From Heterodontus francisci (taxonomy: Eukaryota): a DNA stretch of 64,000 nucleotides. The stretch lies in the NCBI RefSeq assembly GCF_036365525.1, contig NC_090387.1, positions 90,189,691 to 90,253,690 of the forward strand, given 5' to 3'. The translations under genes and the position numbers were made by a program. Below are positions 1 through 64,000 of the stretch, piece after piece. Numbering within the stretch: the stretch's first letter is position 1; each line of letters opens with the position of its first letter. The notes under the pieces are model-generated. The model had not been told where the DNA came from. It saw nothing but the letters and a program-made list of their open reading frames with translations, and did no database searches.

Positions 1-129
1 ACTATTTCTGTAGATCTTCAATTTAGTTGCAGTTGATCCACTTGGATTCATACCGCACTCTGCTGACTAATTAATGTCCAGAGCTCACCAGAAACGTCTT
101 TGATTTTTGCACTGTCTGCACTGAGTGCT

Positions 130-3100
130 GCGGAGTGTGAAGAAGGGTGTTTGGTGAGTGAGAGGGTTCAGTGAAGAGGAGAACTATAAAATAATTAATG
201 AAAATGAATTTACTATAATTAATACAATAAAGATGGCGGGACAGGTTACAGCATGTGGGAGCTCCTGGATACCAAGGTAATTCATGGCAACCACGTCTCT
301 AGTTAGTGTCTGCGGTTTGAGGGGCTTTGACTCAGAGTAGATGAGCTGGAGCTGAACTGCAAACATTGCTATGCATCAGGGACGGGAAAGGTTACCTGGA
401 CACTTTGCTCCAGAAGGCACCCCTTAGGATAGGATGATCTGATTTGGTCAGTTGTCAGAGACAGGATGGTGTGACAGTGAGTCAGACAGGTAAGGGAATT
501 GAAAAGGTGGGAGTGGAGCAGCCTCGGCCCTTGTGAGTGAGCAACAAGTTCAAGGTTCTTTCAGCTTGTATGGACAAGAGTGAGGGCTGTAATGTGGATG
601 AGCAGACTGACCATGGCACCATGGTACAGAAAGCTATTCAAGTGAGAGGAGTTAAAAGTAATGTAGTGGTAGGAGGGGATAATATAGTCAGGGGGATAGA
701 CGCTGTTCTCTGCAGCCAAGAGCGACAGTCCAGAAGACTGTACTGCCTGCCTGGTGCCAGGGTTCGGGACATCTGCTCATGGCTGGAGAGGAACTTGCAA
801 TGGGAGGGGGAGGATCCAGTGGTCATGGTCTACAAAGGTACCAATGACATAGATGGGGCTAGGAAAGTGTACTGCATAAGGAATATGAGGAGCTCGTCAC
901 TAAATTAAAAAGGAGAACCTCAGAGGTAATAATGTCTGTATTATTACCTGAGCCACGTACAAATTGGCATGGGTAAATAAGATTAGAGAGATGAACGCAT
1001 GGCTGAAAGACTGGTGTGGAAAAAGTAGGTTCCAGTTTGTGGGGCACTGGCATCAGTAGTGGGGTAAGTGGAGGCTATACCGTTGGGAAGGACTTCACCT
1101 GCACCATGCTGGAAACAGTGTTCTAGCGAGTTGCATAACTAGGGAAGTAGAGAGAGCTTTAAACTAAATAGAGGGGGGAAGGGATCAGTGGAGAAGATTG
1201 AGTAAATTAAAGGGAAATGACAAGGCAATAGATCAAGGTAGCAATAAACGTAATAATGATCAGAATATGGCAGGAAGGGACAGTGATTGTAAACTTAACA
1301 GTGTGCCAGCAGATAGGGCCAGAGGTTTCAAAAATAGTACAAAAAATTGATTAACGGTTCTTTATAAAAATGCTTGCAGTATTCGCAATAAAACGGGTGA
1401 ATTGTCATCTCAAATAGAAATTCAAATGTATGGCCTGATAGCCATTACAGAGATGTGGCTAAAAGGAAACCAAAGCTCGGACCTGAATATCCGAGAGAAC
1501 ATGACATTCAGGAAGGAAAAGAAGCTGGGAATAGGTGGTGGGTGGTGTTCATTAAAGAGGGCATTTGTACTGTAGTGAGAGATGACATGATTTCTAAAGA
1601 TCAAGATGTAGTATCAGTTTGGATGGCACTAAGAAATAACAAGGGGCATAAAACATTTCTCAGAGTTGTTTATAGGCTACCAAACAGCAGTGATAATGTA
1701 AATCAAGTATAAATCAGGAAATCAGAGGTGCATGTAACAAGGGTAATATAGTAATCATGGGGGATTTCAATCGACATATAGACTGGGAAAACTTATTAGT
1801 ACTATTATTGTGGAGGTCAAATTCTTGGAATGTATGTGAGATGGTTTCCAGAGTAGCATGTTGAGGAAGCAGCTAGGGTACAGGCTATTTTAGATCTAGC
1901 ATTGTGCAATAAAAAAGGGCTAATGAATAATCTTGTTGCAAAGGAGCCTTTAGGAAAGAGTGACCATAACATGATGGAATGGTTCCTACAGATTGGAAGG
2001 TGGCAAATGTAACCTCATTATTTAAGAAAGGAGGGAGACAGTAAACAGGGAAGTACAGGCCTGTGAGTCTAACATCAGTCGTATGGAAACTGCTAGAATT
2101 AATAACAAAGGATACGTGATAGGACACTTAGAAAATAATTGTAGGATTGGGCAGAGTCAACATGGATTTATGAAAGGGAAATCATGTTTAACAAACATGT
2201 TGGAGCTTTTTGAGGATGTGACTAGCATGTAGTTCAATCAGAATCTAGGGTGTTAAATCTAAGCAGGTAACTATGAAGGTATGAGGAGCAAATTGGCTAT
2301 GGTTCATTGGGAAACTACATTAAAAGGTAGGATGGTAGACAGGTAAAGGCTAACTTTTAAAGAACTGGTACACAGTTTACAGCAAAACTACATTCCTTTA
2401 ATGCACAAAAACCCAGCAAGGAAAGTGTTTCAACCGTGGCTAATGAAAGAAATCAAGGATTGTGTTAGAGCAAAGGAAGAGGAATATAAAATTGTCCCAA
2501 AAAATGGTAAGCCTGAGGATTGGGAGCATTTCAGAATTCTGCAAAGAGGACAAAAAAAGAATAAGACAAAGAAAATATAATATAAGAGTAAACTAGCGAG
2601 AAAAATATAAATGGACTGTAAAGGCTTCGATAGGTATGTTAAATGGAAAAGATTAGCAAAGACAAATGTGGGTCCATTACAAGCGGAGTCAGGAGACTTT
2701 ATAGTGGGGAATAAGGAAATAGCAGAGAAACTAAACAAATTCTTTGTGTCTGTCTTCCTGGAAGAAAATACTAAAAAACACCCAGAACTAATGGAGAATC
2801 AAGGAACTAGTGTAGCCGAGGAACTGCAAGATATTAATATTAGTAAAAAAGAAACAAGAGAAATTGATGAGACTTAAACTAAATAATTCTCCTGGACCTG
2901 ATGATCTATATGCCACAGTGTTGAAAGTGGCGGCTGTAGAGATAGTAAATGCATTATTGGGCATCTTTCAAAATTCTATAGATTCTGAATGGTTCCTACA
3001 GATTGTAAGGTGGCAAATGTAACCCCATTATTTATGAAAGGAGGGAGACAGGAAACAGGGAAGTACAGACCTGTTAGTCTAACATCAGTCGTATGGAAAC

Positions 3101-3683
3101 TGCTAGAATTAATAACAAAGGATGCATGATAGGACACTTTGAAAATAATGGTAGGATTGGGCAGAGTCAACGTGGATTTATGAAAGGGAAATCATGTTTA
3201 ACAAACCTGTTGGAGTTTTTTGAGGATGTGTCTAGAAGAATAGGTAAGGGGAAATGGGTGGATGTGGTATATTTAGATTTTCAGAAAGCTTTTGATAAGT
3301 TCCCACATAAGAAGTTAGTAAACAAAATTAGAGCACGTGGGATTGGGATAAATATACTGGTATGGATAACTGGTTAACAGACAGAAAACAGAGAATAGGA
3401 ATAAATGGGTCATTTTCGGATTGGCAGGCTGTGACTAGTGGGGTACCATAACGATCAGTGCTTGGGCCCCAGCTATTCAGAATCGATATCAATGATTTGG
3501 ATCTGGGAATTCAACGTAACATTTCCAAATTTGCAGATGACACAAAACTAGGTGGCAGTGCGAGTAGTGAGAAGGATGCAAAGAAGCTTCAAGGGGATTT
3601 GGAATGCTAAGCGAATGGGCAAAAAATTGGCACAGGGAATACAATGTGGAGAAACGCGAGGTTTTCCACTTTAGTAGGAAAAA
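130..3683 (+). mobile_element. Degenerate CR1-clade LINE (ORF1 SGNH/esterase remnant, ORF2 endonuclease and RT remnants)
   Basis: ORF 537-908 has VVVGGDNIVRGID..CLPGARVRDI..GTNDI, typical of the CR1 ORF1 esterase. ORF 3093-3377 has QRGFMKGKSCLTNLLEFFE..VDVVYLDFQKAFDK (CR1 RT). Many stops and frameshifts. Confidence 0.85.
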
Positions 3684-4758
3684 TTGAATTGGCTGGCCCA
3701 TATAAGTCAGAGGGTGGTAGTAGATGGAAAGTATTCAGCATGGAGCTCGGTGACCAGTGGTGTTCCACAAGGATCTGTTCTGGGACCTCTGCTCTTTGTG
3801 ATTTTTATAAATGACTTGGATGAGGAAGTGGAAGGCTGGGTTGGCAGGTTTGCCGATGACACGAAGGTTGCTGGAGTTGTGGATAGTGTGGAAGGCTGTT
3901 GTAGGTTGCAACGGGACATTGACAGGATGCAGAGCTGGGCTGAGAAGTGGCAGATGGAGTGCAACCTGGAAAAGTGTGAAGTGATTCATTTTGGAAGGTC
4001 GAATTTGAATGTGGAATACAGGCTTAAAGACAGGATTCTTGGTAGTGTGGAGGAACAGAGGGATCTTGGGGTCCATGTCCATAGATCGCTCAAAGTTGCC
4101 ACCCAAGTTGATAGGGTTGTTAAGAAGGCGTATGGTGTGTTGGCTTTCATTAACAGGGGGATTGAGTTTAAGAGCTGCGAGGTTATGCTGCAGCTCTATA
4201 AAGCCCTGGTTCGACCACACTTGGAATATTGTGCTCAGTTCTGGTCGCCTCATTATAGGAAGGATGTGGAAGCTTTAGAGAGGGTGCAGAGGAGATTTAC
4301 CAGGATGCTGCCTGGACTGGAGGGCATGTCCTACGAAGAAAGATTGAGGGAGCTAGGGCTTTTCTCATTGGAGCGAAGAAGGATGAGAGGTGACTTGATA
4401 GAGGGGTACAAGACGATGAGAGGCATAGATAGAATGGATATCCAGAGACTTTTTCCCAGGGTGGAAAGGGCTATCACCAGGGGGCATAATTTTAAGGTGA
4501 TTGGAGGAAGGTTTCAGGGAGATGTCAGAGGTAGATTCTTTACACAGAGAGTGGTGGGTGCGTGGAATGCGCTGCCGGCGGTGGTAGTAGAAGCAGATAC
4601 ATTAGGGGCATCTAAGTGCCTCTTGGATAGGTACATGGATGATAGTAGAATGAAGGGTAGGTAGTTAGTTTGATCTTAGAGTCGGTTAAAGGTTCGGCAC
4701 AACATCGTGGGCCGAAGGGCCTGTACTGTGCTGTATTGTTCTATGTTCTATGTTCTAT
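3684..4758 (+). mobile_element. Young 5'-truncated CR1 LINE with open RT C-terminal ORF (3684-4664)
   Basis: 326 aa open frame with SGVPQGSVLGPLLF, FADDTK and LVRPHLEYC. Ends in a (GTTCTAT)n microsatellite tail at about 4738-4758. Confidence 0.92.
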
Positions 4759-4759
4759 A

Positions 4760-7700
4760 CGTCGGACAGGTTGCACCTAAACCACAACGGGACCAACTTC
4801 CTTGCAGGGAGGTTTTCCAGTGCTGTTAGAGGGGTTTAAACTAATTGGGCAGAGGGATGGGATACAGAGTGAAGGTACTGTAGGGGTTGATGCACAGCCA
4901 AATATAGAAGAAAAACGATGTCAGTCTGGACGGCAGAGCAAATATCGACTGCTAAGGCACAAGCAAATAATGCAAGGCTGCATTGCATCTATTCTAACGC
5001 AAGGAGTCTTACAAGTAAGGCAGGTGAATTGAGGGTGTTGATTAACACATGGGAATATGATACTTTTGCTATCACAGAGGTATGGTTGAGGGAAGGTCAG
5101 GACTGACAATTTAATATTCCAGGGTATAGAATCTTCAGGCGTGCCAGGAAGTGGTTAAAAGAGGAGGTGGCATTGCACTATTGATCAAGGATCTGCAGTA
5201 AGGAGGGATGATATCTTCGAAGGTTCCTCAAATGAGGCCATTTGGGTAGAACATAAAAATAAAAAGCGTGCAATCCTTTGGCTGGGAGAGTGCTACAGGC
5301 CTCCAAATAGTCAGGGAGAGATCGAGGAGCAGATATGTAGGAAAATCTCAGAGTTGTAAAAATAATAGAGTAATAAAGTAGGGGACTTCAACTTCCCCAA
5401 TATGGGATAGTCTTAGTGCAAAAAGCTTAAAGGGGGCAGAATTTTGAAAGTGAATTCAGGAGACCTTTTTGAGCCAGCACTTAGAAAGTCCTACGAGAGT
5501 AGGGGCGGTACTGGTACTAATCTTAGGGAATGAAGCCGGACAACTGGTAGAAGTGTCAGTGGGGGAGCATTTCAGGAATAGTGCCCATAACTCTGTAATA
5601 TTTAAGGTCGTTATGGAAAAGGACAAAGATGGACCTGAAATAAAGGTACTAAATTGGGGGAGGCCGATTTCAATATGAAAAAACAAAATTTGGCCAAAGT
5701 GGACTGGGAACAGCTACTTGAAGCAAAGTCTACATCAGACCAGTGGGAGTCATTCAAAAAGTGACAATTTAGGGCCAACATGTTCCCATAAAGATGAAAG
5801 GTAGGACCAACAAGTCCAGGGAGACCTGGATGTCAAGGGATATAGAGGATTGGATAAGGTAACAAAAGGGGGCTGTGGCAGATTCAGAGGGCTGAAAACA
5901 GTGGAGGCTCTGGACGAGTATTGAATGTGTAGGCGGGTACTTAAAAAGTAATTATGAGATCGAGGAGGGGGCGTGAAAAAACACTGGCGGGCAAGATACA
6001 GCAAAATCGTTAGGTGTTTTGTAAGCATTTAAGGGCAAAAGGATAACCAGGGAAAGAGTGGGGCCCATCAGAGACCAACATGATGAACTGCGTGTGGAGC
6101 CAGAGGACATAGGTGAGGTTTTAAATGATTACTATTCATCAGTGTTCACTATGTAGAAGGACAATGTAGGTGTAGAGATCAGTGAGGGGGATTGTAGTGT
6201 ACTTGAACAAATTAGCACTGAAAGGGAGGAAGTATTAGCTGTTTTAGCAGGCTTAAAAGTGGATAAATCCCCAGGCCCAGATGAGTTGTATCCCAGGCTG
6301 TTATGTGAGGCAAGGGAGGAGTTTGCAGGGGCTCTGACACAAATTTTCAAATCCTCTGTGTCCACAGGAGAGGTGCCAAAGGACTAGAGGACAGCGAATG
6401 TTGTACCGTTATTTAAGAAGGGTAGCAGGGATAAACCAGGAAATTACAGGCCAGTGAGTCTAACATCAGTGGCAGGGAAACTATTGGAAAAAATTCTGAG
6501 GGACAGAATTAATCTCCACTTGGGGAGTTATGGATTAATCAAGGATAGACAGCATGGCTTTGTCAGGGGGAGATCGTGTCTAATAAATTTGATTGAATTT
6601 TTCGAGGAGGTGACGAGGTGTCTAGATGAGGGTAAAGCAGTTGATATTGTGTACATGGACTTCAGTAAGGCTTTTGATAAGGTCTCGCATGGGAGATTGG
6701 TTAAGAAGTTAAGTGCCCATGGGATCCAGGGCAATTTGGCAAATTGGATCCAAAATTGACTTAGTGGCTGGAGGCAGAGGTTGACGGTCGAGGGTTGTTT
6801 TTGTAATTGCAGGTCTGTAACCAGTGGTGTACCACAGAGATTGGTGCTGGGTCCCTTGCTGTTTGTACTGTACATTAATGATTTAGACGTAAATATAGGA
6901 GGTATGATCAGTAACTTCGCAGATGGCACGAAAAGTGGTGGTGTCATAGTGAGGAGGAGAGCCATAGATATAGATATAAATGGTCTGGTAAGATGGGCAG
7001 AGCAGTGGCAAATGGAATTTAATTCTCAGAAGTGTGAGGTGATGCATTTTTCAAGGAGTAACAAGGCAAGGGAATATACAATGGATGCTTGAAGCATAGG
7101 AAGTACAGAGGGTCAGAGGGACCTTTGTGTAGTTATCCATCGATCACTGAAGGCAGCAGCACAGGGAGATAAGGTGGTTAGGAAGGCATATGGGATACCT
7201 GCCTTTATTAGCCGAAGCATAAAATATAAGAGCAGGGAGGTTACGATGGAGCTGTACAAAACAGTAGTTAGTCCACAGCTGGAGTAATGTGCACAGTTCT
7301 GTTTGCCACACTATAGGAAGGATGTGATTGCACTGGAGAGGGTGCAGAGGAGATCCACCAGGATGTTGCCTGGGCTGGAGCATTTCAACTATGAAGAGCG
7401 ACCAGATAGGCTAGGGTTGTTTTCGTTAGAGCAGAGAAGGCTGAGGGGGGCGTTATCGAGGTATACAAAATTATGAGGGTCATAGATAGGGTAGATAGAA
7501 ACGTTTTCCCTTAGTGGAGGAGTCAATAACCAGGGGGCATAGATTTAAGGTAAGTGGCAGGAGGTTTAGAGGGGATTTGAGGGAAAAAATTCACCCAGAG
7601 GGTGGTTGGGATCTGGAACACATTGCCTGAATGGGGTGGTAGAGGCATGAACACTCACAACATTTAAGAAGTACTTAGATGATCACTTGAAACGCCATAG

Positions 7701-7815
7701 CATACAAGGCTACGGGCCAAGTGCTGGAAAATGGGATGAGAATAGTGCTTGATGGCCAGAACGGACACGAAGGGCCAAAGAGCCTGTTTCTGTGCTGCAA
7801 TAACTCTATGACTCT
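4760..7815 (+). mobile_element. Degenerate CR1 LINE (endonuclease plus RT)
   Basis: ORF 4918-5106 has YSNARSL..FAITEVWL (APE). ORFs 6454-6759 and 6781-7092 carry RT motifs. 3' tail CTGTGCTG..ACTCTATGACTCT. Confidence 0.88.
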
Positions 7816-7939
7816 AACGGGCCATTTGGCCCAACTCGTCTGTGCTTGTGTTTATTCCCCGTGCGAGACTCCTCCCATTCCATTTACCTCATCCCGGCCT
7901 TTCAGCATATGTTTCCAATTCCTTTTTCTCACTTGCACT

Positions 7940-8650
7940 CATTTGGTTTCCGTTTGAAAGCATCGAAGCTGTTTGCCTCAATCACTTCCTGTGGTAGCGA
8001 GTTCCACATTCTAACCACTGAGACTAAAGACATTTCTTCTTATTTTAATGTTTATTTTTAACTAAATAGTATTTATGGCTCCTAGTTTTGGATTCTTCCA
8101 CAAGTGGGAACTCCACATAATCCTGCTCAACCCGTGCATGATTTTAAAGACCTCTATCAAGTCTCCTTTAAGTGTTATCTTTTGTAAACAACAAAGCCCC
8201 AACCTGTTCAATCATTCCCAATAACTGTAATCTATCAGTTTTGGTACTATTTAAGTAAATCCTTTTTGAACTTTTACCAGCATTTACAGGTCCATTTTAT
8301 GAGATGGATACCAGAACTGTGCTAAGTGCACTAAGTGCAGCCTGACCAAGGTCATATCCACATTTAATACAACTTTACTTCCTTGGAATTATATTCCCCA
8401 AGAAGTAAGTCACGGTGCCTTGTTGGAATTGTTAATTGTTTTGCTGCTTTAAATTGTTTATTTTTACCTGTACACCCGGATCCATTTATTTTTCTGCCCC
8501 ATTTACTTTTTTATTTCCTAAGGAATGGTGTTGTTAGTCTTTTTCCTACCAAAATGTATTACCTCAAACTTATTTATGTGAAAGTTCATTTGGCACTTAA
8601 CTTTCCAGCGTGCAAGTTTTCTTATGTTTTATCCCTATTCATTCATCCCT
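7940..8650 (-). mobile_element. Old CR1 3' fragment
   Basis: Reverse-complement similarity to the CR1 3' regions elsewhere in the window (e.g. gagttccacattctaaccact, ccagaactgtgc..ctaagtgc). Confidence 0.55.
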
Positions 8651-8739
8651 AATTATTGTTTTAAAACTTTAACCACCAGGGATATTAAAGTAACTGGCCT
8701 GTAGTTGCTGCTGAAACCCTCATCCATGCTTTTAGATCC

Positions 8740-9500
8740 AGACCTGACTGTTCCAACACACGCCTGGCCGGCCTCCTATCTTTCACCTTCCATAAACCTA
8801 AGTTCATCCAAAACTCTGCTGCCCATATCTTAACTTACACCACTCCCATTCACCTCTGTGTCTGCTCACCTACATTGTCTACTAATTGAGCAATGCCTCA
8901 TTTTCAAAATTCTCATCTTTGTTTTCCAATACCTCATAGTCATACCCCTCGCTATCTTATGAACCTCCTCCAGTCCTACAACCCTGTAGCATCTCCACAC
9001 TTTCCAATCCTGACCTCTTGCACACCCCCAATTTTAATCACTCCACCACTGCTTCAGCTGTTTGCCTCGAAGCTCTGAAATAGCCTCATTGCTACTTGCT
9101 GCAGCTCTACCTATCTTTTCTTCTTTAAAATGCCCCTTAAATCCTATCGCTTTGACCAAGCTTTTTGTCATCTGCCCTAATATCCCCATTGACTTGGCGT
9201 CAAATTTTGTTTGATAATGCTCATGTGAAGTACGTGGGGACATTTAAGGTGGGGACATTGAGTACATTGAGATAGTCAAGCCAGAGGTGCCAATGGCATG
9301 GACCAACTAAAACAAGCAAAGGCAGACAATGCTATGGAAGTGGAAATAGGTGGTCTTTGGATTGCGACAGATATCGGATAAGAAATGTATCTCCGAGCCA
9401 AATAAGACACCAAGATTACGAATAGTCTGGTTCAGCCTGAGGCGGTTTGTAGTGAGAGGGGCAGAGTAGGTAACTAGAAAGCAGAGTTTATGGTATGGAC
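8740..9500. mobile_element. L2-clade LINE 3' fragments (both orientations)
   Basis: catccaaaactctgctgccc..ttttcaaaattctcatcctt-type L2 3' sequence, also seen inverted at 27915-28600. Confidence 0.6.
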
Positions 9501-10999
9501 CAAAGATAATACAAAATACTAGTAAATCCAATAGCGAATTCAGAAGAAACTATTTTACCCAGAGAATGGTTAGACTATGGAATTCACTGCCACATGGAAT
9601 AGTTGAGGCAAATAGTGCAGGCGCATTTAAGGGGAATCTGAATAAACAGAGAAGGGAGAAAGGAATAGAAGGATTTGTTAATGGAGTTAGATGAAGAGGA
9701 TGGAAGGACAGTTGTACGGAACACCGGTAGGGACATGTCGGCCTGTTTTATGTGCTGTAAATGCATGGTATACATTCTCATCACACCACATAGATATTAG
9801 TGCTAAAGTTTGTATTGTTATTGATTTAATCATTATTTCTCATCAGATGTTCAAAGTTTTCTGCTGCATCATGCCCAATGTATGGCTATGGTTTCTATCC
9901 CTTTTCCTTTAATGCAGCTCTCTATGCTAACTATAGGATATAAACAGTAATATAGTAACATTCGGGGGAGATGTCAGGGGAGAACATATATTGCAATTGT
10001 AATAGATACAGGGTAGAAAGCGGGCAGTAAGTCTGTAGTTATAGTTTGGTGTAGAAGCAGTTAATACTTAACTATTGCAAGTTGGATAAGCAAAGGAAAG
10101 TGAAAGTTAGTGGAGTGGAGAAGAGCTGTTCTGTGAGGTATGGAGTTGTATTGATGGTCAGGAGAATAGTACTAATCCAGGGAAAGCAGGTCGACCTCTC
10201 AATCTGGAGTGAAATGAGATACGGAAAAGTCTGGACGAAACACAAAGACATCCAACAATTAATTGGACCTAATGAATTATAACAAATGCATTTCTATACT
10301 TACCTTCGATATGCAGCAGGGGTGGGGAGACACCTGAGGGACTGAGATCCCTATTTCATGGATTCTTGCAGCTACATTCTTAGAGGTTCACAGCAGAGGA
10401 CGTTTCCATGTGTAGAGTTAGGGATGTACTTGGGAGCCCAGGTGGGGTTCCCTTTTTTGAGTAGATTGCCCAGAATGGTAAATGTCTGTTACTGAAATAC
10501 TAAAGAGCTCAGTGTTACTTATTCCACTCTCCGGGGATATTTCCTTGCTGTAGTGCTAGTGCTGTGGGTAATTAAGCATCTCCAAGGTGGCCAAAACGGG
10601 GTCTTGAGCTACAATACCTAGTTCGCCCACCTTTAGCACAAGACACCATCTTGGTAAAGGTGTCTTAGCAGGTGCAAGGACCAGCCATCCCAGGGATGAT
10701 TGTGGCTCTGATGACCAAGTAAATTGGTTCCAGTGCTCATTAAAGAGGCTGCATGCCATTCATCTGGCTAGCGTGACAATCACCGACCTTTCATAACCGC
10801 TACCAGCTGGACAGATGTAAAAGGAGTCGCTCATGAAGATTGTGAGTGCTAATGGATCCATGCTCAGGTTTCACTGTTCACTTGCTATTGGTGACCAACT
10901 GACTACACTGTGTTTGAAGAGTGTTTTAGATACAATTTGGGAAACATTCGGGGACAGTTCGTCAAGAATTCACCCAGCACTCTATCAACACTTTTTCCC

Positions 11000-11754
11000 T
11001 GAAATTCCCTTAGGATTTCGAAAAAGAGTCAACACACAACCTTCTAAGAGTCATTCGAAGAAAGAAAGTGTCTGATCGTGGAAATCTTGCCAGTTAGCCC
11101 CCTTGGTATCGAGGAGGAGCTGAGGCCATGGAGAGGAGCACCAGCTGTTGCAGGAGATAGGGGCATGGGGGGCAGAAACAATACGAAAGCAGGAGGCCCT
11201 GTCCACCCAGAGTAATTTGAGCACACTACTCCGAAATTCAAATGATCCAAGACTCGTGAGGGAGACTGTGCTTTACCAAGGAGGTCATTACAGAGATCTG
11301 TGCCTTCATGGAGGGAAGACTCAGATCATGCAGCACAGCCAGGAGTGCATTACCTGTGGCACTCAAGGTCACAGTAGCATTTCATTGTTATGCTACTGGA
11401 GCCTTCCAGGCTGTCACAGATGATATCAGTCATATCTCATAATTCTCTATGCACTTCTGCATAAATATGGTCTCGGTAGCTCCATTCTGTCAGAAATGAC
11501 TATGTATCATTCCCTATTTCCAGAGCAGATCAGAGGCAAAAAGCTCTGGCATGCAACAGGATTTCAGGATTTCCCCATGGTCCAAACAGCCATTGAATAA
11601 ACACATGTGACCATTCAAGCCCTTCATCTCAAATTGGAAATGTTCCTGAATAAGAAGATTCCATTCTTTCCGTGAGCTTATATAGCACTACTTGCAGTGC
11701 ATCATGCAAGGGAATGTCTGCTAAAATGCACTTATAGGGAGACAATCATCCATC
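11000..11754 (+). mobile_element. Harbinger/PIF transposase remnant, continuing at 18134-18290 after the LTR-element insertion
   Basis: Degenerate HARBI1-like segments (GFP..AI..THV near 11568-11610) resume after 18133 as GWLLG..PL. Confidence 0.5.
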
Positions 11755-12872
11755 TGTCATGCACACACCCACGTGCCAAGAATAAAGCATACTAATTTTG
11801 TCATTTGTACATTGATTTTGAACTGTTGCTGGAGCGAGAAAATGACTTGTTAAACAGATCAGCCATGGCTGGATAAAACATTTATATACGAACAGGCAGT
11901 GCTTCTGGAGGCAAAGGACCATTGACACACTCAATCCACAATGGAGTTTGTTCACCAGACATTGAAGGTAAGAAAGCTCACATTCCAGGATGGCTGCTAA
12001 GATGGCCGAATCCACAAATAGACGTGGTCAAACCAGTTAGTAACATGACTAACCTACTGGGCAACCTGAGTTTTTTTGAATTGTACAGAGCGTTTGAGAG
12101 AGAAAATCTGTTTGCTCCTGGACTGAGAAGACTTCTCCTGTCTGCTCCCATCTCTTTCTCACAAGCCTCTGGACCCACTGAGGACTCATGAACTCGAGAG
12201 AAAAGTCTCCTACATCGAACAAGGTTGAAGAAGAATGCCGGGCCCCAAAGAAAAGCAAGACCAACGTGCAATTAAGGGCTTTACCATGAACTGAAAGAAC
12301 AGTAACCAAAACTATCTCCAGATATTGCCTCAAAACTTTTCCACGTTATTTCTTCTGATCTTTTCTGGCTCTATCTGTATGTGTGTATCGTGTATGCATT
12401 TTAGCGTGGGTGCATTGTATATCCGTAGGCATGAACCATATTAGAGTTTAAGTTTAATAAATTTCAACTTTTCTTCTTTAAACCTAAGAAAACCTGTTTG
12501 GCTGGTTTATTTGCCTTATAACTGGAAAGAAGTGAACAAGGATTCACTAAGGGGGAGCTAAAGAAATGGCGTGTTAAAAACAAATAAAAGCAAAACACTG
12601 CAGATGCTGGAAATCTGAAATAAAAACAAAAACCTGCTGGAAATACTCAGCAGGTCTGGCAGCATCTGTGGAGAGAGAATCAGAATTACCGTTTCAGGTC
12701 CTTTACTTCTACTTCTACCTCTAACTCTACTTCTCTCTCCATAGATGCTGCAAGACCTGCTGAGTATTTCCAGCATTTTTTTTTCTTTATGTTAAAAACG
12801 AAACCCTGTTACAGTAAGACCAGGTGAAGGCCGAGAGGGAACCCTAGACCTCTTTCTCAACTGGTCATAACA
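11755..12872 (+). repeat. 5' LTR of Gmr1-like element
   Basis: Aligns with 17232-18133 (e.g. aaatgacttgttaaacagatcagcc, gctaagatggccgaatccacaaa). Confidence 0.85.
12583..12790. mobile_element. Penelope-terminus-derived palindromic short element inserted in the LTR
   Basis: gctggaaatactcagcaggtc..gcagcatct is followed by its inverted copy agatgctgc..gacctgctgagtatttccagc. The stretch is absent from the 3' LTR. Confidence 0.75.
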
Positions 12873-12878
12873 GAAATT

Positions 12879-12896
12879 TGGGGGCTGCCATCCGGG
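12879..12896 (+). promoter_or_regulatory. Primer-binding site, tRNA-Pro-like
   Basis: TGGGGGCTGCCATCCGGG a few nt after the LTR end resembles the tRNA-Pro PBS TGGGGGCTCGTCCGGGAT. Confidence 0.65.
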
Positions 12897-15800
12897 TTTT
12901 ACCCAGAGACAAATGAGAAATTAGAAGTGAGAAGTCAATTTGTTCCCAATCAAAAAGAGAAAGATTTCAATACAGTTTTTCTTGTGGTTGTGTGTGCTTG
13001 AATATTAACATGCTTGCCACTAAAGCTAGTAGCTCCCCAAGGCAGGGTGAAGTAACCTGGGATAAGTTAAAAGCACTGTCTTTGGAGGAGCTGAGAAAAA
13101 TCGCTGAGCAGTGTGGGATCTCGTGGCCAACCATTTTTCCCTTAAATCTGAAGAAGCAGGAGCAGAGTTAGGAGAAGACTCTGACAGGGTATTGTTAGCA
13201 AAGATACAATTGGAACAGAGGAAACTTTAATTTGAGGCAAGGGAAAAAAAGAGAGACAGCAGAGACCGACAGAGTGAGAGAGAAAGGCAGCAGACAGGTA
13301 AAGAAAGAGCCTTCCAGAAGGAACGTGATGATAAAGAGAGGGAGGAGAGAGACAGAAAAAGAACCTTCCATAATGAATGGGAAGTAAGTGTGCTAAGGCG
13401 GCTTGAGTTAACTAGGTGGTGACGGAGTAACCCCAATGAAAGCATGGCCAATATGGAGGAGTATAACTCAGGGCTGGGTACAGAATTGTTAAAACAATCT
13501 CAACTAATTCAAAAATTCAATGATAAAGATGTGGAAGCGTTTTTGCGCTTTTGAGAAACTAGTAAAGCAGCTAAAATGGCCAACTGAGACCTGGCCTCTT
13601 TTATCACAATGCAAGCTAACCGGAAAAGCCCATGAGGTCTGTTCCCTGTTGCCAGATGGGAGTTCATCGAATTATGAACTGACAAAAAATGCTATCCTCA
13701 GTACCCGAAGCTTATGGCCAGTAGTTTAGAACCCTGAAGAAGCAAGCTAATCAAACTTATCTGGAGTTTAAAATAAGTAAGCAGCTGGCTTTTGATCAGT
13801 GGCTGAGGGCACTTAAACTACAGCTCAGTGATGAGAACCTCAGGGAAGTAATTGTGTTAGAGGATTATAAAAACTCTCTCCCACTCTCCATCAATACAAA
13901 TGTAGAGGAGCAGCGAGTTCAGAGAGCTCGGCAAGTGGCCTTCTGGCTGATGAGTTTGCTTTAATCTATAAGTCGGTTTCCCAGGAGAAAAACTTTCCTA
14001 ATCACCTCGACAAATGCGAAAAGGACAAATGGTGGAAAGGTGCTAAGAGCCCAAGATGTCCTCAGAGAGAAAGAAAAGCAGGAGGCACAGGGGGCCCTCC
14101 TCTAGCCAAAAAGGGTGGTGCTGTGAGCAGGAATGAGACCTAGAGACCTGTGCACTTCCATTGTAATAAGGCAGGTCATCTAAAAGCTACCTGCTGGAAA
14201 TTAAACAGAAAACCTGTAGGATTAATCAGTTAGCATCCAATCAGTGAAGAAGTAATCCTGGAGGAGAGCACAACAGAACAAGCTGTAGCTTTAACTGCAG
14301 TAAGAGGGCAACCCAGGAAGCTTATTGCCAAAAGTGCAGGGAAAGTTACTAGGATTCCTAAAGGCTATCAGGATTTTGATTTTGATTAGCAAGTAACCCC
14401 ATACCCCTCGTGTGAGGCAAGCAAGCCCATATTAATTCTCAGGAACACAGAGGCCACTCAATCCCTTTTACTGGTAAAAGGCCTGACCTTTCCCCCAGAG
14501 AGTGCAGTGAACACCTGAATGATGGTGAATGGTATTGGAGGGCAGTGTATGCCTGTATCTGTGCGCCTGGGGTGTGACTTAGTTTCAGGACCAGTGATTG
14601 CAGGGATTGTCCCTAGTTTCCCTGTGGACGGTGTTAACCTGATCCTAGGTTAATGATCTGGCGGTGTGTAGGTGGTAGCCAACGCACCCCCCCCCCCCCC
14701 CACTCCCCCGCCTCAGTAGTAAATGAGAGACCACAGGATGCCAGAGAAACAGGGCAGTGGCAAGTGACAATCCGCTGCTGATTCCCTGAATGTGTAATGA
14801 ATCAGCCCATGATCAAACCAGCTCCCCAGAGGAGACTGAATTGGCACTGCAGGCAGAAGACCATGAGGTTTGTCTGTCTGTGGCTTTCTTTGGGAAGTGA
14901 GAAGACCCAAGGAATAAATTAAATGGATTTTTCCTCGCTGAGGCTCAACGAGCTGACGCAGTATTGCAAAACTTACCACAGGCTCACCAGTCTGCAAGCA
15001 GAGCAGAAGGTGTTCCTGATTGCTGGTATTTAAAGAATGGGGTAGTGATGAGGAAATTGAGTTCTCCTCACAGACCTGAAAGCAAGGGGTGGACAGTAGT
15101 TCACAAGTTAGTGGTGCCGCAGAGGTACCGGAGAGAAATATGAAGAAGAGCCCATGAAACGACAGTGGCTGTACATGCTGGTATTCGAAAGTCCAAAGCA
15201 TCCATAAGACAGCAGTTTAACTGGCCAAAACTGCACAAAGATGTGGTGGAAGTATGGGAGGATTCCTGGATGAAAAGCCCTACTGTCTGGTCAGACAACC
15301 CCAGAAACTTTGAAAAGTTAGACCCCATTTCCTCTTGTGGAAATGCAGACTCTGGAAGCACTCCACTAGAGATGCTAGCAACATTTATCAGAGCCTGCAG
15401 AGATAAAGAAAGAACCCTATGGGGCAGGGAATCCGTGAGGGTGATGCCTCACCGAGTCGAAGTGCCACAGGGGAGTGCAGTAGAGCCTGCACAAATGCCT
15501 GCAGGAGTTGCCGGTTGTGGCAGGTTGAGGGGAAACCCCAACCTACAGTGAAACCTGCACCGCTAAGTCCTGCACTGGTGTTAGGAGGACCCTCCAGCAG
15601 AGGGCTGGTGAATTGTAAAGGGAGCTCCACCGAGAACAAAAGGGGACAGTCAGGCACAAGGCTGGCAACAGTTTAGAAAGGGCAGGGGAAAAAAGCGACC
15701 ATGAAGGCAGGTTAAAGGAAGTATGGGAGGATTCTTGGATGAAAAGCCCTACTGTCTGGTCAGACAACCCCAAAAACTTTGAAAAGTTAGACCCCATTTC

Positions 15801-16082
15801 CTCTTGTGGAAATGCAGACTCTGGAAGCACTCCACTAGAGATGCTAGCAGCATTTATCAGAGCCTGCAGAGATAAAGAAAGAACCCTATGGGGCAGGGAA
15901 TCCGTGAGGGTGATGCTTCACCGAGTCGAAGTGCCACAGTGGAGTGCAGTAGAGCCTGCACAAATGCCTGCAGGCAGGAGTGTCTCAGGCAACAAAGGGG
16001 AGATTAGCAAAGATCCCACCTCCACAGTCAGGAAAAAAGAGAACCACCTATCCCCTGAGGTCAAAAGCCTTTGCAAGAGTGA

Positions 16083-16833
16083 ACTACACAGTAAATGGAA
16101 AGGTCCTGGGGAAAATTGATGTACAGAGAGATTTGGGTGTTCAGATCCATTGTAGCAACGCAGGTCAGTAGAGTGGTCAAGAAGGCATACGGCATGCTTT
16201 CCTTCATCGGACGGGGTATTGAGTACAAGAGTTGGCAGGTCATGTTACAGTTGTACAGGGCTTTGGTTCGGCCACATTTGGAATACTGCGTGCAGTTCTG
16301 GTTGCCACATTACCAAAAGGATGTGGATGCTTTGGAGAGGGTGCAGAGGAGGTTCACCAGGATGTTGCCTGGTATGGAGGGCGCTAGCTATGAAGAGAGG
16401 TTGAGTAGATTAGGATTATTTTCATTAGAAAGACGGAGGTTGAGGGGGCACCTGATTGAGGTGTACAAAATCATGAGAGGTATAGAGAGGGTGGATAGCA
16501 AGAAGCTTTTTTCCCAGAGTGGGGGATTCAATTACTAGGGGTCACGAGTTCAAAGTGAAAGGGGAAAAGTTTAGGGGGGATATGCGTGGAAAGTTCTTTA
16601 CACAGAGGGTGGTGGGTGCCTGGAACGCGTTGCCAGTGGATGTGGTAGACGCGGGCACGATAGCGTCTTTTAAGATGTATCTAGACAGATACATGAATGG
16701 GCAGGAAGTAAAGAGATACAGACCCTTAGAAAATAGGCGACATGTTTAGATAGAGGACCTGGATCGGCACAGGCTTGGAGGGCCGAAGGGCCTGTTCCTG
16801 TGCTGTAATTTTCTTTGTTCTTTGTTCTTTCTT
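16083..16833 (+). mobile_element. CR1 3' fragment nested in the Gmr1-like element
   Basis: ORFs 16095-16538 and 16519-16749 are CR1 RT C-terminus; (TTCTTTG)n tail. Confidence 0.9.
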
Positions 16834-17231
16834 TGACTCAGCAAAGCACTGAAAGAGGGTTAAGGGTAGACCAGCCCACTACTGACTCTCCTGAGGGAAA
16901 GAATCCAGATAACGGCTAATTAAAACTATCCCCCACTCCCCCACTTTGCTGACCGCATCAAGAACAAAGATCCTACGCAGTCATGAGAATGGGCAAATTG
17001 AAAAAAACCTCCCCAAAAACCACGCGTTTACTGGGACGCCAAAAAGGGAGCAATTAAAGCAGCACTGGCACCAAGAAAAGACAGGCTGTCCTATGTTTTA
17101 GGATTTATGAATGAATGTGAACGAATGAGAGAGACACACATTTTTTTCCTGTATCTTATATTTTCTCTCTTGACCCTTTTTAATTAAATGTGCTTTTCTC
17201 AAATCGCATTTCATTCCACTCGGTGTGGGGG

Positions 17232-18133
17232 GGACCTGAAAACCCACACCTGCAAAGAATGAGTCATATTAATTTTTCCTATGAACATTGACTTAAAACT
17301 GTTGGTGCAGCGAGGAAATGACTTGTTAAACAGATCAGCCGTGGCTGTAAAAAAACATTTACATACCAACAGACAGTGCTTGTGCAGTCAAAGGACCATT
17401 CCCTGACACATTCAACCCACAATGGATTTGATCAACAGACATGGAAGGCAACGAAGCTCACATTCCAGCATGACTGCTAAGATGGCCGAATCCACAAACA
17501 GATATGACCAAACCAGCTAGTCACATGCCCAACCTGCTGGGCAACCTGAGATTCTTTGAATTGTACAGAGAGTTTGAGTTAAAGATGTTTGCTCCTGGAC
17601 TGAGAAGACCTCTCCAGTCTGCTCCCATCTCTTTCTCACAAGCCTCTGGACTCAGTGAGGACACATGAACCTCAAGAGAGAAAAGCCTTCTCCACTGAAC
17701 AAGGTTTAAGAAGAATACTGGGCCCCAACGAAAAGCAAGACTTACCTGCAATCAAGGACCCTACAGCGAGCTCAAAGAACTGCAACCAAAACTATCTTCA
17801 GATATTGCCTCAAACTTTTCCACTTTATTTCTTCTGCTCTTTTCTGTCTCTACCTTCATGTGGGTATCATATATGCATGCTCACGTAGGCACGTCGTGTA
17901 TTTGTAGACATTAACTGAATCAGAGTTTAAGTTTAATACATTTCAACATTTCTTCTTTAAACTTCGGAAAACCTGTGTGACTGGTTCCGTTGCATTATAA
18001 TTGGAAAGCAGTGACAAGAATTCTCTAAGGGGGAGCTAAAGAAATGGTGTGTTAAACAATGAAACCCTGTTATGGTAAGACCATGTGAAGGTTGAGAGGG
18101 AGCCCTGGACCCATTTCTTACCTGGTCATAACA
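17232..18133 (+). repeat. 3' LTR of Gmr1-like element
   Basis: Direct repeat of 11755-12872, preceded by a G-rich polypurine tract at about 17222-17233. Confidence 0.8.
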
Positions 18134-18284
18134 TATCCCAGACACATTTGAGCCCCAACATAACGTGCATGGCTGGTTACTAGGCGGCAGGAAAGCCCCC
18201 TAATGTCAGGGGTCATAACTCCTCTGAGAAATTCCCAGACAGCAACTGAGCACTTACACTATGTGAGCCTGTATGTCATCAGTG

Positions 18285-19390
18285 GAACATAGGAAGATAG
18301 GAACAGGAGTAGGCTATTCAGACCCTCGAGCCTGTCCTGCCATTTAATGAGATCATGGCTGATCCGCGGCCTAACTCCATATACCAGCCTTTGGCCCATA
18401 TCCCTTAATATCTTTGCTTAACAAAAATCTATCTATCTCAGATTTAAAATTAACCACTGTTCTAGCTTCAACTGCTGTTTGTGGGAGAGAGATCCAAATC
18501 TCTACCACCCTTTGCGTGAAGAAGTGCTTCCTAACATCTCTCCTGAATGGTCTGCTCCTAATTTTTAGACTATGCCCCCTAGTTTTTGAATCTCCAACCA
18601 GTGGAAATAGTTTATCTTTATCTAGCCTGTCTTTCCCTGTTAATATCTTGAAGACTTCAATCAGATCACCCCTTAACCTTCTAAATTCTAGTGATAACGG
18701 GCCTAATATCTCCTCGTAACTTAACCCCTGTAGTCCATGTATCATTCTTGTAAACCTACGTTGCACTCCCTCCAAGGCCAATATATCCTTCCTAAGGTGT
18801 GGTTCCCAGAACTGCTCACAGTACTCCAAGTGGGGTCTAACCAGGGTTTTGTACAGTTGCAGCATAACCTCTGTGTCTTTATACTCCAATCCTCTAGATA
18901 TAAAGGCGAGCATTTCATTAGCCTTTTTGATTATTGTCTGCACTTTCTGGGGGCATTTTAAAGATCTATGTACCTGAACCCCCAAGTCTCTTTGGACATC
19001 CACTGTACTTAACCTCTTCCCATTTAGAAAGTACCCTGCTCTATCCTTGTTTGGTCCAAAATGGATAACCTCACACTTGCCCGCATTGAAATCCATCTGC
19101 CACAGTTTTGCCCACTCACCTAGTCTGTCAATATCTCTTTGCAATCTTATGCTATCAGCTAGACTGTCTACAATGCCGCCTAACTTAGTATCATCATCAA
19201 ATTTGGATATATGACTTACTATGCCATCATCCAAGTCGTTAATGAATAATGTGAATAATTGAGGCCCCAACACAGATCAGTGCGGGGCACCACTAGTTAC
19301 AGCCTAGCAGTCGGAGTACTTACCCATTATCCCCACTCTCTGTCGCCTACCACTCAACCAACTTTCTAACCATGTCAATAATTTTCCCTC
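18285..19390 (-). mobile_element. CR1 LINE 3' portion (ORF 18371-19273)
   Basis: 300 aa frame LGPQLFTLFINDL..SKFDDDTKLGG..LVRPHLEYC. Confidence 0.9.
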
Positions 19391-21369
19391 AATATCAGTA
19401 ATATCAGTAAGCAGGTCATTGGGGCCCTTAAGCAGATTTTTAGTCAAGAGGCCCTGCAGTACTAAGCCAAGGAGGTGCACAGGTTTGTGATGATTTGCTG
19501 CATGCACCACAAGCTGGTGATCTTGAAAGTCCAGCCGCTGCCACTAGAAAGTGTGCCTGAAGGTCAAGCTCAGAAGACACAAGTGGAGGAGGAGGAGGAA
19601 GAAGATGGGGGTGAGGTTGGAGGAGCACCAAAGAATTCTAGGTAGATGGCCCATGCATAGGAGGGATGCTCGATGCCATGCAATTGAATACTACTTTTGA
19701 GAGACATTCTCCACCATTGGACTCCGGAGCATTGTTGCCACATTCTTTACCTTCCATTACTGAGGATCCATCTGGAAGTCTACCATCTACACTCAAACCT
19801 TTCAACTCCTTCCCCATGAAGAAAGCAATAAAAATACAAGTTCAAGCACTACACAATTATCATAACCATTATTTACCTATACCAAAACCAATCAATGAGG
19901 GCATGGCACAATCAGTAGTACTTATAAAATTTAAACCATTCACCCTGATGCTTACCCGTCGTGACTATCCTATAAGTGCTGTTGACTACTCTGGTGTTTC
20001 TCCGAAGTGCAAACTGAGTGGCAGCAGCAGATAAGGTGAATGGATGCTGGAAATCCAAAGAGTGCTGTTTATACGTCCTCCTGCACCGCCCTGGAGATGG
20101 AATGAGCCGTGATGGTCCTGCTTCCGATTGCACCATCTCAGCATGGGCTGGAGAAGTCAGGACTGCCAGGCTAAAAGGCAACTGCAAGAACAATGGTGAA
20201 GTGATGGGGAGGGAGCAGCAACCCTGGCCTCCAGAGAGAGGCCTATAGGTTCCTGCTCCCTGATTCCCACAAACTGCGTCGAGGTATCTGTTCAGCTAGC
20301 CTAGTGATGTAAAGGATAGATCTCTGGAGAGCTGAACCACCCTGAAATCCTCTGTCAACCGATGAGCCCAGAACCACTATGCCGCTGCCTGAGCTTTCCA
20401 TTGCAGCACTTTACAGTTCCATTGAGCATTCTAGTAGTGCAACAGACGCTGTCTGGGCTTCCGTTGCATAATTTTGTAAAAAGGAAGCTGCTATGACTGC
20501 ATTGGAATCTGTGACCTCATTCTTCAGATGTTGGGTTACATAAATCGCTGGATGGAATTGGACAACCTCTCCATACTGGAGAGCATGTGTTCTAGGCACA
20601 GGCCACGGGACGTTTTGGAAGCAGGCTCCTCCATCCCCTAGCTATAATCCATAAGTTCCCAGGCAGACTATCCATTGCACAAAACATTTGGTATGTTAAA
20701 TCCATCAGGTGTCTTCTGAAGCATGGCCCTGCGAGGACCTGTGCATCAGAACTAGAATGTGATCTTGCTGCCTGGCAACGTAGCACCTGTGGTGTCTCTT
20801 CCTGTTCTTCTGAATGCAAAGTGGATCTTGTTTCTGGGAACTTGCAATGATAAATGCTAAGATGTAATGTGTGTGATCACTGTAGGAGGAAGTGTGGCAT
20901 GAGCTCATATGGAGCTTGTGAGAGAGAATAGATTTTGGGAATTAGAAATAGTTATGTATATGTAAGGAAGCTGGGTTAGCCATATATCTCGAGGTGATAT
21001 GTCACTTGCTCTGCCTGTGGCCACAGCATCTGCCTCTCCCATCGTGGTTAGCACCAGTTCTGTCTCTTACAGAATGTCTTTCCTGTCCCATGGTCAGGCC
21101 TTGATTCCGCCTCTTATTTGCTATCTTGTCCTGGTAGAGAACGAGTTGTGATTGTAAATTAATGCATTGATATGTGTGTATGATGCCTCACATGGATTAT
21201 GACATATGAGATGTGTCTGAAATGTGAGCAGTGCCTGTGAAGGATGCAATATTGTGGGCTGCACAAACGTCATTGCAGTTAGATGGTGGACAAAATACGT
21301 TGATGTTGTGATGCTGGTGGTATTGCAGTGTCAAATCATTATTTTGTCAAATAATTTCATCAAATCATT

Positions 21370-22430
21370 ATTTTCCATCCCACCAGCCTCCATATCCAAA
21401 GGATCATCCTCTGCTATTTCTGCCACATCAGGCATGATGCCATTACCAAACACGTCTTCCCCTCTCCTCTCCTGGCAGCATTCCGAAGGCATCATTACCT
21501 TTGCGACACACTGGTCCACTCCTCTAATACCCGCAACACCTCGTCCCCTTCCCACAGTACCTTCCCGTGCAATCGCAGGAGGAGTGATACCTGCCCTTTT
21601 ACCTCCTTTCTCCTCACTATCCAAGGCACCAAACACTCCTTTCAGGTGAAGCAGCGACTTACTTGTACTTCTTTCAATTTAGTATACTGTATTCGCAGCT
21701 CACAATATGGTCTCCTCTAGATTGGGGAGACCAAACACAGACTGGGTGACTGCTTTTTAGAACACCTTCGCTCAGTCCGAAAGCATGGCCCCGAGCTTCC
21801 TGTTGCTTGCCATTTCAACACACTCCCCTGCTTTCATGCCCACATATCTGTCCTGGGCTTGCTGCAGTGTTCCTGTGAGCATCAAAGCAAGCTTGTGCAG
21901 CAGCATCTCATTTACTGATTAAGCACGCTGCAGCCTGCCAGACTGAACAATTAGTTAAATAATTTCAGAGCATGACGGGGGCATCTTTATTTTTAGTTAT
22001 TTTTGTTTCTTTTTTATTGTTTATCTGTTTATTTGATTTTAGTTGTTTTATCATTCATTTTTTTTACCATAGGCCTGCCCAATTTTTTTCATGTTTGTGC
22101 TTTGGGCCAGGGCTGTTCATTTTTCTGTCAATTAGCACCCTCTCTGCACGAAAGCTTTGTCTTTCAGCTCACCATTTACATACCGTTTTCCTTTGCTCCA
22201 TGACCTTCTGGTCAGTTACTCTCTGTGACCCTCTGTCATATCAACACCTTCCCTTTTGTCATCTCTTGCCCACCCCCACTTTATTTTCTTAAAACCTATT
22301 GCATTTATAACATTTGCCGGTTCTGATGAAGGGTCACTGACCTGAAACGTTAACTTTTCTTTTCTCTCTCCATAGATGCTGCCAGGCTTGCTGACTATTT
22401 CCAGTATCTGCAGCATTTTGCTTTTATTTT
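21370..22430 (+). mobile_element. Penelope-like element 3' part (GIY-YIG endonuclease remnant and terminal repeat)
   Basis: About 21680-21780 translates YCIRSSQYGLL*IGETKHRLGDCFLEHLRSV (GIY-YIG). Followed by a T-rich UTR, a hammerhead motif and the terminal repeat. Confidence 0.8.
22319..22355 (+). ncRNA. Minimal type I hammerhead ribozyme motif (Penelope-associated)
   Basis: ggtt-CTGATGA-agggtc act gacct-GAAAC-GTT-aact: conserved core, stem II hairpin, palindromic AACGTT at stem III, stem I ggtt/aact. Confidence 0.65.
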
Positions 22431-22439
22431 CGTGTTTAA

Positions 22440-24080
22440 TTCGCAGCCACTTCTCTTCCAGGGATGCCTACCTTGAAGAAGTTCTGCATTCCTCTCTGGT
22501 GGGATTTTCATTTGTCTATTTTACCTTGTTCACCTTCATTGCTTTCTATTTCCCTCCAGGTGTTTGATAAAGTGTCTGCCAAAACTCGTTTTCACAGTGA
22601 CATCTCCTTCCTCAGTGACTCTCTCTGGCTCCAAATTATTCCACGTGGATTCCAACTGAAGTTTAATCCTTCATGTTTTGAATCCATCCAGGATTACAGG
22701 AATCACAGAGAAATACAACATTTCTTGGACAGATGTTCTCGCCACATCCTGAAATCCACACCCAGTGCCATGCGACGCCATATGTACACACTGGACCTCT
22801 CTCTCCAGAAGCATTGCCTCACCTTATCTCAAAGTTGCCCTATTCCACAGTTTCATTGCATTCTTCATCTAATCCAACGCATTAATAAAAAAAAAACTTC
22901 TGTTCTTCCTTTCAGGAGTTAAAGAACACAAGCTCCAGCAGCTGATGGGGTCTAATGCCCCTCAAGATCCTTCTTCCCCTTCACTTCCCTCTGACCCCAC
23001 ACTCTCTGATCTGACCCCTTGCCGTGCATTCACTATACTCTCTGATCTTCCCCTCTCTGACGTTGATCGTTCTGTACTCAGCAAAGGATTCAGTTTTATC
23101 CCCTTACGACCCTCTCTCAATGAATTTCACGCTCGGCATGATGTTGAGCTCTTCTTCCATTGCCTTCAGCTCTGGGTTGACTTCTTTGACCAGTGGTCCT
23201 TCCCCCAACCAGGAGAACCATTCAGCCACCTCCAGCATTCTCCATCCACCTGGACCCCTCCCTCTGGTCTCTTACCTGCTCTTCATCTTTTCATTGAAAA
23301 CTATCGGTGAAACAACGGCCGTCTCAATTTCTCTGCCCCCTTACTCATTCTAACCTGTCACTCTCTGAACTTGCTGCATTCCGTTCTCTCCGTTCTAACC
23401 CTGACATTGTCATCAAACCTGCAGACAAGTGTGGTGCTGTTGTTGTCTGGCATACTAACCTCTACCTTGCAGAGGCTCAGCGCCAAATCTCCAGCACTTC
23501 TTCCTACTTCCAGCTGGACCATGACCCCACCACTGAACTTCAAGCTACTGTCCATAGGACTGTCACTGACCTCATCTGTTCTGGAGGTCTTCCCTCTACA
23601 GCTTCCAATCTCATAGTCCCAGAACCCCAGACAGCACGCTTCTACCTCCTTCCTAAAATCCACCAGCAGGACTGTCATGACAGATCCATTGTTTCAGCCT
23701 GTTCCTGCCCCACTGAACTTATTTCTTCCTATATTGACGCTATATTTTTTGCCCCCGGTTCAGTCTCTTCCCAGCTACATTCCTATATTTTCGAATGTCC
23801 TGCATCATTTTGACAATTTCAAGTTTCCTGACCCCAACAGCCTCCACTTCATTATGGGCGTCCAATCTCTCTACACCTCCATCCCCCGCCAAGATGGTTT
23901 GAGGGCTCTCCACTTCCTTTCTGAACAGAGGCCCAACCAGTCCCCATCACCACCACCCTCCTCCTCTGCTGAACTTGTTCTCACATTGAGCAAATTCTCC
24001 TTCAACTCCACGCACTTCCTTCAAGTTGCTATGTGTACTTGCATGGGTCCTAGTTATGCCTGCCTTTTTGTGGGCTTATA
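22440..24080 (+). mobile_element. Penelope-like element 5'/RT part
   Basis: ORFs 22945-23310 (SVLSKGFSFIP), 23307-23813 (LRSNPDIVIKPADKCGAVVV..FYLLPKIH) and 23677-24081 (MGVQSLYTSIP..MGPSYACLFVG) are Penelope RT motifs. Confidence 0.88.
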
Positions 24081-24369
24081 ATGGACAATCTACTCTCACA
24101 TCTGCTGCATTGGTTTTCTCTGTCGCCCTCTTCCCCCTTTGGATCGTCCCTCCTCCTCTGGACCTCCTTCTCCAGGACTCCAGGGGTGCATCTGCGAACC
24201 TGTGAGCCATCCTAATACATGGCATTGTATGTGAGCCATGGCACTTGACACCTTCAGTGCAAGTGGATGCCTGGAGATTAAATAGATCTCTTTTGAGACC
24301 AATGCTAACTTAAAAGGAGGGAATAAATGCAGTAATAGACAGTAACATAGAACGTTAAAGGAAGCTTAA

Positions 24370-24640
24370 CTAAATCAAACTAAAATGTCATGCCTAGGGG
24401 TGATGATGCACTTCAATCCCTTCGATGCCCACCAGTCACAGAAGGACTCCAGTGTACCAGTGGACACCGCATGCTCCCTCTCCAGGGAAACCCAGACATG
24501 ACATAACCATGAAAGAGAGGCGGACAGTCCGGCCAGATAACATCCTTGACTGCCCGCTATCTAGACCTGTTAATGGCCACCTTGGCCAGGCCCAGGAGCA
24601 ATTTCATGAGGAGGTCCCTCGATCTGCCCGCTCGTCACTA
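24370..24640 (-). mobile_element. Tx1/L1-like LINE 3' fragment
   Basis: Reverse complement of the 3' region of the element at 26090-26830 (ggcctggccaaggtggccattaacaggtc). Confidence 0.5.
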
Positions 24641-25189
24641 CTTATACCACTTCACCAAATTTACTCGTAATGCGTAATTAAACGTGCAGATTTAGCACCA
24701 CAAGACATATTGAAATCATGGAAATCAGCAATTAACCGCAGAAATTTGGGCTAAGGCCAGACTTTTACACAGATGTTTCTTATTACCACAGCACCCACTG
24801 AACATCTCTTTTCATCCTTTCTCCAAAATAACCCCTTAACTTTCTAAAACGAAAAGCAGAGGCATCCTGGAGCTGCTGCATATAATTTGAAAACGGTAGA
24901 TACTTGTTTTCAAATATTTACATTCTCGTGCTATACTGAGGAGTTGCTATATATATGAATAAATTATCAACTATAATTATGAAAGATAATTATAAAGTTA
25001 TTACACTGTAACCTTGGTCAAATTATCTGAGGTTGGAATTTCAGCAAAGTTCCAATTCACTGTCTCTTTTCCTATTGGCCTAGTTGATGACGCTGGTAAG
25101 CCTATTTAAGAGCATAAGAAATAAGAGCACCAGTAGACCGACAGACTGTTCAGCCTGCTCCACCATTCAATACAATCATGGCGAATCTT

Positions 25190-25325
25190 AAAAGACAGCA
25201 CTTCTGATGTGCACCACTCCCTCAGTACTCCACTGGGGTGTCCACCTGGATTTCTGTGCTCAAGGTCTGAAGTGAGACTCGTGACTCAGAGGTGAGGGTG
25301 ATATCAACTGAGTGATGACTGACAT
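25190..25325 (-). mobile_element. DeuSINE (SacSINE-like) fragment
   Basis: gacagcac..ctccctcagtact..ctgtgctcaag core shared with 57400-57850. Confidence 0.55.
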
Positions 25326-25332
25326 TAAATGA

Positions 25333-25419
25333 AGGCTTGCCACGATTTGAACCCAGGACCTCCTGCAAATGCTAACAGACAACCCCAAAGCAGAAATCAC
25401 ACTTCTAGACCAATGGGCC
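25333..25419 (-). tRNA. Degenerate tRNA-Pro(TGG) with 16-nt intron after position 37 (probably a pseudogene)
   Basis: Minus strand reads GGCCCATTGGTCTAGAAGTGTGATTTCTGCTT-TGG-G[gttgtctgttagcatt]TGCAGGAGGTCCTGGGTTCAAATCGTGGCAAGCCT, colinear with vertebrate tRNA-Pro. Anticodon stem TCTGC/GCAGG pairs; acceptor and T stems are mismatched. Confidence 0.65.
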
Positions 25420-26089
25420 ACCCACTTTTAATTCTGGGATTCTCGATGGCCTTGGCCGAATTAACATATCTGGTGCCCATCATCATCATTAGGTCTGTAG
25501 ATTAATAAAGGTAAACTCTAACTTATGGCATAGATTTAATATAGAGCTTTGAAATGAAGTGAAAGCATCCTGGTGAGATACAGAGACAGAATAGCAAGAC
25601 TTTTATTTAAACATGAAGGTAACGTTGTCTGATGCCAGAAAAAAATTGGAGGCCACCAGTTATTGTGTAGAGCCGTGAATTCCACAGGTAAAATTGTTTT
25701 GTTACCGCTTGGCAATGGCGTATTACGGGGGTATCAGATTTGTCATCTGTTGTACACTCAATCCAATGTTCTTTCTAACAATGGAAGGAATAAGACGTAG
25801 GATCGTTTTTCTAACACTGGAGAGAGAATCGGGTGTGGTGTGTTCTGGAATATTGTCCGTTACCAGTTGATCATTCGTCGATCAGTCCCTGCCTGTGTAC
25901 TCCAAGTTAAAATGTCCTTGTGATGTGTTGGCATTTGATCTACTGGCTAAACTTGCAAGTTTTGTTTGGGAACAAGCTACAAAAATAAAATACAGATAAC
26001 AGATTGAGCACAATAGAAAACTGTGCATGTGGAAAGTGAGTATTGAATAATTAAACCCCCTGCATATTAGGTATAATTGTAGGGCTGCT

Positions 26090-26830
26090 GGTCAGACATC
26101 TTGTGAACTGTCGGGACAGTTGGAAGTCCATTGTCCTGCCCATTCTATTCTGTATGGAGTGGTTTCTTGCACACCCTCCACTTCCTTTGCACATGCCGCA
26201 GCATTCCATCCTGTCATCTGGCAGAGGCGCAGGTCCAGAGAGGAGGGCTTCCTATGTGAGAGTCCATCCTCATCCATAGGGCATCCAAGGTGTTTCATGG
26301 GGCAGTTCCATGTAATAAATGTTCAAGTTGATTCATAGATTCCCAGACCACCTGCAATTTCTGTGGCCTGGAAGAGTCCATGTCTCATGTCTATATTGCG
26401 TGTGAGAGGTTACAGTCCCACTTCCATTAGTTGAAGGAACTGCCCTTCAATTCCATGCTCCACGTCAGACCCACACGCCTGATCCTAGGCTATCCGGCAT
26501 GGAGATAAGTGGCCTAGCCAAGGGGACATCAACAGGTCCAGGCAACAGGTGGTCGAGGGGGTCTTTTGGGCTGACTGGCTGCTTCTCTTCTGCTGTTTTG
26601 TTCACAACCGTGTGTCCCTAGTGAGGAAGTGTGAAGTATCTGCCAGCACACTTCAGACCTTCCGCAACCGGTGGCTACCAGAGGGACAAGCGTGGATCAT
26701 CACCCCTACAAATGTCATTTTAATTTGATTTGTTGAGGTTGCTTTTAAAGTGTTGTTTTTTGTTATAGTTTATTAGTGGTGCCCCTTTTACAGGGAGCAC
26801 TTATGACCTCTTTTAATTGACAAAAATCTT
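26090..26830 (+). mobile_element. Tx1/L1-like LINE 3' fragment
   Basis: Near 26352 translates CNFCGLEESMSHVYIACERL (C-terminal CX2C..H..C zinc motif of L1/Tx1 ORF2), followed by a T-rich 3' UTR. Confidence 0.6.
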
Positions 26831-27290
26831 TGGCCCATACAAAAGAATTAGAAACCAATCCCCTAGTGACAGGAGTTGAGCTTAATCATTTTTAGGTCTA
26901 TGGTGATACCAGGCTGCATTAATTGTTTGTATTTTAAGCGAATACTGTAGAACAATTGTATAAAAACATACTATTATCAGTCAATATATTAAAGCTTGTC
27001 AGAATCACTGGAGGCTGAACTTATATTGAGAAAGTGGGCTACAAAAGTGTCTGCTTCCATTTTTAGGTTGGCAGGGGTGGGAGGATCATGATTTGCGATC
27101 TGCCCATGCCCAGTCCCATTGTGGCAGGCAACACGAGGGGCCTGCGCTGCAATCTGGCCAAATTCTCAACAAGGGCCCAAGCAATGTGCAAGGCCAGCAC
27201 ATGTTCCAGTTAGCCTCCAGCTTTTAAAGGCACTCTGTCCTGCTTAAAAGGGAGCTGCATGAACTGAAAGTAAGTTGCTACTGAATACCA

Positions 27291-27545
27291 TTGGCTGAAA
27301 ATGGAGCACCATGGCAAAGAGAGAGCTTCCAGTTCATAGATATGCTGCTGGAGGCCTTAGTCATGGAGGTCGAACAAAGGAGAGAGGCAATGTTTCCACA
27401 GGGGACCATAAGGCCCTCAAAGAATGTCCCACAAAAGAAATGGCGTTCGGTGGCCAGGAAGGACAATCTCAGAGTCAGGCTCTGAGGACCTGGCCAGAGT
27501 GCTGGCAGAAGTTCAATGATTTCACATGGGTGGTCAAGGTCAGTG
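27291..27545 (+). pseudogene. Myb/SANT-like DNA-binding gene remnant of a Harbinger element
   Basis: F..LLEALVMEVEQRREAMF..W..VA....RTWPECWQKFND pattern (frameshifted), ending at a GT donor. Confidence 0.7.
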
Positions 27546-27659
27546 AATGCATCTTCATATGACATCTCAAACCCACCGCACCACAGTTTCACACAGCTCA
27601 ATATGCCATATTCCGTCAGCTGGCCCTAGAAATCAGAACTCAGGCCTAACATTCAAATA

Positions 27660-27830
27660 AATAGAAGAAAAATACTGAAGATGCTGGAAATATGAAATAA
27701 AAACAAAAAGTGCAGGAAATGCTCAGCAGGTCTGGCAGCATCTGTGGAGAGAGAAGCAGAGTTAACGTTTCAGGTCTCAGACCTGCCATCTGACCTGCTG
27801 GGTATTTCCAGCACTTCTTGTTTTTATATC
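27660..27830. mobile_element. Penelope-terminus-derived palindromic short element
   Basis: Same inverted arms as 12583-12790. Confidence 0.7.
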
Positions 27831-27914
27831 TAATATTCAGATACGCCACCTCACCCTCACACATATTCAAATGATGCCAGCCTCAAATCCGGCTCTTGTG
27901 GCTCCCACATACCA

Positions 27915-28600
27915 CAACAACAACTTGCATTTATATAGCACCTTTGACATAATAAAAGTCCGGGGCAGGGCAATACAAAATATGACATTGAGCCACAGAG
28001 GAGATATTCGGTCAGATGACAAAAATGTGGTCAAAAAGGTAGGTTTTAGGGAGTGTTCTCATGCCAGAAAGCGAGATAGGGAGGTAGAGAGGTGTAGGGA
28101 GGGAATTCCAGAGCTTACAGGCTGGAAAACTGAAGGTGTGGCCTCCAATGGTGAAGCGATTAAAATCGGGGATGCTCAAGCGGTCAGAATTAGATGAACT
28201 CTGATATTTTGGAGGATTGAGGGGCTGGAGCAGATTATAGAGTTAAGGAGGGGTGAGAACATGGAGGGACTTGAAAACATGAATGAGAATTTTAAAATCA
28301 AGACATTGCTTGACTGACAGCGAATATAGGTAAGTGGGCACAGGGGTGATAGGTGAACAGGACTTGATGTGCGGTAAGACAAGGGTAGCAGAAGCTCGGA
28401 TGAAGTTTATGTAGAGTAGAATGAATGAGGTCAGCCAGGAGTGCATTGGAATAGTCAAGTCTAGAAGTAACAAAACAATCAATCAGGATTTCAGCAGTAA
28501 ATGATCTGAGGCAGGGGTGAAGTGGAGCAATGTTATGCAGGAGGAAATTGTGTATTCTTTTAGTTTCTGCCCATCCAGTAGTGGAGATAGGATAAGCAAT
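27915..28600 (-). mobile_element. L2 LINE 3' fragment
   Basis: caacaacaacttgcatttatatagcaccttt tail; ORF 28243-28482 has ITPV..L..LSVKQCLDFKILIHVFKSLH (L2 ORF2 C-terminus). Confidence 0.75.
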
Positions 28601-28805
28601 CTGATAATTTAATCACCTTTTTGGTCCCAAATTGGCCCCATTACTTCCTTTACCACCCTTTAACAATTTGCATGACTATGGAAGACCTTGGGATTCCCTT
28701 TTATGTTAGCTTCCAGTCTCTTTTCATACTCTCTCTCTTTGCTTCTCTTATTTCTAGTCGTTTGGTTGTACAGAACTTGCATTATGCTGTTAATAGAGAC
28801 ATGTT

Positions 28806-28837
28806 GTCGAAGCTTTTCATCTTGCACTCATCAAGAC
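28806..28837 (-). ncRNA. Mutated minimal hammerhead ribozyme motif (second family)
   Basis: Minus strand gtc-TTGATGA-gtgcaagat-GAAA-AGCTTC-gac, with stem I gtc/gac and palindrome AAGCTT. The first core C is changed to T. Confidence 0.45.
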
Positions 28838-29559
28838 AAATCGCAAGAATACCAGTATAAGGGAATGCAACAACTTTATACTGTATGAGAAGAGAGTGCT
28901 GATTGTTGTCAAATGCCCTCTGATTGGTAGAGGCATTGCCATGGACAATGCACCAGTTTATTGTGACTGACAGTTAACTGCCAAGCTGTGTTTGAAATTT
29001 AAACCAGGCAGCTTGACTCTGATTGGTGAAGGCATTGCCCTGAGGAATGAACCAGCGAAGTTACTTATTTTGTTTAGCTGAAATAGGTGCAATGTGTGTA
29101 CATGTTCTTTCTGTCTGGCCCCCCTGTGCAGCTGAGCCAACCGTGGTGCCACGGACTTGGCTCTGACTATACTTTTCAGATGAATCATCACTTTCATCAG
29201 TATTCAGTGAGTAAGATGCCCTGAGGGGATTCCTGCATGACCTGCCTGTTTCTTGTTCGCTGGTGGCCAATTCAAGTTTATATTGTGCAAAAATTATATA
29301 ATCGCTACTCGTCAAAGAAATACATAGCATTGGTTGTTGATTTTGACAAGCATTAATCAGGAAAAATATCAACATGTCTATCGCATTAGACAAAGGAACT
29401 TCTTATTGCAATTATTGGGTGAGCTCAGTAAAGCTTCTTAGCAACTGCAATAAACTAAAGCTGGTGATGTATCTAGGATTCAACCACAGACATGAGTTCA
29501 ACGGAATACATTATAATGGGTTTAAACTAGTCTTATGCTGACCAATAAACGACTGTCAA

Positions 29560-29765
29560 TTTTTGTAAAAACCCATTTGGTTCACTAATGTTCTTTAGGG
29601 AAGAAAATCTGCTGTCCTTACCTGGTCTGGCCTATGTGACTGCAGACTCACAGCAATGTGGTTGACTCTTGAAATGGCCCAACAAACCATTCAGTTTGAG
29701 GGCAATTGCGGATGGGCAACAAATACTGACCTGGCCAGCAAATCCCACAAAAAGCAAATTTTTTT
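29560..29765 (+). mobile_element. SINE fragment sharing its 3' tail with the LINE ending at 53637
   Basis: ggttcactaatg..ctggtctggcc..gttgactctt..gggcaattgcggatgggcaacaaat; similar copy at 61910-62285. Confidence 0.6.
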
Positions 29766-30139
29766 TTTAATCTTTCAGCAATAATGTAAACCTGCAGTTT
29801 CAATGGGCAGCCCATGATACATCCCACCCGATTTTCAATCCCATTTAAGTAATTGAAAAAGAAAATCGGACAGTGTGTGTAATGGCTAGTGCATCAAATA
29901 TCGCTTGTTTTACATTTTAGGTGGAAGTTAACATGAACAGCTGTCGCATTTTCAGCAATTTCTTTAATACTTTAGAAGGCAATTGCCAGCACATAAATTG
30001 CAGTGTAAAAAAACGTGATTGAAAAATACTAACATTTTACTCCCAAAATACAGATAAACAATTTTCTGAAATGGTAAGAATACAGCAACAAGTTCCATCA
30101 GAACATTTTCGGATTTAAAAATTTTCAAAGGTTGTCCCA

Positions 30140-30990
30140 AGTAGCCCATTACAAATTTCCAACCATATTCTCCCAGTTGTTTCGAGTTTTACTTCCAAGT
30201 ATCCCTATTGTCCACCAGCTCAGCCAGGTGAACTGTACAGCTAGGAGCACTGACCACTATTGGGTTCACTGTTCTCTGAAAGGTTTCTAGAGTACCCCTT
30301 AACCTGTGTGGCGTCACTTAATACTGGAAAACCCTGTCCGGTGTAACAGAAGCTGACGTTTTCTTATTTTGGGTTGTCAAAGGAATTTGACAGAATTCCT
30401 CCAATACATCTGTTTCTTTAAGACATATGGTGTTGCCCACTCTGTCCATACAATCTTTTAAATGAGAATTTGGGTAGGTTACCGCAGTTACTTTTCTGTC
30501 ATGTATGCAGGTTTGAGCCAACACACCTGGTACAGACATCACAACTGCTTGCGAATTACAGCTTTCCTGACTAGGTTCAACTAAGCTGCCCTTCAGCGTG
30601 CATTGGAACTCTGCTTCTACTTGGGCCTGTCTGCTTGGACCTAAGCGGCAAGGATGTTGTTTTAAAGGAATGGTTCCCCCTATACCCACATCATGTGTGG
30701 CTAAGGTTGGATAATCTGGCTTATCCCTACAAATTCTTTGAATCGTTGTGAAAAGCCTGGTTAGGTTTTCACGCTGTTTTGCCTCTAAGTGCAAAGCCAT
30801 ATTGTCTAATTTTCCTAGCCATTCTGTATTCGCTACTCTGATAGTTGGAGGTTCAATTTGAGGATTTCCTAGGTCTGCTTCTGCCTCATCCTCACTACCT
30901 TTTCCTTCTCAACAGTCCTAATTACCTGACATACCTGCACTAACTGATCCTCCTCCCTGCGATAATATTGCTTTGGTATAGATTGTACCT
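30140..30990 (-). mobile_element. Degenerate Ty3/Gypsy RT fragment
   Basis: ORF 30318-30800: HDVGIGGTIPLKQHPCRL..DCMDRVGN..FCQIPLT..KTSASVTPDRVFQY matches the gypsy RT N-terminal motifs. Confidence 0.7.
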
Positions 30991-31705
30991 TATACGACAA
31001 GAAACCTGGTTCCTTTTATTTCTTTCTGATTGGTGTTAGATTTAGATCCCAACAATCGAGTTTCTAATTGATATGATCCCAGACGAGAGAGAAATTAATA
31101 TGCTGACAGCCTCAAGACCCCAATTTGTATGTTATCTCAGAAATGAGCAATTAATATCATTCCAAACATGAGCCCTCCAAATTAGTCTGATTCTGATCCC
31201 AGAGGTGAGCCAAATAATCAAATGCGATTCTATCGCTGCGTGGCTATGTTTGTATATCCTGGACGAGTCCCCGATTAATACATTATGGCACGACAACTCA
31301 AGGCAAAGCTCCCAATGAAACTAAATGGTTCTGAATGCAGTGGGATCATTGCACTGTCAATTCAGCCCCATTGTTCCATAAGTCGCTTCACGACTATCTT
31401 TAAGCTTTCCCAAATCAAAGAAAGCAGCAGCCAAATTAAACAATCTAGTAACCATCAACCCCACCAGTGTGTCTATCTATGTCTTTATGCTCTACCGGAA
31501 CCTCCTCCCACTGTATTACACCTCACATTATCAGCATATCCTTCTATTCCTTTCTTCCTCATGTAAATATAATTGTCCTTTAAAATATAGAGACAGATCC
31601 ATTTAAATGCAATGAATGGCTTTGAAATATAGGGAAACAGAACAGCTAATTTTTGCACAACAAGGGCCCACAAGCAGCAATGAGATACATTATGATAGAG
31701 CTATC

Positions 31706-31845
31706 AGTTCTGATGAAAGGTAACAGACCTGAAACATTAACTTTCCTTCTCTCTCCACAGATGCTGGCAGTTCTGCTGAGTAATTCCAGCATTTTTACTT
31801 TTATTTCAGATTTCCAGCATCTGCAGTATTTTGCTTTTATTTTCG
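31706..31845 (+). mobile_element. Penelope terminal-repeat fragment with hammerhead motif (31706-31742)
   Basis: agtt-CTGATGA-aaggtaacagacct-GAAAC-att-aact, then ctctccacagatgctg..tccagcat. Confidence 0.6.
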
Positions 31846-32899
31846 TTGTTTGTGAGACTTTGTTTTGCTCAAATTAGCTGCTGCGTTTCTCTACATTTCA
31901 AAGTATTTCATTGATTGTAAAGTAGTTTGGGACCTCATGAGGTGGTAGAAGGCACAGCCTTGTTGCTTCTTTATCAGCGCTGAAGCAAAGCTTTATTTTA
32001 TTTTCTTATCGTTGTTACCGTTAGACTCGACTATTCCTACACACGCTGGTCAACTTTCCATTTTCCATCCTGGATAAGCTAAAGTTCATCCAAATCTCCG
32101 CTACCTGTGTCCGACTCTCATCAGTTCCAGTTCAACCATCACACCTGTGCTCACTTACCTGCACTGACCCCTGGTTAAGCAACACCGTAAGTTTCAGATT
32201 CTGCTATGACGTTTCAGGTCTCTGTGACCTTCAGCAGAACTGGCAGAATTTAGAAATGTAATAGGGTTTGAGCAATTGAATGGGGAGAGGTGGTGGGAGG
32301 GGGTGTGAGTAAAAGAACAAAAAGCAAGATCCCGCCGGTGGAACCAATCAACCCACAAATGAGCATTTAATTATGCAGATTTGCTATCGGCCTCGACCAG
32401 GCGAGTAGCATCTGCAGGTGTTGAACCACTTCCGGGAAGGTCGCCCAGGGGTGGGAACGCCTGAGGCCGCTGACCCCACGCGTCTTTCACAGAAATGCGC
32501 CCCCGTCTCCTTGAGACCGGGAAGATTCTGCTTTAATTCCGCCATGGTGCACACCTCTTGTTAGTGTCTGAAAGGATGAATTGCTGGCCGGGCCAAATTT
32601 GCTTTGGCCAAGTCCATCCTCAATAGGCCCTAACACAGGTGGAAAACCGGAAAAAATGTTCGAATAGCCTGTGGCGGAGCAGAGCTGACATGTCAGTTTC
32701 AGGACAAGGAGTGACAAGCGATTCATGACACTGCTCCTGAATTTCGATGGGGTTCTAATCTCCCTCCGCAATTTTGGTGGAATCTCGGTGGATATCCTGG
32801 GGAAACAGAATGAATTGTCATTTTCAGGTCTGGGCCACACCACTTAAACATATTGCACGACATTTACTGGCCGACTCTGTCTTGCCGGAGGTTCTCCGA

Positions 32900-35560
32900 A
32901 ACCGAAGGCAGCAGGAACTATCTAGAGAAGGAATGGTGCATCTTCATACTCTAAGCCCCGTGGAGGAGATGGTGCAGGTCATTATCAGAACAGCCCTTGC
33001 TGAGATCGTGGGCAGCAGCGGGACTGAAACCATTGAAGATGATAATAGCACGTACTTAATATTCCTCAGATCCCACTTCCCCCTCATTCATCAAATCGTC
33101 CTGACTTACAAGCTGTAACCATGCATCTCTGAGTTTTCCCTCCCTTCTTACACCACAGCCTTAGCTTTGCGCCATTTTCCTTTCAGGTGTCCAGGAGGTA
33201 CAACACAGTGTTGGAAGAGCGAGCAGAGAGCAATTATGAAGACACAGTACGGTCACTATATTTCACATTCACAGTTACTAGCTTAGATATTGACATTGCA
33301 TGAGCCCTAGGGGATAGATTGGAAGTGAAATCTGCACATTGGGAGACACTGGGCACAAGTGGACTGCAGCAAGGGCAGGCAAAAAGATAGCACACGTGCC
33401 AGCTCACTGGAGGGTGAAGTCACATGCGAGTCTGCTACAGAGGAGTCAAATGAAGATTTTGATGGACCAGACTACAAAAGGAGGGTGGTAGGTACAACAA
33501 CGAATGTTTGATGCACTGGGATGCCTAGCAGAAAGCCTGCATTCAATGTCGATAACCATGGAGGAGTCCAGCACCAACCTGGCACAGGGCTATGAGCAGA
33601 GCTTGGATTCAATCTTTCCAGTATAGAAATAATGCCATTTCTTTTATTTAGAGATACAGCACTGAAACAGGCCCTTCGGCCCACCGAGTCTGTGCCGACC
33701 ATCAACCACCCATTTTATACTAATCCTACATTAATCCCATATTCCTTACCACATCCCCACCATTCTGCTACCACCTACCTACACTAGGGGCAATTTACAA
33801 TGGCCAATTTACCTATCAAACTGCAAGTCTTTGGCTGTAGGAGGAAACCGGAGCACCTGGCGGAAACCCACGTGGTTATAGGGTGAATTTGCAAACTCCA
33901 CAAAGGCAGTACCCAGAATAGAACCCGGGTCACTGGAACTGTGGTGATAGCCACTGCACCACTGTGCCGCCCATTTCATCAGCATAGGGCATAGGGCGGG
34001 ATGACATCATTCGTCCGTCCAGTCCACCAGTGCCTTTGTTGTTGCCTGTCTCCAACCAGTCCAGTCTTGCGCCACCCATGCCTATTTGGTACCATCTGAA
34101 GTACCACCTTCAAGGCTCACAGCTGCTCGAGGTCGTCCTCCAAGGCCATTGCAGTCTTCTGCATACAAGGTGAACAGCCTTTCACCAGCCATTGAGAAAG
34201 CACTGCGTAGGAGAACTAGCACAGGTAAAGGTAACTGCAAGACAAGTATTAAGGGAATACGCAAGAGTTAAGTTTAAGTTTCTGTGCAATATTACATGGC
34301 TTCATCTATAAATTTTGTCTGAACTGCTTATTTTGTGGTGGCTTTTATTTTTGTGTGCTGGCCAATAGAATGATGTGACATTCGGTGAGGGATTGAGGGT
34401 ATGGAATTTGGGATTGTGGTGGATGGGGAATTGGGGTTGCAATTACAGCTATCACACAGATATCACAGATATCAATATCAGAGTTGACTACGTTAAGCCT
34501 GAGCAGAAAGGCGTTGTCTAGGTTGCTGCCTCCCTATTTTCCTCACCCTCCTTTTCCTCGTGATTCTTCTCCTCAACTTCTCATGTGACAGCTGATGGCA
34601 AGAGCTGCCACCTCAAGATATGCAGTATACCACCATGAATCTGGAAGCCTGTTTAGCCAAATACTGCTCTAAAGCTGTCCAGGCAGTGGAAACGTTGCTT
34701 CAGTATATCAAAGGTCTGCTTTATTAGATTTCTTGTAGCAACATGGTTGTCTTTGTATACACACTGCAGAGGTGTGCATGTGTTGTGAACCGGAGTCAGG
34801 AGCCATGTCGTCAGCGGATGCTTCTGGTTACCCAATAGCCATACTTTGATTTCTCCTGATGACTGAAATCTCGCTGGCACAGGAGATTGCCATCGAATGA
34901 AGACATCATTGCTGTTCCTAGGATCCCGGGCATTGGCTTACATGATGCACAACTTATGATCACACATCAACTGGACATTGAGGAACCGGAATCCCAAAGC
35001 ATTATGCCTGCAGTCACTGGCAGCCTGCGCCATGGCGAAGTCTGTAATTCTTGGAAACGCTCGTGCTCACTCTGCCAGCTTGTCGCTGAAATGAAATTAA
35101 TTATTTTTGAACACAGGGTATCAACGACCTTGCTTATGCAATGGTGGATTGCAAGTGTTGATATTTTACTAAGAACTCCAGCTCCAGCCTGGAAAGAGCC
35201 AGACAAACAACAGTTGATTGTCATAGTCAGCTTCACAGCGATTGCCAATGTGGCCCTTGCCCTGCTGTGAGCTTGCAGTTGTGGCTACAGCACTTGGTGT
35301 ATTTCAGTGTGGACCTCCTTAGGCTGCTCTTGCACTGTTTCTCATTGAGGTTCAGGTAGGATAATTACTCTTTGAACACTCTGGGCAGGTATGGCCTTTT
35401 GTTGAGAACCCTTCTCCCCCACCCTCCTCCTCCTCCCTTTTCCAGCAGCTTGTCCTGCTCTGCATGGTTTCTTCTCATTTGCTCCGTCATGCTCTACCTC
35501 AAGAGGAAGGCCTACAAGTTCACCCATGCCTGAAAGCAACTGATTTGTGCAGGAATCTTG
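32900..35560. mobile_element. Harbinger/PIF element remnant (transposase on minus at 34650-35400; Myb-protein C-terminal remnants on plus)
   Basis: ORF 34653-34880 WLLGNQKHPLTTWLLTP..HVATRNLIKQTFDILKQRFHCLD and ORF 34967-35248 VKLT..SGSFQ are HARBI1-type DDE segments. Confidence 0.75.
33643..33972 (-). mobile_element. HE1-type V-SINE
   Basis: tRNA-derived head GGGCGGCACAGTGG, V-SINE core (GGTTTCCTCC), and CR1-like tail GGGCCGAAGGGCCTGTTTC. Confidence 0.85.
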
Positions 35561-37921
35561 AAGTCAACACTAAATACTGCAGCACCTGCCACATCACTCC
35601 CTGCAGACAATTGAAGCTTGAAGCAATTATGGACAAAATGGGGAAGGCTTCGAGTCGTAGCAACAACCAGAAGAAATCAAGCAACAACTAACTTATAAGT
35701 AGTTGATGATCCCTGTAAAAGTGCTGGTGGATGGGGCCTTCCTGCTGTTGAAAGACTGTTTAGTTGTGTGATGCCTAAAAGCAGGCATTGGCTGGACCGT
35801 TGAGCTCCAATATGCAGACTTATGGGGACTAAATTGGACAGTTCTTTCAAAGAGGCTGCACAGGCACGCTGGGCCAAATGGCTTCTTGCAATGCTGTAAG
35901 ATTCTCCAGTTCTCTCTGAAATCTTACCTGTGTTGAGATAGGTCGTAGCCTGCGGAAGGTCGTGTGGGAAACAATAAGGGGGGGGGGGAAATTCTACTCG
36001 AGTATGTCCTCATCAATCCACCAGCAGATGCATTTGCCTGGTCTGCATACTTCCTGAAGACTCCCATTGCTTACAAACTAACACCTGCACCAAGATGTTT
36101 TTAGACATGCTTTGCATCACAGTTGTCCACACGTGTTGCAGAGGCCATTTTGCACCGAGCGACCAAAAAGCGGGCGTTAATGAGCTTAATTTCTCGCCCA
36201 GCATGGCTCAGCCATTGGTTGAAGAGGCACACTGTTGCTTGTCCTGCTCACACACATACCACAGGTCCCCTCTAGAGGGCAGCATACTGTAAAGAATCAC
36301 GAGCAATCCTCAGTTGCCCCTCAAAAGTTCACGAAACCTTTGTGGACAGTTGCCAAATTAATGAACACCGAGAGCGGCTCTTTTGTTCGTGACCGCAAAA
36401 TTGGGGGACGTGATCTTCATACACTTCACTGTGGGGATGGATTGATGCATTACACACTGACAACCTGGTGACTATCTTTCCATTGTCCCTCTCCCTCTCA
36501 ATCAGACCTGTGTCAAAGTTCTTCCCTCCCTGCATCTGTCCATGATCAATAGATGCATCAAGGAATCTGTGGGTCACTTTGTCCCCTGTACACGTGATCC
36601 GAGATTAATTTTCTACAAACCTTTGTTCTTTTGTAGGTAAACAGTGATATTTGTGTCTGTGCCCCTGCGTTTGAAGCATCTATAAGCCATTAAATGCTGT
36701 GACAGACGAGTTCAGCCTTCTTCCAACCCATTATCGATTTTGTGCACTGAGTCGCTTCCCAGTATGATAATTGCTGACCATATTTTGATTGGAAGAGTCA
36801 CCGAGCATTGGTTGGATAGTTATTAGTAGCCTACCTGGCTACTTTTGCCAATTATCAAATAGAAAGTGGCACAGAAACAGCATAAACAGCCGTCCTGCAC
36901 ACTGCACGTGGTATATGTTGGGGTTTGCCGCAGTCACTGAAGTTATCGCAGGAGATCTGGAGTATATCACTAAACTTATGGGCCGTAGAGCTTTAAATAT
37001 TTCACAATTTCCTACACTGCAGTTCGAAACATCTCTGCTGACTTGGTTGAAATGACGTAGATCATTGCGGGAGAATGTTGGCACAGATCTCGCAATGTCC
37101 CGCTGTATATTCTCTGGACGATTAACGCAAACTCTGCACAAATGAGTAACGGCTGGAATTAACCATTCTCGCCGTTTTCCGGGAAGTCTGCCTGTTTCCT
37201 GTCAGAGAACTCCGTCGAAATTCTATACGTACTGCCCTGAAATCCACCATTTCCGGATCAGTCCATCCCCTTTTCATCACAGTTTTCCTTAATGTAGGAC
37301 GTCCTGAGGCAAGGCCGGTCCAGCTGCTGTGTGTAACGAAACCGGGCGGACCACCTGGCATCAACTTAGGAACCGGGAATGGCAACGACACGCCAAACCC
37401 TGCAGAATCCTCCTTACTAACATCTGGAGGCTCGTGCCGCAATTGGGAGAGCTGTCCTACAGAATAGTCAAGCAACAGCCTGATATCGTCATACTCTCAG
37501 AATCATATCTTACGCCAATGCCCTGGACACCGCCATTACCATCCCTGGGTATGTCCTGTCCCACCGGCAGGACAGACCCAGCAGAGCTGGCAACACAGTG
37601 GTATACGTTCGGGTGGAGTGCCCTGGGAGTAATCCTTAACATTGAATCCGGACCACATGAAGTCTCATGGCACGAGGTCAAACATGGGCATGGAAACCTG
37701 CTTATTACCGCCTGGCAGAAGCACTGAGTGTCCATCATCAGGATGGTACTTCGGTAGCACCACTACTGACTGAGCTGGCCAAGTCCTGAAGGACCTATCT
37801 GCTAGACTGGGCCTGCAGCAGGTGGTTTGGGAACCAATAAAGGAGAAAAATCTGCTCGAGTATGGTCTCATCAATCCACTAATCGCAGATGCATCTATGA
37901 CAGTATAGGTAGGATTGACCA

Positions 37922-38600
37922 TGTTGTGTCTAATCCGCACTTACTCTTAAAGAATTCATGGAAGCTGATTGGTGAAAGGTACATCAATGTTTTATTCACA
38001 CACTAAATCATCATGTACAATCTCTCACTACTTACACTGTGTACGACATGTAAAGGCACGAGGTGATCAGTCTCGGACTTGCGGCTGTTCTCCTGTTCTC
38101 TGAGTCCCTGACTCAGGGGTCTCTTCTCGAGTGTTCTTCCCAGGGTTCTTGTGCCATTCCCAGTTTCAGTCAGGGATTGAATCCTGTTTCCAAGACCCTC
38201 TTCTCTTACTTATAGGGGTCTGGTACAATGATAATTCCTTGTTTGGTTCAGTGAGAGCCTAGTCAGCACTTCTCAATTTCCACACTTCCCCATTGTCTAG
38301 CCATAAGTCTAAACTTATCTCGTGTCCATGTCGACTGCTTTATCTGCTACATGCAAGGACCTTTTCTGGTTTCATCACGTCAGCACTTCTTGTTTTAACA
38401 TGTTTTCCTGTGCTGTCTGCAATTCCGTGGATATCTGTGTCTTGTTCCCCTTTCTACCCAACAGCACTCCACCCCGCCGCCGCACCCCACCCCCCACCCC
38501 CATGTCTCAACACACTGTGTAATTATTTATAACTAGCCCCTTTGTCTCAACTAAGTTCTTATGTGTTTTTACTGAGTGTACAGTTTTTACTGGGTCTACA
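37922..38600 (-). repeat. ERV 3' LTR
   Basis: TGTTGTG...GGGTCTACA. The adjacent C-run at 38605-38630 is the minus-strand PPT. AATAAA on the minus strand near 37990. Confidence 0.9.
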
Positions 38601-38739
38601 GACACCCCCCGCCCCCCCCCCCCCCCCCACCACCACCACTTTGATCCTGCAGGGCTATGCCCAAGGGATCACACTTTCATGTCCCTTAGGTTGTACACTT
38701 GTTCAATTGCAATTTTATAAGCAGGGTAATGTTAAAGAT

Positions 38740-39111
38740 TAGTTTAGTTTAGAGATACAGCACTGAAACAGGCCCTTCGGCCCACCGAGTCTGTGCCGAC
38801 CATCAACCACCCATTTATACTAATCCTGCACTAATTCCATATTCCTACCACATCCCCACCTGTCCCTACATTTCCCTACCACCTACCTATACTAGGGGCA
38901 ATTGCTAATGGCCAATTTACCTATCAACCTGCAAGTCTTTGGCTGTGGGAGGAAACGGGAGCACCCGGCGAAAACCCACGCGGTCACAGGGAGAACTTGA
39001 AAACTCCACACAGGCAGCACCCAGAACTAAACCCAGGTCACTGGAGCTATGAGGCTGCGATGCTAACCACTGCGCCACTGTGCCGCCCCCACTGCGCCAC
39101 TGTGCCGCCCC
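38740..39111 (-). mobile_element. HE1-type V-SINE inserted between env and the 3' LTR
   Basis: Same family as 33643-33972, with a tandem duplication of about 20 bp at its 5' end. Confidence 0.85.
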
Positions 39112-39113
39112 AA

Positions 39114-40906
39114 TTAATTGTCTATCTTTTTATAGAGCAAGTTTGAACACTGATTGCCTTTATGGTAGCTGTCTAACCTGTGTTCATACATCCTCTCACA
39201 TTGCTTAATCAATTTCTTAAGTTTCCAAATTAAGTATGTCACATATAACACCAGGATACCCAGAATCACTATCAGGACATAGGAGGTAATTCCAAACCAG
39301 GGGTGTAGCTGCACATTTGACCACCCCCCGCCCTTCCACCCAGTTCCACAAGTCCTCCCACCAAGTAGAATCGTTTATCTAGTCAATCTCATCTTGTACC
39401 TTTTTTGACTGTTGTTCCAGATTGTAGCATGCTAGACCAATGGCCTCTAGCTGCTGTGTCTCGTGAACCATGCATGTGGGTGATGGCTGAATAGTATATG
39501 CGTATTCCCGGAGGTAATTTATCAATTCCTCCTTAATACATTTTGTCACAGTTATTGTTTCAGTCTTCCATATATGTATGTCTACCAACTCCATCTTCCC
39601 TACTCTAGTTGATATTTGTGGGTTGAAACAAAAAGTACTGTTGCTCACTGGTTAAGTTCGGTTATGTCCATACTGGCATTCCTTCACCGTAGTGGTTAAG
39701 CAATATCTCCCCTTTCCCATATAGGCGACATGGATTGGCCCTGACAATGCTTTCCTAGTCTCCATGGTGTGATTTACAGTGGCATTAAATCCACATTTTG
39801 AGTCTGCTGTTTTGTATATAGGATGAGGACAAATGACCTCCTGGTTTTCCAACTACCTCCTCTCTGATTCCCACAACATAGTGTAGTATATCATAGTATT
39901 TTACTTAATCTTTTCCCCTTATCACCCCTATATTTTCTACTTCATATAATTGCATCCCTAACATATCTCTTAGAATTGCAGGTATTCTCAATACTACTCC
40001 AGTAGTCGTAGATCTTGTATTTACACACTCCAGACCTTTCCATACCTTAACAAGTTTTCTGAGTTGGCACCTGGTAATTTTATCATTTGTGTGACTAGCT
40101 AAGTACTCCAACTGGGTGTCATGTATCCAAACTGGCACATGTCCCGCATCAATTTGCCACAATTTTTCCCGAGTTTGTTCTAAAATTCACAAGCCATATG
40201 TACTACAAACACTTTCATTGTTTGAAATGTCGTGGACCTCCTTTACCTTTTCTATTATATCATTAATAGTATGAGCCTGATCTTCCAGTACTCTCACCAG
40301 TCCTGTCACTGTGTTTGTCAAATCCTGTCGTACTTTAGCTGCATCACTCTGTCCCTTTTGTTCCTTTTTCAAAATATCCTTTACTAGCTGGCTGAGAGTT
40401 CTAACTTTCTGGTCCATGCTTTCCAAATCTATAGTATTGACAATTGAAGTTTCCTAATATAAGATCGTAGCTGCATCATTCACTAAACTATGTTTGCATC
40501 TTTTTCCCTTCATTACTCCCTCATCCCCGAATTCTCGTCCCGGCAATTGTTGGCGTAACAACTTATACAAAACTCGGGTCTTCTCAGGGCACCAGTCAGG
40601 CAACTGGATATCCGAGATATTCAATACTACCGGTACCAACTCATGCTGTACCTTATCATATACAATTCTATTAGTTTTTATGATCGCAAATCCATTTTCT
40701 GGTCCTGCAGTTAAGGCAGGGCAAGGGAGATCAGTCACTTGTGGCTGAGGGGTTGTAACGCTACTCGTCGGTAATTCAGATGCGGGAATAACCGTGGTGG
40801 TTGGTGCTTCTTGCCCCCATAAGCCAACAGTATGGATCCAAAGGGTGTCTACGTCATCTTTCATAACACAATGGAGCCAATAGCCCTTATCGTTGTGTGG
40901 TTTCAC
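39114..40906 (-). pseudogene. env: ERV env: F-type class I fusion glycoprotein, disrupted
   Basis: Successive ORFs 40454-40906, 40187-40426, 39905-40162, 39652-39852, 39379-39648 and 39114-39314 give a Thr/Pro-rich segment, degenerate furin site KRCKH, heptad repeat, Cys-rich region, second heptad, WWEDLWNW, and TM FGITSYVLIVILGILVLYVTYLIW. Confidence 0.8.
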
Positions 40907-40961
40907 ACATATTGATTGGTTCCTACAGTCTTTATCATCGCACTGCCATCCAGGAAACTCG

Positions 40962-42960
40962 GGGCCCCCATTTTTGACAACTTATCAGCCCTCCTGTTTC
41001 CTTCAGGGGCCTCCATACTATGAGCCTTTACTTTGATGAACCCACTTCTGACCTTCCCCTTTCTTCGCTGCGGTTACTATTCTCTGCAATAATGGGGCAG
41101 ACAGCAAAGGTTTTCCATCTACTGACACAAAACCTCTCCCTTCCCACAGAGGCAAGTACTCAGTTTACCTGTTACACAGGTACATATGTCAGAATATATG
41201 TAAACCGGTGGGAGAAACATATGTCATTGTATCACCACAAAAGCAACCGCAGCTATTTCTGCACCCTGCGCACTTAAACTCACTGGTAACAGTAAGGCAA
41301 TGACTTTAATAGTTTTTCCACTACGATCCTGTACATGTAATCAACAGGATGTCAGAAAGGCTCCATCCATCAATATCAGCGACCACGCTCTGGAAGTGGT
41401 TCAAGAGTTCACCTACCTAGGCTCAGCTATCACCAGTAACCTGTCTCTCGATGCAGAATTCAACAAGCGCATGGGAAAGGCTTCCACTGCTCTGTCCAGA
41501 CTGGCCAACAGAGTGTGGGAAAATGGCGCATGGACACGGAACACAAAAGTCCGAGTGTATCAAGCCTGTGTCCTCAGTACCTTGCTCTACGGCAGTGAGG
41601 CCTGGACAACGTATGTCAGCCAAGAGTGACGTCTCAATTCATTCCATCTTCGCTGCCTCCGGAGAATCCTTGGTATCAGGTGGCAGGACCGTATCTCCAA
41701 CACAGAGGTCCACGAGATGGCCAATATCCCCAGCATATACACCCGGCTGAGCCAGAGGCACTTGAGATGGCTTGGCCATGTGAGCCGCATGGAAGATGGC
41801 AGGATCCCCAAGGACACATTGGACAGTGAGCTCGTCACTTGTATCAGACCCACCGGCTGTCCATGTCTCCACTTTGACGATTTCTGCAAATGTGACATGA
41901 AGTCCTGTGACATTGATCACAAGTCGTGGGAGTCAGTTGCCAGTGATCACCAGAGCTGTCGGGCAGCCAGAAAGGCGGGGCTAAAGTGTGGCAAGTCGAA
42001 GAGACTTAACAGCTGGCAGGAAAAAAGATGGAAGCGCAAGGGGAGAGCAAACTGTGTAACAGCCCCCACAACCAATTTTATCTGCAGCACCTGTGGAAAA
42101 GTCTGTCACTCTAGAATTGGCCTTTATAGCCACTCCAGACGCTGATCCACATACCACTGACCACCTCCAGACGCTTACCCATTGTCTTTCGAGACAAGAG
42201 GCCAAAGAAGAAGAAGAAGAAGAAGAAGAAGAATCAACACCCTATTTGCCTGATCCCGTCCTCCACTGTGGAGGAACCATCAACAAAGGATTTTAGTGCT
42301 GGTTTGATTGCTGGCTCCTTCCCTTGTACACCCCCAATGATTTTGATACAAAAGTCCCTTGAGGGCCTTTGCTGTCAAAACCTGACACTCATGGGGCTCA
42401 CTCTGGTAGATTAAATTGTGCACCAGTCATGTAGTAGTTCTTGCCCTTTTTACCAAAATATCTTTACCTTGCAAGAACAAGGTCCACTGGGCAATACCAT
42501 TCTGAATAACATCACCGCCCTTCAGTCCTCCATGCAGTAACAACTGGATAGGCGTGTGTTCAGTCAGGATAGTTACGGGGCTGAGGCGGACAATATAAGT
42601 AAAATTTTGAATCACCCAAAAGACGGCCCGCAAGTGCTTTTTTCACATACTGTAAAGGTCCATTCTACCGATGTTAACAAGAGAGATGCGTACGCCACTA
42701 GGCAAAATCGACCACGTTTTTCCTGAGGCAATACAGCTGATAAGGTAGCATCTGTGGTAGCAACCTTAAGGGTAGGGATGGATCTGGCACCTGTAGCGCC
42801 GGAGCTGTGGCCAGTGTCTGTTTTAATTCTGTAACCGCTGAAGTACACTCTGGTGTCCCACTCAGAGTTCTTCTTCAGGAAATCATACAAAGGGGCTGCT
42901 TTTAAAGCAAATCCATCAATATGATCCCTGCACTACCCTACGAGGTCCAAAAATGATCTC
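40962..42960 (-). pseudogene. pol: ERV pol: tether (degenerate RNase H) plus retroviral RNase H, interrupted by an RTE
   Basis: 42427-42890 tether (LSAVLPQE..VAYAS..CEK..QWTLFLQ). FVDGSS at 42270-42287. After removing the RTE: SAQGAEIAAV, IYSD, KVKAHS..GNRRADKLSK (to about 40965). Confidence 0.85.
41347..42231 (+). mobile_element. RTE-clade LINE, 5'-truncated, in the ERV RNase H
   Basis: LEVVQEFTYLGS, LRWLGHVSRMEDGRIPK, C-terminal C2H2; (GAA)n tail; TSD AATCAACA at 41339-41346 and 42232-42239. Confidence 0.92.
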
Positions 42961-43057
42961 AGAGCCTTAACTTTTATTTTTTATTGAGAGATACAACACT
43001 GAAACCGGCCCTTCGGCCCACCGAGTCTGTGCCGACCATCAACCACCCAGTTATACT

Positions 43058-45616
43058 TTCTCTTTGGCCTGCTTGTCTCGGGAGACAATGGGTAAGTGCC
43101 TGGAGGTGGTCAGTGGTTTGCGAAGCAGTGCCTAGAGTGGCTATAAAGACCAATTCTAGAGTGACAGATTCTTCCACAGGTACTGCAGATAAAATTGGTT
43201 GTCGGGGCTGTTACACAGTTGGCTCTCTCCTTGCACTTCTGTCTTTTTTCCTGCCAGCTGCTAAGTCTCTTCGACTCGCCATGCTTTAGCCCCGCCTTTA
43301 TGGTTGCGCGCCAGCTCTGGCGATCACTGGCAACTGACTCCCACGAATTGACATCAATGTCACAGGATTTCATGTCGCGTTTCCAGACGTCTTTAAAGCG
43401 GAGACATGGACAGCCGGTGGGTCTGGTACCAGCGACGAGCTCGCTGTACAATGTGTCCTTGGGGATCTTGCCATCTTCCATGCGGCTCATATGGCCAAGT
43501 CATCTCAAGCGCCAATGGCTTAGTAGGGTGTATATGCTGGGGATGTTGGCCGCCTCGAGGACTTCTGTGTTGGAGATACGGTCCTGCCACCTGATGCCAA
43601 GCATTCTCCGGAGGCACCGAAGATGGAATGAATTGAGACGTCACTCTTGGCTGACATACGTTGTCCAGGCCTCGCTGCCATAGAGCAAGGTACTGAGGAC
43701 ACAGGCTTGATACACTTGGACTTTTGTGTTCTGTGTCAGTGCGCCATTTTCCCACACTGTCTTGGCCAGTCTGGACATAGCAGTGGAAGCCTTTCCCATG
43801 CGCCTGTTGAATTCTGCATCGAGAGACAGGTTACTGGTGATAGCTGAGCCTAGGTAGGTGAACTCTTGAACCACTTCCAGAGTGTGGTCGCCGATATTGA
43901 TGGATGGGGCATTTCTGACGTCCTGTCCCATGATGTTCATTTTCTTGAGGCTGATGGTTAGGCCAAATTCGTTGCAGGCAGGCGCAATCCTGTCGATGAG
44001 TCTCTGCAGACACTCTTCAGTGTGAGATGTTAATGCAGCATCATCAGCGAAGAGGAGTTCTCTGATGAGGACTTTCCGTACTTTGGTCTTTGCTTTTAGA
44101 CGGGCAAGGTTGAACAACCTGCCACCTGATCTTGTGCAGAGGAAAATTCCTTCTTCTGAAGACGTGAACGCATGTGAGAGCAGCCAGAAGAAGAAGATGT
44201 GACGGGTAGGTCGTGCCTCACAAACCTTATTGAGTTTTTCGAGAAGGTGACCAAACAGGTGGATGAGGGTAAAGCAGTGGATGTGGTGTATATGGATTTC
44301 AGTAAGGCGTTTGATAAGGTTCCCCACAGTAGGCTATTGCAGAAAATACGGAAGTATGGGGTTGAAGGTGATTTAGAGCTTTGGATCAGAAATTGGCTAG
44401 CTGAAAGAAGACAGAGGGTGGTGGTTGATGGCAAATGTTCATCCTGGAGTTTAGTTACTAGTGGTGTACCGCAAGGATCTGTTTTGGGGCCACTGCTGTT
44501 TGTCATTTTTATAAATGACCTGGAAGGGGGTGTAGAAGGGTGGGTTAGTAAATTTGCAGATGACACTAAGGTCGGTGGAGTTGTGGATAGTGCCGAAGGA
44601 TGTTGTAGGGTACAGAGGGACATAGATAGGCTGCAGAGCTGGGCTGAGAGATGGCAAATGGAGTTTAATGCGGAAAAGTGTGAGGTGATTCACTTTGGAA
44701 GGAGTAACAGGAATGCAGAGTACTGGGCTAATGGGAAGATTCTTGGTAGTGTAGATGAACAGAGAGATCTTGGTGTCCAGGTGCATAAATCCCTGAAGGT
44801 TGCTAACCAGGTTAATAGGGCTGTTAAGAAGGCATATGGTGTGTTAGCTTTTATTAGTAGGGGGGTCGAGTTTCGGAGCCACGAGGTCATGCTGCAGCTG
44901 TACAAAACTCTGGTGAGACCGCACCTGGAGTATTGCGTGCAGTTCTGGTCACCGCATTATAGGAAGGATGTGGAAGCTATGGAAAGGGTGCAGAGGAGAT
45001 TTACTAGGATGTTGCCTGGTATGGAGGGAAGGTCTTACGAGGAAAGGCTGAGGGACTTGAGGTTGTTTTCGTTGGAGAGAAGGAGGAGGAGAGGTGACTT
45101 AATAGAGACATATAAGATAATCAAAGGTTTAGATAGGGTGGATAGTGAGCGTCTTTTTCCTCGGATGGTGATGGCAAACACGAGGGGACATAGCTTTAAG
45201 TTGAGGGGTGATAGATATAGGACAGATGTGAGAGGTAGTTTCTTTACTCAGAGAGTAGTAAGGGCGTGGAACGCCCTGCCTGCAGCAGTAGTAGATTCGC
45301 CAACTTTAAGGGCATTTAAGTGGTCATTGGATAGACATATGGATGAAAATGGAATAGTGTAGGTCAGATGGTTTCACAGGTCGGCGCAACATCGAGGGCC
45401 GAAGGGCCTGTACTGCGCTGTAATGTTCTTCTAAAAAAAAAGATCCCAAACAGTGTAGCTGCGAGAACACAGCCCTGTTTCACACCACCCAGGATAGGAA
45501 AGGGGTCTGATGAGGCACCGCTATGCTGAATTGTGCCTTTCATATTGTCATGGAATGAGGTGATGATACTTAGTAGCTGTGGTGGGCATCCAATCTTTTC
45601 TAGTCATCTGAAGAGT
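43058..45616 (-). mobile_element. RTE-clade LINE nested in the SINE, itself split by a CR1
   Basis: ELLFADDAAL, YLGS, and GVKQGCVLA near 45460-45490; TSD CCCA(G/T)TTATACT at 43046-43057 and 45617-45628. Confidence 0.9.
44199..45439 (+). mobile_element. Young CR1 LINE, 5'-truncated, with intact 387 aa RT frame
   Basis: ORF 44199-45362 is uninterrupted; flanked by an AAGAT duplication inside the RTE. Confidence 0.92.
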
Positions 45617-45869
45617 CCCATTTATACTAGTCCTACACTAATCCCATATTCCCCTACCACCTACCTATACTAGGGGTAATTGATAATTGCCAATTTACCT
45701 ATCAACCTGCAAGTCTTTGGCTGTGGGAGGAAACCGGAGCACCCAGCAAAAACCCACGTGCTGACAGGGAGAACTTGCAAACTCCACACAGGCAGTACCC
45801 AGAATTGAACATGGGTCGTTGGAGCTGTGGGGCTGCAGTGCTGACCACTGCGCCACTGTGCCGCCTACT

Positions 45870-47123
45870 TTGTGATAGGGGGAGTTGGAGGATTGTCTGT
45901 TTTCGCATTTGCTGTAGCTCATGTTTTCCCTGTGTTATTACTATTCCCAAATAGCGAACACCTTTTCTTTCAGTATCTGCGCCTTTTTAGGGTTAATCTT
46001 CACTCCGACCTTCTGGAGGAGTCGAAGGAGCTCCCCCAGTAGCTCTACGTGCTCTGCCTAACTCTCCGTTTGATGTAATAGGTCATCCACATATTGGATC
46101 AAACATTCTGATCAGGAGAAAGGACTTAATACCTTTGCCAACCACTGGTGAAATATTGACGGACTGTTATGAAATCCCTGGCAGAGACACGTCCAGGTGT
46201 ACTGTTGTCCCTGGAACGTTAATGCAAATTTATATTGACACTCTTGTGCCAGCGGTATGGACCAGAACCCATTGCTGATGTCCAGCACAGTAAACCACTT
46301 AGATTGTGGGAACTGCCTCTTTATTGTCTCGGGGCTCATAGCAACAGAAGGTGCTTATTTAACTCTTGATAGTCAATAGTCAATCGCCACGATCCATCTG
46401 GTTTACAGACGGGCCAGATAGAAGAGTTATTGGTGGATGCCACTGGTCTTATCACCCACTGTTGTAGGAGACTGCCTATGACCTTCCTCACCTCTAGCTC
46501 CGCCTGTGTGGGGAAGCCATACTGTTTCTGGGGTCGATGATCTGGTTCCTCAACTAAGACTTCCCCTGCCATGCATCCGCATCATGCTTGCGAGTTGCAA
46601 ACACTGAACGGTGCTGCTCAATACATTGCTGCGCTGCTGCATCAGCAGTCATATCCTCTGGTTTTAACCACAATTGTGCCATCTCACAGATCCTCTCTGT
46701 ATATTGGCCCATTTGGATAATACCAGAGAAACCCTTCACGTTCGGTATTTTCCAGATGCAACAATTCACCATATCGAAAGACAAACCTTGTTTCCTCATT
46801 ACATCTGATCCCAAAATGTTCTGCATCGATCGACCCAACCTGACGATCATACATGCATGGTTAAAACAATAGTTGTCAAGTCTAAATAATAATGGTTTCA
46901 TCTCAAGGCCTGTATGAACATGGCCCGTAAAGCCACTTCGCATCACTTTATTCTGGGTATACCAAGAGGGGTCCGTTCCGTTAGACTGGTTCAGGACTGT
47001 CTGGAAGCTGCTGGTATCCCACAAAAACATAGTGAGGCAGCATCCCACCTCACTTTTCACCACTGGTCGCCCAAATGGATCCCACCTCCCTTTGCAAACC
47101 CGTTCCACCGAGGCCTGACACAA
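45870..47123 (-). pseudogene. pol: ERV protease and reverse transcriptase
   Basis: LWDTSS (degenerate protease site); QKQYGFP, IWPVCKPDGSWRLTIDYQELNK, FTVLDISNGFWSIPL, YTWTCLCQGFHNSPSIF, and LIQYVDDLL (YVDD at 46082-46093). Confidence 0.9.
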
Positions 47124-48900
47124 TCAATCTTCCCAGTCGGTATCTGGGTCAGAATTCCAGGTGACCAATTTGGTTGACCCTTCCTTCTGTCCATCCCTTC
47201 TCCTTATTTCACCAACAGGAGCCATGGGATGATATCGGCCACCCTCGTGCTCCGGCTGCTGAGCCACCAGCCGCCTGGTCCCTTCCAAAGGCAATGGAGG
47301 GTACAGGGATGGTGTGCCTAGATCCCCTTCCCTGGTATGTCGCCGGGATGCATTACAATCATGGGTGAAATGTCCTTGCTTCCCACAATTATAACATCTG
47401 CCGATTTTGGGCAGAGGGGAGTTGTTTCTAGTCATCGCTCTACCTCGCCCCACTTGTTCTTCATAGGGGAGTGGCGATGGTATCCTAGCCATGCCACCTC
47501 GACCCCTCCCGGATCCCTCATTCTTTCATACAGCTTCTGGACCCCTCGGATGGAAGTCACTGATCTTACCCTTTCCCTTGTCTTTATCTTTTTTCCCGTT
47601 TTCCCAGGCCTCTCTCCCATACACGGGTCATACATTGGAGAGCCCACTGTTCAGTGTGGGTTTGGTCTTCCAGATCATAACATTCATGCGTATTTTGGCT
47701 ACTCTCATTAGAATGAGCTATGAAAATGCGTACCCATTTGAATGTGTTCTCCCAAAGATTTCCCCTTTCCAATTCAGGCCCATAAACTCCAATGAAATAA
47801 TTCCATAAACGGTTCGCAAACGCCACCAGATGCTCATTCGGCCCTTGCTGGCACTTTTGCAAGTCTTCCGTGAGATCCTCTTTATTGCTCCCTGGTGCTG
47901 TCAATATTGACGCCTTCATTGCATCCGGTGTTCCCTCACCCCTTTGCTGTGTCTGAAGTAATGCAGAGAAGAGTCTGGGATCTAAACACATTCCCAATAA
48001 TTTAACCTCTTCTCTATGATCCAATCCGTGCAGAGCCTGTAAATAGGTTATTGTCACAAAAGTAATGTGCCAGTCCCCTGTTTCGTTGTACTTAGGGATC
48101 TCCTTCTGCATTTCTGCCAATTAAGTGATAGTATATGGAGTGTTATATGTTATCATCTGCTCACCCGGGCCCCCCTGTTCGATTAGTTATCAATGGCGCC
48201 ACAGGTAGGGCCAGGGTAGGGTCTGATGGCTCAATTGGGTGTCCGGGTGGAGCAAGAGGTGAATCATCCCATGAGCCATTTTCATCGTCATGGTACTTAC
48301 TGGCCTGGTCTGCCTAGTCGGCCCAAATAATGTCGTCATTGTCATCATCCTCCCTATCTGCAAATGCGCATATTATGCCCCTTTGCACTAAAGAGTTGAG
48401 ACTGCAGTTTGCGTATCCCCTGCATTTGGTATGATCCGCTGACTGGTACAGCCGCTCCATCTGTGAGCGGTGCAGAACTTCATTGTGGTCTGTAAGTCAG
48501 AGCATTTCTGTCCTGCTCTTCTGAGCTGTCCCTTCACCCTCTCCGATTCCCTCTCAGCCTTCTTATGACTGTGCTCAGCCTTTTCGGCCTGAGACTGGAA
48601 TTGGCTTAAATGCGCCACCTGTGCTGCATTAACTGCTTCTGCCTTCAGGGCCCTATCATAACACTCATTCTTTCATTTTTCTAACCTCTGAAACTCCTGC
48701 TTCAACTATTCATTCTCCCTTTCCTTTTCATCCAGTTCCTTCATACAAAACGCTATAGCAGTGGCTTGCACTAACCTAGGCAACCATTTGGCTTGGTGGG
48801 TATGCGCATCCTCCCAATGCTGTACCCCAATGGGCCCTTGGCCCGTGTACTGTTTAACTCAAACTTGCTCTGCAAATATTTCCAAAGTTCCAATTCCCAC
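47124..48900 (-). pseudogene. gag: ERV gag
   Basis: Coiled-coil segment 48388-48618; capsid ORF 47584-48120 with MHR-like QGPNEHLVAFANRL; CYNCGKQGHFTHDC zinc knuckle in 47124-47492. The 5' limit is approximate. Confidence 0.8.
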
Positions 48901-49063
48901 TATGGCCTAGCCAGGGCCATAATTACTCAACTGTTGTCCTGTTTTGTCTACACAATTACTCAACCGTTCACCAATCCGATCCACCGAACTCACAATTTAG
49001 TCTATAAATTAGTTCAAACCCAGCAAGGCTACTCAGAATAACTTTAAATAGCACTACAATGGA

Positions 49064-49081
49064 GTTCCATCTGCGTCACCA
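49064..49081 (-). promoter_or_regulatory. ERV primer-binding site, possibly tRNA-Ser(GCT)
   Basis: TGGTGACGCAGATGGAAC, 4 nt after the 5' LTR; about 13/18 match to TGGCGACGAGGATGGGAT. Confidence 0.5.
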
Positions 49082-49085
49082 ATTA

Positions 49086-49794
49086 TGTTGTGCATAATCT
49101 GCACTTGCTGTTGAAGAATTCCTGGAAGCTGATTGGTGAAAGGTATATCAATGTTTTATTGACACACTAAGTCATCAAGTACGAGCTCTCAATATTTACA
49201 CAGTATCAAGAATCAATCAAGTACAAGCTCTAACTACTTGCATGGTATACTAACCGTCAAGGCATGAGGCGATCAGTGTCGGTCTTGCGCTGCTCTCCTG
49301 CTCTCTGAGTCCCTGACTCAGGGGAAACTTCTCCAGTGTTCTTCCCAGGATTCTCGCACCGTCCCCAGTTTCAATCAGGAGTAAAATCTCGTCTCTAAGA
49401 CTCTCCCCTCTTACTTACTCATAGGGATCTGGTACAATGATATTTCCTTCTTTGGTTCAGTGAGAGCCTGGTCAGCACTTCTCAATGTCCACACTTCCCG
49501 ATTGTCTAATCATAAGTCTAATCTTATTTCATGTCCATGGCGACTACTTTATCTGGCACGTGCAAGGGCACTGTCTGGTTTCATTAGGTCAGCACTTCTT
49601 GTTTGAACATGTTTTCCTGTACTGTCTACAATTCATTGGACATCTATGTCTTTTTTCCGCTTTCTACCCAACCCCCTATGTTTCAACATACTATGTAATT
49701 ATTTATTACTATCCCCTTTGTCTCAACTAAGTTCTTATGTGTTTTTACTGAGTCTACAGTTTTTGCTGGGTCTCCAATTTTTGCTGGGTCTACA
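49086..49794 (-). repeat. ERV 5' LTR
   Basis: Direct repeat of 37922-38600 with identical termini. Confidence 0.9.
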
Positions 49795-51115
49795 ACCACC
49801 ACACTGTTCTTGTGAAGACGAAGTCCTGTCTCCACACCGAGGATATCTTCTATTGTGTTGTGTGGCACGAGAACCATGCTAAATGGGATAGATTCAGAAC
49901 AGATCTAGCAGCTCCAAACTGGGCATCCATGAGGCGCTGTGGACCATCATCAGCAGCAGAATTGTATTCAACCACAATCTGTAACCTCATGGCCCTGTAT
50001 ATCCCTCATTCTACCATTACCATCAAGTCAATGATGAGTGTAGAAGGGCATGCCGGGAGCAAAACCAGGCATACCTAAAAATGAGGTGTCAACCTGGTGA
50101 AGCTACAACACAGGACTACTTGCATGTCAAACAGCAAAGCAGCATACAATAGACAGGGCTAAGCAATTCCACTACCAGTCAATCAAGTCAAAGATCTGCA
50201 GTCCTGCCGCAGCCACTTTGAATGGTATTCAATGGACACTTAAACAACTAACAGGAGGATGAGGCTCCACCTCAATGATGGGGGAGCTTAGAACATCAGT
50301 GCAAAAGACAAGGCCGAATTATTTGCAACCACATTCAGCCAGAAGTGCCAAGTCGATGATACATCTCGGCCTTCTGCTGAGGTCCCCAGGATCACAGATA
50401 CTCTACATGATATCAAGAAACAGCTGAAGGTGCGGATGCTGCAAAGACTTCGGGTCCTGACAACATCCCGGCAATAGTACTGATGACTTGTGCTCTAGAA
50501 CTAACCACGCCCGTAGCCAACATTTTCCAGTACAGCGACAAAAGTGGCATCTACCGACAATGTGGAAAATTGCCCAGGTATGTCTGATTCACAAAAAGCA
50601 GGACAAATCCAATACAGTCATTATGGCTCCACGAACCTCTTCTCGATCATCAGCAATGTCATGAGAGGTGTCATTGATAGTGCTATCAAACAGCACTTAC
50701 ACAGCAATAACCTACTTTCAGGCGCTCAGCTTGGGTTCCACCAGGGCTACCAGGCTCCTGACCTCATTATAGCCTTGGTCCAAACATGGTCAAAAGACTG
50801 GACCTCAAGAATGGAGGTGAAAGTGATTGCCTTTGACATTAAGGCAGTATTTGACTGAGTATGGCATCATGAATCCCTTGCAAAATTGAAGTCAATGGGA
50901 ATCAAGGGGAAACCTCTGAACTGGTTGGAGTCATACCTGGCAAAAAGGAAGATGGCTGTGGTAATTGCAGGCCAATTATCTCAGCTCCAGGAGATCACTG
51001 CAGGAGTTTCTCAGGGTAGTGTCCTAGGCCCAACTATCTTCAGCTCCTTCGTCAATGACCTTCCTTCAATCATAAGGTCAGAAGTGGAGATATTCACTGT
51101 TCAGCACCATTCACG

Positions 51116-52837
51116 ATGCATTTACTTTGCATCAGTATTCAACAAGGAGGAGAACTTGGAGGATGATGAGCCTAGGGAAGGGAGTGCAGATAGTCTCAGT
51201 CATCTCATTATCAAAACGGAGGAGGTGTTGGGTGTCTTGCAAAGCATTAAGGTAGATAAATCCCCAGTACGTGATGGGATCTACCCTAGAATACTGAGGG
51301 AGGCGAGGGAAGGAATTGCTGGGGCCTTGACCGAAATCTTTGCATCCTCATTGGCTACAGGTGAGGTCCCAGAGGACTGGAGAATAGCCAATGTTATTCC
51401 TTTGTTTAAGAAGGGTGGTAAGGATAATCCAGGAAATTATAGGCCGGTGAGCCTTACGTCAGTGGTAGGGAAACGATTAGAGAGGATTCTTCGGGACAGG
51501 ATTTACTCCCATTTGGAAACAAACGAACTTATTAGCGAGACACAGCATGGTTTTGTGAAGGGGAGGTCGTGTCTTACTAATTTGATTGAGTTTTTTGAGG
51601 AAGTGACGAAGATGATTGATGAGGGAAGTGCGGTGGATGTTGTCTATATGGACTTTAGTAAAGCCTTTGACAAGGTCCCGCATGGCAGACTGGTGCAAAA
51701 GGTGAAGTCACACGGGATCAGAGGTGAGCTGGAAAGATGGATACAGAACTGGCTCAGTCACAGAAGACAGAGGGTAGCAGTGGATGGGTGTTTTTCTGAA
51801 TGGAGGGATGTGACTCGTGGTGTTCCGCAGGGATCAGTGCTGGGACCTTTGCTGTTTGTAGTATATATAAATGATTTGGAGGAAATTGTAGCTGGTCTGA
51901 TTAGTAAGTTTGCGGATGACACAAAGGTTGGTGGAGTTGCGGATAATGATGAGGATTGTCAGAGGATACAGCAGGATATAGATTGGTTGGAGACTTGGAC
52001 AGAGAAATGGCAGATGGAGTTTAATCCGGACAAATGTGAGATAATGCATTTTGGAAGGTCTAATGCAGGTGGGAGGTATACAGTAAATGGCAGAACCCTT
52101 AGGAGTATTGACAGGCAGAGAGATCTGGGCGTACAGGTTCACAGGTCACTGACAGTGGCAATGCAGGTGGATAAGGTAGTCAAGAAGGCATATGGCATGT
52201 TTGCCTTCATCAGTCGTAGCATAGAGTATAAAAATTGGCAAGTCATGTTGCAGCTGTCCAGAAACTTAGTTAGGCCACACTTCGAATATTGCGTGCAATT
52301 CTGTTCGCCACACTACCAGAAGGACGTGGAGGCTTTGGAGAGAGTACAGAGGAAGTTTACCAGGATGTTGCCTGGTCTGGAGGGCATTAGCTATGAGGAG
52401 AGGTTGGAAAAACTCGGATTGTTTTCACTGGAACGACGGAGGTGGAGGGGCGACATGATAGAGGTTCACAAAGTTATGAGCGGCATGGACAGAGTGGATA
52501 GTCAGAAGCTTTTTCCCAGGGTGGAAGAGTCAGTTACTAGGGGGACATAGGTTTAAGATGTGAGGGGCAAAGTGTAGAGGGGATGTGCAAGGCAAGTTTT
52601 TTACACAGAGGGTGGTGAGTGCCTGGAACTTGCTGCCAGGGGAGGTGGTGGAAGCAGATACGATAGCGACGTTTAAGAGACATCTTGACAAATATATGAA
52701 TAGGAAGGGATTGGAGGGATATGGGCCCCGGAGGTGCAGAAGGTGTTAGTTTAGGCCGGTATCAAGATCGGCGCAGGCTTGGAGGGCCGAATGGCCTGTT
52801 CCTGTGCTGTACTGTTCTTTGTTTTTTGTTCTTTGTT
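51116..52837 (+). mobile_element. CR1 LINE inserted in the host LINE RT
   Basis: CR1 RT motifs make up the last ~475 aa of ORF 50886-52550; (TTCTTTG)n tail; the host LINE resumes at ctcagatactgaagc. Confidence 0.9.
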
Positions 52838-53833
52838 CCTCAGATACTGAAGCAAGTGGCAAGTAACATTCACATCACAATAGTGACAGGCCATGATCAT
52901 CTCCAACAAGAGAGAATTTAACCATCTGCCCTTCACCTTCAACGGCATTATCATCACTGAATCATCCAATATCAACATCTCCTGGGGTGTTACCTTTGGC
53001 CAGACATTGAACTTGACCAGCCATATAAATACTATGGCTACCCGAGCAGGTCAGAGACTGGGAATTCTCTCTTGCATAACTCACCTCCTGACTCCCCAAA
53101 GCCTGTCCACCATCTTCAAGGCCCAAGTGTGATGGAATACTGTCCACTTGTCTGGATGTGTGCGGATCCAACAACACTCAAGAAGTTCCACACCATCCAG
53201 GAAAAATTAGTCTACTCGATCAGCATCCCACCTACCACCTGAAACATTCACTCCCTTCAGCACTGACGCACAGTGGCAGCAGTATGTAACAAAGACAAGA
53301 TGTACTGCAGCAACACACCAAGGCTCCTTCCACAGCACCTTCCAAACCAGTGACCTCTTCCACTTAGAAAGACAAGGGAAGCAGTTGCATGGGAACACCA
53401 CCAGCTGCAGGTTCCTCTCCAAACCACACACCATCCTGACTTTGAACTATATCCTTCCTTCACTATTGCTGGATCAAAACCTTGAATTCCCTCCCTAACA
53501 GAACTGTGGGTGTACCCATACCAGATGGACAGCAGCGGTTCAAGAAGATGGCACCACCACCTTCTCAAGGGTAATTAGAGATGGGTAACAAATGCTGGCC
53601 TTCCCAGCAATGCCCACATCCCATGAAAGAATAAAAATATTGTGAGCTTGCAATATATTCGTTTCTGGCGGATATACAACTGTTTTAGCAAAGGGACAAC
53701 AGAAACATTTTCTGAACCCATACACAGGATGTTACGCTTCTTTGAGGTGTTTGCCATACTCCGACCCTTCGGCGTTCTTACAAACCATCAGCCAGTTCAT
53801 GATCTGTCGGTCCGAGTGATCAAGTGATTCAGA

Positions 53834-53888
53834 ATGTTCGCGAGTGTTGTACTTCAGTGCCTCTCTGTTTTGGGGATCATTTTCACAG
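53834..53888 (+). CDS. IgSF VJ-C1 receptor gene, exon 1 (signal peptide)
   Basis: MFASVVLQCLSVLGIIFT plus phase-1 donor ACAG|GTAACA; in frame with exon 2. Confidence 0.82.
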
Positions 53889-54049
53889 GTAACAGTTCCC
53901 GCGATACCTTACTTTCTCATTAAATATGGTAGTTATTTAACTTTCCGTTGATATAAAATGTTTCATTTTCCTTTGTACATATTTCCTGATTCCCTTATTC
54001 TCGCGCTTTTCCTTCTGTAATACAATTTCATTATCATATTTTCCGATAG

Positions 54050-54370
54050 CTTGCGGCGAAACTTCAGTCAAAGTGAATCAGTACCCTGAGAGTAGGAGCA
54101 TAAACCTGGGAAGAAATGTTTCCTTTCGCTGCACGCTTCCCATGTTTCAAGACGGCCCACCTGTGAATGTCTACTGGTGGAAGGAGGGTGATAATCAATA
54201 TCTAAACACAGGACAGGATGACAGAAAATTAATTAGCGTTAAGACTGGATTCAAAGCCGTTCTTTGGATAATCAATGTGAGTGTACAAGACGCAGGAGTA
54301 TACTATTGTACTGTCACTCATCGAGGCAAAATCGTTGGAAACGGAACGGGATCCAATTTAGTTGTAACGG
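54050..54370 (+). CDS. Exon 2: V-set Ig domain with germline-joined J-like G strand
   Basis: Acceptor ..tttccgatag. VNQYP..VSFRC..VYWWK..LWIINVSVQDAGVYYC..GNGTGSNLVVT. Donor G|GTAAGT, phase 1. Confidence 0.93.
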
Positions 54371-55143
54371 GTAAGTATAAAAACAACGAATGAGATCCCT
54401 GTAACTGTAATATTTCACAATTCGGAACATTTATTGACTGTGCTTCGAAGGATTCACATCCATTGTTTTAGCATGCATACATTCAAATTGCACCTGTGAC
54501 GGCTGCAGTTATTTTCTGATATGAATCACAATATTTCAGCAATATTGATCAAAACAAGGATTATCACTTATTTGTTTGATTCCCAAAATATACAGGAAAC
54601 GGTATGCCGCAAACTATTGAATTAAAATTGCAGTATCATTTACGGAGGTGTATATCTCGACAGTGTTAGATACAAGCGCGGATCTGCCGCTCTGAGCACA
54701 GATATTGCCCTATTTGAGATTTATTTTGCCTCCGTTACGCGAGACTGACTGTTTCTATCTGGATTCAGATTTCCGTAGCTCTAATTTAATAATCTATATG
54801 TCAGGATCTTTGAAAGGGCATATTACTGACAGTTAAATTTTACATTCTGTAGCTTGAGCCTCCCATCCCATTTTTCTTCATGATTTTCACCTGTAAATAA
54901 GGTATCATCCTGGACCTTGGCGCCAGTGTCCCTCTAGTTTGATAAATTATATTTTCTCATCAGTTCTTATGTTCAACAGAGTTCGCAGCGGTACCGCGAA
55001 ACAGGGGAGCAACGCAAATTACATCCCGCTCAATTTTCTTTCCCATTCGAATAGAAAATTGGAAGAGCTGTGAAACGGGCGACCCACTCGGTATCATCCG
55101 TTTTTTCTTGCCCGGCGGTAACATTGCAATTACCGCCGAAATA

Positions 55144-55498
55144 GGGGCGGCACAGTGGCGCAGTGGTTCGCACCGCAGCCTCACAGCTCCAGGGATCCGG
55201 GTTCGATTCCGGGTACTGCCTGTGTGGAGTTTGCAAGTTCTCCCTGTGTCTGCGTGGGTTTTCTCCGGGTGCTCCGGTTTCCTCCCACAAGCCAAAAGAC
55301 TTGCAGGTTGATAGGTAAATTGGCCATTATAAATTGTCACTAGTATAGGTAGGTGGTAGGGAAATATAGGGACAGGTGGGGATGTTTGGTAGGAATATGG
55401 GATTCGTGTAGGATTGGTATAAATGGGTGGTTGATGTTCGGCACAGACTCGGTGGGCCGAAGGGCCTGATTCAGTGCTGTATCTCTAAATAAATAAAT
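55144..55498 (+). mobile_element. HE1-type V-SINE in intron 2
   Basis: Full head, core and tail, ending (TAAA)n. Confidence 0.88.
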
Positions 55499-55938
55499 AT
55501 AAGGCAATATTGGAGCAAATGACCAAAAGCTTGATCAAAAGAGGTAAGTTTTAAGGAATGGCTGAACGGAAGAAAGTGAGGAACGATGTGGAAAGGTTTA
55601 GGGATGGAATTTCAGAGTTGGAGCCCAGGCAGTTGAAGGCACGGTAACCAATGGTGGAGTGAGTAAAAACAGTGCTGTATCTCTAATCTAATCTAAAAAC
55701 TTGTGAAAATCTGTTTGCGATGCAACTACTGACAGCGCAAAGTGAACATCAATGCAGTGTCACAAAGACTCACCCTCTACCCCCACATCCCCTCCCGCCA
55801 CCCCCCAGCCCCGACCCCCCTCCGCCCACCGCCACGACCGCGACCTCCTCCAACGTGTAGTTAGAAATGGGCTGAAACAAAACGTCCGTGAACCTTGATT
55901 GATGTCCTATTACGTTATTTTCCTCCATTTTCTTTTAG

Positions 55939-56247
55939 TTCCGCCAACTCCAGTGAAAATTAAATATCAGCAACCTGAGGATTCATCTGTTTCTCTAACT
56001 GTTGCGTGCGTGACATCTCCCTTTTATCCAGAGAGTATCAGCTTCACTTGGTATAAGGATGGCAACAAAACTACAACTGGGATAAGTAACGTTGTTGAAC
56101 CCAACACCGACGGACTATATGAAGCCTCCAGCCGCTTGCAAGAGACGCAGTTTGTCCCGCCCGGAACTGTTTATATCTGCCTGGTCTCTCACAGTAGCCT
56201 CCAAATTTCAGCCATGGCCATTTACGTTGTCATCTATCACAGCACAG
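55939..56247 (+). CDS. Exon 3: C1-set Ig domain
   Basis: Acceptor ttttcttttag. VPPTP..TVACVTSPFYPESISFTWYKDG..NTDGLYEASSRL..YICLVSHSSL. Donor CAG|GTGAGA, phase 1. Confidence 0.93.
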
Positions 56248-56279
56248 GTGAGATTTCAGATAAAATCGGAGAATTGTAC

Positions 56280-57340
56280 ATTATCGAAAGAGGTCATTTG
56301 GCCTGGCGTGCCTGTGCGGCCTCTTTGAAAGAGCTGTCCAGTTTAGTCCCCATAACTCTGCAGATTAAACCCCTTCAAGTAACATGTCCAATTGCCTTTT
56401 GAAAATTCCTGTATAAATTGCTTCCAACAATCTTTCAGCTCGTGTATTCTGCATCTCAACACCCCCGTGAGAAAAGAATTCCCCTCAAAAACCGTCTCGT
56501 CCTTTTGCCAATAGTTTTAAACCTATGACTTTCGGCTATCGACCCATTTCTTCAGAGGAATGTTTCTTCCTACTTGATTCATTAAAACCCTTCATAATTT
56601 TGAATATTTCTCTTAGGTATCCCCTTAATTTTCTGTGTTCTAATGAGAGCATTCCTAGCTTCGCCAATATCTCCACGTGGCTGAAGGCTCTCCTCCTTGT
56701 TACAGCCAGTAAATCTCGTCTGTATTCTCTGCAAGACCTTGACATTCTTTTAAAATGCGGTGCCCAGCATTGTGCACAATAATCTAACTGAGAACTAACT
56801 GGAGATGTGTAAACTTTAGCATGGCTTCCATGTTTTTGCATCCAATGCCTCTATTCAGAAAACTAATTACCGCACAAGGTTCCTTGACCGACGTATTAAC
56901 TTGCTCTGCCACCTTCAAAGATGTGTAGATATGCACCCCGAGCTTCTCCTGATTTAGTATGCCCCTCAAAATGTCACTATTTCCATTATACTACCTCTCC
57001 ATATTGTTTCACCCAAAGTGCACACTTCAGACTTATCCACATTGAATTGCACTTACCATTCGTCTGCCCATTTCCTCACTGTATTTTCTCCTAAAGTCTG
57101 CTACTACCCTTCTCACCATTTACTACGTTACTAATTTTCCATCATTAACATTCTTGAAATTGTACTCCCTATATCACGTCCCGGTAATTTATGCATATCA
57201 GGTAAAGTATTAGCCCTGATACTGATCCCTGAGGGAATCCCACTGCATATTTCTCTCCTGTCAAAAATCTACTCTCTGCCACCTATCACTTAGCAAATTG
57301 CATACCCAAGGTACCTCGGTGCATTAAATCCAATATGTCA
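56280..57340 (-). mobile_element. Old CR1 fragment in intron 3
   Basis: ORF 56536-56841 has QLDYCAQCWAPHFK..LAKLGMLSLEHRKLRG. Confidence 0.75.
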
Positions 57341-57399
57341 TAGCTCAACATTCTTTTGTTCCATAAAATTGTACCTTAATACAAAAATATTAAATAAAC

Positions 57400-57850
57400 A
57401 TTTGCATTTATTTCACGTTTTGCACGACCACTGGACATCTCAAAGTGTTTTCCTGCCAATGAAGTATTTATGATGTATAGTCGCCGTTGTAATGTAAAAA
57501 AAACGCGATAGCCAATTTGCACACAAGCTCCCATAAACAGCAATTTGATAATGAACAGATAATTTGTTTAATGATGTCGATTGAGGGATAAATATTGGCG
57601 AGCACACCAAGGATAACTCCCCTGCTCTTCTTTGAAATAGTACCATGGGCTTTTTTACATCCACTTGAGAAGGGATTTTTAACATCACATCTGTAGGACA
57701 GCACCTCCAAAAGTGCAGCAGTGCAGCGCTCCCTCAGTACTACATTGGACTGTCAGCCTTAATTTTGGTGCTCAAGCCCTAAAGTAGAACTTGAACCCAG
57801 AACCTTACAACTCAGCGGCAAGAGTGCTACCAACCATGCTACCATGGTTG
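57400..57850 (-). mobile_element. DeuSINE (SacSINE-like) in intron 3
   Basis: Deu-domain-like core ctcccctgctcttc..gaaatagtaccatggg..cagcgctccctcagtact. Confidence 0.7.
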
Positions 57851-57965
57851 ATGTCAATCGCAACAACTGACTGAAAAACATTCGAATTATCTATTTTCAG
57901 GGAATTGTCTTATTGAATTGAACAGCATACAGTTTCGATTTATATGTTTAATTTACATCTTGTAG

Positions 57966-58076
57966 GTGGTGATGTCACCCGTTACTTGCTGATTTCTGCA
58001 TCTGCAGGGGGTGTGTTCGTATTATTGGTGCTCAGCCTCGTCATTGTGAAGCCATGTGTCTCAAAGAAAAACAACG
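57966..58076 (+). CDS. Exon 4: transmembrane segment
   Basis: Acceptor catcttgtag. GGDVTRYLLISASAGGVFVLLVLSLVIVKPCVSKKNN. Donor G|GTAAAA, phase 1 at both ends. Confidence 0.85.
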
Positions 58077-58304
58077 GTAAAAAATAATTCAGGTTTTTTT
58101 TTACTAACGTTAACACAAATTTCAAAGAGACAATAGTTAGCCTGTCCCACAGGAACAAAGGTGATTGCTGAACACAGATGTTTTCCTGGGATTGAAAATA
58201 AATGAGACTCTACACAGGCACGCCAGGGTACCATTGTAGGGGTAGATTCAAATTTCTGAAATAGAGTGGAATATTCCAAGGTCTCCAGTGACTGACGGAG
58301 ATTC

Positions 58305-59083
58305 GTGGTGGAATTGTATGGGTTTGCTAATGACTGGAATGGAGGCGGGGGCCATTAAATATCGACGGAAGGCTGTGGGTGGACTGCCCCTCACCTTCCC
58401 ATCGCCATGCGATTTTTTGGGGCAGGAAAGGCCTTCCCAACCAAAGGCCAATTGAAGCCAGTAAGTGCCCAATTAACAGCCAATTAACAGCCAATTAAAG
58501 GCCATTTCCCAACGCCACTGGTATTCTACCAGAGGTTGGGGGGGGGGGGGGGGTGCCACAAAATGGGAAGATCCCAGTAAAACAAGATGACCTCCCTGCA
58601 GTCTTTGGGGGACCCTCCTCTGTGGGCAATCTGTAGCTCACAGAGCGTCCCCAGTGGGAAAGGTCACCCATCCATGAACAGCCCTCTCCCCTCTCCACCC
58701 GCCCCCCCCCCCCCCCCCCCACACACACACCCCCTTCTCTTCCCCTCGCCAGTACCTGCCGGACTAGCCCTGGAGACCCTACCACTCTGACTGGGGCCTT
58801 GGTCTCCAGCAATCAGCCGCTTGTCGTACCAGCAGTGGTCACTGCTCCTAGTGGTGATGCCAGCACTACTGAGCTGCCGGCCCTCTGATTGGCTGATAGA
58901 TCTTGGGGGTGGATCCCGATCCTGAAAGGGACGGGAGCCACGGCCCAGGCAGTTAATTGCCTGAGTGTCCTTAAATAGAGACAGAGGGCGGGGGGGGGGG
59001 TGGTCTCCAAAGGGCTGAGGCGAGGTTCCGCTCTCCTTTTAGGCCTGGCGTCGGGACCCCAACCGGCTCCATGAAATTTAGCC
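58305..59083. mobile_element. GC-rich non-autonomous DNA element (Harbinger-type MITE-like) in intron 4
   Basis: GC-rich insert with C/G homopolymers, ending gaaatttagccc. Termini are degenerate. Confidence 0.4.
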
Positions 59084-59366
59084 CTCGGACTCAATGGCTG
59101 CTTTGTTGAAAAATCTCCTTCCGCCATTCGGGCAATGAACGTAAAATTTTGGGTCGTGCCAGTGCGACATTTCAATCAGACTCGCGCTACCTAACTGGCA
59201 TCTGAACAATCTTGCTTCTATTGTCAAAAGTGATCATAAACCAAGCAATTCTGAACAACAAATGTGGTATCTAGGTCCTGTCATAGTTTACGTTGAATCT
59301 ACCGGAAGTGTCTTTCTAAGCCGAGTATATATTAAATGTAACGTCTTAAACTTCACTCGTCAACAG

Positions 59367-59410
59367 GAGTGCGGAACGATGGTGAAAGATCCAACTCTCC
59401 TAAACAGCAG
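59367..59410 (+). CDS. Exon 5: cytoplasmic
   Basis: Acceptor cactcgtcaacag. GVRNDGERSNSPKQQ. Donor CAG|GTAGGT; phase 1 to phase 0. Confidence 0.7.
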
Positions 59411-59519
59411 GTAGGTTTTCATAATTCGTACTAATGTATTTCAAATGTAAATAAATTCATAACGGAGTTGTACTCTATTAAATTCAATAATTGATTACGT
59501 TTAATTCCCTGCTGCACAG

Positions 59520-59564
59520 ATTCATGCTGAATTCAGCGCTTATGCAACAGACAGTTCTATGTAG
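59520..59564 (+). CDS. Exon 6 candidate: IHAEFSAYATDSSM* (gives a 294 aa protein if terminal)
   Basis: Acceptor ttccctgctgcacag, phase 0; stop at 59562-59564 at the edge of a CR1 insertion. Confidence 0.5.
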   Translation: MHAEFSAYATDSSM

Positions 59565-61907
59565 CAGATAACTAGTAAAAGGGTGGTAAAAGGACGAGTG
59601 GGGCCGCTTCTCTTAAAGGGAATTTATACACGGAGGCAGAGAGCATCGCTGAGGTACTAAATGAGTAGTTTGCATCTGTCTTTACCAAGGAAGAAGTTGC
59701 TCCCAAAGTCATGGTGAAAGAGGAGGTTGTTGAGACACTGGAGGGGCTAAAATTGACAAAGAGGAGGTATTAGATAGACTGGCAGTACTTTAAGTTGATA
59801 CGTCACCAGGACTGGATGAGATGCATCTAAGGATATTTAGAGAAGTAAGAGTGAAAATTGCAGATGCACTGGCCATAATCTTCCAATCCTCCTGAGATAC
59901 AGGTGTGGTGACAGAGAATTGGAAATGGTACACTATTGTTCAAAAATGTGTGTAAGGACAAGCCCATTAACTACAGGCCAGTCAGTTTAACCTCAGTGGT
60001 GGGAAATCTTTCAGAAACGATAATTCAGTGCAAAATTAAGAAACACTTGGGCAAATGTAGATTAAGCAAGTAAAGCCAGCATGGATTTGTTAAAAACAAA
60101 TCGTGTACAACTAACTTGCCTTGAGTTTTTTGATGAGGCAACAGAGAGGGTTGATGAGGGTAATGCAACTGATGTGCTGTACATGGACTTTCAAAAGGGC
60201 TTTGATCAAGTGCGACGTAACAGGCTTGTCAACAAAGTTAGAGCCGATGAAATAAATGGGACAGTGGCAACAAGGATACGAGATTCACTGAGTGACAGAA
60301 AGCAGAGAATAGTTGTGAACGGTTGTTTTTTGGATTGGAAGAAGGCATATAGTGGGATTCCCCCAGGAGTTGGGACCTCTGCATTTCTTGATACATATTA
60401 ATGACCTAGACTTGGTTGTACAAGGCACAATTTCAAAATTTGCAGATGACACAAAACTTGGAAGCATTGTGAACTGTGAGGAGGATAGTGATAAACTTCA
60501 AGAGGACCTAGCCAAGCTGGTGTTTTGTGTGGACAAGTGGCATATAAAATTTGATGCAGAAAAGTATGAAGTGATTCATTTTGGTAGGAAGAACGAGGAG
60601 AGGCAATTATAAATTAAATGTTACAATACTCAAGGGGGTGCAGGCTCAGATGAACCTGGGGGTTACATGTGCACAAATCATTGAAGGTTGTAGGGCAGGT
60701 TGAGAAATTGGTTAATAAAGCATATGGATCCTGGGCTTCATAAATAGGGGCACAGAGTGCAAAACAAGGAAGTTGTGATAAACCTGTATAAAACACCCCT
60801 GTTTGGCCTCAACTTGAATATTGTGTCTAGTTCTGGGCACTACACTTCTGGAAGGATGTGAAGGCATTAGAGAGAATACAGAAACAATCACGAGAATGGT
60901 TCCAAGGATGAGGACCTTCAATTATGTGGATAGGTTAGCGAAGCTGAGTCTGTTCTCCTTGGGGAAGAGAAGATTAAGAGGAAATATGAAAGAGAAGTTC
61001 AAAATCATAAGGCCTCTGGACAGAGTAGATAGGGAGAAACAGTATCTGTTGGCTGAATAATCCAGAGCCAGAGGACACTGATTTAAGGTGATGGGCAAAA
61101 AAGCAACAGTGACAGCAAGTAGGATTTGGAATATACTGACTGAGGGTATGATGGATGCCGCTTCAGTCGAGGCTTTCAAAAGAGCACTGGATAATTATCT
61201 GAAGCGAAAAAAAGTGCAAGGCTGCAGGGAAAAGGGAGAGGAGCAAGACAAGGTGAGCTTCAGGAAGGATGTGAGGGTCCTTCAAACAGTGCAGAGATTT
61301 ACCAGAATGGTGCCAGGGATGGGGGATTTTAGTTGCAAGGCTAGGTTGGAAAACCTGGGTTTGTTCCCCTTAGAACAGAGAGTGAGGGCAGATTTAATAG
61401 AGATGTACAGGATTATGACAGGCTTAGATATTTTAGACAAGGAAAAAAACTGATGAAGAGTCATTCACCTGAAACATTAACTCTGCTTCTCTCGCTACAG
61501 ATGTTGCCAGGCCTGCTGAGTATTTCCAGCATTTCTTGTTTTTATTTCAGATTTCCAGCATCTGCAATATTTTGCTTTTATATTATGTTCCCATGAGAAA
61601 ATGGTACAAGGACTAGGGGACACTGATTGAAAGTATTGGGCAAGAGATGTAGGAGGAATATGAGGAAGCAACTTTTTAGTAAGTAGCCGGTGGTAATGAC
61701 TTGGAACTCGCTGCCCACAAGGGTGGTCTAAGTAGAGATGATCAATGACTTCAAGAGGACGTTGGATGACCACTTGAAGGAAATGGACTTGCAGGGCTAT
61801 GGGGGTCGAGCCGGGGAGTGGGACTGACTGCATAGCTCCGTGAAGGGCCAGCATGGACTCGATAGACCGAATGGCCTCCTTCTGTGCCGTAAATGATTCT
61901 ATGATTC
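59555..61907 (+). mobile_element. Degenerate CR1 LINE(s), with a Penelope-terminus insert at about 61450-61580
   Basis: RT motifs in ORFs 60081-60401, 60352-60612, 60821-61060 and 61088-61453; tail ATGATTCTATGATTC. Confidence 0.85.
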
Positions 61908-63950
61908 AATGACTGTCCAAAGACCATTAGCTAACTCTGGACTAAATCCAGTACATAAGAGTTCAACTCCCGCCATAGTTGTTTGATATTTTCAATTCAG
62001 TTTTCAAAAATCTATAAACAAAATATGGTAACAGCCAAAGTGACCATGAATTTGTCGTGTTTCTCCTAAAACCCGAGCTGGTTTATTAATGTCTGTCAGA
62101 GAACGCCATCTGGCACCCTTAACCGGTCCGCTCTGTCCGTGACTCCTGTCCACATTAACGTGGTTGACTCTTAACTTTTATCTGAAGTCTCCTGACAATC
62201 CCACCATCAACTACTAAGGGCAGCTAGGGATAAGCAATAAGTGTTGGCCTTGCCAGCGATGACCACAGCTCCAGCATAAATGTAAAATCCTGCAGAATAC
62301 CACGAGCTGAACATACAAGTTTTGCTATTTATTGTTCACGCGTGTGCCCAGACCACGGAAGCGGAACTCTGGATGCATTTATTGCAATGTGAAAAAAAAA
62401 CACGAGGAGACAGGTGACAAGAAATTGGCATTCCTTTCAGGTGCCTGGTTCTTCTATCATACTATTCAACTGAATTTGGAACAACCCCAACAATCTTTGC
62501 CTACACTCCTTGGGCGGAATTTGTTTCTTTGCTGCACAGGCTGCGAGGCCGAGCACACACTGAGAAGCTTATCGGAAAATTGTGCGTTATTGTCCGCCAT
62601 TTCCCATAAATTGAAATCAATGGACAGAAATGTATTGGCATTAACTCGAGGTTTTCCGATATATACCGTCTGCTGCATGAAATTACCGACCTTGGGAAGC
62701 GAACAAAAACCCCAACACATCACCAAAGCTGACTCTTTCAGTAACTGCTTTCCCTGATGTATGTTCGACATTTGTTTTCCATTTGTATCCCGAGTCCTAA
62801 TTCTTCTCCACATTTAAGTCGTCAAAGTCCCTGCAGTGAAAGAACGAGAGATGGATATAGATATAGATGGAAAAATATGAATACTTATATAATTAGATAC
62901 GTATTATATAGAAATAGATGTAAATGTTATGACATTCTGAATGAATAAACACTGAACGTAGGATTCTAAGTGTAGTCCAGAAGGTGACTGCCGAGCTTCA
63001 AATAATCTCTTGTGTTCCACATTCTAATAATTGTTTGCAGAATTCTATTCTCTATTTACTTGTTTGAACATTGAAAGTGACCTGACTACAGTTGTCCCAG
63101 ACTCCCCTCTGTCACCCTGTGCTAATTCAATTCCATCCATTCTATAATTGCAACACAGATTTTCCAATTCCGCTCAATTTCATAACATGATCTAAATGGT
63201 TTTTACTATTTCTGCTGACACAAATGTGTAGCTTCCAGTATATAAACCTTGACAGCTGCCGGTTATTTCAAGCAGTAACTCCTGTCAATAGACTGCAGGG
63301 ATGAACTTTGATCCCTCATTTTTGTTAATTTTCTTGACCTGGAAATAGCACGGGGTTTCCATAACTTAATGGAATATTCACGGAACTCTCAGAGAACCGG
63401 CCTAAAGAGCGTTTTCAGCCATTTCCCCCATTTCTCCGGGGATTCTCGTAATCACGAAGCCAAGTGAGATCAGGAGACGGGTTGTAGCTCTGTCGAGTTT
63501 TGAAGACAGATTTTCGCAAAATACCGCTTGGCGTTAAACAACAAATGCATGTGGGGAGCACACAAACATATATCTGGTTGGTAGAATCACACTCCCCAAG
63601 GAATTTTCTTTACATTCATTTCAATGGAGGGAAAAGGCATCGGGTCCTGTTGCCAGCAGCGCCTTCCCCGGAGTTTCCATTCTGCGCTCAGGGCTGGCGA
63701 TGCTTAAAGCCGAGTCGGTAAAGACCAGACCCTCTTTTCACTGTCCCACAAACTGCTTATTTTTGTAAATAAGACTCATTCCGCCTGGTGGGCACTGATG
63801 GCGCAGGCAGACACAGGGCAACAGTGACTGATATCGCATCCATTCATTTAACGGATGGACTATGGAGTTGCAGTTTCCGTCCCTGCTCGCGTCCTTCTAC
63901 ACACGGAGAGCCCAACCGAACATAACAAGATATATATGTTTGTCCTTCAG

Positions 63951-64000
63951 TCCATGCAGGGCACAGCCGATGTGATGGCGCCTTATGCTGAACTCGAGAT
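63951..64000 (+). CDS. Candidate cytoplasmic exon with ITIM-like YAEL (runs off the window)
   Basis: Acceptor tgtttgtccttcag; phase 0 reads SMQGTADVMAPYAELE(I). Confidence 0.45.

Follow-up and report, generated by a model that had tools for sequence, protein, structure and literature searches.

The window analysed here, a 64,000-nt stretch of the Heterodontus francisci genome, harbors a provirus on the minus strand (37922..49794) comprising an LTR pair, a TSD, a primer-binding site (PBS), gag, protease, RT, tether, RNase H and env, and interrupted by three nested inserts. The 5′ LTR (49086..49794, minus strand; 709 bp; TG...CA) and 3′ LTR (37922..38600, minus strand; 679 bp) are 86.6% identical across an alignment of 648 columns (K2P: 0.148-0.149), and the TSD ACCA, to which no strand is assigned, is present on both outer flanks (49795..49798 beside the 5′ LTR and 37918..37921 beside the 3′ LTR). 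Matching TSDs were observed in sister copy L015, while those of L013 do not match and none were found for L011 and L012. LTR dating was dropped as uninformative, since published rates convert a divergence of 0.148 into either about 34 Myr (mammalian rate, PMC7947760) or about 340 Myr (assumed shark rate, PMC4422223). The PBS (49064..49081, minus strand) lies 4 nt internal to the 5′ LTR edge and is complementary at 15/18 nt to the end of a host tRNA-Arg(CCG) gene, with lower values for Arg-CCT (13/18) and for Lys and Asn (9-10/18). Copies of the family bear primer sites for four different tRNAs. A G-rich polypurine tract (38601..38640, minus strand) adjoins the 3′ LTR.

The gag gene (47127..48930, minus strand; start approximate) is broken by stops and frameshifts, and encodes an N-terminal coiled-coil-like stretch (about 48390-48740, minus strand), a capsid region and a single CCHC knuckle (about 47355-47399, minus strand). 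It is separated from pol by an in-frame stop (47124..47126, minus strand), likely a read-through site, which is found in 3/4 distinct family copies examined. A degenerate protease (46782..47069, minus strand; PF00077; e-value: 0.004) and a broken RT polymerase core (45866..46600, minus strand) follow. The latter is interrupted by an insert (42971..45865), identified in part by an RVT_1 match, in which a SINE is split by a minus-strand LINE fragment, itself split by a second, plus-strand LINE fragment (about 44178-45440). The RT thumb, the tether (a degenerate Gypsy-type RNase H) and the first strand of the second RNase H occupy 42232..42970 (minus strand), after which a plus-strand LINE 3′ fragment (41347..42231), resembling 43061-43926, precedes the remainder of the second RNase H (40966..41346, minus strand). 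We take the nested LINE inserts to be of the RTE and CR1 types. The env remnant (39114..40965, minus strand), likewise with stops and frameshifts, retains a coiled-coil region, a Cys-rich region and a membrane anchor (about 39215-39300, minus strand), and a SINE (38736..39112, minus strand) lies 3′ of its stop. Pfam searches with 17 window fragments returned zf-CCHC (e-value: 4e-4), RVP (e-value: 0.004), RVT_1 (e-value: 4e-14) and the tether-type RT_RNaseH (e-values: 1e-4 and 3e-3).

The second RNase H ends at a deletion junction and passes directly into env at about 40966, so that the window copy is without an integrase. Relative to copy L013, about 2 kb encompassing the integrase and the start of env is absent, while an H2C2+rve integrase sits at the matching place in sister copies L003, L007 and L009. 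The same junction is present in at least 38 other copies (38 of the 39 others among the matches listed span it), and the window provirus is therefore a member of a non-autonomous, integrase-less subfamily. Across the genome, 117 candidates were recovered by integrase DNA as against 615 by RNase H. The initial annotation had overlooked this deletion, while the parts that it did list are all present: the LTR pair with its ACCA TSD, the PBS and polypurine tract, a gag with one CCHC, the RT motifs QGFHNSP and QYVDDLL, the degenerate tether with a second RNase H (FVDGSS, SAQGAEIAA, IYSD and KVKAH..GNRRAD are readable in the window frames) and an env.

For phylogenetic placement the window copy was represented by P0001, a sister-copy frame 65-86% identical to the window RT pieces, in which Pfam recognizes a protease (PF00077; e-value: 1e-5) and the second RNase H (PF00075; e-value: 7.5e-19). 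Reference labels in the trees are by-eye matches to the supplement of the lokiretrovirus paper, the lokiretrovirus proxies being matched to Loki-Lca, Loki-Aro and a teleost consensus, and the RT, RNase H and integrase trees all omit foamy viruses. The 50-row RT tree separates Gypsy, lokiretrovirus (100/99) and canonical retrovirus (100/99) rows and places P0001 within the last, outside the class I and ERV-L clades, where frog and coelacanth Pols belong to the same ten-row group (88/94, not starred); this placement is unchanged in a quick tree of 120 rows. The chance that the element is an env-bearing Gypsy element (errantivirus) appears negligible. Although Ty3 is the top single PDB match for Pol (269 bits, followed by foamy virus Pol with 247 and MLV with 232), and Gypsy env and Baculo_F clusters take ranks 3-4 in the Atlas comparison of the frog env homolog P0146, P0001 is split from the sampled Gypsy rows by two branches, each 100/99 or better, and carries the second RNase H. 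The initial reading of a retrovirus rather than a Gypsy element, from the tether and second RNase H, is thus upheld.

That reading had gone further, to a chondrichthyan lokiretrovirus or related basal lineage. Lokiretroviruses, or lokiorterviruses, share with the shark family the dual RNase H, the H2C2+rve integrase and a likely F-type Env (PMC7947760, PMC9040795), and the gag coiled-coil stretch resembles their smc-like ORF. Lokiretrovirus integrases also score higher against P0001 (200-245 bits) than class I rows, and the RNase H tree has a 96/93 branch with P0001 on its lokiretrovirus side. The tether and second RNase H are, however, not diagnostic, because all retroviruses have both, and the lokiretroviruses are monophyletic to the exclusion of the family in the RT, RNase H and integrase trees, the last two built with sister-copy domains. 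AU tests reject the union of lokiretroviruses with P0001 (p=0.017) and with its ten-row group (p=0.017). When the window's own RT segment was compared with the 120 rows, the seven lokiretrovirus proxies ranked 35th-59th, with frog and coelacanth Pols near the top. The RT motif differs too, CPFGY occurring at least 71 times and PQGFHNS not once in the portion of the lokiretrovirus supplement covered, and the env homologs have a longer N-terminus than two near-full-length lokiretrovirus Env sequences. Furthermore, a genome matching snakehead retrovirus (SnRV), L075, has the same coiled coil and env class. A true lokiretrovirus, the first in cartilaginous fishes, is accordingly most improbable, while the earlier idea of an early-branching lineage stands for a canonical one. 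Its premise that lokiretroviruses were unreported from these hosts is correct (0/6 chondrichthyan genomes in the defining paper). SnRV-related or clade Huo ERVs, in turn, were already known from a cartilaginous fish, the elephant shark (CmiERV lineage I; PMC4422223, PMC6001957).

Sequence comparison instead assigns the RT of the family to the early-branching canonical retroviruses related to SnRV, and an RT phylogeny of the kind proposed in the initial annotation as a check finds it inside the canonical SnRV/class III-type ERVs, an outcome that the annotation itself had named as refuting its lokiretrovirus reading. The family shares with SnRV and the clade Huo/class III-type ERVs this canonical RT position and SnRV-type motifs, of which DISNGFW is common to the family, a single CCHC and a homologous Env TM subunit. 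In L075, too, an in-frame stop separates gag from pol and part of Gag resembles a coiled coil, while only the CCHC region is significant in comparison of the two Gag proteins. Sisterhood with SnRV is not supported: the 50-row RT tree resolves no such grouping, the AU test does not reject the ten-row group with SnRV (p=0.43), and the integrase tree places SnRV elsewhere. The family differs from SnRV and the clade Huo/class III-type ERVs in its use of several tRNA primers, and its env homologs are 673-754 aa long, compared with 1134 aa for the open frame on the SnRV side. Likeness to CmiERV-I is by grade and by cartilaginous-fish host as published, not by sequence comparison (PMC4422223, PMC6001957). 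The nearest named relatives are frog and coelacanth Pols annotated as 'protein NYNRIN-like' (P0004-P0007, P0010), with 52-55% identity over RT-tether and the same domain order in different hosts.

The env profile aligns with the Env of L075 across 204 columns that keep register from the cleavage site onward (hhalign e-value: 2.5e-5; probability 75%), while HMMER gives it a weak score of 7.4 bits, the highest of 600 shuffles scoring 5.6. By this alignment the env of the family is homologous to that of SnRV. It is likely an F-type fusogen, built like measles-type fusion proteins, and the F-like character proposed initially is retained as an interpretation of that strength. The best named Atlas match of P0146 is PF00523 (0.92; 201/256 features), a score of 0.9 being reached by 4-10 of 100 shuffled proteins, whereas Pfam detects PF00523 in 0/16 env proteins at an e-value of at most 0.05. 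Whole P0135, like P0146 an unbroken env homolog, matches one unnamed chordate cluster at 0.82, which is a lead only. Pfam returned nothing significant for six window env fragments, a PDB profile search with env gave no F, foamy or gamma-type match, and a word-based search found no longer env homologs among 1837 candidates.

The 4-bp TSD, the F fold of foamy Env (class Ib; PMC11468914) and the standing of foamy virus Pol as best retroviral PDB match would fit a shark ERV of foamy-like type (clade Tu), but this is very unlikely: foamy virus Gag is not known to carry a CCHC knuckle and pol is expressed separately from gag, whereas the family has the knuckle and a single gag-pol frame, and foamy rows in the supplement differ at DISNGFW. 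Foamy viruses are themselves canonical retroviruses; as their Env has the F fold, an F-like env alone does not define lokiretroviruses, contrary to the initial annotation.

The env family is distributed over sharks, a skate and frogs (P0145 and P0146 among the latter), with 14 of the 16 named relatives, of 24 matches overall, being elasmobranch, in agreement with a shark host. This spread, together with the homology to SnRV Env, fits long co-descent with the pol grade. Env swaps are frequent in retroviruses, and the lokiretrovirus Env start in the supplement (GP-x-G-hydrophobic) is, by eye, like that of the family. A recombinant joining a canonical SnRV-type pol to an env from a lokiretrovirus or Mononegavirales virus is nevertheless unlikely, as a single env family extends across these hosts and no lokiretrovirus-type protein was recognized among the 24 matches, 16 of them named.

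We consider it probable that the locus belongs to a multi-copy shark ERV family with an early-branching, SnRV-related canonical RT and an SnRV-homologous, likely F-type env, and is one of its dead proviruses, without an integrase. In the ancestral virus, Gag-Pol would have arisen through read-through of the stop, host tRNAs, mostly Lys-UUU and in the window copy Arg, would have served as primers, and a class Ib Env cleaved by furin would have mediated entry into cells. The integrase and env start may then have been lost by deletion, leaving the junction observed here, with complete family members packaging and integrating the defective genome in trans, and the provirus would have decayed after insertion while gaining SINE and LINE inserts.

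Wang and Han favour independent env gains in lokiretroviruses and canonical retroviruses, since the two Envs share no similarity (PMC9040795). That premise would be weakened if, beside foamy Env, the envs of SnRV and of its relatives in sharks and frogs were F-type. The literature, as far as its text was available, yielded no link between SnRV Env and paramyxovirus F. If the env of the SnRV grade is F-type, a single ancestral F-type env becomes testable. Tentatively, and with more doubt than confidence, we propose that early-branching shark, coelacanth and frog retroviruses kept an F-type (class Ib) Env like SnRV, foamy viruses and lokiretroviruses, that this was the ancestral retroviral Env, which gamma- and beta-type lineages replaced afterwards, and that sharks domesticated one such env as a spliced host gene, conserved in at least three shark lineages and among the oldest captured env genes.

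An unbroken env, C6, distantly related to that of the provirus, lies elsewhere in the genome and is a candidate domesticated gene in sharks. Its product is 85-88% identical to env proteins from two other shark orders. The literature search found no domesticated shark env gene described, the survey of Wang and Han 2020 (msaa180) aside, which makes a candidate captured env in this group of interest. The C6 env is spliced in one of the sequencing runs, which are presumed to be RNA; in run X6, whose sample also gave X1, its ORF is without coverage, which is evidence neither way. Sharks include many live-bearing species. Between C6 env and its broken relatives, divergence is greatest at third codon positions, followed by first and then second positions, a pattern which fits viral and host selection alike.

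The minus-strand element at 37922-49794 is bounded by paired LTRs, defined by LTR comparison (5′ LTR: 49086-49794; 3′ LTR: 37922-38600; both minus strand), which share 86.6% identity (K2P 0.149) and carry ACCA at both outer flanks. The primer-binding site (49064-49081; minus strand), located by comparison with host tRNA gene ends, matches the host tRNA-Arg(CCG) end in 15/18 bases and four other host tRNAs in 9 to 13. Pfam supports the CCHC, protease, RT and tether domains on window fragments, and the motifs quoted in the initial annotation are all readable in translated frames of the element, confirming the proviral structure described there, including the ACCA target site duplication. Three nested inserts (38736-39112, 41347-42231 and 42971-45865) are missing from sister copies and presumably represent SINE, RTE and CR1 elements; Pfam confirmed RT alone, in two of the three. 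Outside the element, the only window ORFs exceeding 220 aa (3678-4661, 18374-19276 and 50859-52547) resemble LINE RT fragments by eye.

Within this one family, four primer types occur among 71 LTR-PBS junctions in the host genome, counted by eye as 59 Lys(UUU)-like, five Asn-like, four Lys(CUU)-like and three Arg-like, with identities assigned from host tRNA genes. On host contig C34 (12635519-12772687), tRNA-Lys(CUU)-type 3′ ends recur in tandem more than 50 times, at intervals of ~2.16 kb.

An integrase is absent from the window copy, in which RNase H joins env directly at ~40966. A search of the 6.0 Gb host genome with the RNase H DNA gave 615 candidates, 40 of which were scored. Among the nine best sister loci, five share the window junction, one has 92 extra bases there, and in three an H2C2+rve integrase follows at this position. 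Of the 39 other matches listed for a junction query (229 candidates, 40 scored), 38 extended across the whole junction; an integrase DNA query gave 117 candidates, and the copy in loci L013/L014 holds ~2 kb more at the junction position. As the junction is common to many copies, we infer that the integrase deletion predates the insertion of the window copy and that the integrase-less genome spread in trans. In three sister copies, compared over partial lengths, the two LTRs have diverged less from each other (K2P 0.060-0.097), which places the window copy among the older ones seen, an age relative to its sisters rather than an absolute one. Loci L004, L006, L008 and L010 have the integrase deletion and, in addition, share further losses within RT, tether and env, which suggests a second, shorter non-autonomous subfamily.

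For polymerase placement the family was represented not by the window copy but by P0001, a gag-pol reading frame naturally open in sister copy L011, which encodes RT, tether, RNase H, H2C2, rve and SH3 domains and shares 65-86% identity with the window RT pieces. Among the best 120 of its 334 homologs, the closest are frog and coelacanth "NYNRIN-like" Pols (52-55%), and seven carry a different RT motif. References were labeled by eye against the supplement of PMC7947760, as far as available (P0030: Loki-Lca; P0067: resembling Loki-Aro; P0048: teleost lokiretrovirus consensus; P0026: snakehead retrovirus, SnRV); foamy viruses are absent from all trees. In both the quick RT tree (120 rows, one of 121 removed for length) and the careful one (50 rows, near-duplicates thinned by hand), the lokiretroviruses are monophyletic (100/99), with canonical retroviruses (100/99) as their sister group, in agreement with the published topology. 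P0001 falls on the canonical side in both; in the careful tree it belongs to a 10-row group (88/94) whose branching order with SnRV, the ERV-L-like rows and the class I rows lacks support. Lokiretroviruses are likewise monophyletic without P0001 in the integrase (46 rows) and RNase H (36 rows) trees, and AU tests rejected joining them with P0001 (p=0.017) or with the 10-row group (p=0.017). With the window's own unjoined RT segment, lokiretrovirus proxies rank 35th to 59th of 120. The proposed membership of the lokiretroviruses is rejected. The alternative in the initial annotation, a related basal lineage, is upheld if taken to mean a canonical ERV that branches early and is related to SnRV. 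Grouping the 10 rows with SnRV was not rejected (p=0.43). However, SnRV joins ERV-L-like rows in the integrase tree and P0001 lies on the lokiretrovirus side of a 96/93 split in the RNase H tree, both of which count against a tidy SnRV label. This pattern agrees with a grade of canonical retroviruses that branched early.

The accessible parts of PMC7947760 define lokiretroviruses by RT position and an Env resembling PF00523, the paramyxovirus-type fusion (F) protein family, and record them in 0/6 chondrichthyan genomes. In the portions available of other studies, lineage I of the elephant shark CmiERVs groups with SnRV (PMC4422223), and the SnRV-related clade Huo is present in all major vertebrate lineages (PMC6001957). 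The available text of PMC10435555, PMC13709493, PMC12386078, PMC13524379, PMC12583693, 10.1101/2024.03.17.585361 and 10.1101/2023.10.26.564176 contains nothing on this ERV family; the supplements of the papers cited here or Repbase/Dfam may already list it or the candidate env described below.

The interest of the finding lies mostly in the env class and a candidate domesticated env. A search of 1.84 billion representative proteins with the window env frame (X at stops) recovered 24 relatives. Of the 16 looked up, 14 are from sharks or a skate, the closest of them (76%) annotated from Heterodontus francisci, and two are from frogs, which makes a shark the likely host. The env homolog P0135 has a furin-type site at ~residue 272 and a membrane anchor at ~685. 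The gamma-type ISD motif was found in none of six env proteins inspected, and the sole CX6CC match among them sits in a membrane anchor. The env proteins gave no Pfam match and no PDB sequence match. In the Atlas, the best named match of the frog homolog P0146 is to PF00523 F0 clusters (0.92; 201/256 features), a moderate lead. Profile comparison aligned the env in register with that of the SnRV-matching genome L075 (204 columns; E=2.5e-5), the HMMER match being weak. L075 also resembles the family copies in its in-frame gag/pol stop, seen in 3/4 of them, and in a Gag stretch that looks coiled-coil-like by eye. The env is likely to be of the F type. Among the papers listed in our literature search, none connected SnRV-type Env with F; the F fold (class Ib) is described for foamy Env in the available part of PMC11468914, and that of PMC9040795 favors independent env gains.

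A distantly related env ORF on host contig C6 (34172673-34174931, minus strand; L049:1498-3759; also L072-L074) is unbroken over 754 aa, the sole full-length stop-free match among 88. It shares ~24% identity with the window env, but 87.8%, without gaps, with P0171 of Scyliorhinus torazame and 84.8% with P0135 of Chiloscyllium punctatum. No gag or pol remnants were recognised within the surrounding 30 kb, apart from two weak RT matches. In one contig of run X1, presumed to be RNA, an upstream exon is joined to the ORF over a 3917-base GT-AG intron ending just before the ATG, and in runs X2/X3, from another organism, the rows listed show no indels in the ORF but several in its flanks. As such, the C6 env represents a candidate domesticated gene. 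Broken relatives of this env are densely clustered at 32-43 Mb of host contig C29; they number in the dozens, mostly with 55-75% protein identity to P0135, and many form near-identical pairs, an arrangement that looks like segmental duplication.
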